Shown: one piece after another, positions 1-38,003 of the stretch
Position numbering within the stretch: the stretch's first letter is position 1
Layout of the letters: each line of letters opens with the position of its first letter
Virus record (IMG/VR): IMGVR_UViG_3300020044_004474
Span: 1 to 38,003 of that record
Strand: one strand, 5' to 3'
Length of the DNA: 38,003 nucleotides
From: a virus
Lineage: Duplodnaviria; Caudoviricetes
Position numbers and translations under genes: made by a program
The notes under the pieces: model-generated
What the model was told of the DNA's origin: nothing
The model's database searches: none
The model's input: only the letters and a program-made list of their open reading frames with translations

Positions 1-1
1 A

Positions 2-151
2 GGATACCGCTACGCCGACAGCGAGGATGCTGCCGTGGGATCATTCCTGCGGAAGTCTCTCACCGACAACGAAGGATTCACCGCTGGACAAGTCCTCGTG
101 ATCCCAATTCCTCTGCCGAACAGCCAAGCACAGCCGCCGCAGGTCGGCTGA
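2..151 (+). CDS. Partial ORF (5' end outside window), probable cassette cargo; ends ...LPNSQAQPPQVG
   Basis: Frame open from position 2 to TGA 149-151; reads in frame through AAC 119-121 into the short attC-like site. Confidence 0.6.
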   Translation, partial: GYRYADSEDAAVGSFLRKSLTDNEGFTAGQVLVIPIPLPNSQAQPPQVG

Positions 152-166
152 TGATACCTGTTTTAA
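115..166 (-). repeat. Short attC-like site S1
   Basis: + strand GCCGAAC-AGCCAA-GCACAGC-CG-loop-CG-GCTGATGA-TACCT-GTTTTAA; near-identical to S2, S3 and S5. Confidence 0.88.
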
Positions 167-192
167 AATTTAACAACCAACCAGAACGAACA

Positions 193-681
193 ATGAACGA
201 ATGTAACGACCCAGACCACGGTGCGATAAATGCCGAAAGATCTGAATCAAGAGGCTTGCGTAAAGCGTGGATAGAACTTGACGATAAAAGGCAACAACTT
301 GAAAGCGAACTAACCGCAGTCACTGAGCAGCGCGATGGATTACGATCAGGCATTGATTATGCAAGCGATCAGCTACACAAAGTCACCGAGCAGCGCGACA
401 GGCTGCAAAAGATCGTTGATGAGCAATGCCGAGTGTCGTCAGTATGCCGCGAATACCGAGAGCAGCGCGACAGGCTGGCGGAGGTATTGCGAAATATTAT
501 GGCTTATCGAAAAGGTGAAAAACCCCATGACTATTGGAGATTACCTTTTGAAGAACGAGAGAACGCAGCTTTTGACGCATGGATTCAAATTGAAAATAGT
601 ATAAATCAAGCACTCCAATCCCTAACCACGAACGCAATAGCGCAGACACCGCCGGATTCCGGCACGAAAAATCATGGATAA
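193..681 (+). CDS. Hypothetical coiled-coil protein with three (T/R)EQRD repeats; paralog of 1273-1611
   Basis: ATG after CAGAACGAAC leader; ELTAVTEQRD motif and QSLTxN ending shared with 1273-1611. Confidence 0.75.
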   Translation: MNECNDPDHGAINAERSESRGLRKAWIELDDKRQQLESELTAVTEQRDGLRSGIDYASDQLHKVTEQRDRLQKIVDEQCRVSSVCREYREQRDRLAEVLRNIMAYRKGEKPHDYWRLPFEERENAAFDAWIQIENSINQALQSLTTNAIAQTPPDSGTKNHG

Positions 682-758
682 ACCACAAGACCCCGAGGCG
701 GCGGAAACCGTCCAAACCAAGGAAATCCCGGCGGTTGATCTGCCGCGACTTGTTGTGC
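627..758 (-). repeat. Long attC-like site L1
   Basis: AAC-GCAATA-GCGCAGA-CACCGCCGG ... CCGGCGGTTGA-TCTG(C)CGC-GACTT-GTTGTGC. Confidence 0.88.
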
Positions 759-987
759 TTCTTCCGTGTCCGTTTTGCGGCGCGAATGGAGCCTATCCCG
801 AGGACATGGAACCCATCGGGGAGCTCTACTGCCAATGTTCCGACGATAAATGCAGGACGTTCGGGCCGAGCGGAAAAACGTGGATGGAAGCAGGGCAAAG
901 GTGGAATCTCCGCACTCGGTGCGACTTCTGCCTGGAAACTCCACTTACACCCACCGAACGGGAGCACGCGCTTTCCATTCTGCACAA
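633..987. mobile_element. Integron-like gene cassette C1 (Lar-like cargo)
   Basis: GTTGTGC (752-758) is the exact reverse complement of GCACAAC (982-988). Confidence 0.85.
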
Positions 988-1018
988 CAGCCAAGCACAG
1001 CCGCCGCAGGTCGGCTGA
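674..1018 (+). CDS. Lar-family (restriction alleviation)-like zinc-ribbon protein
   Basis: LLPCPFCG...CxC...C...G...A...WN pattern; start codon inside L1 loop, stop inside S2. Confidence 0.65.
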   Translation: MDKPQDPEAAETVQTKEIPAVDLPRLVVLLPCPFCGANGAYPEDMEPIGELYCQCSDDKCRTFGPSGKTWMEAGQRWNLRTRCDFCLETPLTPTEREHALSILHNSQAQPPQVG

Positions 1019-1033
1019 TGCTACCTGTTCTAA
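982..1033 (-). repeat. Short attC-like site S2
   Basis: GCACAAC-AGCCAA-GCACAGC...GCTG(A)TGC-TACCT-GTTCTAA. Confidence 0.9.
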
Positions 1034-1060
1034 AATTAAATTTAACAACCCGAACGAACT

Positions 1061-1276
1061 ATGAACAAACCAACCACGAAAAAAGAATGGGCAGCATACC
1101 GCGCGCAATTGACCTGCATTATAGGCAAAAAAGAAATATCTCACGCGGTAGATAATAGGTTATGTCTAGAAAAAACAACCATAACATCTTTATATCATTT
1201 GCTAAATGCCGTCCACGATCTTGCGTTATTAGCATTTGATCCAAACGACATAACAACCAAGCAGAACGAACCATGA
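1061..1276 (+). CDS. Hypothetical protein
   Basis: ATG after GAACGAACT leader; ATGA overlap with next gene. Confidence 0.7.
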   Translation: MNKPTTKKEWAAYRAQLTCIIGKKEISHAVDNRLCLEKTTITSLYHLLNAVHDLALLAFDPNDITTKQNEP

Positions 1277-1611
1277 AAACAGACACACCGAGAACAGATG
1301 ATTCAGAAACCAGAGTAAGAAAAAATGGTTTTTCCCCACTCATCGAATACTGCTATGCGAACGACATGGCTAAACTTGAACGCGAGCTCACCGCCGTCAC
1401 CGAGCAGCGCGACAGGCTGGCTGAGGCTTTGGAACACTCCATGAAGCACATGAGGCATAGTCTCAACTGTCCCGCTAAAATCACGGAAGGACTCCATCCA
1501 TGTAATTGCCAGATGGAGTGGGCGTATGACAATGCAACCGAAGCCATCCAATCCCTAACCCCGAACGATAGGGCTATGACGCCCGCAACTGAATCAGACC
1601 ATGGAAAGTAA
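1273..1611 (+). CDS. Hypothetical phage protein (DTPRTD start, ELTAVTEQRD coiled coil, Cys/His cluster)
   Basis: ORF track; paralog of 193-681; stop inside L2. Confidence 0.75.
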   Translation: MKTDTPRTDDSETRVRKNGFSPLIEYCYANDMAKLERELTAVTEQRDRLAEALEHSMKHMRHSLNCPAKITEGLHPCNCQMEWAYDNATEAIQSLTPNDRAMTPATESDHGK

Positions 1612-1653
1612 CAGTAAGGCTATTGAGGGTCGGTCATCAGCCCCTTGTTCTGG
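1560..1653 (-). repeat. Long attC-like site L2
   Basis: AAC-GATAGG-GCTATGA-C ... G-TCAT(C)AGC-CCCTT-GTTCTGG. Confidence 0.85.
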
Positions 1654-1935
1654 ATTCTTCATCGTGAACGACTTTGATAGGCCTGACGAGGAACGAATCG
1701 CCCAGCAACGCGCCGATGGAAAGTTCTACTATATTCATCCGACGCTCCGAAAGGTAAAACGATATTGGGGCATGACGCCGGAAAATCCAACGCCGCTTGA
1801 ATCGTTTGGAATCTCCATTGCTCTGATCGGCGGCGAGTTCCGGGGATGTCATAACAACGAATCGACGGCGACCTATCGCGACGGCAGACCTCGCCGATGG
1901 CAGGGTGAAGGGTTGTTCTCATTCTCTTTCCAGAA
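1566..1935. mobile_element. Integron-like gene cassette C2
   Basis: GTTCTGG (1647-1653) matches CCAGAAC (1930-1936). Confidence 0.85.
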
Positions 1936-1966
1936 CACCAATGGGGATGCACCCGCACACGAATAA
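1601..1966 (+). CDS. Hypothetical cassette protein
   Basis: Start in L2 loop, stop in L3 loop. Confidence 0.65.
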   Translation: MESNSKAIEGRSSAPCSGFFIVNDFDRPDEERIAQQRADGKFYYIHPTLRKVKRYWGMTPENPTPLESFGISIALIGGEFRGCHNNESTATYRDGRPRRWQGEGLFSFSFQNTNGDAPAHE

Positions 1967-2045
1967 ACTTTATGGAAACCAACACAAACACACCCGAAGC
2001 CAAACAGCCTGCTAGTGCGGGTTGTCATCCCACGACTTGTTCGGC
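1930..2045 (-). repeat. Long attC-like site L3
   Basis: AAC-ACCAAT-GGGGATG-CACCCGCAC ... GTGCGGGTTGT-CATCCCAC-GACTT-GTTCGGC. Confidence 0.85.
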
Positions 2046-2300
2046 TGACGAGGCGCACCGCCACCTCTATCACCCGTGGTGGAGCGTGAAGGAAATGGAA
2101 GCCATTGCCACGCTCGCGCACCGCCATCACATGAATCCCGTGGAACTCATCCGCGATGCCGTGGGCGGGTGGGATCAGGCCTGGCAGATACGCCATTCGG
2201 CACGATACATCCTCGAAGATGCGAACCCCGAAAAGCTGGCCGAAGCCTGCGGACTCCAGCTCGGAGTCATCACCGCCGCGCTGAAAACCATTCTGCCGAA
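1936..2300. mobile_element. Integron-like gene cassette C3
   Basis: GTTCGGC (2039-2045) matches GCCGAAC (2295-2301). Confidence 0.85.
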
Positions 2301-2343
2301 CGCCGAGTCCATCCACCCCCACCATAACCACGAAAGACCATGA
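1972..2343 (+). CDS. Hypothetical cassette protein (possibly DNA-binding)
   Basis: Start in L3 loop, stop in L4 loop; helical composition. Confidence 0.65.
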   Translation: METNTNTPEAKQPASAGCHPTTCSADEAHRHLYHPWWSVKEMEAIATLAHRHHMNPVELIRDAVGGWDQAWQIRHSARYILEDANPEKLAEACGLQLGVITAALKTILPNAESIHPHHNHERP

Positions 2344-2424
2344 TAAACGATACCACTACACCGAAGAAATCCAACGCCACCAAACAAGAGGCTGGTGGGG
2401 GTTGGATGAGACGCCTTGTTCGTC
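2295..2424 (-). repeat. Long attC-like site L4
   Basis: AAC-GCCGA-GTCCATC-CACCCCCACC ... GGTGGGGGTTG-GATG(A)GAC-GCCTT-GTTCGTC. Confidence 0.85.
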
Positions 2425-2725
2425 CTCTTTTGTCCGCTACGTCAATAGCCGCGCTCATGTGGTGCGCATGGTTGGCGGTCAATGGCAGCGAAGGAGCTGG
2501 GAGGATACTCCAATTCGCCGCATGGTTCATGGCCATTACCATCGTCGGCGCGGTATGGCCGAAGGAGTTCGAGGATCAACGATCAAAAGGGATGCCGCTC
2601 CCGAGGTGGATTCACTTCGGAACGGGGATCGCGCTTATTTTGTTCTTGGTCTGGCACGGCTGGATATGGACGGCGATTGCCCTTGTCCTGCACGAAATCG
2701 GGACGGCTTCAATTCATCGGACGAA
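2301..2725. mobile_element. Integron-like gene cassette C4 (membrane protein cargo)
   Basis: GTTCGTC (2418-2424) matches GACGAAC (2720-2726). Confidence 0.85.
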
Positions 2726-2756
2726 CAGCCAAGCACAGCCGCCAAAGGTCGGCTGA
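2340..2756 (+). CDS. Hypothetical multi-pass membrane protein
   Basis: 3-4 hydrophobic segments; start in L4 loop (ATGA overlap), stop in S3. Confidence 0.7.
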   Translation: MINDTTTPKKSNATKQEAGGGWMRRLVRPLLSATSIAALMWCAWLAVNGSEGAGRILQFAAWFMAITIVGAVWPKEFEDQRSKGMPLPRWIHFGTGIALILFLVWHGWIWTAIALVLHEIGTASIHRTNSQAQPPKVG

Positions 2757-2771
2757 TGCTACCTGTTTTAA
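2720..2771 (-). repeat. Short attC-like site S3
   Basis: GACGAAC-AGCCAAGCACAGCCGCCAAAGGTCGGCTGATGCTACCT-GTTTTAA. Confidence 0.9.
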
Positions 2772-2798
2772 AATTAAATAACCAACCAGCGAGAAGAT

Positions 2799-3017
2799 AT
2801 GAACCCTCTATTCATTTACACTAAAAGCGGAGACGTAAAGTGCCTTGGTCTTAATGATCGTGAAACCCATCAATTTCTTTTAGATTCAGGATGGATGCTT
2901 TCATCTTCAATCGAATCGGGCGCATGGATCGAGCACCTAATAAAGAATCGCGCAAAGGCACAAAAACTTATTGATGAACTAATCAGAAACAATCACCCAA
3001 AACAAACAAACAAATGA
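2799..3017 (+). CDS. Hypothetical protein
   Basis: ORF track; ATGA overlap with next gene. Confidence 0.65.
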   Translation: MNPLFIYTKSGDVKCLGLNDRETHQFLLDSGWMLSSSIESGAWIEHLIKNRAKAQKLIDELIRNNHPKQTNK

Positions 3018-3604
3018 ATACACAACCAAGCACAACGAAAATGCAAACACTAGAATCCAACTATCGCCAACTCGCCAGAATTGATTTCCCAGAATACAAG
3101 GGGAGACAAATCTACATGCACTCATTCAACACTGGACGGCCTAATATGCCAGAAGGATTTGAGGACTATTTGGAACCCGTCATGAGACTGGTATCCAGTG
3201 CGGGGCTAGGCGCGATTGATGTTCACGTCACCATAGATGAAAAGGTGGTTAGTCCAGGAATGGCTCAACGCCGACCTGGACCCCATGTGGATGGTTGCTT
3301 TACGGGCAGCGCGTGGGGACACGGAGGTGGAGGCGGAAGATGGAATCACAACTGCAACGAAATCCCCGCGCTGAAACGTATGTCGATCATCGTGGCAGCA
3401 TCTGTCTCAGGATGCAAAGCATGGGCTGGAACTTTCTTCGGAGACCCGCAAAATGACGGAGATTGCTCACACATCGTTAGCGGAGAGGGGGAGGTGCTAC
3501 CTGCGAACGTAGGGTATTTACTAAGTCCTGACTGCATCCATGAGTCAATGGTATTCACTGAGACTACGCAGCGTCAATTCCTGCGGATCGCCTTTGCAGT
3601 ATAA
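3014..3604 (+). CDS. Putative 2OG-Fe(II) oxygenase-like (cupin fold) protein
   Basis: HxD motif (GPHVDG), distal His (CIHES), C-terminal RxFxR; alternative start at 3041. Confidence 0.6.
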   Translation: MNTQPSTTKMQTLESNYRQLARIDFPEYKGRQIYMHSFNTGRPNMPEGFEDYLEPVMRLVSSAGLGAIDVHVTIDEKVVSPGMAQRRPGPHVDGCFTGSAWGHGGGGGRWNHNCNEIPALKRMSIIVAASVSGCKAWAGTFFGDPQNDGDCSHIVSGEGEVLPANVGYLLSPDCIHESMVFTETTQRQFLRIAFAV

Positions 3605-3618
3605 ACAAACACAAAACT

Positions 3619-3822
3619 ATGAACACACAACCAAGCACAACAAAAAAGATAGAAGCATGGCTAAGCCGTGGCTACAAACTAACGCCCCTGCAAGCCCTAG
3701 AAAAGTGGGGCTGTATGCGGCTAGGTGCAAGAATCTACGAACTCCGAAAGGGAGGGATGGATATTCGCACCATGCCGATCACTCGCAACGGAAAAACCTT
3801 CGCCCAATACCAAGCAGTATGA
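3619..3822 (+). CDS. Small winged helix-turn-helix protein
   Basis: LTPLQA...GCMRLGARIYELR...A.Y pattern typical of small phage wHTH proteins. Confidence 0.75.
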   Translation: MNTQPSTTKKIEAWLSRGYKLTPLQALEKWGCMRLGARIYELRKGGMDIRTMPITRNGKTFAQYQAV

Positions 3823-4100
3823 GAGCCAGCGACAACGGATTTAAAATAGTTGCTGGAAGGCCAAGGAAGAAACCTTGGGAGCAAAAAGCCTCAGTAGCTC
3901 TTCGACTAGAGCAGGAAACCTACCAACGCATCCGCCGGTTAGCCGATAAAAGGAAATGCAGCGTGAGCCAGGCAGCGGAATTGCTAATCAGAACGCAAGA
4001 GTCTGAGCGGATCGAGCCGACCCTGCCAGTTGACTATTCCCACATCCTCAACAAAGCGGGAAGCTACACCGTATCACAACTCCTCAATCTACCACGATGA
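3819..4100 (+). CDS. Ribbon-helix-helix protein with N-terminal GRP motif
   Basis: GRPRK, then VALRL...IRRLA...SVSQ...LI; ATGA overlaps at both ends. Confidence 0.65.
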   Translation: MRASDNGFKIVAGRPRKKPWEQKASVALRLEQETYQRIRRLADKRKCSVSQAAELLIRTQESERIEPTLPVDYSHILNKAGSYTVSQLLNLPR

Positions 4101-4675
4101 ACATACTACGAGGATTCCCAAAACGATACGATGATGCCCCTCCTGCTCATGGCGATGGGTGGTTAGCTAACTACTCCCAAGCCCTCGCTACAACCGATTC
4201 TGGAGGCATTACAATCCTCTATGGAGGCTATGGCACAGGCAAGACCCGCATGGCATGGGAGGTAGCGAGAGCGCACAAGCCCAAGCGACCTAGCATGAAC
4301 TGCGGAGGAATAGGCTGGGTGACAAATATAAAGAAACGCCCGATGATCTACACCACGGCGGTCAACCTCTTCTCCACAATCAAATCCACTTACACGGCTG
4401 GATCTGAGAAGTCGGAGAAGGAAGTGGTAGCAGATTACTGTGAAGCCGCCCTGCTGGTGATTGATGAAGTCCAAGAGCGCGGGGAAACCCAATACGAGGA
4501 CAGGCAGCTAACCGCTATCATTGATGCACGATATGCTGCTGATATGCCAACAATTCTGATTTCAAACTACACATGGGAGAAACTAGCATCTACGCTTTCC
4601 CCAGCGGTGATTGACAGGATTGAAGAGAACGGAGCAAAACTCGCCTTTACTTGGGATTCATTCAGGAGAAAATAA
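4097..4675 (+). CDS. DnaC/IstB-like AAA+ ATPase (helicase loader-like)
   Basis: Walker A GGYGTGKT, Walker B LLVIDE, IIDARY...PTILISN, DR sensor, SFR end. Confidence 0.85.
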   Translation: MNILRGFPKRYDDAPPAHGDGWLANYSQALATTDSGGITILYGGYGTGKTRMAWEVARAHKPKRPSMNCGGIGWVTNIKKRPMIYTTAVNLFSTIKSTYTAGSEKSEKEVVADYCEAALLVIDEVQERGETQYEDRQLTAIIDARYAADMPTILISNYTWEKLASTLSPAVIDRIEENGAKLAFTWDSFRRK

Positions 4676-4860
4676 TGAACACAAAACCATTCCAAGAAAT
4701 GATACTTAACTACTCTGCAAAGGAGATCGCCGCAAGAATCGGATGCCCTATCCCAACAGCCTATGATTGGAAGTCGGGAAGGCGTAGTCCTCCGTCTTGG
4801 ATGCAGGGAATCATCATCGAAATACTGTTAAACGAAGCAATAAGACACAATGAACGCTGA
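4675..4860 (+). CDS. Cro-like HTH protein
   Basis: SAKEIAARIGCPIPTAYDWKSGRRSP; paralog of 37294-37479. Confidence 0.75.
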   Translation: MNTKPFQEMILNYSAKEIAARIGCPIPTAYDWKSGRRSPPSWMQGIIIEILLNEAIRHNER

Positions 4861-5035
4861 CATATTACTACGAAAGATAGAGCTTGCCGTCTACGAGATG
4901 GCAGAGGCTGAAACCTGCGAGAGACGAGCGCACAAATTACGCATGGACGCTACGAAAAGGATTGCATCCGTCCACGCAGAGATGCAGATTGCTGTCAATG
5001 AATTTAAAGACCGCATAAATGCTCAGAAACCTTAA
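4850..5035 (+). CDS. Hypothetical protein
   Basis: ORF track; packed in operon. Confidence 0.6.
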   Translation: MNADILLRKIELAVYEMAEAETCERRAHKLRMDATKRIASVHAEMQIAVNEFKDRINAQKP

Positions 5036-5056
5036 CTAAACAATCTCCAATACAAT

Positions 5057-5266
5057 ATGAAACAACCATCAATACCAATAACGTATTCCATGCAGGAAGC
5101 TAAGAAACTTGGCTACCAGTCAATCACTACAACGTATTTACTTAGTAACCCACTTGAACGAAAATATCTAGTTAAGGTGTTAATAGATATGGTTGGTATT
5201 GACCATTGTTTGATCGAGTCAAGGGGAGGATTGGAAGTCGCAAGACCCAAGGATCAACTATTATGA
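5057..5266 (+). CDS. Hypothetical protein
   Basis: ORF track; ATGA overlap with next gene. Confidence 0.6.
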   Translation: MKQPSIPITYSMQEAKKLGYQSITTTYLLSNPLERKYLVKVLIDMVGIDHCLIESRGGLEVARPKDQLL

Positions 5267-5466
5267 ACCTGTTCCCAGAACTACCAGAAGAAATGTCGCC
5301 TCGCTTGAAGTGGATGGACGGTAAAAACATCCGAACAATGAAAACCAAGGAGGGGAGATGGATTGCCTACATGAGCGAGACGCAGCACCATTACACGCAT
5401 GAGGATGAGGTTGACGCAGTTGTCGGGCTTGCCAAGAAACTAAAACTCAAACTTTGGAACGAATGA
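5263..5466 (+). CDS. Hypothetical protein
   Basis: MNLFPELPEE start; ATGA overlaps at both ends. Confidence 0.65.
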   Translation: MNLFPELPEEMSPRLKWMDGKNIRTMKTKEGRWIAYMSETQHHYTHEDEVDAVVGLAKKLKLKLWNE

Positions 5467-5888
5467 AAATCATCATCGGCATAGACCCAGGAATTAGCGG
5501 AGGTATCGCATGGATTACGGACGGGAAACCCTGCGTGGAGAAGATGCCGGACACCCTGCAAAACTTGTGGGAGTTACTTCGCGACATTGCCAGCGAAGGG
5601 GATTGCCACGCCTACCTTGAGCAAGTCCACTCCTCACCGCAGATGGGAGTGGTCTCTGCCTTCACTTTCGGCAATGGCTTCGGACGCCTTGAGATGGCAC
5701 TAACCGCAGCGGGGATTCCATTCACTAGGGTGCGCCCTCAAGTATGGCAAAAGGAGCTTGGATGTATGACGAAAGGTGATAAGAATGTCTCCAAGCGTAA
5801 GGCACAAGAGCTTTTCCCTAGCATGAAGGTCACTCACGCAACCGCAGATTCTTTACTAATCGCAACATATGGAACTAAACAACACTGA
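5463..5888 (+). CDS. RuvC-like Holliday junction resolvase
   Basis: IIGIDPG, YLE, FG.G.G, P.VW, ADSLLIA motifs. Confidence 0.85.
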   Translation: MKIIIGIDPGISGGIAWITDGKPCVEKMPDTLQNLWELLRDIASEGDCHAYLEQVHSSPQMGVVSAFTFGNGFGRLEMALTAAGIPFTRVRPQVWQKELGCMTKGDKNVSKRKAQELFPSMKVTHATADSLLIATYGTKQH

Positions 5889-5889
5889 T

Positions 5890-6147
5890 ATGAAAGATAG
5901 AGAAACACATCACTACCTGAAAAACTTTCACGAAGAGCTTGGGAAAGCTACTGATTATCTTTTAGACCGCATTGAAAATGACAGCATCCCTAATGGTCTT
6001 AAGCATTACGGAATACCAGTAAGATGCAAAAACAGATTTGTTCGTCTTTATTATTCTGTTGATACACAAGAGTTTTACTTATCAGGTTTTGATTCATCTG
6101 GAGAAGTAAAACATATTATGCTAGGAGTCCGATCACTTCTAGACTGA
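5890..6147 (+). CDS. Hypothetical protein
   Basis: Last + strand ORF before the convergence with the late arm. Confidence 0.55.
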   Translation: MKDRETHHYLKNFHEELGKATDYLLDRIENDSIPNGLKHYGIPVRCKNRFVRLYYSVDTQEFYLSGFDSSGEVKHIMLGVRSLLD

Positions 6148-6316
6148 ATCATTTTTGTTACAACTTACCCGCTTAAATCGTGACGAGTTATCATATACAA
6201 AACATGACGAAAACCGTCATAATTTGCGTATTACGTCACACTTTGTTGCCGATGTGCTACATTTACCTAATGTCGGACATAACCAACATTTGCCGACATT
6301 TTGTATGATTTATAGG

Positions 6317-6502
6317 TCATTTATTGCCTAGATACTTGTCGATTGTCTCCTTCTGGAAACCAATAACAAGCAATGCAGGGATGATTAGGTTCTCCATAAT
6401 CTCCTCAATCGTCATATCATCGTAACACGTCTCAACGGTTACCTTGGGATGTAGGTTTTGCGGTGATTGATCTAGCTCTGTTGGTTCAAGTGTAATTTTC
6501 AT
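6317..6502 (-). CDS. Hypothetical protein
   Basis: ORF track; ATGA overlap. Confidence 0.6.
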   Translation of the reverse strand: MKITLEPTELDQSPQNLHPKVTVETCYDDMTIEEIMENLIIPALLVIGFQKETIDKYLGNK

Positions 6503-6771
6503 AGGAATTTATAGTAAACTGGATAACCTGCTGTTGATTTACGGGAAGTCAATACGCCAGATTCGATCAAACTTTTCATTTTGCGCCTAGCGATTGAGTC
6601 TGAAACTTGCATGCCTAGAATAGCCATCTTTCCGCGGTATTCAGCAATGGTAAATTCGCCTTCCTGCTGTGGTTTAGCTTGTTCTGCCTCGGCTTTGATA
6701 AATGCGTCTAGCGCACTTAAATGATCCCTTGTGGGCTGATCCAAGTGTTTCCCTCTTTGGTTACGTGCCAT
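6499..6771 (-). CDS. Hypothetical protein, possible winged helix; start uncertain
   Basis: FTIAEY...ARRKMKSLIESGVLT...YY pattern. Confidence 0.55.
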   Translation of the reverse strand: MARNQRGKHLDQPTRDHLSALDAFIKAEAEQAKPQQEGEFTIAEYRGKMAILGMQVSDSIARRKMKSLIESGVLTSRKSTAGYPVYYKFL

Positions 6772-7448
6772 ATCTTTGTGTCTCCTGTTTTAGTGTTTAT
6801 TATTCCGTATGCAAAACCTTGTCTCCAGCCCAGTTTGGCGGTATGTCTATCTGCGTATTCCATCTGGTCAATATCACCGATGCAGCCGATTGAATGAGCT
6901 TCCCCACCATCAATGTGCCGTGCTGTGTATTGGTTCGGTGCGTGGACATGACCGTGGACGCAAGACCCATACTTTTCAAAGTGCATCTTGGCTGGATTAA
7001 CTCCGCTGTGAAAGCCGTGAATGAGTTTTACCTTGCTATCTGGTAGTGTTAAATATGCTCCAACTTTATAGGGAATCCACGTGATTTTAAGCTGTTTAAA
7101 CTTACGGATAGATGAATCAACTAAGCCTTGACAATGATCGCGGATAACCCCGTTTGTTTTACTGTGCGCCCACTCCCAGATCCTAGCGTCATGGTTGCCT
7201 AGTGTAAGCAAATTCGGGCGGTATTGTTCCAAGTATCTGATGCCAGCTTGGTAATCTTCCGATAACAATCTTGCTTTATCATCAGCACTAGCCCCGCCTC
7301 TGAGGGTAGCGAAATCCCACAAGTCCCCTAAATCAACACGAACATGGGGCTTCCATGTGTCACAAAAACCCATGAGTTTTAATAAAGACTCGCCATGCAC
7401 AAGTTCGCCGTGACTATCTGCTGCTATAATAAATCTTTTAAAGCTCAT
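6717..7448 (-). CDS. Calcineurin-like metallophosphoesterase
   Basis: DSHG, GDLWD, GNHD, HG, GHVH motifs. Confidence 0.85.
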   Translation of the reverse strand: MSFKRFIIAADSHGELVHGESLLKLMGFCDTWKPHVRVDLGDLWDFATLRGGASADDKARLLSEDYQAGIRYLEQYRPNLLTLGNHDARIWEWAHSKTNGVIRDHCQGLVDSSIRKFKQLKITWIPYKVGAYLTLPDSKVKLIHGFHSGVNPAKMHFEKYGSCVHGHVHAPNQYTARHIDGGEAHSIGCIGDIDQMEYADRHTAKLGWRQGFAYGIINTKTGDTKIWHVTKEGNTWISPQGII

Positions 7449-7516
7449 AAGTTTAGGGATTCCCAAGCAGGGAAAAATAGTTCATCAATGTTGGCTTAAT
7501 TATCCGTTATGGATTT

Positions 7517-8092
7517 TTATTTTGTCCTTTGCATGTGCATTGCATCTCTTGACCAAAAAGCACCAGCACTAAGCCATCCGTGCTTGGCGAATACCTCAAT
7601 AACGCTAAATGGCATATTGGCACTTACTGGCCAAGATTGCTTATTGCGATTAGTCGCTGGCATAAGATCAATGGCAGCTCCCCTAGCGTGCAAAGATGGC
7701 AGAGATCCGCCCCGCATAGCTCGGTTGTTGTAGCATCCCGCATATTGACTTAAAGCTATTTTACCTTCTGGAATTGTAGCAAGCTCACGAATAATGCGAT
7801 TTAACGAGGCAGAACATGCTTTATTGATTCTTATTGTCTTAACTGCCTGCCCATCGTATTTAACGCCTAAACCCTGCACGTCTAGGTTGACAAGCTGGGA
7901 TTCATCGCCAGGCAGACCGTAAGCCGATGTGAGGCTGTTTTGATCGGTTTTAGGAATATGCAAGACATCCTCGCATGAATCCATCAATTTTCGTAAATAC
8001 TTCTTACAAACAATTATGGATTTTTCACCCCAAAAACCATCTGGTTCAGCACCAATTTTAGCTTGGATGGCTTTAATCTGTTCCGTTGTCAT
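7517..8092 (-). CDS. Endolysin, M15-family zinc peptidase with N-terminal peptidoglycan-binding-like segment
   Basis: R...SLHARGAAID...DAMH; N-terminal IQ..IG..PDG.WG..S. Confidence 0.85.
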   Translation of the reverse strand: MTTEQIKAIQAKIGAEPDGFWGEKSIIVCKKYLRKLMDSCEDVLHIPKTDQNSLTSAYGLPGDESQLVNLDVQGLGVKYDGQAVKTIRINKACSASLNRIIRELATIPEGKIALSQYAGCYNNRAMRGGSLPSLHARGAAIDLMPATNRNKQSWPVSANMPFSVIEVFAKHGWLSAGAFWSRDAMHMQRTK

Positions 8093-8184
8093 TAACGTCT
8101 TTCTAGCAATATAATTCCGATAATCAACAAAATAAGTGTGATTGACACAGTTATTTCAAATAATCTGTCTGAATCTGCAATCAT
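8092..8184 (-). CDS. 30-aa single-TM peptide (not in ORF track), possible lysis accessory
   Basis: MIADSDRLFEITVSITLILLIIGIILLERR; ATGA overlap upstream, TAATG overlap with endolysin. Confidence 0.55.
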   Translation of the reverse strand: MIADSDRLFEITVSITLILLIIGIILLERR

Positions 8185-8573
8185 TTTTTTTTGTAACTAG
8201 CCCATCCACCTACCCTTACGGCGGTGTAAATTGTTCCGCGTGTTAGCCAGCCAACTCCCAAATTATACATTGCTTCTTTGAAAATCTCATCCGCTTCTGG
8301 ACGAGTCAACATTGGGTGTTTTATGTCTGATGCTTTGGAATATAAGTAATCGTGGACTAAGGCAGCCTCAAAATAATCGCCATTAAAGGGGCTGAATATA
8401 GCCCAGAACGGACGTGGCACAGATGCACCATCGCTAAGAAAACCTTTAGGTATTTTGATTGTGCCGTAGCTGGAAATATATCGAAAATCCTCCAAAACCC
8501 GTATCAGCATTGATCCATTATTAGATCCATACTTCTCAAACTTAGCTGGAATATCTGGAAAGGATTCAATCAC
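8181..8573 (-). CDS. DUF1353-family protein
   Basis: IPKGFLSDGASVP, AALVHDYLY, EAD.IF, YTAVR.GG motifs. Confidence 0.85.
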   Translation of the reverse strand: MIESFPDIPAKFEKYGSNNGSMLIRVLEDFRYISSYGTIKIPKGFLSDGASVPRPFWAIFSPFNGDYFEAALVHDYLYSKASDIKHPMLTRPEADEIFKEAMYNLGVGWLTRGTIYTAVRVGGWASYKKK

Positions 8574-8752
8574 TTCCTTTTTTTGATGAAGTTATACAGG
8601 GTAATCGATCCAATTAAGATACCGATGATACCACCTGTCATCCTTACGCCGTATTCGAATTGTTCCTGGAACGTGCTGATGACGCCAAGCAATGACGCCA
8701 TAGCCCCGACTGCGCCGTTAACCATATTGTAAAGGGGAGAATGTTCGTGCAT
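8570..8752 (-). CDS. Putative holin (two TM segments, basic C-terminus)
   Basis: Hydrophobicity pattern and position upstream of endolysin. Confidence 0.5.
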   Translation of the reverse strand: MHEHSPLYNMVNGAVGAMASLLGVISTFQEQFEYGVRMTGGIIGILIGSITLYNFIKKRK

Positions 8753-8820
8753 GGTTTTAAGTTACGGGTGATCCTGTGCCTTCGCCGATTTCGTCATCGT
8801 CATCTGGGTCGATCATGGTT

Positions 8821-9123
8821 TTAGAATTGAGAGTTAGGGTCTATGATTGATTCTGGTGAGAGGTCAACCCGTGCATCCAATCCACCGAATGCGCCTACAA
8901 GTTGGGCAAACTCTGGGAAGTCAACGGGGGTCATTTTTCCGCGCAAGTTCGTTGCCATCATCTCATCATCGAACGGGAGGAATACTTTTCCTGCGTGTTC
9001 ACCTGTGAAGATAGGGTATTTTCCAATTGTCCAGTAGTGAGGGAGTCCACGCGATTCTTGCGCTGCTTTGATGCCTGAAAGGATCGCGTCTGCGGTGGAG
9101 GGTGATGTGATGAAGCCGATCAT
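8821..9123 (-). CDS. Hypothetical protein (tail-associated)
   Basis: ORF track; follows the putative fibre gene. Confidence 0.6.
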   Translation of the reverse strand: MIGFITSPSTADAILSGIKAAQESRGLPHYWTIGKYPIFTGEHAGKVFLPFDDEMMATNLRGKMTPVDFPEFAQLVGAFGGLDARVDLSPESIIDPNSQF

Positions 9124-9124
9124 A

Positions 9125-9940
9125 TCAAGGTAGTGTTAAGCCTGTGCATCCTTCCCAGAGGTTTTTTAGGTGGAGGGTGAATAATGTGTCGTGTGCCGAT
9201 GAAAGACCCGATCCTAAAACAAAAGCCCCCGCTTGAGCATTTGAAAGGTTTGCTGGAACTTTATTCCCAAAGTCATTTTCATTTGTAGCAAGAAAGAAAA
9301 ATGTCGATGGGGTCAGTGCAGATGCGTCACTAACTGAGGTCGAACCCAAGGTGCTTTTCCCCGCTGCTGCGCGTCGATAAATTGAACTATTGCCGCTTGT
9401 CTTACTTCCGCTAAAAATGCCATTTTTAGTTGCCGAACCCGTTACTTCAGTTGATGATAAACCATAGCGGTAATAAACGTTTGAATTTACGCAGAACATG
9501 TCTGAGGTGCTTGTCCCACCCGCTCCTAAGAATGAGGTAATTGCAACAGATGGAGCGGTGTAATGCAAGATGGCAAGATACTGTGAACCGACTGTCATCC
9601 CCGCTCCCGCTGGGTTTACTAATGTATCGAAATAACCCGTAGTTCCATTCCCCTGCACATATCCGCTCGCATGGGTGACTCCACCAACGAACGTGCCGCT
9701 AGTTAAGCTGATCATGTCGATGGCGTTGGCGGCGGCTACTCCCCAGATTGGGAGGTATAGGCGTTTTAGTGACGTGTAGTAGTCTGCTTTGGCTGATTTA
9801 TAGAAGTTATTGATGTAACCTCGTTGTGCGCTCGTGACAGTTGCTCCTGCTGCTGTGACGGCTGCAATGTATCCTTTAGCGGATGGATCAAGCCCACCAA
9901 CCATCCCGCCACCAAGCATATTTGAAAGAGAGTAATTCAT
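9125..9940 (-). CDS. Putative virion fibre / receptor-binding protein
   Basis: Gly/Ser/Thr-rich, beta-rich; GNGTTGYFDT motif; late-arm position. Confidence 0.5.
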   Translation of the reverse strand: MNYSLSNMLGGGMVGGLDPSAKGYIAAVTAAGATVTSAQRGYINNFYKSAKADYYTSLKRLYLPIWGVAAANAIDMISLTSGTFVGGVTHASGYVQGNGTTGYFDTLVNPAGAGMTVGSQYLAILHYTAPSVAITSFLGAGGTSTSDMFCVNSNVYYRYGLSSTEVTGSATKNGIFSGSKTSGNSSIYRRAAAGKSTLGSTSVSDASALTPSTFFFLATNENDFGNKVPANLSNAQAGAFVLGSGLSSAHDTLFTLHLKNLWEGCTGLTLP

Positions 9941-10554
9941 TAGTAGCGCATCTGCATATTAGCGTTTGTGAAAATCCTGTTTGCAACAAGCTGTAAAGTG
10001 TGTTGTTCGTCAATACGAATCATCTCTTCTTGGAGCAGCATATCTGCCTCTTGGTCTGCAATGACTGCCTTCTCTTGTTGTCCCTCTGCACGAAGGTAAT
10101 CGGCATACGTCCCATGTGCCATGTATTGAAACCATTCAGCAGGAATAGCAGTAGATTCTCCTGCACCATCACCGAAGGTATCGCTGAACTGTGCTTTATA
10201 AGTAACGAAAGCTGAAGTAGGAGCAGTATTGCCAGCTACCAAGGTAGCTCCATCGGCTGTTACCATAATGTCATACTCTTGGACGGATGTAGTCAGATAC
10301 GGGGCTTGGACATGGATACGTAAGTAAGTATCAATAGAACTCTTACCAGATTCCGTATATGGAACTACATTGTTAGCAACATCACGCTCTTCTCCGATTT
10401 TTAGGAAACGAGGCCAGTAGTTAGTCGAACGATACGCCCTTAATGCACGGCGGTTAATCAGAGCTTTGATTCTCCCAAGCTCAAGGGTGGCAAAGACAAC
10501 CCCGCTCAGAGACTGGATCAAAGACAGTAGTTCTGCGTAGGTTCTTGTTTGCAT
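9940..10554 (-). CDS. Putative head-tail adaptor (tail tubular A-like)
   Basis: ~200 aa, downstream of capsid genes; IN...R...WP and IP..W..Y patterns. Confidence 0.55.
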   Translation of the reverse strand: MQTRTYAELLSLIQSLSGVVFATLELGRIKALINRRALRAYRSTNYWPRFLKIGEERDVANNVVPYTESGKSSIDTYLRIHVQAPYLTTSVQEYDIMVTADGATLVAGNTAPTSAFVTYKAQFSDTFGDGAGESTAIPAEWFQYMAHGTYADYLRAEGQQEKAVIADQEADMLLQEEMIRIDEQHTLQLVANRIFTNANMQMRY

Positions 10555-10832
10555 TAAATGTTACCTGCTTTGAGGTGTGATTGTGATTTGAAAAAGTCAC
10601 GGACGAACTCGCGGTTATCCCAGCATTCGCTCCCGTATTTATTTGCGAGTAACATATACTCGCGTTGCGGAATAGATCCAACAGGTTTACCTGCGATGGA
10701 TTTCACTTCACGCATTTTTTTAGCTTCAGCAGCGGCTTCGATTTCCCTGCGTTTTTCCAAGCTCTCGATGAACTTGCGTCCTGAACATAACTCACGGACA
10801 AGGGCAGCATTGATCTCTTCTTCTTGAAACAT
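10554..10832 (-). CDS. Hypothetical virion-module protein
   Basis: ORF track; TAATG coupling to next gene. Confidence 0.65.
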   Translation of the reverse strand: MFQEEEINAALVRELCSGRKFIESLEKRREIEAAAEAKKMREVKSIAGKPVGSIPQREYMLLANKYGSECWDNREFVRDFFKSQSHLKAGNI

Positions 10833-10873
10833 AAAGAAAGAAAAGGGAGAGGGATTTTAACCCCCCTCCCCTC
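10833..10873 (-). terminator. Intrinsic terminator after capsid/decoration genes
   Basis: - strand GGGGAGGGGG-GTTAAAA-TCCCTCTCCC followed by TTTTCTTT. Confidence 0.6.
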
Positions 10874-10882
10874 AATTTGGGT

Positions 10883-11299
10883 TTATGGGGTGATTGCAAA
10901 TGGATCGAGGATGGTCAAACCAAACACGATCTCACCACCAGTAATGCTTGCAACAGTTCCGCCAAGAGTAGCGATAATGTTGACAGCAGATGTGGTGTTG
11001 TTTACATAACCAGGCTCAGTATCGACTAGCGATCCCGTATTGTAAGCCGTTGCGACCAGAGCATCAAGGTCAGTTGATGCAATAAGTCCAGCAGCAGTTC
11101 CGGTAACGCCAAGTGTCAGAGTAATGTCAGAAGCACCTGCGATGGCACTGATAACAGTTACAGAGGCATTGGTGACGATACCACCGCGAGGAACTACACC
11201 GATTGTCTTTGCGGCTGTGCCAGCAGCAACAAGGTCAGTGGCAGTCATGCGGAAGTAGTGGGTATACCCACGCGATTCATTATTAGCTAATTGAGGCAT
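10883..11299 (-). CDS. Putative capsid decoration/cement protein
   Basis: 138 aa, Ala/Thr/Val/Gly-rich, immediately after MCP. Confidence 0.55.
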   Translation of the reverse strand: MPQLANNESRGYTHYFRMTATDLVAAGTAAKTIGVVPRGGIVTNASVTVISAIAGASDITLTLGVTGTAAGLIASTDLDALVATAYNTGSLVDTEPGYVNNTTSAVNIIATLGGTVASITGGEIVFGLTILDPFAITP

Positions 11300-11326
11300 A
11301 ATTTTATTTCTTTCTTTTTGTCGGGT

Positions 11327-12322
11327 TTAGTAAGCGATTTTACCATGTGCTTGCGGATGTTTGACACACAGAGTTCCTGCAACGTCAATGAATCCACGCT
11401 CACCACCACCTTGGTTCTCAAGACGAGTAGCACCCATAGGGATAAGGGTGTGAAAGCCCAGATACTTAGGATTGAGGACGTAGCCTACGTTGGTTGAACC
11501 AGTTGGCATACAGCTAGGGTTACCGTTCACGATCTTCACAAGACCGAAGTCGGAGTCATACAGGTTCACCGAAAGGGTGATCTGCTTGCTCGTAGCGTCT
11601 TGGTTGACGTGGTAGGTAACACCAGCGGATGAAGGCTGGGCGCGGGTGAAGTTGCTGATAAGCTGACGAAGTGCCACGTTAGCAACAAGGGTCAAACTGT
11701 TCATCTCACCGTTCTTAGCGAAGATCGAACCGATCATCGTGTTGAACGAGGACTCGCTAAGGGTCGATGCGATGATCGAGCCAGAAGGAGTGCGATAAGC
11801 AGTAGGAACTGGGTTGGTTGCTTGAGCGGTGGACTGAATCCACTTGCCAAGACCGCGCATTCCGTAAGGAGTGTCAGCACCGTTTTCAACCGTCATCTCG
11901 TTGTTGGAGGCGATGGTTGCTTCGATGTCGCGTTTGATCTCACGCATGGATTTAGCTTCTGCTTGTGCCACGTTTGCAGGGCCAACACTGGTGACGGCTT
12001 GCTGAAGGTTGGACACAATGTAGTCACGGCGCATGAGTTGGATGTAGTTTCCAAGACGGGCGCGATCTGCGAACTTGTCGGAGAACGAGGTAACGTCGGA
12101 ACCTTCGCTGATACCCGTGGTAGAGGGAGCGGCGAGGGAATCAACAGTCCACTCGGTGTAGGTGGCGGATGCTTTACCCTTGCCGCAAAGCGAAAGGATA
12201 GGAGTCTCTTCTGGAGCGAGGATGGAAAGCTCGTTGCTGAGATCCTCACGGTTAGAGACAGCGGAACCCTGACCGACTTTTGCGGCTGGGGCTGATGGCT
12301 GATAAGTATTTGAGATAGGCAT
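11327..12322 (-). CDS. Major capsid protein (SU10/DUF5309-like)
   Basis: NREDLS..L....PEETP, EW..D.L, EG.D, N..Q, E.KRD.E, Y.SDFG, P.AHG motifs. Confidence 0.88.
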   Translation of the reverse strand: MPISNTYQPSAPAAKVGQGSAVSNREDLSNELSILAPEETPILSLCGKGKASATYTEWTVDSLAAPSTTGISEGSDVTSFSDKFADRARLGNYIQLMRRDYIVSNLQQAVTSVGPANVAQAEAKSMREIKRDIEATIASNNEMTVENGADTPYGMRGLGKWIQSTAQATNPVPTAYRTPSGSIIASTLSESSFNTMIGSIFAKNGEMNSLTLVANVALRQLISNFTRAQPSSAGVTYHVNQDATSKQITLSVNLYDSDFGLVKIVNGNPSCMPTGSTNVGYVLNPKYLGFHTLIPMGATRLENQGGGERGFIDVAGTLCVKHPQAHGKIAY

Positions 12323-12340
12323 TTTCTTAGTTGGTTAAAT

Positions 12341-13351
12341 TTATTTGTATTTAGCGATTCTTGCGGCAACCCATTCTTCTGGACTTCCACTCTTTTCAAA
12401 GCGGTTATATGCATCTGAAACCTTTGTTTTAGTAGAGATCGAGGATTTCGCAGCACCCGCACCAAATGGGGAAGGTGATGGGCTGACTTTCAGCTTACTC
12501 CCCACCGCAGGTTGCTTCTTAATTCTCGTTCCACCGTTAATGGAGTTTGATGCATGAGCCAAAATATATTCTATTTGGTAGCCAATTTCAGGAACTTGTT
12601 TACGTAGCTTTTCGATTAACGGGTCAGACACCAAACTCTTGAATTGTTTCCCGACAGTTGTGGACTCATCCTTAATGTCTGGAACTTCTTCTTCAGCCGC
12701 AGCGATGTATTGACCTTTCAACTGTTCCATCTGGGCAATCTGTGCAAGATGTGCCTGTTGTGCTGGAATGTATTTGGTCAACGCTTCACGGGCGTTTCGG
12801 TTGGCTTTACGAATCTGCTGCTTGGTAAACTCTCGGTCGCCTACTAGGATTATGTCCTCAGAACGATAATCTTCATATTCTTCAAGTAATTCATCAGTTG
12901 AATCTAGGGTTTTCTCAAGTTCTTGATATTTCGCTTTTAAGTCATCAATCGACTCTATTTCACGGAATGGGTTTTGTTCTTGAGGGACTTCCTTGATTAC
13001 CGGTTGAGATTGAATCTTTTCCTCCAGGGCTTTTTTCTGAGCGGTTAGCTCGCCAATGCGTTGAAGCAGTCGGCTTTTACCCTTTTTGGCTAGAGATTGG
13101 ATCTGTTCCGTGGTCAACGACAGTAGATCAATTTCGCTTTCCTCCTCCTCTTCTTCGGGTTCCTCCTCGATTTCAGATTCCCCATCCTCGGTTGGAATTT
13201 CTTCCTCCTCGGTTTCGGATTCTTCTTCTTCGGGTTGCTCCTCGGATTCAGGTTCTGGATTTTGTCTTGCCGTTCTCTGAGCTACAAGCTCTTCAAATGA
13301 CATATTGGACACTGATTCGATAGCTTCAGCGGTAGCTTCTGGATTGCTCAT
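12341..13351 (-). CDS. Capsid scaffolding protein
   Basis: Very acidic N-terminus, coiled coil, directly upstream of MCP. Confidence 0.75.
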   Translation of the reverse strand: MSNPEATAEAIESVSNMSFEELVAQRTARQNPEPESEEQPEEEESETEEEEIPTEDGESEIEEEPEEEEEESEIDLLSLTTEQIQSLAKKGKSRLLQRIGELTAQKKALEEKIQSQPVIKEVPQEQNPFREIESIDDLKAKYQELEKTLDSTDELLEEYEDYRSEDIILVGDREFTKQQIRKANRNAREALTKYIPAQQAHLAQIAQMEQLKGQYIAAAEEEVPDIKDESTTVGKQFKSLVSDPLIEKLRKQVPEIGYQIEYILAHASNSINGGTRIKKQPAVGSKLKVSPSPSPFGAGAAKSSISTKTKVSDAYNRFEKSGSPEEWVAARIAKYK

Positions 13352-13392
13352 ATTGGGAAACGCCATTTACGCTCGGCGGTGCGATTTGCAGC

Positions 13393-13422
13393 ACACTAAT
13401 GCAAGTTTGTTGCACTTGTCAA
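13393..13422 (-). promoter_or_regulatory. Possible sigma70-like promoter for scaffold/capsid genes
   Basis: TTGACA-N18-TAGTGT on - strand upstream of the scaffold gene. Confidence 0.35.
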
Positions 13423-13487
13423 TAGTTGATGTTAATTTGTTTTAATCGAGTGTTTGAATTTAATTTCACCGATTGGTGAAAAACATC

Positions 13488-13516
13488 TTGATTCGCCAGA
13501 AATTTATGCTTACATT
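13488..13516 (+). promoter_or_regulatory. Possible promoter for the + strand island
   Basis: TTGATT-N17-TACATT. Confidence 0.4.
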
Positions 13517-13586
13517 TCTCTTGACGAGAGGTAGCACTCCAATTCACAAGAATTTCCCTGAGCTGGATTTATCCAGAACTTGAAAG

Positions 13587-13626
13587 CTCCGAGTGCGGTA
13601 TTGCTACCTGCCGCCTCGGAGTTTTT
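13587..13626 (+). terminator. Terminator/attenuator-like hairpin
   Basis: CTCCGAG...CTCGGAG stem followed by TTTTT. Confidence 0.5.
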
Positions 13627-13751
13627 CTTTTCCAATGGGAAGGCTACGAACATATTGAGCCAAGCAGTCTGAGAGATGGCGTGAAGTTTGGCTAGTTGGA
13701 GATCATCAAGGTTCTGTGCGTTTGGGTTGTCAGCGCATGGGTAATCAGTCG

Positions 13752-13852
13752 CAGTCGAAAGGCTGGGCAAGCCTTGCATCAAGCGGAGAAATCCGCAGGG
13801 AGAATCTACCGAGACAGTCCTCCTCCCGATGCAAGGTCGGGTTCAATCCCCG
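13752..13852 (+). ncRNA. Candidate structured RNA
   Basis: Two GAAA-capped hairpins; 9-bp stem CCTTGCATC/GATGCAAGG closing a three-way junction; T-loop-like GGTTCAATCCC. Confidence 0.35.
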
Positions 13853-14035
13853 TCGTGAGAAAGCAAAGGGGTGGCTCCATACAGGGACGTTATCAAATCA
13901 CGGTTGATTCTTTAACAGGACAACCGTGTCCGCTTCAGGAGCTCACCATTAAGGACATTATCTTTTTGAGTGAAACGAACTGATTCTTCTTGAATAAAGT
14001 AAAAGAAAAGGGAAACTAACCCCGCAAGAAAAAAT

Positions 14036-14278
14036 ATGGAACACGAAAATAAAATGGAAAAAGGGAAGGTGTATTTAGTAACGCTAAAATCTGGAGTCGT
14101 CTTTTTGGGATTGGTGATGACCATGCTCTCGCTGATCCTTCCTTGGTTCTGGGTGAAGTTGGCACTATTATTTGCATCGTTAGTTCTGGCGGTTGTCTGC
14201 TTACTGACTCTGATCCGGCGGTTCTTAAATTCTTCAACGAACGTCCAAGCTCATACACCCGCCACCAATGAACTCTGA
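14036..14278 (+). CDS. Small two-TM membrane protein, antisense to late arm
   Basis: Two hydrophobic segments; reads in frame through AAC 14240-14242 and stops in L5. Confidence 0.65.
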   Translation: MEHENKMEKGKVYLVTLKSGVVFLGLVMTMLSLILPWFWVKLALLFASLVLAVVCLLTLIRRFLNSSTNVQAHTPATNEL

Positions 14279-14325
14279 ACCAAATAAAGACGCTCCGGCG
14301 GGTTGTATGAAGCGACTTGTTCATC
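14236..14325 (-). repeat. Long attC-like site L5
   Basis: AAC-GTCCAA-GCTCATA-CACCCGCC ... GGCGGGTTG-TATG(A)AGC-GACTT-GTTCATC. Confidence 0.88.
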
Positions 14326-14555
14326 CTCTTCCCGAATAACCATGGAAATCAAACACACAATCAGCGCCGCAGAATACCAACGGTTGAAAGATCACAGCGC
14401 GATGCTGGGCCGGATCGCTGGAGTCGTGAGCCGATACGCCCACACGCCAGAGACGACAACCTACGAATGCGTCGTGGCACTCAATGAACGGGTCCGCACG
14501 CTCAATGCGAAGGTCCGCAATCACAAAAACGCCGGGGGCAAATTCCTCGGATGAA
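14242..14555. mobile_element. Integron-like gene cassette C5
   Basis: GTTCATC (14319-14325) matches GATGAAC (14550-14556). Confidence 0.85.
14342..14554 (+). CDS. Hypothetical cassette protein (preceded by 23-aa leader ORF 14268-14339)
   Basis: ATG 14342; stop TGA lies within GATGAAC. Confidence 0.65.
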   Translation: MEIKHTISAAEYQRLKDHSAMLGRIAGVVSRYAHTPETTTYECVVALNERVRTLNAKVRNHKNAGGKFLG

Positions 14556-14602
14556 CAGCCAAGATCACTGACGCTTGCGTTCAGTGTATCGACCTGTTCA
14601 AA
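14550..14602 (-). repeat. Short attC-like site S4 (divergent family member)
   Basis: AAC-AGCCAA-GATCACT-GACGCTTGCGTTC-AGTG(T)ATC-GACCT-GTTCAAA. Confidence 0.85.
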
Positions 14603-14634
14603 CAGAAGAACCGTAGAGGAATTAACCCCTACGG
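14601..14634 (-). terminator. Hairpin between converging units, terminator-like on - strand
   Basis: CCGTAGGGG-TTAATT-CCTCTACGG followed by TTCTTCTGTT. Confidence 0.45.
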
Positions 14635-14702
14635 CTCTCTGAACACACAAACACGCCGAAAAACAAAACGGCGAGGCAATAAAAGCAGAGAGTGTTGAAA
14701 TG

Positions 14703-14915
14703 TCAACCTTCTTTTTTCAACAAAGATAGAAGCTCATCCAATGTTGACACGCTGCCAACAATCTTCATTACTTCGTGGGTATCTACGCACTGGCGAAGAT
14801 CAGCAAAGAATCTCTCGCGCTCGTCTTGGATGAACTGGATGATTGCTTTGAACTCGTCCCTGACGGATAGAGCTTCAACTGCTTGCTGGATGGTTGGCTT
14901 AGGTAATGGGGTCAT
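14703..14915 (-). CDS. Small conserved-type protein of the portal-scaffold interval
   Basis: 70 aa, helical; position between portal and scaffold. Confidence 0.65.
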   Translation of the reverse strand: MTPLPKPTIQQAVEALSVRDEFKAIIQFIQDERERFFADLRQCVDTHEVMKIVGSVSTLDELLSLLKKEG

Positions 14916-14965
14916 GTTATTTTATTGATTTGTTTCCAGGGCATCTCCAATGTTTAATTTTTCCA

Positions 14966-15151
14966 TTATGGTTCAATTAGGTATTCGCATTCAAAAGCAA
15001 TAATAGGCGGCGGGTCAATCAAAGAATAGTATTCAGGCTTTGGAGCAGTTCTACGCAAGCAATTCTCGCAACCTTCACGCCAGTCCCACTCGCCATCTTC
15101 ATCAAACCCTACTCCATTGCATCGGGGCATGTCATTTGAGAGTCTGTTCAT
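14966..15151 (-). CDS. Small Cys-rich hypothetical protein
   Basis: L.ND..RC.G...C..CLR...C pattern. Confidence 0.6.
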   Translation of the reverse strand: MNRLSNDMPRCNGVGFDEDGEWDWREGCENCLRRTAPKPEYYSLIDPPPIIAFECEYLIEP

Positions 15152-15187
15152 TTTTTAGTCTTAGGCTTAGAATGCGTCAATGGTTTA

Positions 15188-15460
15188 CTAGATGCGGTAT
15201 GCTTTGCTCCAGTGTGGATCTGACCGTTTATCTTGTGAACAGCCCCAGTGTGGAGTTTGCCGCTTTTTGATGTATTCTTCTTTCTTCAGGTTATTTAGCT
15301 GTGATTCAATATTGCAAGATTCTTTATACATTGCCAAAGCCACTTTCTCCCAATCAACATCCCATATTGGACTGCCATCTTCGTTTCGTTTTGCTAAATC
15401 CCAAGCTTTCCACGTTTGAGGATGGAGATTTACACCATTTGTGATCCATGATAATGACAT
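15188..15460 (-). CDS. Hypothetical protein
   Basis: ORF track; directly follows portal. Confidence 0.5.
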   Translation of the reverse strand: MSLSWITNGVNLHPQTWKAWDLAKRNEDGSPIWDVDWEKVALAMYKESCNIESQLNNLKKEEYIKKRQTPHWGCSQDKRSDPHWSKAYRI

Positions 15461-15473
15461 CTTTTGCGTTCCG

Positions 15474-17540
15474 TTATTGTTCCATTCCTTGAGTTGTCAT
15501 CCCGCCCATTTCAGCGGGGGCTGTTCCGATTCGACCAATCTCAGCGTTCTGAGCCTGTTGTAGCTGGAACTGATACTGTCCCATGTATTTCTGCAAGCGA
15601 CCTGCAAAAGCCTCGTCAGACTGCGCTCTAGCCGCAACATCGGGCTGCTGGACGTATGCCTGAACAAGCTGCATTGCAATCTGCGCGCCGTTTGGTTGAG
15701 CGGGGACTTCAATACCAGCGAATATCTTGGCAAGGTCATCGGTGACGTTCTTCTGAACCTTCTGCTGTGCCTCCTCAGCGGGTAGCATGGCGTAATCCGC
15801 AAAGATTGGATTGATAGATGTAGCTGCAAACTCAAGAACTTTGTTAATATCAAATATCCCATTCGGATCATTCTGAACCAACATCATTATGTTTTTCAAC
15901 TGCGTCTCTGATGTTTCAGGATCATTCGATAATGAATCAAAGGAAACCACAATTGAAAAGTTTTCATCTGGGCTACCCTTGGTCATCACTTGTGGGTTTG
16001 GATTACCAGTTACTTGGAAGAAAACCTCATCTGGCCCCATTCTCTGATACAATTTCCATGCCATCGCAAGAACATCCTTTACATGATCTAGGAACTTTCC
16101 GATGTAGTATTGTTGACGCGCGGACGAAAGGGGATTTGTAAGATCCAAACCAATAGCCCGATCAGCTTGCGCACGCATCGAAAGCTCACTTTCAACAGAA
16201 CCATCATCCCTCGGAGGAATTGGCCCAAACGCAATTTCACCCAAACGCCGATACGGGACTCTGCGACCTGGCCCCCAATCAGAAGGAGGACGTCCAGCAG
16301 GGTGCATAACAGGAGGTAAAGTAGCAAGAGACGCGCGATCAATCCGGCTGTCACGCTCTGTCTTAATTTGCATCTGTGGGCCACGGAGAATGTCGGAGAA
16401 AGTCTGAACCTCATACATCCTTTTCTGGTCATTGGCAAGGCGGGTGACTACAAATGGGTAATCATCATATCCGTTCAATAGCTCATGCTTGGCAAAGCCT
16501 TCTGTTTGCGGGTGGAATACTGTGCAATAGATACCCTCAGAACCATCTTCTTCGTCAATCAAACGCTGATACGCATAGACAATCATCACAAGGTCATTGT
16601 CATCGGTGATTGGTAGGCGAGTCTGGGTTTTAACCTTTTCTCCATCAAGATACATGGAATCCTTACCACGAAGCGTTTGAATGGCATTTTCCACCCAGTC
16701 TTTGTCCCAGCCTTCATTGGTTACCTTTTTCTCTAGTTCTTGAGCCGTAAGGAATGTTCTCCAGAACATATACGGTGCGCGTTGAGGATCGGAGATATAA
16801 GATGGGAACATTACTTCGCCATCGGGAGCGCAAGCATAGACAACGGGGCAGTCAACTGTTTGACGAGGAAGTGGGATTTCCGCTGTGCCGGTCTTACGAA
16901 GGTCTCTAATTGCCTTCTTAGCTCTCTTAGTCGAAAGCTCTGGGAAAGATTCCTGTATCAAGTCAATCAAGATTTGGTCATCTTGCCCACTGAGGATAAG
17001 CTCCACAAGGTCAGGGGATAATTCGGCAATTTGCTGAAGGCTAATACTCTGAAGATAAGAACGCTTCTCACGATTCCAGCCGACGTAAGAAACCATAATC
17101 CCCTTCTCCATTAGATAATTTCCGCCAAGCTCCATTTGGCGTTTAAAGTCTGGGATATAGGAAGAACGCATCCATTTAAGAAAGCCTGAGACAACTGCAG
17201 CTTTAGGCATTGCTGCCATCGATGTTGGAAACGCTTTGATATGCGAACGTGACAATGCTTGGTCAAACAAGGACACATACATATCAATACGCTCGCCAAC
17301 TACGTTTACCTCTTGGTCAGAAGCACCCTGCCACGGGAAAGCATTCGCCCCGTTTTTACGAAGGTCATCGGATTTACCATCCCAAATGTTTCTGCGGTCA
17401 TTGTAAGAACGTAAACATGACTCAAAGTAATAATCTAAATCAACTAAACAGGTGTCATAGGCATTTGTAAGCGCACCAATATCAGGTTTCTTATCCACAT
17501 AGATAAGGGACTCATCTTCTATTTGTTGAATATCATTCAT
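15474..17540 (-). CDS. Portal protein
   Basis: 688 aa, downstream of TerL; FPW.GASD motif; Gln-rich C-terminal barrel-like region. Confidence 0.8.
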   Translation of the reverse strand: MNDIQQIEDESLIYVDKKPDIGALTNAYDTCLVDLDYYFESCLRSYNDRRNIWDGKSDDLRKNGANAFPWQGASDQEVNVVGERIDMYVSLFDQALSRSHIKAFPTSMAAMPKAAVVSGFLKWMRSSYIPDFKRQMELGGNYLMEKGIMVSYVGWNREKRSYLQSISLQQIAELSPDLVELILSGQDDQILIDLIQESFPELSTKRAKKAIRDLRKTGTAEIPLPRQTVDCPVVYACAPDGEVMFPSYISDPQRAPYMFWRTFLTAQELEKKVTNEGWDKDWVENAIQTLRGKDSMYLDGEKVKTQTRLPITDDNDLVMIVYAYQRLIDEEDGSEGIYCTVFHPQTEGFAKHELLNGYDDYPFVVTRLANDQKRMYEVQTFSDILRGPQMQIKTERDSRIDRASLATLPPVMHPAGRPPSDWGPGRRVPYRRLGEIAFGPIPPRDDGSVESELSMRAQADRAIGLDLTNPLSSARQQYYIGKFLDHVKDVLAMAWKLYQRMGPDEVFFQVTGNPNPQVMTKGSPDENFSIVVSFDSLSNDPETSETQLKNIMMLVQNDPNGIFDINKVLEFAATSINPIFADYAMLPAEEAQQKVQKNVTDDLAKIFAGIEVPAQPNGAQIAMQLVQAYVQQPDVAARAQSDEAFAGRLQKYMGQYQFQLQQAQNAEIGRIGTAPAEMGGMTTQGMEQ

Positions 17541-17797
17541 GCTATGTATTGGTAGTAATCTCCAAGGTCGGAATTGACAAGTATAACATCAACTTCCTTT
17601 CCAATCAAGCGTCTTGAGATTTGGGCTGGAACTTTAACATTAATACTAAACCCATCGATTCTTCCTTTTACCCATGTCGGGTTGTTACAAGTGCCTAAAA
17701 TCATTGCTCTTAATGGAGCTTCTGAGATTTCTGGAATAATAGCTTCAACAACCTTTGCTGGTCGTCCTCGTTTCTTTGGTTCTTTTTTGGTATTCAT
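17537..17797 (-). CDS. Hypothetical protein with KKRGRP motif
   Basis: Between TerL and portal; ATGA coupling. Confidence 0.6.
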   Translation of the reverse strand: MNTKKEPKKRGRPAKVVEAIIPEISEAPLRAMILGTCNNPTWVKGRIDGFSINVKVPAQISRRLIGKEVDVILVNSDLGDYYQYIA

Positions 17798-17798
17798 C

Positions 17799-19397
17799 TT
17801 AATAACCTCCACCTCCTTGAGTTGTAACTAAACTTACGGAATTGTCAACGTGATCTATCCCAGAGATTGCTGCATAGCGTAAAACATCAATAACATCCTT
17901 CCAAGCCTCCTTTAGCCCTCCATCGCCAGTATATTCCGATAATCCTTGGATAATGTTCTCACAGTCAGAACTAATATAGAAATGCGGTCTATTGACAGAA
18001 TCCAGGGGCTTAGTTGTATCCCATGCCATTTTCCCGATCAATGCTTGCAGCCCATCGTCAATATCAAGACCTGGAGCAGGAATACAAACCATTCCAGCAT
18101 CGTTCAAATCCTCGATAATTGAAGATGAACCATCCTGCACCTGATACTTTGCAGCTCCAAGCCTAGGGTCAATTAACCTCTCAAAAATCTCCTCATCACC
18201 CTCCACTTCCTCGATAAGATCAACATAGTCGCGGATGCCGTATCCCTGCCCTTTGGCTCCCTCTCCAGGCATCCACTTGCCATTTCGCCATTCTGCCCAG
18301 TCCCCTACGTCAACTCCAGGCCATTCACGATAAACCCACATTGTCCCCGTTTCATCAACTGCAATCCAGCACATGAACCAGTTTTTAGAACCAGCAGGGT
18401 CGATGATATGATACCTTGTAATATTAGTTTTAGGAATCTTGTCAGGATCGACCACGTTGACCACTTTGTTGAATTTAGGGAACTTCGTAGCGTGTGACTT
18501 CATTGGCACGCCGTAAGCACGAATCAGAATTTCCTCCCGTGTCCTGCCTTTCAGCGTTTCCTTAATTCGATCATATCCACCAAAGGCATTGTCCTGCGAA
18601 TGGAAATAATGCACGGAAGCATTGAGTTTCTTGGACTTTTGGACATACGGAACAAGTTCATTATTCAGTAGTTCGGCTTCACGGCTTTCAATGGTTGTAG
18701 CACCATCTAGGTATTCTTTGATTACCTCTGTCCACCCATCAATCGGAGTGAACGTCACCAGCATCTTTGAGTTGCGAGTTGCAAGTCGAAATCGCAACGT
18801 ATTTATCAACTCAGGGCCAAGCAAGTATTCATCGAGCCATACGCCGATATTGTGCCAGACAGGATTCCTAGAACCAAGCTCCGCGCCTTCCAGAATCGTA
18901 GGGTTGTTTTGATACTGTGAATATGTCTTGAAGATAATCTGCGATCCGTTCGGGAGGATTAGCGACGAATCAGTGAACCCTGTTTTCTTCTTGTAGGAGA
19001 TATAAGCATTTGCGCTAGTAAACTTAGTCTTTAGATACTCAGGAAGCCAAGCCCACACCGCGCTTTGTTGCTGGCGGATGGACACCTCGGACGTTTGGGC
19101 AAAGCAGAATATCTCAGAGTTAGGATTTTCCACAGCAGCACGGACAACTGAGAACGCACCCCATTGAGTTTTCCCTGACCTGTTACCTCCCAATGCTAGA
19201 ATTTCATTAACATCATGCAGTTGTTCCTCTGCTTTTGTCCAGTGAGGCAAGCGAAACCCATACTCATACGGGTCTTTCTCAGCATTCTCAATCGCTTCAT
19301 GGTAAATACGATGTATAGACAACACCTCTTCTGGTGTCATTTCGATTATCTCCTCATCCGTTGGAGGCTTGAGTATTTGATGCGACCTCCAAATCAT
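17799..19397 (-). CDS. terL: Terminase large subunit
   Basis: GGNRSGKT Walker A, VWLDE Walker B, TFTP motif, IDP nuclease motif, D..D.LRY. Confidence 0.92.
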   Translation of the reverse strand: MIWRSHQILKPPTDEEIIEMTPEEVLSIHRIYHEAIENAEKDPYEYGFRLPHWTKAEEQLHDVNEILALGGNRSGKTQWGAFSVVRAAVENPNSEIFCFAQTSEVSIRQQQSAVWAWLPEYLKTKFTSANAYISYKKKTGFTDSSLILPNGSQIIFKTYSQYQNNPTILEGAELGSRNPVWHNIGVWLDEYLLGPELINTLRFRLATRNSKMLVTFTPIDGWTEVIKEYLDGATTIESREAELLNNELVPYVQKSKKLNASVHYFHSQDNAFGGYDRIKETLKGRTREEILIRAYGVPMKSHATKFPKFNKVVNVVDPDKIPKTNITRYHIIDPAGSKNWFMCWIAVDETGTMWVYREWPGVDVGDWAEWRNGKWMPGEGAKGQGYGIRDYVDLIEEVEGDEEIFERLIDPRLGAAKYQVQDGSSSIIEDLNDAGMVCIPAPGLDIDDGLQALIGKMAWDTTKPLDSVNRPHFYISSDCENIIQGLSEYTGDGGLKEAWKDVIDVLRYAAISGIDHVDNSVSLVTTQGGGGY

Positions 19398-19948
19398 AGA
19401 ACTTCTGCTTCAATTACCTTACCTTTAGCAATGCGTGATCTAGCTTCATTGATAAGGTTTGCAGCGTCATCAAGACTTGCGCCCTTGCGATGCTCAACAA
19501 CGGTAGTTGCCATGCCGGTAAGTTGTGCTGCCTTGTCCGTAAGGATGCCAACAGTAATTGCCAGCTTCTCAGGGGAAATCTTAGCAAGGCTGTCAGGGTC
19601 ATCAAATAGCTGTGTGGCACGTTCAAGTAGCAAATCTGTATATTCCTGTGCCGCAATAGCATAACGCATGGAGAACTCCTTACGTTTTGTTTCCAGTGTA
19701 TCACTGTGCCGCCATTCAAGCCCACGGATAACATCTCTGCCTAGGTCTGTTTTCTTGGAAATCTCGGTTATCCTTGCGCCCTGAGATAAAAGGAATAAAG
19801 CCAACGCTGCTTTGTGGGGAGCGTAATGCTCGACATTATTACGGGCAAGTAACTTCGCACGTTCACGCACTTCAAGAAACCACTCGCTCTTGTCGGGTCG
19901 GTCGTCGTAGTAGTTCTCTTTGAACTTCTCTAGTTTTTCATCGCTCAT
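19394..19948 (-). CDS. Putative terminase small subunit (HTH)
   Basis: HTH-like GARITEISKKT segment; immediately upstream of TerL. Confidence 0.6.
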   Translation of the reverse strand: MSDEKLEKFKENYYDDRPDKSEWFLEVRERAKLLARNNVEHYAPHKAALALFLLSQGARITEISKKTDLGRDVIRGLEWRHSDTLETKRKEFSMRYAIAAQEYTDLLLERATQLFDDPDSLAKISPEKLAITVGILTDKAAQLTGMATTVVEHRKGASLDDAANLINEARSRIAKGKVIEAEVL

Positions 19949-22900
19949 TACGTTTTTCACCAGAGCTACCTAAAGCCACGGAGATTCCAGTTGCAACACT
20001 ATTATCGCGTTTTAACCCACTTGTAAACTTCTTTTGAGGTGGACTTATTGGCTTTGCGTTTCCTTCTGGAGCAAGACGAACATTTGGCGCATCCTTTATG
20101 ATCTCACCTTTCACGTTAATCCGTGGAGCTTGTGGCATAAGGTTAGCCTTGAGCGTGTAGTAAGCATTGTTGCCATACGGAATAACCATATCACCAGTAA
20201 GGTCTGTGAATCCATCAACTCTATCGTAGGCAAACGTGCGGTATGTTCCCGTTTGTTTATCCATGCCGAGCTTGTCAAACATTGGATTGATAATACGCTG
20301 TGACTTTGTGTTTAGTCCTTGAACTGCGTTGATAAACCGCTGTCTATCTTTCCATTTCTTGCCGCCAACGCTTTTGAAGTAGCCATCAGTTGAAACACCC
20401 TTTTTGTGCAGCTTTGCTGTCTCAACAATATCAGTCAAGACGTTTGCCCTAGACATACCCATTGTGGCAGCCCTGCGTTCAAACCTATTGATGTTTAGCC
20501 CTAGCTGGGTAATATCCATTGCGACCAAGTAAAGCCTTCCGTTCTTCAACATGAAGTCAATCGGCTTAATCTTATTGGCAGTTTTTCCTGCGTCTTGAAC
20601 GGAACGTCCTTGCTCCATCGGGGTGTAATCCAATAAAGCTGCTTTATCAGCATCAAAGGTAGATTGAATATGGATAAGCTCTTGCGCTCCTCCTTCTTTA
20701 ATTACTCCTGCTTCTTCAAGTGCTTGGATATGTTCATCTGAAAGCAAACCGGTTCCATTGCCTTTTTTGTCTGGAATCATCACTCCTTCAATCAAAGGTT
20801 TGCCATCTTTGACGTTCTTCTTATTGATCTTGTCTATGATTTCCGCCGCCTTGTAGTGCCTTGGATTGGAGGATGGAAGATCATCCGTTAAGCCTGGCTT
20901 GATAGGCGACTTAGGTAATCCAGCGGATTCACGATACATCTTACGAACCATTGCTTTCACCTCTGGAAGCTCCTTCATCCCGTCTACAAGCAGTCCAGAA
21001 CCCATTACTAGGTTGCCGTTTACATCCGTAGCTCCACCGAGCTTGTAGTGCAAATCCTTAACGATTGGAGTTGCTGCAAAGACAGTCTCAAAAATATCCT
21101 CAATCTTTCTGCGTAACGGAGTTTTAACTGCTGCCTTTGTTAGCTTTCCAGATACAACATCATCAAACAAAGCTGCCGTGCCATTATCTGTGAAGAACTC
21201 AACAGCCGCATCTTCAATGCCGATTCTAGGTAATCCTTGGGCATCTAGTCTTTCGTTGTAGGTATCGTAGAACTGTTTGAAGTCTTTATCAAGATTTCCA
21301 TTTATGTCTCGCACTAGCCCAGGTCTTGTCTCATCTCCGAGCATTCTGGCTGCAATAGAATCATCCATTCCGTGTTTAAACGTCAATGAATGAAGCGTCT
21401 CATGCGAAGTTAATGCACGAACAAATCCCGACTTGTCATTTACGTTTACCGTAATGGTCTTGGATGATGGGTTGAAAGAACTATTCCCTTCTTTTGTAAA
21501 TTGCCAATCCCAAGTATTTGGATAAGCTGAGTCGTAAGTGGATATGAATTGTTTCAAAGGTTGGTCTGGAATAGCATCAAAAGCTGCCAGTTTATCCTCT
21601 CCAAGTTTTTGTTGTTTGCTTCGATAGTTGTAGAAGTCGCCAGTTTGCCTTTTAGCAAGGTCTTGCTTGCCACCGCCGACAACCCTTGCAAACGCACCGA
21701 AAACCAATGCGTTAGCCCCAACACGCTTCATGGCTTCATCATCTAATCCGTTGTTATTGATTGCTTCGTAAACTGCTAATGCTGGGGCGAGCTTTGCACC
21801 TTGTTTAACGCTTCCAACTGCAAAGCGAGCAGCAGGTGACGCATAATCTAAGGTTGTTGCCATTGCTTTACCAATGCCACCCACGTTTTCATTAGCAGCA
21901 ACTCTACGCCAGAACGGAGTGGAGTTCTTCATCTGAACAAGCTCATCACCAACTACGTTTGCAAACCTTGCTGTTTTGCCAAGAATTTTGGGAGCAACAG
22001 ATAATCCAATTCTGGCAGAAACATAAGTTGCAAGTGCAGCTTGTGCCGTAGGATTACTTGCAACAAAAAATCCAGTAAATATCTGTCCTGTTTTATATCG
22101 TCCAATAATCCCCTCTAATGCTCTAAGTCCCCTATTAGTAAAAGCAGCAGCATTGCCTAATTTCTCAGCTGAAACTTCAACGCCTTTTACTGCACCGGCA
22201 GTTACTTTTCTCGAAATATCAAAAGGCTTGGATTTATCAGCAAGTTCAGTAAGAGCTTTTGTTCTTACAGTTTGATTAACCGCAAGTCCTTCTTCCATTT
22301 GAGTTGCTGTGCGAGCCAAATCATCTACCGCACTTGTGCTTGATGCTACAAGCGGAGTAAGTTTTGCTGTTGTAGCCGAATCACCAACTTTTACAGCATC
22401 ATCTAGTTGTTTAACAAGCGTTTGGTTTAAGGCTTTGGCAGCATCAAGTTGTTGAGTAATAATTGGTGCTGCTTTTTCAAGTCTTGATATTTGAGTAGAA
22501 GCTATATTTGCTGCATTAACAGCACCCTTAACTCTGCCAAGCATAGCCATTTTACCCAATACTGATATGCCCCCAGTTGCCACCGCTAAAACTGGATTCA
22601 ATGGGTCACCCGCAACCATACCAACTGTTTTGGCATTAATTAAGTCTTGTTGTAATTTACTCTCACCAAGCTCTCCAAATCTTTGTTTATAATCATCAAG
22701 CGTTTTAGTATAAGCATCAGCTACAACACTTGTCCCAGTAATCGCATCAAAAGTTTCTGGTGCGGTTACTATTCTATTTAACTTAACTCTCGTAGCAACA
22801 ATGAAATCATCTCGATCTTCTTGATCTTCACTTCTAATTGGTTGACTGAAAAAAGCAGTAGCTTTAATTGGCGTGTCTGCCATTATATTGTAAGCTCCAG

Positions 22901-23531
22901 ATATAGCACTTAAACGCTTGGTTAATTCTTCTGAAAAAGAAAATCCTTGTCCAGTTACAACTTTTTTCATAGTTGGGACGGGAGTCAAATTGTAAACACC
23001 TTCTGCAAAACTTAATAACCCCTTTCCGAGTTCTACAAAAGTATTGCCACCCTCAACTTTATCTAGTCCTTCTTCTTTTCTGATTTTGAATTGTTGATAC
23101 TTACTTTCAACAGAAGGATCGGAAAATTTACCAGATTCATCTTGGTCAATAGCATTGGTAATTAGTGTCCAGTCATTAACCTCGTCAACAGGAAGTAAAT
23201 CATCTGTATTGGAGGTGTAAGCCTTGCCTTTATCAGTTAGCTGTCCATCCTGCATGAAACCTTGATCCTCCATAAGAAGATAATCTTCACCGAGTTTGGT
23301 AGCCTCTCCTTTTTCATCAACTAATCCACGTTGCTTCATCCCCTCTTCTGTAAGGAATTCAGCAGGAGTTAATTTAGGCTCTAAAAAACGAGGATCACCA
23401 ACAGGAAGTTGGCTAAGATAATCTTCCCGTGCTTTTTGGAATCCAGCAAAGTTACCTTGAATAAGCCCTGTAACTTCTTTTATCGCATCAGGAGCAAGTT
23501 TATTAAACTCTGTTTTTTCTTCTTCGGTCAT
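19938..23531 (-). CDS. Large internal virion / DNA ejection protein
   Basis: 1197 aa, Ala/Gly-rich helical; HETLH zincin-like motif; third of three co-located genes. Confidence 0.6.
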   Translation of the reverse strand: MTEEEKTEFNKLAPDAIKEVTGLIQGNFAGFQKAREDYLSQLPVGDPRFLEPKLTPAEFLTEEGMKQRGLVDEKGEATKLGEDYLLMEDQGFMQDGQLTDKGKAYTSNTDDLLPVDEVNDWTLITNAIDQDESGKFSDPSVESKYQQFKIRKEEGLDKVEGGNTFVELGKGLLSFAEGVYNLTPVPTMKKVVTGQGFSFSEELTKRLSAISGAYNIMADTPIKATAFFSQPIRSEDQEDRDDFIVATRVKLNRIVTAPETFDAITGTSVVADAYTKTLDDYKQRFGELGESKLQQDLINAKTVGMVAGDPLNPVLAVATGGISVLGKMAMLGRVKGAVNAANIASTQISRLEKAAPIITQQLDAAKALNQTLVKQLDDAVKVGDSATTAKLTPLVASSTSAVDDLARTATQMEEGLAVNQTVRTKALTELADKSKPFDISRKVTAGAVKGVEVSAEKLGNAAAFTNRGLRALEGIIGRYKTGQIFTGFFVASNPTAQAALATYVSARIGLSVAPKILGKTARFANVVGDELVQMKNSTPFWRRVAANENVGGIGKAMATTLDYASPAARFAVGSVKQGAKLAPALAVYEAINNNGLDDEAMKRVGANALVFGAFARVVGGGKQDLAKRQTGDFYNYRSKQQKLGEDKLAAFDAIPDQPLKQFISTYDSAYPNTWDWQFTKEGNSSFNPSSKTITVNVNDKSGFVRALTSHETLHSLTFKHGMDDSIAARMLGDETRPGLVRDINGNLDKDFKQFYDTYNERLDAQGLPRIGIEDAAVEFFTDNGTAALFDDVVSGKLTKAAVKTPLRRKIEDIFETVFAATPIVKDLHYKLGGATDVNGNLVMGSGLLVDGMKELPEVKAMVRKMYRESAGLPKSPIKPGLTDDLPSSNPRHYKAAEIIDKINKKNVKDGKPLIEGVMIPDKKGNGTGLLSDEHIQALEEAGVIKEGGAQELIHIQSTFDADKAALLDYTPMEQGRSVQDAGKTANKIKPIDFMLKNGRLYLVAMDITQLGLNINRFERRAATMGMSRANVLTDIVETAKLHKKGVSTDGYFKSVGGKKWKDRQRFINAVQGLNTKSQRIINPMFDKLGMDKQTGTYRTFAYDRVDGFTDLTGDMVIPYGNNAYYTLKANLMPQAPRINVKGEIIKDAPNVRLAPEGNAKPISPPQKKFTSGLKRDNSVATGISVALGSSGEKRNER

Positions 23532-25123
23532 CTTAGTGGTGATGATTTAATCTTAGCTCTAAGTCTATCTGTTGCGCTTTGTGGTTTTTCAGGAGTGAAT
23601 TGTTCTGTTGTATCACTTGGCACTAGGGATTCTTCATTTTGAATCTTTTTAATTGCAGCTTCTATATCAACAGGAAGTGCATTTCTTGCAAGCATATCTC
23701 TTGCTACTTGGTTAATCCTAAGACCCCGTTGTGCAGCTTTTATTTTAAACTCGATTATCTTTTTGTTACCTTCAACCGACTTGTTTATGCCTGGAGCCAG
23801 TTCCTCTCTAAAGAATGTCATTTCTCTATCGGAGATTGCTCCTTTTGTTAGGTCAATAGCTTCCAGTGCCAGATTACCAACCAATGAGTTGAATTGTTCC
23901 TCGCTTGCAACATCTATTCCAAGCAGCCTTGCAGCCTTCACCTTGTAAGCTCCAAAAGAACCAGACTTAACCTCTCCAGAGTTAAGGAGAGATAAAGCCT
24001 CATTCATATTGATAAGCCGTTCTCCACCTTTATCTGTTGACTCAATAACTGCTGAAATTCGGTCATCAGCTTTTAACATTCTGTTTTCCTTTAGCCTTTC
24101 AAGTGAATCTAGTGGAGTTATTAACTGTTTGATGTTTGACGGTTTATCTCCTGTGAATCTTGCCATGTATTGCCCAGCAGGTAGATTAGCAGCAATGCGT
24201 TCGGCATCAGTCATTGCTCTTTCAGCCACTTCTGGTTTTACTTCAATAGGAACAGCCCCAGGAGGAAGCTGCGGCAATGTGCCAGTCATTTCGATAGGCG
24301 CGCCATCCACATTAGGAATCTGAACAGTAGTTGGTGTTCCCGCTGGCATAGGTGACACGTTAGAAACGTCAGATCGCCCGCCTGTTAATTCTGCTGCTGC
24401 TGCAATTGCCTCCGCATCGTTACGGGCAGGAAGAACCATTGCTTCTGAAATACCACTATTATCTAAGAAAGTTCCATCCCCAGGCATTGCTGTTCCCTCT
24501 GCTGTTGGCATAGGGAAATTTAAACCAGCATCAATTACATCTGGTGATCTAAAAGCTGAGCCTACCACTGATCCATCTAATCTGCGTGTCTCTCCAGTAG
24601 AAGGATCAAATGTTGTCGGAACTTCATACTGTTTTCCATTTATAGTTTCAGTAATTTTTCCTTGTTGAAGATTTACGCTTCTAGGTGAAGGAGCATTCCT
24701 AGCGTTAAGTTGCGCCATTTGAATCGCATCAGCTTGTCTAGCATCAAAACGCCCAAAGACATTAGGAATCATACCCTTGCCTTCATCTAGCAATGCGGCT
24801 TTCTCAATAGGACTAAGGTTAGGATCATTGTAAGCCTCTAGGAATGGACGCAATGTTTCCTCTGCGCCAGTAATCCCGTAAGAGCCACCGAGCGTTATTG
24901 CAGCTTCAATAGCTTTAGCTGACGCTTTATTGTAAGCATCAACTTTTTTCTGCTGTTTCTTGGCTTCTCCAAAGTCCTTAATTACCCCACCAATACTAGC
25001 ACCAAGGTTAGCCACCCCCTGAGCTTGCGTAGCAGCAGCATTAGCGAATCCGCTGTAATCTTGTTTAAATGACTCAGGGTTGATTCCCGAACCAAGCATC
25101 TGTCCTCTTCCGTAAGTTGCCAT
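23528..25123 (-). CDS. Internal virion / ejection protein
   Basis: 531 aa; KGAISDRE motif as in P22-type injection proteins. Confidence 0.6.
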   Translation of the reverse strand: MATYGRGQMLGSGINPESFKQDYSGFANAAATQAQGVANLGASIGGVIKDFGEAKKQQKKVDAYNKASAKAIEAAITLGGSYGITGAEETLRPFLEAYNDPNLSPIEKAALLDEGKGMIPNVFGRFDARQADAIQMAQLNARNAPSPRSVNLQQGKITETINGKQYEVPTTFDPSTGETRRLDGSVVGSAFRSPDVIDAGLNFPMPTAEGTAMPGDGTFLDNSGISEAMVLPARNDAEAIAAAAELTGGRSDVSNVSPMPAGTPTTVQIPNVDGAPIEMTGTLPQLPPGAVPIEVKPEVAERAMTDAERIAANLPAGQYMARFTGDKPSNIKQLITPLDSLERLKENRMLKADDRISAVIESTDKGGERLINMNEALSLLNSGEVKSGSFGAYKVKAARLLGIDVASEEQFNSLVGNLALEAIDLTKGAISDREMTFFREELAPGINKSVEGNKKIIEFKIKAAQRGLRINQVARDMLARNALPVDIEAAIKKIQNEESLVPSDTTEQFTPEKPQSATDRLRAKIKSSPLR

Positions 25124-25135
25124 ATTGTTAAGTTA

Positions 25136-26002
25136 TTAAGGGCCTGGTTTAAAAGCTTTAAATGCTGAACCAGCTACCTCTCCAATCATGTTCATCATTC
25201 CTGCTGAATGCGCTGCTCTAGCTTGAGCGGTAGCTGATCGTGCAGCAAGTTGGTTAGAACGCTGTGCCGCACCAAGGTTAAGCCCAACAGAAGTATCGAA
25301 TAATTGTGGAGTTCCCGCACCAATCGAGCCAAGCCCTGTATTGATGAATTGTTGACCTTGTTGATACGATAATGGTGCGGAACTCAAAAGACTAAGCCCT
25401 GGACGGGTGTAAAACTCTTCTGCGGCATTGTAAGCATTCTGCCTTGCTTGTGTTGCTTCAGCACGTTTGCGAGCAAAAACATCCTCACGCCCCATGACTT
25501 CAGAAGCAATCGCGGCATTACCACCCAGTCTGCCAGCAGCAGAAGCCGCCTCACGCGCTGTTTGTTGGTATCCACGTTGCTCTTCTGGGCTAATCCGTTG
25601 GGACGATGCATAAGCCCGTCTAGCCTCCTCATCAAAGCCCTGCACAACTGCTGCTTGCTCTGGGGACAATGACTGCATAAGTCCACGGGTAAGCCCTGTT
25701 TGCCCAGTCATTTGACCTAGTTCAGCAGTCCTTGCTTCACCTAAGCCCATGCCAGCTTGTTGGGAGGCTTGATTACTAAGCCCGAAAATACCTTGCTGCC
25801 CACTTGTGCCACCGAGGAATGATTGAATATCACCAAGGTTCAACCCTTGGAAGCCAGGACGGAATTGTTGCTCTTGTGAAAATATCTGAGGTAGAGCCGC
25901 AGACATACCAGAAACGTATTGCTGAAGGTCTTTCGCAATATCCATCTTTGGAGCTTTGATTGCCTTTGGTTTACTAAATAAACCACTAAATATGCTTCCC
26001 AT
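25136..26002 (-). CDS. Internal virion / pilot ejection protein
   Basis: Gln/Gly/Ala-rich, 288 aa; first of the trio. Confidence 0.55.
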   Translation of the reverse strand: MGSIFSGLFSKPKAIKAPKMDIAKDLQQYVSGMSAALPQIFSQEQQFRPGFQGLNLGDIQSFLGGTSGQQGIFGLSNQASQQAGMGLGEARTAELGQMTGQTGLTRGLMQSLSPEQAAVVQGFDEEARRAYASSQRISPEEQRGYQQTAREAASAAGRLGGNAAIASEVMGREDVFARKRAEATQARQNAYNAAEEFYTRPGLSLLSSAPLSYQQGQQFINTGLGSIGAGTPQLFDTSVGLNLGAAQRSNQLAARSATAQARAAHSAGMMNMIGEVAGSAFKAFKPGP

Positions 26003-26041
26003 AATCTTATCGTAGTTTTGAAAAAAGTTTTTCTGTGTTCA

Positions 26042-26338
26042 TTAGCCTAGTGCGCTTGATCCTTTGAAGTCACGGCAGAATGAAACGTATTCGTAATCAT
26101 CTTTGAGGAATGCAAGCCCATTGCGCATATCCCCAGACCACATGGTGACATAGAGCGTGTCGGAATGCTCAAAAGCAACTGGCGTTCCAGGATCTTCGCT
26201 GTGTGAGTGAAAGCACAACGCAAAAACCTTTGGAGTCGAAAGCACAATGCCATAAGACAAGTGCCAACCGATAAGGCTTTGCAGGTCAATGTTGTTTGAT
26301 TCATAAAGGGTAAGTGCTGTTGCTAGGTGCGGATTCAT
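26042..26338 (-). CDS. Small protein preceding the ejection genes (possibly GNAT-like); 3' end may be frameshifted
   Basis: Position; an alternative frame extends to a stop at 26007-26009. Confidence 0.55.
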   Translation of the reverse strand: MNPHLATALTLYESNNIDLQSLIGWHLSYGIVLSTPKVFALCFHSHSEDPGTPVAFEHSDTLYVTMWSGDMRNGLAFLKDDYEYVSFCRDFKGSSALG

Positions 26339-26344
26339 TCAGAA

Positions 26345-27226
26345 TCATTCATACATAATGTTTACTGATCCTGCGTCAAAAGTATTAACTCCACCATCGG
26401 TAGTAAGTCGTATCCTATCTAGTGTTCCTGATAGTGTTTTAGATATTCCAGCGACATTACAGACAAGCGCTACTCTATCTCCACCGACAAAAGTAGCTAC
26501 CCAAGTGTTACCAGTTATGTTCACCAACGTAAGAATTCCATCACAAGTGCTACTTGCGGCTGGCGAATTTAGAATAATCCCAGAAGAAGCAGCTAACCTA
26601 GAAGGTGTAGCTTTGATTTCAACAAAACAACCTGAGTAACCAGATGTTTCAACACCACCAGAATCTCCAAGTTGAACAATAACTGAACTTGTTCCGTTTG
26701 TGCTTACTTCATTAAGCATTACAGTAATGCGTTTAACCGTGGACGGTATAGATGTAAAATCAACACTTGTTCCGCTGGTTGTAGCTACCGCTGTTCCCCT
26801 TGTAATTACTGCTGCTACTTTGGTATCAGTATAAGCCTTAATACTTTGTTGGGTAGCCAATGCTGTTGCACTGTCGCTGGCCATGTTGTCCTCGTCAAGA
26901 ATAGAAACCTCGGATACAACACCAAGCGAGCCAGAGACATTTCCCAAAGCTTTCATGTCGGTTACATATTGCATTTTAGCATATGTAACACCAGTTGATG
27001 CACTAGAAGATGATGCGATTGCACTTGTGGTAACAGCATTAGATGCTATTTCGTTTGACGTAATTCCGCTTGTGGCGACCTTCATCTTACCAGAAACCAA
27101 AGCAAGTGTTCCACCAGAAAGGGCATCGCTAGTAAATAACGTCTGATCAATAATGTTATTCATCAACGTGCTAGTAATAACTTCGTTGGTAGTAAAAGTA
27201 TGGGTTGTATCTACGACTCCTGGCAT
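26345..27226 (-). CDS. Tail fibre / tail needle-like protein
   Basis: Ser/Thr-rich; DEDNMASDSATALATQQSIKAY linker; C-terminal beta domain. Confidence 0.7.
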   Translation of the reverse strand: MPGVVDTTHTFTTNEVITSTLMNNIIDQTLFTSDALSGGTLALVSGKMKVATSGITSNEIASNAVTTSAIASSSSASTGVTYAKMQYVTDMKALGNVSGSLGVVSEVSILDEDNMASDSATALATQQSIKAYTDTKVAAVITRGTAVATTSGTSVDFTSIPSTVKRITVMLNEVSTNGTSSVIVQLGDSGGVETSGYSGCFVEIKATPSRLAASSGIILNSPAASSTCDGILTLVNITGNTWVATFVGGDRVALVCNVAGISKTLSGTLDRIRLTTDGGVNTFDAGSVNIMYE

Positions 27227-27227
27227 A

Positions 27228-29660
27228 TTAGAACTGGGAAATAATTTGTCTGTTTGTCACCGATCCAGTGACCTTAATAGAGGTTATCTTAGGAGAACCG
27301 ATTGTTCGTGTCAAGGTTAGGCTTCCTACATAGCCTCTGATGCCGCCAAGACGGAAGCGAATGTTGCCTGTCTCATCTTCAGGAGCCGCGCCTGTGCCAA
27401 GGACTGTGCCTCCAAGGAAGTCGGTTGTAGTTCCAATGCTCTGGTTGTTATCTGGATCTTCCGCTGCAAATGAAATATTATACTCACCAAGCCCACCATC
27501 AACGCATTGCATGGTAACTTGCCCATCGGTAAAGCGTTTACGGTCAAGGTTACCCAATGCATACCCCCTAGTAGTCAAAGAGGAGTCAATCGAAAAGCTA
27601 GTTGCTACCCCACCAGATACCAAAGTATCATTGGAAGTTTCAACTGCCTCTAGTTCATGCAATCCACCCAAGGATGTTACCGCATAAAGGTTGTTTCTCT
27701 CCGCTGCACTACCAATAATGATGTTTTTGATGGCAAAATCACTAGCTCCAAAGGTGTCAATCGACTCCCATGCCTTGTTTAAGAAGTTAAATATCAAAAT
27801 CGTGTTGTTCCCAAGGGCATCGTTCGCGCCAACCACAGAATCCAACGCAACCGCAAGGTAATATCGGTTGTTATACAGCACCCCAACAGCATCAGCCGCT
27901 AAATTTTTGTTAATCCGATCAATATACGGCTGGATATTTTTAGAAATAGGCTCATCTGCACCACGAAGGTTGTAATCATTTAAGAATTCAACAGCATAAA
28001 CGCCCTCATCAGACAAAAAAAACATAGCGTTACCCTTCATCACGACACTTTTACGCGCCAAGCAGCCAACTTCATCCGTCAACTGCGTAACTTTGGTGTC
28101 ATTCAGGCTACCAGCCGTCCCACTTATCAGATGCAAGCTATTACGATTCAGCACAACAAGCTTGTCGTCATAGAATCCTTGCATTGCCACCAAATAATCC
28201 GCTGTTCCACCAGTAATCCGAAACTGATTGGCAATCTGGTCAAATGTATGGCTGTCTAAAATATCCGATATGGCTATCTCATCGGTAATGTTTCTATCCG
28301 TATAGGTTGGAGTGTTAAATGTTCCTGCAGGAGTATAATAAAATGGCACCCACAATCTACGCTGGAAGTAAACTCCCCAAGGAGGAGCCGGTTGATGAAT
28401 AAATCCCCCACCCACACTAAAGCTGCCACCAAACTCAACCTGTAATCCACCACCGAGGGTTGCCAAATCAGCTATTGGAGCAAAAAACGAAACATTTGTG
28501 CTAGTAGCACTCAACACTTCAAAAGATTTACCGGAAATAGCACTAAATTCAGGAACAGTAGTTTCGTAAATAACAATGGTGTCACCTGCTGCAATAGTAG
28601 TATTTCCAGTAACTGTAAGGCTTACAACCCCATTGGAAACAGAACCATCGTTTCCAACCGTAGTAAAGATTTGTGGCTGAGTGTAAACCCCTCCAGGGAC
28701 AAGCGTAAAGTCTGCTTTCATTACTGCATCTGTAACTCCAAATGTCACTGTCTGGGATGTAGTAAAAGTATAAGTAAAAACATCTTTATCAGTAACTGTG
28801 GCAACAGTAAACGGCCCATTAGCTGGTGTTCCTCCAGTCAAATCACTGACCACAATAGAGTCTCCCACAGTCAATCCGTGATCTCGAACCCGCATGGTCA
28901 CAGTGAACGCACTAGAACTAGCACTCTCAATCTGCCTACCATTAGGAAACCACTCAAATGCTTGTTGCCCCTCACGGAATAGATACACACGATCAAACGC
29001 CTGTATCATATCGGTGTCTCCAGCTAAGGACTGACCAGTTGGATACTCAATATCCTGCGTAGTGTAACCATCAAGATCAACCAAGATAGCCTTGGAATCC
29101 AATGCCAACACCACGCTCTCAGCGTTACTGGAATTAGGGTCACTAAATAAACAAGATGCGTTTACATTCACGTTAGCAGCATCATTGATGGGAGTAGTAG
29201 TCAACGTGCCTGTTTGGTCACTAATCGAAGTCAGCCCCACAACAGCATACGTCAACGTGCTTGCACCCGTCACAGTCAAAGTAAAATCACCATCCATCAC
29301 GGCATTACCGACTAACCCAGTAATCCTACCCAACGCTGTGCCGGTCAACCCATGCGCCACCGAGGTAGTTATCGTAACAACCCCAGCCGTAACACTAGCA
29401 GCAGTAATGCTCTTAGCCACATCAATCAAAAAGAACGGCAACTGCAACGGACTCCCACCACTGGTCAATGATCCCGTCCTAGCTATAATCCCACGACGAG
29501 GCTTCCAATACCCCTCCATACGCCCATTCAAACTCTCCCTTACCTCCCCAGCCTCAAGCTGATTCAACTGTAACCTCTGATTAACACCCGCAAACCCACC
29601 ATCCCCATCCGAACCTTGGGCATCATCCATCGCACTGCGACTCTGGGCATATTGACTCAT
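27228..29660 (-). CDS. Tail tubular B / stabilisation (nozzle) protein with inserted small beta domains
   Basis: 810 aa; F.G.N, N.R, R.G N-terminal pattern; GC.A..S motif; HGL..G(D) repeats. Confidence 0.7.
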   Translation of the reverse strand: MSQYAQSRSAMDDAQGSDGDGGFAGVNQRLQLNQLEAGEVRESLNGRMEGYWKPRRGIIARTGSLTSGGSPLQLPFFLIDVAKSITAASVTAGVVTITTSVAHGLTGTALGRITGLVGNAVMDGDFTLTVTGASTLTYAVVGLTSISDQTGTLTTTPINDAANVNVNASCLFSDPNSSNAESVVLALDSKAILVDLDGYTTQDIEYPTGQSLAGDTDMIQAFDRVYLFREGQQAFEWFPNGRQIESASSSAFTVTMRVRDHGLTVGDSIVVSDLTGGTPANGPFTVATVTDKDVFTYTFTTSQTVTFGVTDAVMKADFTLVPGGVYTQPQIFTTVGNDGSVSNGVVSLTVTGNTTIAAGDTIVIYETTVPEFSAISGKSFEVLSATSTNVSFFAPIADLATLGGGLQVEFGGSFSVGGGFIHQPAPPWGVYFQRRLWVPFYYTPAGTFNTPTYTDRNITDEIAISDILDSHTFDQIANQFRITGGTADYLVAMQGFYDDKLVVLNRNSLHLISGTAGSLNDTKVTQLTDEVGCLARKSVVMKGNAMFFLSDEGVYAVEFLNDYNLRGADEPISKNIQPYIDRINKNLAADAVGVLYNNRYYLAVALDSVVGANDALGNNTILIFNFLNKAWESIDTFGASDFAIKNIIIGSAAERNNLYAVTSLGGLHELEAVETSNDTLVSGGVATSFSIDSSLTTRGYALGNLDRKRFTDGQVTMQCVDGGLGEYNISFAAEDPDNNQSIGTTTDFLGGTVLGTGAAPEDETGNIRFRLGGIRGYVGSLTLTRTIGSPKITSIKVTGSVTNRQIISQF

Positions 29661-29914
29661 TAGACGCTATACGCAATAACAACTCCACTGGTCACCGTCA
29701 ATGCCGTAATCCGACCACCAATACCGACTCCCGCAGGAATAGTAATAGTCTGCAATCCCGTAGCATTCGTAAGGTTCGGTGCAGTAAATACGCTAAACAC
29801 CGTATCAGTAACCACTTGCACCCAACGGAATGTTCCCGTCACCGCACCACTAGACGAGGTAATAACCTGACCGCCACCTTGACCTTGAATATCGTATGAA
29901 ACTGGACTGCTCAT
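29660..29914 (-). CDS. Small virion protein
   Basis: Beta-rich, ends SGVVIAY; TAATG coupling to the tail gene. Confidence 0.65.
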   Translation of the reverse strand: MSSPVSYDIQGQGGGQVITSSSGAVTGTFRWVQVVTDTVFSVFTAPNLTNATGLQTITIPAGVGIGGRITALTVTSGVVIAYSV

Positions 29915-30301
29915 GCACAACTTCTAGCACACTCAACAACCTTGTCAAGCAGTTTCCCCCTTTACTCATTTTTCCAATGGGTGGGTTACCGCTCAGAAAT
30001 TCTCTAGCCATCCCGACCTCGACCCCCTCCCCCCCTAACGCGACTAACTTGCAATAGCGAATCACTTGCGTATAGAGCGATCGTTTGAATGGTGTTCGGA
30101 TGAGTAGTGCATGGATGGATAGCATTGCTAATTGAAACGTACGCTTGAATGAATCGATTGAATGAAACGTACGTCTAGGTAGTGTTCACATGAATAGTGT
30201 GCTGTCGAACATTGCCTATTCTCAATCGCTCGTTTGAATTGTTCCACGGAAAATGTTCCACGACGCCGCGAAACAAACATCAAAGAAAATTGATTTTTTG
30301 C

Positions 30302-30331
30302 TTGACACTAACAATCGGGTATAGTTATACT
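30302..30331 (+). promoter_or_regulatory. Probable early sigma70 promoter
   Basis: TTGACA-N18-TATACT in the divergent non-coding region. Confidence 0.5.
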
Positions 30332-30447
30332 GTACTTACCAAGGGAATTGGTTGGCAAAGCACCTAGCAAAAGCAAAGCAAAGGTTGCCGCTTGTTGGGG
30401 ATTATTTATGGGAATAGTGAATAGGTTTCCAGACTATATATCACTAA

Positions 30448-30492
30448 CCTTATCCTTATATCCTTATATCCTTATATCCTTATCCTTATATC
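30448..30492. repeat. Tandem repeat, six CCTTAT(AT) units
   Basis: Read directly from sequence. Confidence 0.9.
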
Positions 30493-30788
30493 TCTATCTT
30501 TAGCCATTGCTCTTGTGCTTTGCTCTTGTCGTACCACTTGACCTTGGTTTACAGCTCGCTTGGTTGCCGGATTTGATAAGATCCTTAAAATATTTTCCAC
30601 TTATTTGTCTAGCAGATAATCGCTGAAATCGCTTGTGGTTGCTAGGGTTTGCGGCTTGGCAAGCTAAAAATGAATATTTATTTTAACTATTTAGACAAAA
30701 AGATGTGGACAAACTACAAACACTTGGTAAGTTGCTCGTGTCGCCAGTGACGGCAACGATAAAACAAAACAAACAAAACAAAAGACAA

Positions 30789-31076
30789 ATGACAACTGCA
30801 CAAGCCTATTATGATGGATTAGCTCAAGATCAAGTTAAAAATTGCATGAGCAATCGGAAATTAAAAAATATGATGGAAGAAAACTATTCGATGCGAAAAA
30901 GATGGGATGAAGTCCAAACCGAAAAAGACATTGAAGATTTGACTTATTTTTACATGACGCAAAGGCGACAATGGGAAGGCTGTGTTGGGGCAACCAACGC
31001 TCAAGATGCGTTGGACTTTATCCACGGAAACCGAGATAAGAAAATTCACGAGCTAGGGGAAATTTACGTCAAATAA
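30789..31076 (+). CDS. First early gene, hypothetical
   Basis: ATG after A/C-rich leader. Confidence 0.65.
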   Translation: MTTAQAYYDGLAQDQVKNCMSNRKLKNMMEENYSMRKRWDEVQTEKDIEDLTYFYMTQRRQWEGCVGATNAQDALDFIHGNRDKKIHELGEIYVK

Positions 31077-31110
31077 AGATATTCGCCATCTCCAAGGCTG
31101 AACGCTTAAA

Positions 31111-31160
31111 AGTCGAAACGGGGGAACCCGTCTTGCGATGTTGTCGCAACTGACGAGACT
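31111..31160 (+). ncRNA. Type II hammerhead ribozyme
   Basis: AGTC-GAAA-CGGG(GGAA)CCCG-TC^-TTGCGA(TGTTG)TCGCAA-CTGACGA-GACT: full catalytic core and three stems. Confidence 0.88.
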
Positions 31161-31186
31161 AAAAAACAAACAAAACAACCAAAAAC

Positions 31187-31438
31187 ATGACCACTATCAC
31201 AAACACATTTCAAAACATCGACCTCACTACCAAAACCTCCGCCCTCAACTATCTCCGCAGTCTCGATCCCTTCACCGAGATTGAACTTCCCGGAGCCTAC
31301 GAATCCAAGCCGAACAACCCCGTTGCCGATGCGGTGGCAGTCATCGCCGACGAATCGCCCAACGCATGGGCTACTACCATGAACCGCTGGGCATGGACTG
31401 CCGGTGAACTCGTGGAAGCCGTGCTCGTGAGACTATAA
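31187..31438 (+). CDS. Hypothetical early protein
   Basis: ORF track; A/C-rich leader. Confidence 0.65.
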   Translation: MTTITNTFQNIDLTTKTSALNYLRSLDPFTEIELPGAYESKPNNPVADAVAVIADESPNAWATTMNRWAWTAGELVEAVLVRL

Positions 31439-31461
31439 AACAAACAAACAAATAAAACATT

Positions 31462-31923
31462 ATGAAAACGCACTACTGCATTTACCAATCAGGAAAAACC
31501 AACATCGAAGCCGCTTGCATTGCAGGCGTGGGGGAAAAGTTAAAAAGCCCTTACAGCGGGGAGACCTTTGACGCTTTGATTGCCGAGCTGAATGACAAGC
31601 GGGAAGAGGGAAGCCCTGTCTTTCAAATTATGCCCTTGGAAGAGGCAATGTCGCTGATGGAAGAGGCGTATAACGCCAAGTATTGCAGCGACTGGAAAGA
31701 AATCACGGAAGAGGAATGGTACGAAAACCTTGAAGTCTTGCCGCCTGAGAAATGGGAAACCGTGCGCGGCGTGAACATCTTTAGAATGTGCGAATATTTG
31801 ACTGGAAACATCACAGCGCATTTTGCAAAGCTCAACGGCAAGTTCTTTAGCCGTAACTGCTCAACTCGTGAGACTTACGAGGAACTAGCTGAACAAGTTG
31901 CCACTATCTCAACCCACAACTAA
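31462..31923 (+). CDS. Hypothetical early protein, DUF1419-like
   Basis: EITEEEWYENLEVLPP...F...EY..G.IT motif. Confidence 0.6.
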   Translation: MKTHYCIYQSGKTNIEAACIAGVGEKLKSPYSGETFDALIAELNDKREEGSPVFQIMPLEEAMSLMEEAYNAKYCSDWKEITEEEWYENLEVLPPEKWETVRGVNIFRMCEYLTGNITAHFAKLNGKFFSRNCSTRETYEELAEQVATISTHN

Positions 31924-31931
31924 ATAAACTT

Positions 31932-32057
31932 ATGAAAACAAATCTGTATTTTTGCCAGAAAGGAAAATTCGCTGGGTATTGGAGAAGAATACCTTTTAAC
32001 TATGACTACTTGAAACTAGCAAAAAGGGGACATTATACAATTCAAACCATTGCTTAG
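31932..32057 (+). CDS. 41-aa hypothetical protein (not in ORF track)
   Basis: Open frame from ATG 31932 to TAG 32057. Confidence 0.45.
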   Translation: MKTNLYFCQKGKFAGYWRRIPFNYDYLKLAKRGHYTIQTIA

Positions 32058-32064
32058 CAAACCA

Positions 32065-32136
32065 AACGCCTCTGTGGAGGCACGCACCAAACCGCTATGA
32101 ATACACCAAACAACTTCGAGGCGTTGCCTCTCACGA
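32065..32136 (-). repeat. Degenerate attC-like site (right core box lost)
   Basis: AAC-GCCTCT-GTGGAGG-CACGC ... GCGTTG-CCTC(T)CAC-GA, with no CTTGTT following. Confidence 0.65.
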
Positions 32137-32300
32137 ACAAGCCAATCACACAATACCGCGTCACATTCACTCAACCCGCCACGACGTCAGGAAATGTCGA
32201 ATATGGAACGCAATGGTTCGACTCTCTCGAAGAAACTGAGGCGTCTAAGTGGATGAACCAAGAAAACGCAAAGATCGTAACTTGCGAATATCAGCCATGA
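32097..32300 (+). CDS. Hypothetical protein starting inside the degenerate attC loop
   Basis: ORF track. Confidence 0.6.
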   Translation: MNTPNNFEALPLTNKPITQYRVTFTQPATTSGNVEYGTQWFDSLEETEASKWMNQENAKIVTCEYQP

Positions 32301-32527
32301 CAACCAAACACACCGCATTCATCACCAGGGAAATCGAGATTGAAGTAGAATATCGCTACCACCCGCACCGGAACGCTACCCATTACGACCCTCCAGAATA
32401 CGCATCCGTTGACATTCTGACCGCCACACTCGACACCGGAGAGGAAATTGACCTGACCGATGCGGAAATCGAAGCACTCACCCAGTCGATCCTAGAAAGT
32501 CCACCAGAACGCCCTCACGATTACTAA
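32297..32527 (+). CDS. Acidic hypothetical phage protein
   Basis: EIEVEYRY...YDPPE pattern; ATGA overlap. Confidence 0.65.
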   Translation: MTTKHTAFITREIEIEVEYRYHPHRNATHYDPPEYASVDILTATLDTGEEIDLTDAEIEALTQSILESPPERPHDY

Positions 32528-32547
32528 CTCACACCCATAAAAACAAA

Positions 32548-32730
32548 ATGCACACGCAAATCCATACAACCGCTAGGGGGGATGTTTTTCTCCCGTCCAC
32601 CATGCACAAAGCCACGCGCCAAAGCAGAAACCGCAGAAGACCCGAACCGCCTTCACCGCTTGGCGTTTGGCTTCTGATCGTTATCACGTCCACCATCACC
32701 GCAATCATCACCTACCTCCTAACAAAATGA
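32548..32730 (+). CDS. Small protein with C-terminal TM segment
   Basis: Hydrophobic C-terminus. Confidence 0.55.
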   Translation: MHTQIHTTARGDVFLPSTMHKATRQSRNRRRPEPPSPLGVWLLIVITSTITAIITYLLTK

Positions 32731-33029
32731 GCCTTTACGAATCCACCATAGAACCCACGCAACCGCTTCCTGACTATGACCCTGCAATGGACGCGCCAGA
32801 AACACCCGCAATGCGCCGTAAACCGCCCTTTGAGACGATTAAAAACGAAAGAGGGAGGGCTTACCGATTCGAAGCATTCACCGTTTTGACGGGGTATTGT
32901 AAGGGCTATTGGGGGGGTAAATACGCATCAATCTTCATCGTTTCTCCCCAGTGGCAACCGCTAATTATGTGCGATCGAAACGACATTGCTAGGCTTCTCC
33001 GATTCAGCCGAAAGGGGAGTGTATGCTAA
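32727..33029 (+). CDS. Hypothetical protein
   Basis: ATGA overlap. Confidence 0.55.
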   Translation: MSLYESTIEPTQPLPDYDPAMDAPETPAMRRKPPFETIKNERGRAYRFEAFTVLTGYCKGYWGGKYASIFIVSPQWQPLIMCDRNDIARLLRFSRKGSVC

Positions 33030-33340
33030 TCGACAACGCACCCGCACTTATCCGCGCCGCAGCCGAGGTTATGGGAGTAACCCCAGAAGCCGTGACAGGC
33101 AAACGCAAGACCCTAGCTGAATCACTCGCCCGGCAAATCGTGATGACGCTATGGGCAGAATCACACTCCCTCCAAGCCTCATGTGAGATTGTAAACCGCC
33201 ATCATCACACAGCAGCATTTTACGCAAGGCAGAAGATTCATGAGCGCATCGGCTATTGCGATTCCACCAGGGAACGTCTCGCAAAAGTTTTGCAAAAATA
33301 CTCAGAAAATATCCTTGCAGAGTCCAACCTTAACCAATAA
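33023..33340 (+). CDS. DnaA C-terminal (domain IV)-like HTH protein
   Basis: AEVMGVT.E...GKR......ARQI.M...SL...NR.HHT...Y...KI. Confidence 0.75.
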   Translation: MLIDNAPALIRAAAEVMGVTPEAVTGKRKTLAESLARQIVMTLWAESHSLQASCEIVNRHHHTAAFYARQKIHERIGYCDSTRERLAKVLQKYSENILAESNLNQ

Positions 33341-33395
33341 AACCCTCTCCGATGAGTCCAATCCTCATCACTATCACGCAAACCAATAAAAACAA

Positions 33396-33983
33396 ATGAA
33401 CCTAGAACATAGCACACCAGAACTATTCACCGCCCTTGCCAAAATGCAGGGAGAGGTCGAAAACGCCACCAAAGGGAGTATAAACCCTCACTTCAAGAGC
33501 AAATACGCAGACTTGGCAGAGGTATTAAACACCGTTCGCCCAGTCCTCGCTTCAAACGGTCTATCCGTTATTCAGTCCCCGTCCTTCGATGGGGGAATCT
33601 GCCATGTCACCACTACAATCGCCCATGCCGGCGGAGGATACATCTCTGGCACCATGTCATGCGTCCCTGCCAAGATGGACGGGCAAGGCATCGGAGCAGC
33701 CACAACCTACCTTCGCCGTTACAGCCTAGCAGCCGTCTGTGGAGTCGCCCAAGAGGATGACGATGGAAACACCGCAGCGCATACCAAGCCTGTCAGCTAC
33801 CCTCTTATCTCGAATCTGGAGGCAACTCGAATTAAGGACAGCATCGAGTCGCTCAACATCGACGAATCCGCTTTCCTCCGCCATTATGGAGTCAAATCAG
33901 TCGGGCAACTGACCACCGACAAAATCCCTGCCATCGATAAGGCATTTATCGCTAAAAACAAATCCAACACCACCACCGCATGA
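33396..33983 (+). CDS. erf: ERF-family single-strand annealing protein
   Basis: NPHFKSKYADL, Q..G.A.TY.RRY.L, EDDDG motifs. Confidence 0.9.
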   Translation: MNLEHSTPELFTALAKMQGEVENATKGSINPHFKSKYADLAEVLNTVRPVLASNGLSVIQSPSFDGGICHVTTTIAHAGGGYISGTMSCVPAKMDGQGIGAATTYLRRYSLAAVCGVAQEDDDGNTAAHTKPVSYPLISNLEATRIKDSIESLNIDESAFLRHYGVKSVGQLTTDKIPAIDKAFIAKNKSNTTTA

Positions 33984-34120
33984 AAAGAACAACACGCACA
34001 TCATTCCAAACCCCGACCCGCAGCATAGGACGTGACGCAGCCATCACGGTTGCGCTCATGCTCGCACTTGGGAAGCCTAAAATCACCATGCTTCAGAAAA
34101 TCAAACGACTGTTTAAGTGA
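33980..34120 (+). CDS. 46-aa hypothetical protein (not in ORF track), ends IKRLFK
   Basis: ATGA and GTGA overlaps with flanking genes. Confidence 0.5.
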   Translation: MKRTTRTSFQTPTRSIGRDAAITVALMLALGKPKITMLQKIKRLFK

Positions 34121-34926
34121 TAACCAACGCACAAATAGAATACAATCTAGGGAAGGCTTACTACCTTCGCACCGCAAGCCCAAAGAATCTCAATGGGCCT
34201 GTCTCCAAATCCCTGCTTTGGGATTTCAACGATTCACCTTACAAGTGGAGACATTCCACCGGCAGGGAAGTGACCCGTGCAATGGATCTGGGAACGCTGA
34301 TTCACTCAGCAATCCTAGAGCCGAACATCCCGCTGACTGACATCGCAGCCGTATCACCATTCGCTGACTTCCGCACCAAGGCAGCCCAGGAATGGAAAGC
34401 TGACCAACGCGAGATGGGTAAAATGATCGCCACCGATGAGGACATTCGCGCGGCTTCTGGTTGCGAGTTGGTCTTTTCCGAGGATTACGCCCAACGATTC
34501 GCAGGTGGATATAAAACCGAGGTTGCCGTTTTCGGCATGATCGGAGCCACCGAAATCAAAGGCATGATTGACCTCGTTCCTGACAACCTAGATGTGCTTG
34601 TGGATCTCAAGACCACGGCAAAAATCGGGAGCTTGTTTGACATTGCGAGAACGATCATTTCCCGTGGTTATCACTGGCAAGCCGCCCTCTACTTGGATCT
34701 GTGGAACGCAGCCACTGGAGAGAAACGCACTCGGTTCGTCATTTGCTTCATCGAGGTAAGTGAGCCGCATGAGCCAGCATGGGTGGAGGTATCCCCAGAG
34801 CTTATCGAGGTTGGACGCGCTGGCTACATGAATGCCCTCGCTAAATGGCAATCGTGCGTTGCAATTGACGCATGGCCTCGCCAGCATGAAGGTATCACAA
34901 TGATCGAGAAACCTGCTTATCTGTAA
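34117..34926 (+). CDS. PD-(D/E)XK exonuclease, RecE/DUF3799-like
   Basis: S.S.L, GT..H..ILEP, KG..D, DLKTT, YHWQAA.Y motifs. Confidence 0.85.
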   Translation: MITNAQIEYNLGKAYYLRTASPKNLNGPVSKSLLWDFNDSPYKWRHSTGREVTRAMDLGTLIHSAILEPNIPLTDIAAVSPFADFRTKAAQEWKADQREMGKMIATDEDIRAASGCELVFSEDYAQRFAGGYKTEVAVFGMIGATEIKGMIDLVPDNLDVLVDLKTTAKIGSLFDIARTIISRGYHWQAALYLDLWNAATGEKRTRFVICFIEVSEPHEPAWVEVSPELIEVGRAGYMNALAKWQSCVAIDAWPRQHEGITMIEKPAYL

Positions 34927-34973
34927 ATTGATGGGGGGAGCGCATCCTACACGCTCACTAACTAAATAAAAAA

Positions 34974-35279
34974 ATGAGTGAGAAAATAGACGTAAAAGGA
35001 ACAGTCGAAACAATTCTTGAAATCCAAGAGTTTGCTTCGGGATTTAAGAAACAAACCCTAGTCATCGATACGGGTGGCAAATTTCCCCAGAAGGTCGCCA
35101 TCGACTTTGCAAAGGAAAAGATCGAACTGATCGCAAACCTTGTGAAAGGACAAGAGGTTACAGTCGGAGTCAACATCCGTGGTAATGAATATAATGGGAA
35201 ATACTATGTATCCCTTGCCGGTTGGAAGGTCGATGCTGGAGCCGTGCCCGAGGATCAAGATGACGATATTCCCTTCTGA
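34974..35279 (+). CDS. DUF3127-family SSB-like protein
   Basis: F.K..LVI...FPQ...NIRG.E.NG.YY..L..W; acidic DDIPF tail. Confidence 0.85.
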   Translation: MSEKIDVKGTVETILEIQEFASGFKKQTLVIDTGGKFPQKVAIDFAKEKIELIANLVKGQEVTVGVNIRGNEYNGKYYVSLAGWKVDAGAVPEDQDDDIPF

Positions 35280-35358
35280 TGTAACAACCGAGCCGCGACG
35301 GTAAAAATCCCCACGCCCTGGGAATCGCAGCAGGGCAAATTTTCAACTAATAAACACA

Positions 35359-35466
35359 ATGAGACTAGCACTAACATTAACCACATTAGCCGCATTTGTA
35401 ATTGGTGCGGTGTTGACCAGAAAGAACGACCAAGGTGAGGCACAGCCTCCCGCAACAAAACTATGA
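35359..35466 (+). CDS. 35-aa hydrophobic peptide (not in ORF track) reading into L6
   Basis: MRLALTLTTLAAFVIGAVLTRKNDQGEAQPPATKL; AAC in frame; ATGA overlap with 35463. Confidence 0.55.
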   Translation: MRLALTLTTLAAFVIGAVLTRKNDQGEAQPPATKL

Positions 35467-35518
35467 ATACATTCAAAGACTCAACGGGAGGCTGTTGTCC
35501 TCCGCCGCCTTGTTCGCC
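35421..35518 (-). repeat. Long attC-like site L6
   Basis: AAC-GACCAA-GGTGAGG-CACAGCCTCCCG ... CGGGAGGCTGTTGT-CCTC(C)GCC-GCCTT-GTTCGCC. Confidence 0.88.
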
Positions 35519-35701
35519 TTGGAACCGTGGCGACAAGCCCCCAACGCTCCCGCTTACCGTCATTGGCGTGGTGGGTAGCAAGCCTGTCCTCGTCTGGTAT
35601 CACTCACGGACACGCTGCTGGCATGACAATCCCGCTGCATTCGGAAGCGTCCCCGTGGAATGGTGGCAATACCTTCCAGACTGCGAATTGTTGAAGGCGA
35701 A
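35427..35701. mobile_element. Integron-like gene cassette C6
   Basis: GTTCGCC (35512-35518) matches GGCGAAC (35696-35702). Confidence 0.85.
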
Positions 35702-35732
35702 CAGCCAAGCACAGCCGCCAAAGGTCGGCTGA
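35463..35732 (+). CDS. Cassette protein, DUF551-like
   Basis: W....KPP...V...W......V.WW..LP pattern. Confidence 0.55.
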   Translation: MNTFKDSTGGCCPPPPCSPWNRGDKPPTLPLTVIGVVGSKPVLVWYHSRTRCWHDNPAAFGSVPVEWWQYLPDCELLKANSQAQPPKVG

Positions 35733-35747
35733 TGCTACCTGTTCTAA
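35696..35747 (-). repeat. Short attC-like site S5
   Basis: Identical to S3 between AAC and GTT. Confidence 0.9.
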
Positions 35748-35773
35748 AATTAAACAACCAACCAGAACGAACT

Positions 35774-35959
35774 ATGAAAACAGAAGAACAACAACGCAAA
35801 GAGTTTGAGGAATGGGCTTTAGATAAAGGCTATATGATGAAGCGATGTAAATATGAAAATACCTCCTATATGTCTATTGCGACTGATGGGGTATGGCAAG
35901 CTTGGCAAGCCGCGCAGGACTCCGCCTCAAAAACAAACAATCCGGCTGTATCCGGTTAG
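35774..35959 (+). CDS. Hypothetical protein (RKEFEEW...WQAWQAA), C-terminus from an attC arm
   Basis: Similar to the N-terminus of 36202-36567. Confidence 0.65.
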   Translation: MKTEEQQRKEFEEWALDKGYMMKRCKYENTSYMSIATDGVWQAWQAAQDSASKTNNPAVSG

Positions 35960-36176
35960 GTCTCACGACTTGTTAGCCTCTTTGAATTATGAGAACGCCC
36001 CACATGGAAAATAAATCGGAAATCATAGCAGACATGCAACGCGCCAGAGCGCGAATGCTTGAATATACACAGGGATCGGAACAGTGGTGGGTTGCCTACT
36101 ACGATCTACGCCGCGCCGAATCACGTCTCGGCTAACGTCAATGTGAACCTGCCGGATACAGCCGCGCAGGACTCCG
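35908..36176. mobile_element. Circularly permuted cassette C7 with split attC and 17-bp direct repeats
   Basis: Right arm 35943-35978 precedes its complementary left arm 36130-36164; AGCCGCGCAGGACTCCG at 35908 and 36160. Confidence 0.75.
35989..36135 (+). CDS. 48-aa cassette protein (not in ORF track)
   Basis: ATG 35989 to TAA within GGCTAAC. Confidence 0.6.
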   Translation: MRTPHMENKSEIIADMQRARARMLEYTQGSEQWWVAYYDLRRAESRLG

Positions 36177-36201
36177 AATCACCAACTAAGCAGAACGAAC
36201 T

Positions 36202-36567
36202 ATGAATGAAGAACAAAACCGCAAAGAGTTTGAGGAAAGATTTAGTCACTTTGACCTAAGCAGAAATCCACTCAACGGAATATATCTTGATTACGGTTCC
36301 GAAGGGGCTTGGAAGGGATGGCAAGCTGCGAGGGAGCGGCAGTGGATGCCGATTGAGACTGCGCCGAAAGATGGGACTCAAATACTATCTTTTGCTGAGT
36401 GGGAGGGCATTACTGTTTGTTCATGGTTGGAATGCTCTGAAATTTGGGAGGAAAAAAATAAATATGGATGGGCTAAATATTACGACACTATTCAAATGTC
36501 ATACGAAACCTTTGAGCCAACCCACTGGATGCCATTACCTAACACACCAACCATCGAGAAGATATGA
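36202..36567 (+). CDS. DUF551-like phage protein
   Basis: WMPIETAPKDGT...PTHWMPLP. Confidence 0.8.
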   Translation: MNEEQNRKEFEERFSHFDLSRNPLNGIYLDYGSEGAWKGWQAARERQWMPIETAPKDGTQILSFAEWEGITVCSWLECSEIWEEKNKYGWAKYYDTIQMSYETFEPTHWMPLPNTPTIEKI

Positions 36568-36572
36568 AACAT

Positions 36573-36616
36573 AGAATCAAACGACTGTTTAAGATGAGAA
36601 TCAAACGACTGTTTAA
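36573..36616. repeat. Two 20-bp direct repeats AGAATCAAACGACTGTTTAA; third copy at 34099-34117
   Basis: Read directly from sequence. Confidence 0.85.
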
Positions 36617-36819
36617 ACAACCTAGTGTTAATATGAACACCTACCAAAACAGGGGTACTAAGAGTCTGTTTAGTACTTTAAACTTTTTAAATAACATAAT
36701 ATATAGGGATTTTGGCACAGTCTAAAAAACAGAAACCTAAAAACAAAACTGCTAAAGTTCCACAAAGACCCCTTAGACCCCCGACCAACTCGACTCTCCA
36801 CAACCAACAAAACACTCCC

Positions 36820-37038
36820 ATGATTAACCCACAATACGAAGACCTCACCAGATATACCGCGCCGCCCGACTCGATACCCGAGCCTCCGACATACCTCCTC
36901 TCACAGATCATCCGATACGTCGAGAGCATGGCTCCGAATCCATACCACTACCACTACACGATCGAGGAGATCGTCGATCTCTTCAACGAAGCATCCGACA
37001 ACCTCACCGACCAAGAAACCGGTATTCAGAAAGTATGA
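36820..37038 (+). CDS. Hypothetical protein
   Basis: ATG 36820; ATGA overlap with next gene. Confidence 0.6.
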   Translation: MINPQYEDLTRYTAPPDSIPEPPTYLLSQIIRYVESMAPNPYHYHYTIEEIVDLFNEASDNLTDQETGIQKV

Positions 37039-37247
37039 AAAATAAACTCGAACCATCACCGACTGGGATCTACAACAAGCAGAGCCGCCTGCAATGGCAC
37101 GCGGTTGCTTTTGTCGGCACGAACGACGAACCTTACCTAGTCGCCGCACCGACACGCCGAGGAGCGCTGGCTCACGCCTACAAGCATACATCCGAGCGCA
37201 ACCTAGTCGTAGAGCGGATCAATATCAGGAAAGGAATAACAGCGTGA
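37035..37247 (+). CDS. Hypothetical protein
   Basis: ORF track. Confidence 0.6.
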   Translation: MKNKLEPSPTGIYNKQSRLQWHAVAFVGTNDEPYLVAAPTRRGALAHAYKHTSERNLVVERINIRKGITA

Positions 37248-37293
37248 AACTTTGCTATTGCCAAACCATCACCAATAACCAACAATCGTTTAG

Positions 37294-37479
37294 ATGATCG
37301 CAAAGATGAAAGCAAAATCATTTCAGTCAGCCATCGCTGGCTATTCAGCGAAGCAGATCGCAGCCGCGATCGGGTGCAGCCTGTCGACGGCTTACGATTG
37401 GCGATCAGGGCGACGCCAACCGCCTAAGTGGATCCAAGCCACATACATCGACGAGATCCGAAACAATGCAACACCATGA
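37294..37479 (+). CDS. Cro-like HTH protein
   Basis: YSAKQIAAAIGCSLSTAYDWRSGRRQPP; paralog of 4675-4860. Confidence 0.75.
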   Translation: MIAKMKAKSFQSAIAGYSAKQIAAAIGCSLSTAYDWRSGRRQPPKWIQATYIDEIRNNATP

Positions 37480-37497
37480 GCCTAGACTCAAAACACC

Positions 37498-37974
37498 ATG
37501 ATTATTGACAACCTCACATCTTATGAACCAGACATGGCGGAGTTGATCGATACCGAGGAAGAGATCATCGCGGATGACATCGGCGTCAGCATTAAGCAGG
37601 CGCGGCGGATCATGAAGATGCGCGACGACGCGGTGATGAGGAATCAATCGCTGATCCTCGCCCGGGTGATTGGGCTTATGCTTCAATCCTCGAACCTTCC
37701 TGCGACCGTTCACGCGCTGGCGCTGGCATCGGGACTAGATCAGCTGAACGGTAAGAAGAGCCAGGCGGAGATCGCGCGGGAGCTTGGCTGCACGCGGGCG
37801 CTGATTTCGCACTACACGGTTGGGATCCGCGACATCCTGAGCGGGAAGGATTCAAACTTTGACTGCCTGAAATACCGCAAGAGTCAAGCGTCGCGCGAGG
37901 TCTATAAAGCCAAGGCGACCGATCCATTTACCAAGGCCAAGGCAGAAGCCAGGGCAAGACATTCTAACCAATAA
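37498..37974 (+). CDS. HTH DNA-binding protein
   Basis: KSQAEIARELGCTRALISH. Confidence 0.7.
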   Translation: MIIDNLTSYEPDMAELIDTEEEIIADDIGVSIKQARRIMKMRDDAVMRNQSLILARVIGLMLQSSNLPATVHALALASGLDQLNGKKSQAEIARELGCTRALISHYTVGIRDILSGKDSNFDCLKYRKSQASREVYKAKATDPFTKAKAEARARHSNQ

Positions 37975-38003
37975 CAACACTATGGAAATCATCGACACCA
38001 ATA

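Follow-up and report, generated by a model that had tools for sequence, protein, structure and literature searches.

Known systems of attC sites and phage cassettes

Repeat-mediated modular shuffling in phages (T4-type PeSL cassettes, boundary sequences) works by homology between near-identical repeats. The locus described here lies in a caudovirus record (IMG/VR IMGVR_UViG_3300020044_004474), the whole of whose 38,003 nt were analysed and are called the window below. It is like PeSL-type systems in that repeated intergenic elements with expression signals flank variable small genes. It differs from them in that its long sites are dissimilar in sequence, have a common fold and are exchanged at one base.

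The anatomy of integron cassettes and their attC sites is well described (Nivina et al. 2016, PMC5027507; Loot et al. 2017, PMC5371416), and the sites of the window share with attC the AAC/GTT cores, L boxes with extrahelical bases, an unpaired spacer, a variable loop and complementary cassette ends. Unlike integron cassettes, those of the window carry their gene on the bottom strand, where it usually starts within its own attC; no intI was found, no clear attI or Pc is seen, and the bottom strand is not the G-rich, more stable one. IntI can also insert cassettes at secondary genome sites (attG, 5'-GWT-3'; bioRxiv 10.1101/2022.09.11.507474). The first cassettes of the window likewise lie at a bare AAC (GTT when read on the complementary strand), close to ordinary gene ends for which alleles without a site exist. 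The attG preprint found no strand bias in E. coli, whereas each target seen in the window is a coding-strand AAC at the end of a gene, in frame in most cases.

Clusters of two or more attC sites lacking a nearby integron integrase were defined as CALINs by Cury et al. (2016), and have been published for virulent phages, among them Pseudoalteromonas phage PH101/H101 and Tetrasphaera phage TJE1 (Qi et al. 2023, PMC9892861). They were few (17 in 10,705 genomes) and were read as captured bacterial arrays; the PH101 sites were recombined by IntI1. The window resembles these phages in having attC clusters without an integrase. The part of PMC9892861 compared here carries no remark on inversion, on the reading frame, on short sites at array ends or on differences among relatives. 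Phage CALINs are already known; the arrays of the window are inverted, as those of PH101 also prove to be, have short closing sites and vary between relatives at a single base.

attC-type hairpins of the window

An earlier note, made from the letters alone, had reported seven attC-type hairpins near the start of the window and 11 intact ones in all. All seven were recovered (119-2767), and the count of 11 was confirmed. Four arrays and a truncated fifth are present in the 38 kb, the cassette upstream of site 119-162 being cut off by the contig start. The features are the following:

119-162, minus strand: short attC-type site, 44 nt from AAC to GTT; its canonical top strand is the minus strand, with a predicted crossover on the plus strand at AA|C 120/121
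193-681, plus strand: resident gene, 162 aa, no family; stops inside hairpin 631-754; its 3' end, CCCTAACCACGAA|C, is the insertion point
631-754, minus strand: long attC-type site of cassette 1, 124 nt; holds the stop of 193-681 and an ATG at 674
633-987, plus strand: cassette 1, GTTGTGC/GCACAAC; ORF 674-1018, Lar-like restriction alleviation protein (phrog_599, E=1.2e-6; PF14354, 28.2 bits, just below the 28.6 cut-off)
986-1029, minus strand: short site closing array 1; other contigs start at 986
1061-1611, plus strand: two resident genes, 1061-1276 and 1273-1611; the second ends in CCCTAACCCCGAA|C, the insertion point of array 2
1564-1649, minus strand: long site of cassette 2, 86 nt; ATG at 1601
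1566-1935, plus strand: cassette 2, GTTCTGG/CCAGAAC; ORF 1601-1966, no family
1934-2041, minus strand: long site of cassette 3, 108 nt; ATG at 1972; encodes a 24-residue head found on 27 unrelated genes
1936-2300, plus strand: cassette 3, GTTCGGC/GCCGAAC; ORF 1972-2343, no family
2299-2420, minus strand: long site of cassette 4, 122 nt; ATG at 2340 overlaps the upstream TGA
2301-2725, plus strand: cassette 4, GTTCGTC/GACGAAC; ORF 2340-2756, membrane-like, no family
2724-2767, minus strand: short site at the end of array 2; next come an A-rich leader and a resident gene
14240-14598, minus strand: third array, with long site 14240-14321, cassette 14242-14555 (GTTCATC/GATGAAC; ORF 14342-14554) and short-type site 14554-14598; a plus-strand island amid minus-strand genes, missing from the close relative G348
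32065-32134, minus strand: decayed site, GTT end missing; G349 and G354 have intact relatives of it
33396-35279, plus strand: ERF-like annealing protein, exonuclease VIII and SSB, a homologous recombination module
35425-35743, minus strand: fourth array, with long site 35425-35514, cassette 35427-35701 (GTTCGCC/GGCGAAC; ORF 35463-35732) and short site 35700-35743; its insertion point is the end of ORF 35359-35466
35908-36176, plus strand: permuted cassette, with right arm 35925-35978, ORF 35989-36135 and left arm 36130-36176 of the same site type, bounded by a 17-bp direct repeat (35908-35924 and 36160-36176)

The geometry earlier ascribed to every hairpin was applied as a strict rule: AAC, 5-6 nt, a 7-nt box, a loop, an 8-nt box that has one base extra, 5 nt and GTT; 7/7 pairs were required in addition. 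It held for eight of the 11 sites, while the other three deviated in one respect each (119 and 35425 form 6/7 pairs; 1934 has its extra base in a different register). On the plus strand of the whole window the strict rule made eight calls, against a mean of 0.21 (maximum 2) in 100 block shuffles; within 101-2800 it made five, against 0.011 (maximum 1) in 1000 shuffles, and a relaxed rule made seven, against 0.53 (maximum 5). The AAC and GTT cores pair in the folded strand at all 11 sites and are invariant in 16/16 aligned short sites. Across these 16, 98.4% of stem positions are paired, and eight of the nine stem pairs have undergone two-sided changes. In attC sites the extrahelical base of the L boxes faces the AAC that recombines; here it stands opposite the coding-strand AAC, and an unpaired central spacer of 5-6 nt is followed by a variable terminal structure. 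With seven sites in 2.7 kb, the clustering is that of a CALIN. An Rfam search gave no match at E≤1.

Cores included, the long sites measure 90-132 nt, within the attC range of 56-141 bp. The short closing sites (43-49 nt; ∼52-53 nt with the cores) are smaller than the 56-57 nt given as the lower limit for attC, and the terminal sites are in this respect shorter than the attC sites described. A G-rich, more stably folding bottom strand, which is a tendency of attC sites and not a strict property, was not seen at the 11 window sites: the coding strand, which has the bottom-strand geometry, has the lower fold energy at only three of them, and is C-rich at ten.

The arrays are inverted

By the rule that the extra base defines the recombining strand (PMC5027507), the position of the unpaired base marks the coding strand as the predicted recombinogenic (bottom) one, the mirror image of host arrays. 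Since the gene lies on the bottom strand, each cassette's own hairpin stands upstream of its gene; a canonical gene cassette has a top-strand ORF followed by its own attC. Genes lie on the top strand in the host arrays found beside intI and in phage TJE1, which is canonical in this respect, and on the bottom strand in the window, in a phage contig of a metagenome-assembled genome (MAG) and in PH101. PH101 is like the window in that its bottom strand is the coding strand, but the three PH101 sites compared have short loops without a start codon. Over nine genomes, 52 of 57 site calls fell on the A-rich strand. Each array is closed by a short 44-nt site, located where attI would sit.

The start codon of a cassette gene usually lies within the cassette's own hairpin. 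The gene before it translates the AAC as Asn and terminates within the hairpin at 10 of 11 sites in the window and 77 of 110 in relatives; the 77/110 flanks with AAC in frame compare with about 33% among AAC triplets elsewhere. The inverted arrays, the codons within hairpins, the short closing sites and an exchange of cores on the GTT side (see below) go beyond the earlier note. Relic top-strand genes were also considered and rejected: an ATG on the top strand shows no enrichment close to the core (29/76, against a mean of 23 and a maximum of 34), and on the coding strand 69 of 76 bodies can be read through without a stop in one frame, compared with 35 on the other.

Cassette ends are complementary

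Every complete cassette had been said to be bounded by its own exact 7-bp inverted match. This is so for the six intervals (6/6) that lie behind a long site, but not for 162-631 and 1029-1564, which follow short sites, have unmatched ends and hold resident genes. The GTTAGCC/GGCTAAC pair, listed among these matches, belongs to the split site of the permuted cassette (right arm 35925-35978 upstream of its gene, left arm 36130-36176 downstream) and not to an intact array. In integrons, the core of a cassette is complementary to its inverse core, and this was found for 6/6 intervals in the window and 35/49 in relatives, where adjacent site pairs had ends complementary at 4/4 positions in 35 of 49 cases, against a permuted mean of 3.4 (maximum 10). 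Matching ends within one and the same site were seen at none of the 11 window sites (7-bp match) and at only four of 114 in relatives.

Related genomes vary at AA|C

Presence/absence variation at AA|C between related genomes, a test set beforehand, was looked for and found, and it supports the view that the units between these attC-type sites are mobile cassettes. Among 47 alleles of one gene end, 35 are site-free, and most of the other 12 carry differing sites. L010 matches the window at 97% identity as far as AAAGAAC, beyond which it carries three other cassettes. L014, in which a cassette related to the Lar cassette 1 is present, has an extra cassette between it and the short site. Alleles diverge one base past AAC, between hairpins without homology, and contigs from independent runs break at AAC. 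Cassette 4 recurs as a discrete unit in another run, in a contig that covers 2299-2727 with one difference and then passes into other sequence. In homologous cassette pairs, the previous flank differs in 5/5 and the next site in 4/5.

An apparent joint 1561>2722, which would set the target gene directly on the short site, was not counted, as other sequence may lie between its two pieces. The permuted cassette was downgraded as proof of a circle, as L058 has two same-type sites in tandem and a double crossover gives the same product. A pattern scan of genome contigs was too loose: among the matches listed, one of 119 loci formed the hairpin. A DNA search of INPHARED phages found no relative. 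No sequencing run held half of the region's words; the best held 0.16 of them, and we therefore claim no habitat or strain.

Recombinase and host

The absence of a tyrosine recombinase, noted earlier from the sequence, was borne out: PF00589 found nothing at E≤1 in the window, whose record is estimated to be 100% complete, PHROG and Pfam scans revealed no recombinase of this type in it, and the integron integrase that a CALIN lacks was accordingly not seen near the sites. Across 11 phage records (the window and ten related array-bearing ones), PF00589 was not detected, nor was the intI gene of a complete integron. A shared phage recombinase was sought among nine array-bearing genomes, but no protein was common to all; the most widespread window proteins occur in at most four of the other eight. 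A promoter scan found two against 2.7 expected, and promoter and terminator scans of 1-3100 were near chance.

One array-bearing 59-kb phage contig, on which no host genes are visible, is binned in an IntI-positive Verrucomicrobia MAG. An IntI that passes the TIGR02249 cut-off is present in that MAG, and the family to which the MAG belongs has one in 15 of 45 genomes. Chromosomal attC sites of Verrucomicrobiota resemble the phage sites in motif, and a model built from phage short sites alone picks up attC sites that lie next to intI in the host (E 1e-4 to 4e-4). The host is probably a member of Verrucomicrobiota, the link resting on one binned phage contig, and it is likely that a host IntI acts in trans. 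A DNA search of 401 genomes of this phylum returned nothing, and no long-site pattern was found in the MAG. The short-site pattern matched once in 301 Verrucomicrobiota genomes, in the phage contig already known; among the genomes searched it is therefore no widespread host repeat.

How the cassettes may move

The reading that we consider probable is that the accessory genes are integron-type cassettes with inverted attC sites, likely moved at the coding-strand AA|C by a host IntI in trans. The strand cut would be the coding strand. The first cassette may enter an ordinary AAC near a gene end, used as a secondary site, and later cassettes would enter beside the short site, which would serve as a substitute for attI. 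With the Asn frame fixed and the start codon placed in the loop, the operon could remain translationally coupled whatever the cassette order. The enzyme would be the IntI of the probable Verrucomicrobiota host. A second, slower process is likely, in which short-homology recombination would swap cores on the GTT side and erode sites.

Several observations count against IntI: neither a recombination event nor a free circle was seen, the canonical bottom-strand bias in fold and composition is absent, the short sites are below the quoted attC minimum, the host link depends on one binned contig while the phylum search was empty, an ERF/exonuclease system is encoded by the phage itself, and a gene in G348 has direct-repeat flanks of ∼23 bp at the locus of a window array. 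The last two would fit an alternative in which no site-specific enzyme acts today, and short-homology shuffling by ERF and exonuclease VIII, combined with selection on reading frame, mimics site specificity. The 17-bp repeat around the permuted cassette, the half-sites that L008 and L036 carry joined to leaders, the core swaps at a 7-letter shared stretch and the tandem sites of L058 agree with it too. However, such shuffling gives no reason for divergence one base after AAC between hairpins without homology, for 4/4 complementary ends (35/49), or for a conserved extra base accompanied by compensatory stem changes; further, most exonuclease-bearing relatives are site-free, with plus-strand calls at 13 of 79 loci. 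We regard it as unlikely.

The unusual thermodynamic strand bias, together with exchange at both ends, might instead point to a site-specific mover other than classical IntI, such as a host Xer-like enzyme or the recombinase of a co-infecting element. This seems quite unlikely, given that the phage sites resemble attC sites beside true intI in the candidate host family and that the similarly oriented PH101 sites work with IntI1 (PMC9892861). That the hairpins are immobile relics of host cassettes, kept as mRNA structures coupling the translation of neighbours, would suit the start and stop codons in loops, the common decayed and half sites and the T-rich motifs at both cassette ends, unlike the gene body, but is very improbable in view of near-identical cassettes beside different neighbours (flank 5/5, next site 4/5), of one cassette a single letter from that of the window with other sequence downstream, and of a complementarity between ends hundreds of bases apart that is useless to an mRNA hairpin.

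The cassettes hold phage-type genes, would stay translatable in any order and vary between relatives with single-base precision. The pattern points to phages using the host integron enzyme as a gene-shuffling tool, and to a route of gene flow between phage and host cassette pools. For annotators it matters that the N-terminal 20-30 and the C-terminal 10-20 residues of such proteins are encoded by the hairpins and can be exchanged.

Shared hairpin heads and exchange on the GTT side

The 24-residue head encoded by the hairpin of cassette 3 occurs on at least 27 unrelated genes, most of them with matching ends, and the cassette 3 body also occurs joined to other heads and tails. Such independent joins of one hairpin to many unrelated genes form a natural data set on cassette creation. 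The four bases after the head's GTT are compatible with the far end of the gene in 22 of 26 cases. If they are rewritten by copying, and not inherited with the gene, this would be integron cassette genesis acting on phage genes, in mirror orientation and traceable in natural populations. It is possible, though doubtful, that these phages maintain a cassette pool of their own and that new cassettes are being created in them at present. The sequence just past the four bases is often still family-like.

Cores were exchanged on the GTT side in two of five homologous cassette pairs, and 19 pairs with the same core have unrelated bodies. Bottom-strand IntI recombination does not explain this exchange, which was also seen within one contiguous contig.

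Hairpins of attC geometry vary at the predicted crossover

The phage carries a real, mobile, attC-based cassette system. The 38,003 bases of the window are the entire virus record (class linear, completeness estimate 100%), and a PHROGs scan of 65 proteins identified a terminase, a major head protein, a DnaC-like loader, a RuvC-like resolvase, an ERF-like annealing protein, exonuclease VIII and an SSB. Seven hairpins within the + strand early region and four more elsewhere had been described from the sequence as attC-like, and geometry calls bore this out. Strict geometry returned eight + strand calls in the window (0.21 in shuffles) and five in 101-2800 (0.011 in shuffles), while a relaxed rule called all seven hairpins of 101-2800 (0.53 in shuffles). 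The - strand gave two strict calls, one of them the mirror of site 1934-2041. The order on the + strand is AAC, 6 nt, 7-nt box, loop, 8-nt box, 5 nt, GTT. The exact 7-bp inverted cassette ends reported in the earlier note were found in all six intervals that follow long sites (82-124 nt), but not in those that follow short sites (44-45 nt); in none of the 11 sites did the site's own two ends match. Among relatives, 49 adjacent pairs have a long site upstream, and 35 of these show 4/4 complementary ends (permuted mean 3.4, maximum 10 in 5000 permutations), some of the misses being due to intervening sites that escaped the detector; self-matching was limited to 4 of 114 sites.

Comparison of related genomes at the AAC boundaries, a check that the note had proposed, revealed presence/absence variation, for example in loci L010 and L014 and at the CAATCCCTAACC gene end. 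L010 matches 35200-35428 at 97% identity and departs from it one base past AAAGAAC, where it carries three different cassettes and then a short site; no site is present at this insertion point in L053 and L307. The gene end CAATCCCTAACC[AC]CGAA|C (the bar marks the predicted crossover) occurs in 47 distinct alleles, 35 of which continue into a leader plus ATG. The other 12 comprise six sites found by the strict detector, two that passed the relaxed test, two right arms recognized by eye, one remnant and one unrelated sequence. Three different cassettes follow TGAATACTAA|C in L066, L069 and L073. In L014 the target gene end is the same as in the window, and a cassette related to that of the window's Lar-like restriction alleviation protein (633-987) is present, with one additional cassette separating it from the short site. 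At least 13 among the 32 contig pieces listed, a selection beside 239 other pieces, start or stop no more than 3 nt from a site's AAC. Segment 2299-2727 is present in one contig with a single difference, and the sequence beyond differs. The distribution is patchy: + strand calls were obtained at 13 of 79 exonuclease-anchored loci, and the close relative G348 has an array at another place and none where the window has its 14240 array. That locus in G348 (L371, 6230-6430) contains no hairpin and has a different small gene between direct repeats of ~23 bp.

The cassettes are inverted, with AAC mostly in frame with the upstream gene

Extrahelical bases lie opposite AAC on the recombinogenic bottom strand, according to the accessible text of PMC5027507, and the coding strand here thus has bottom-strand geometry. 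The control, host arrays adjoining intI in one Verrucomicrobia family, carries ORFs on the top strand (about eight sites, by eye). Against the bottom-strand reading, the coding strand gives the more stable fold in just three of the 11 sites, and it is rich in C; canonical bottom strands differ in both respects. Site orientation tracks the genes rather than the contig. With the A-rich strand taken as a stand-in for the coding strand, 52 of 57 site calls in nine phage genomes fall on it; the mirror call of 1934-2041 is one of the remaining five, and the other four have a skew of -0.01 to -0.13. The 14240 array is on the + strand amid - strand genes, and a phage contig from a metagenome-assembled genome (MAG) has sites on both strands, each strand's sites going with its genes. 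Locus L159 (G001:C89, 11054-12039) contains a 312-aa gene, putatively of the PAPS-reductase family (by eye), in a similarly inverted cassette, which indicates cassette bodies of up to ~0.9 kb.

Crossover at the coding-strand AA|C would make the cassette unit a hairpin followed by its gene. In 10 of the 11 window sites, AAC is an in-frame Asn codon of the upstream gene, whose stop lies within the hairpin; in the eleventh the stop is on the core, the AAC/GTT end. The cassette ATG lies inside the loop in five of six long sites, at positions between 10 nt ahead of the upstream stop and 6 nt past it. Among relatives, AAC was in frame in 77 of 110 distinct upstream flanks, with a core stop in 14 more (other AAC triplets, 760 of 2280), and 101 of 114 sites contained an in-frame stop, versus 64 and 37 in the other two frames. 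On the GTT side the frame varies: of the 39 bodies, out of 76, whose start lies in their site, 25, 11 and 3 fall in the three frames. This would be expected of a hairpin and gene that mostly move as one.

The phage arrays fall within the CALIN definition, as stated in the accessible part of bioRxiv 10.1101/030866, but their cassettes depart from the canonical layout. In its available text, PMC9892861 counts 17 CALINs across 10,705 phage genomes and describes recombination of five of six tested sites by IntI1. Its phage TJE1, rechecked here, has the canonical orientation; the IntI1-tested sites of PH101 (L392, KR534323 75958-77985) are inverted with respect to the annotated genes. That text makes no mention of the inversion, which its figures or Dryad files might show. 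No report of inverted, in-frame phage cassette arrays was found in the literature covered, most subscription journals lying outside it.

Exchange at the GTT side and a permuted cassette

ORF 1972-2343 retrieved 61 proteins, 27 of which share its hairpin-encoded head on bodies with no mutual BLASTP match at E<1e-3; its body was also found behind other heads, one of them the head of site 1564, and ahead of other tails. For 22 of the 26 proteins that could be tested, the residues preceding a C-terminal Asn are consistent with complementarity to the bases that follow GTT (permuted mean 10.4, maximum 18 in 5000 permutations). Among 80 cassettes, 19 pairs had the same hairpin core over unrelated bodies; in five pairs homologous at the DNA level, the cassette's own hairpin core was kept in three, the next site differed in four and the previous flank in all five. 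In 40 of 76 bodies, TCTT comes after the four variable bases that follow GTT (~1 by chance). Much of this pattern is explained by a swapping of hairpin cores at GTT; a bolder reading would have the four bases rewritten while cassettes are created. Both cassette ends of the 76 bodies are T-rich on the coding strand (~0.5, versus 0.18 inside), which may mark cassette ends of the host type or reflect the process that creates cassettes.

One cassette has its parts in permuted order:

35908-36176, permuted cassette: right arm, gene, left arm, within a 17-bp direct repeat

Its rejoined arms form a full hairpin that agrees with the L058 site in 90 of 103 columns, a slightly low value as the join omitted 3 nt. 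The same type of site is intact in five other contigs, where it is paired with four different bodies. The arrangement fits an integrated circle; a double crossover from a tandem same-type pair like that of L058 also fits.

Short terminal sites and leaders

Five arrays of the window finish at their + side with a 44-45-nt site, as do many in relatives; viewed on the top strand, this is the position of attI. In an alignment of 16 short sites chosen by hand, 98.4% of cells were paired (slid controls, 26-41%), with two-sided changes in eight of nine stem pairs, kinship among the sequences inflating shuffle contrasts. Their position and the additional cassette of L014 suggest that short sites are where cassettes enter.

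An A-rich leader ending in GAACGAAC(T/C/A)ATG precedes resident genes at 172-195, 1040-1063, 1252-1275, 35753-35776 and 36181-36204, and is also an AAC target. In L008 and L036 it is joined to a half-site loop, so the leader may derive from attC loops.

Enzyme and host

No tyrosine recombinase had been visible in the sequence, and the searches agreed: the window had no match to PF00589 (E<=1) and no such enzyme among its PHROGs and Pfam (50 proteins) matches, nor was PF00589 matched in 10 array-bearing relatives, five of them at least 90% complete. No window reading frame was common to all eight other array-bearing genomes, the maximum being four. An uncultured Verrucomicrobia MAG whose bin includes a 59-kb phage contig of the same architecture encodes IntI (376.7 bits against the TIGR02249 cut-off of 265), and IntI was found in 15 of 45 genomes of its family. 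A model built solely from phage short sites detected host attC beside intI (E 1e-4 to 4e-4, rough calibration). At the DNA level, 401 genomes of the phylum gave no match, and binning provides a weak link to a Verrucomicrobia host. Cassette movement is probably driven by a host IntI.

Other repeats and a decayed site were observed in the window. Between divergent blocks of genes, a non-coding stretch has short tandem repeats (TCCTTATA-like) at 30445-30497 that may belong to an origin or packaging region. A 43-nt direct repeat (2999-3041 and 3604-3646) surrounds gene 3014-3604; in L002 its first copy joins the next gene directly, suggesting a repeat-bounded indel without attC. A decayed site at 32065-32134 keeps both boxes and lacks GTT; genomes G349 and G354 have intact relatives of it.
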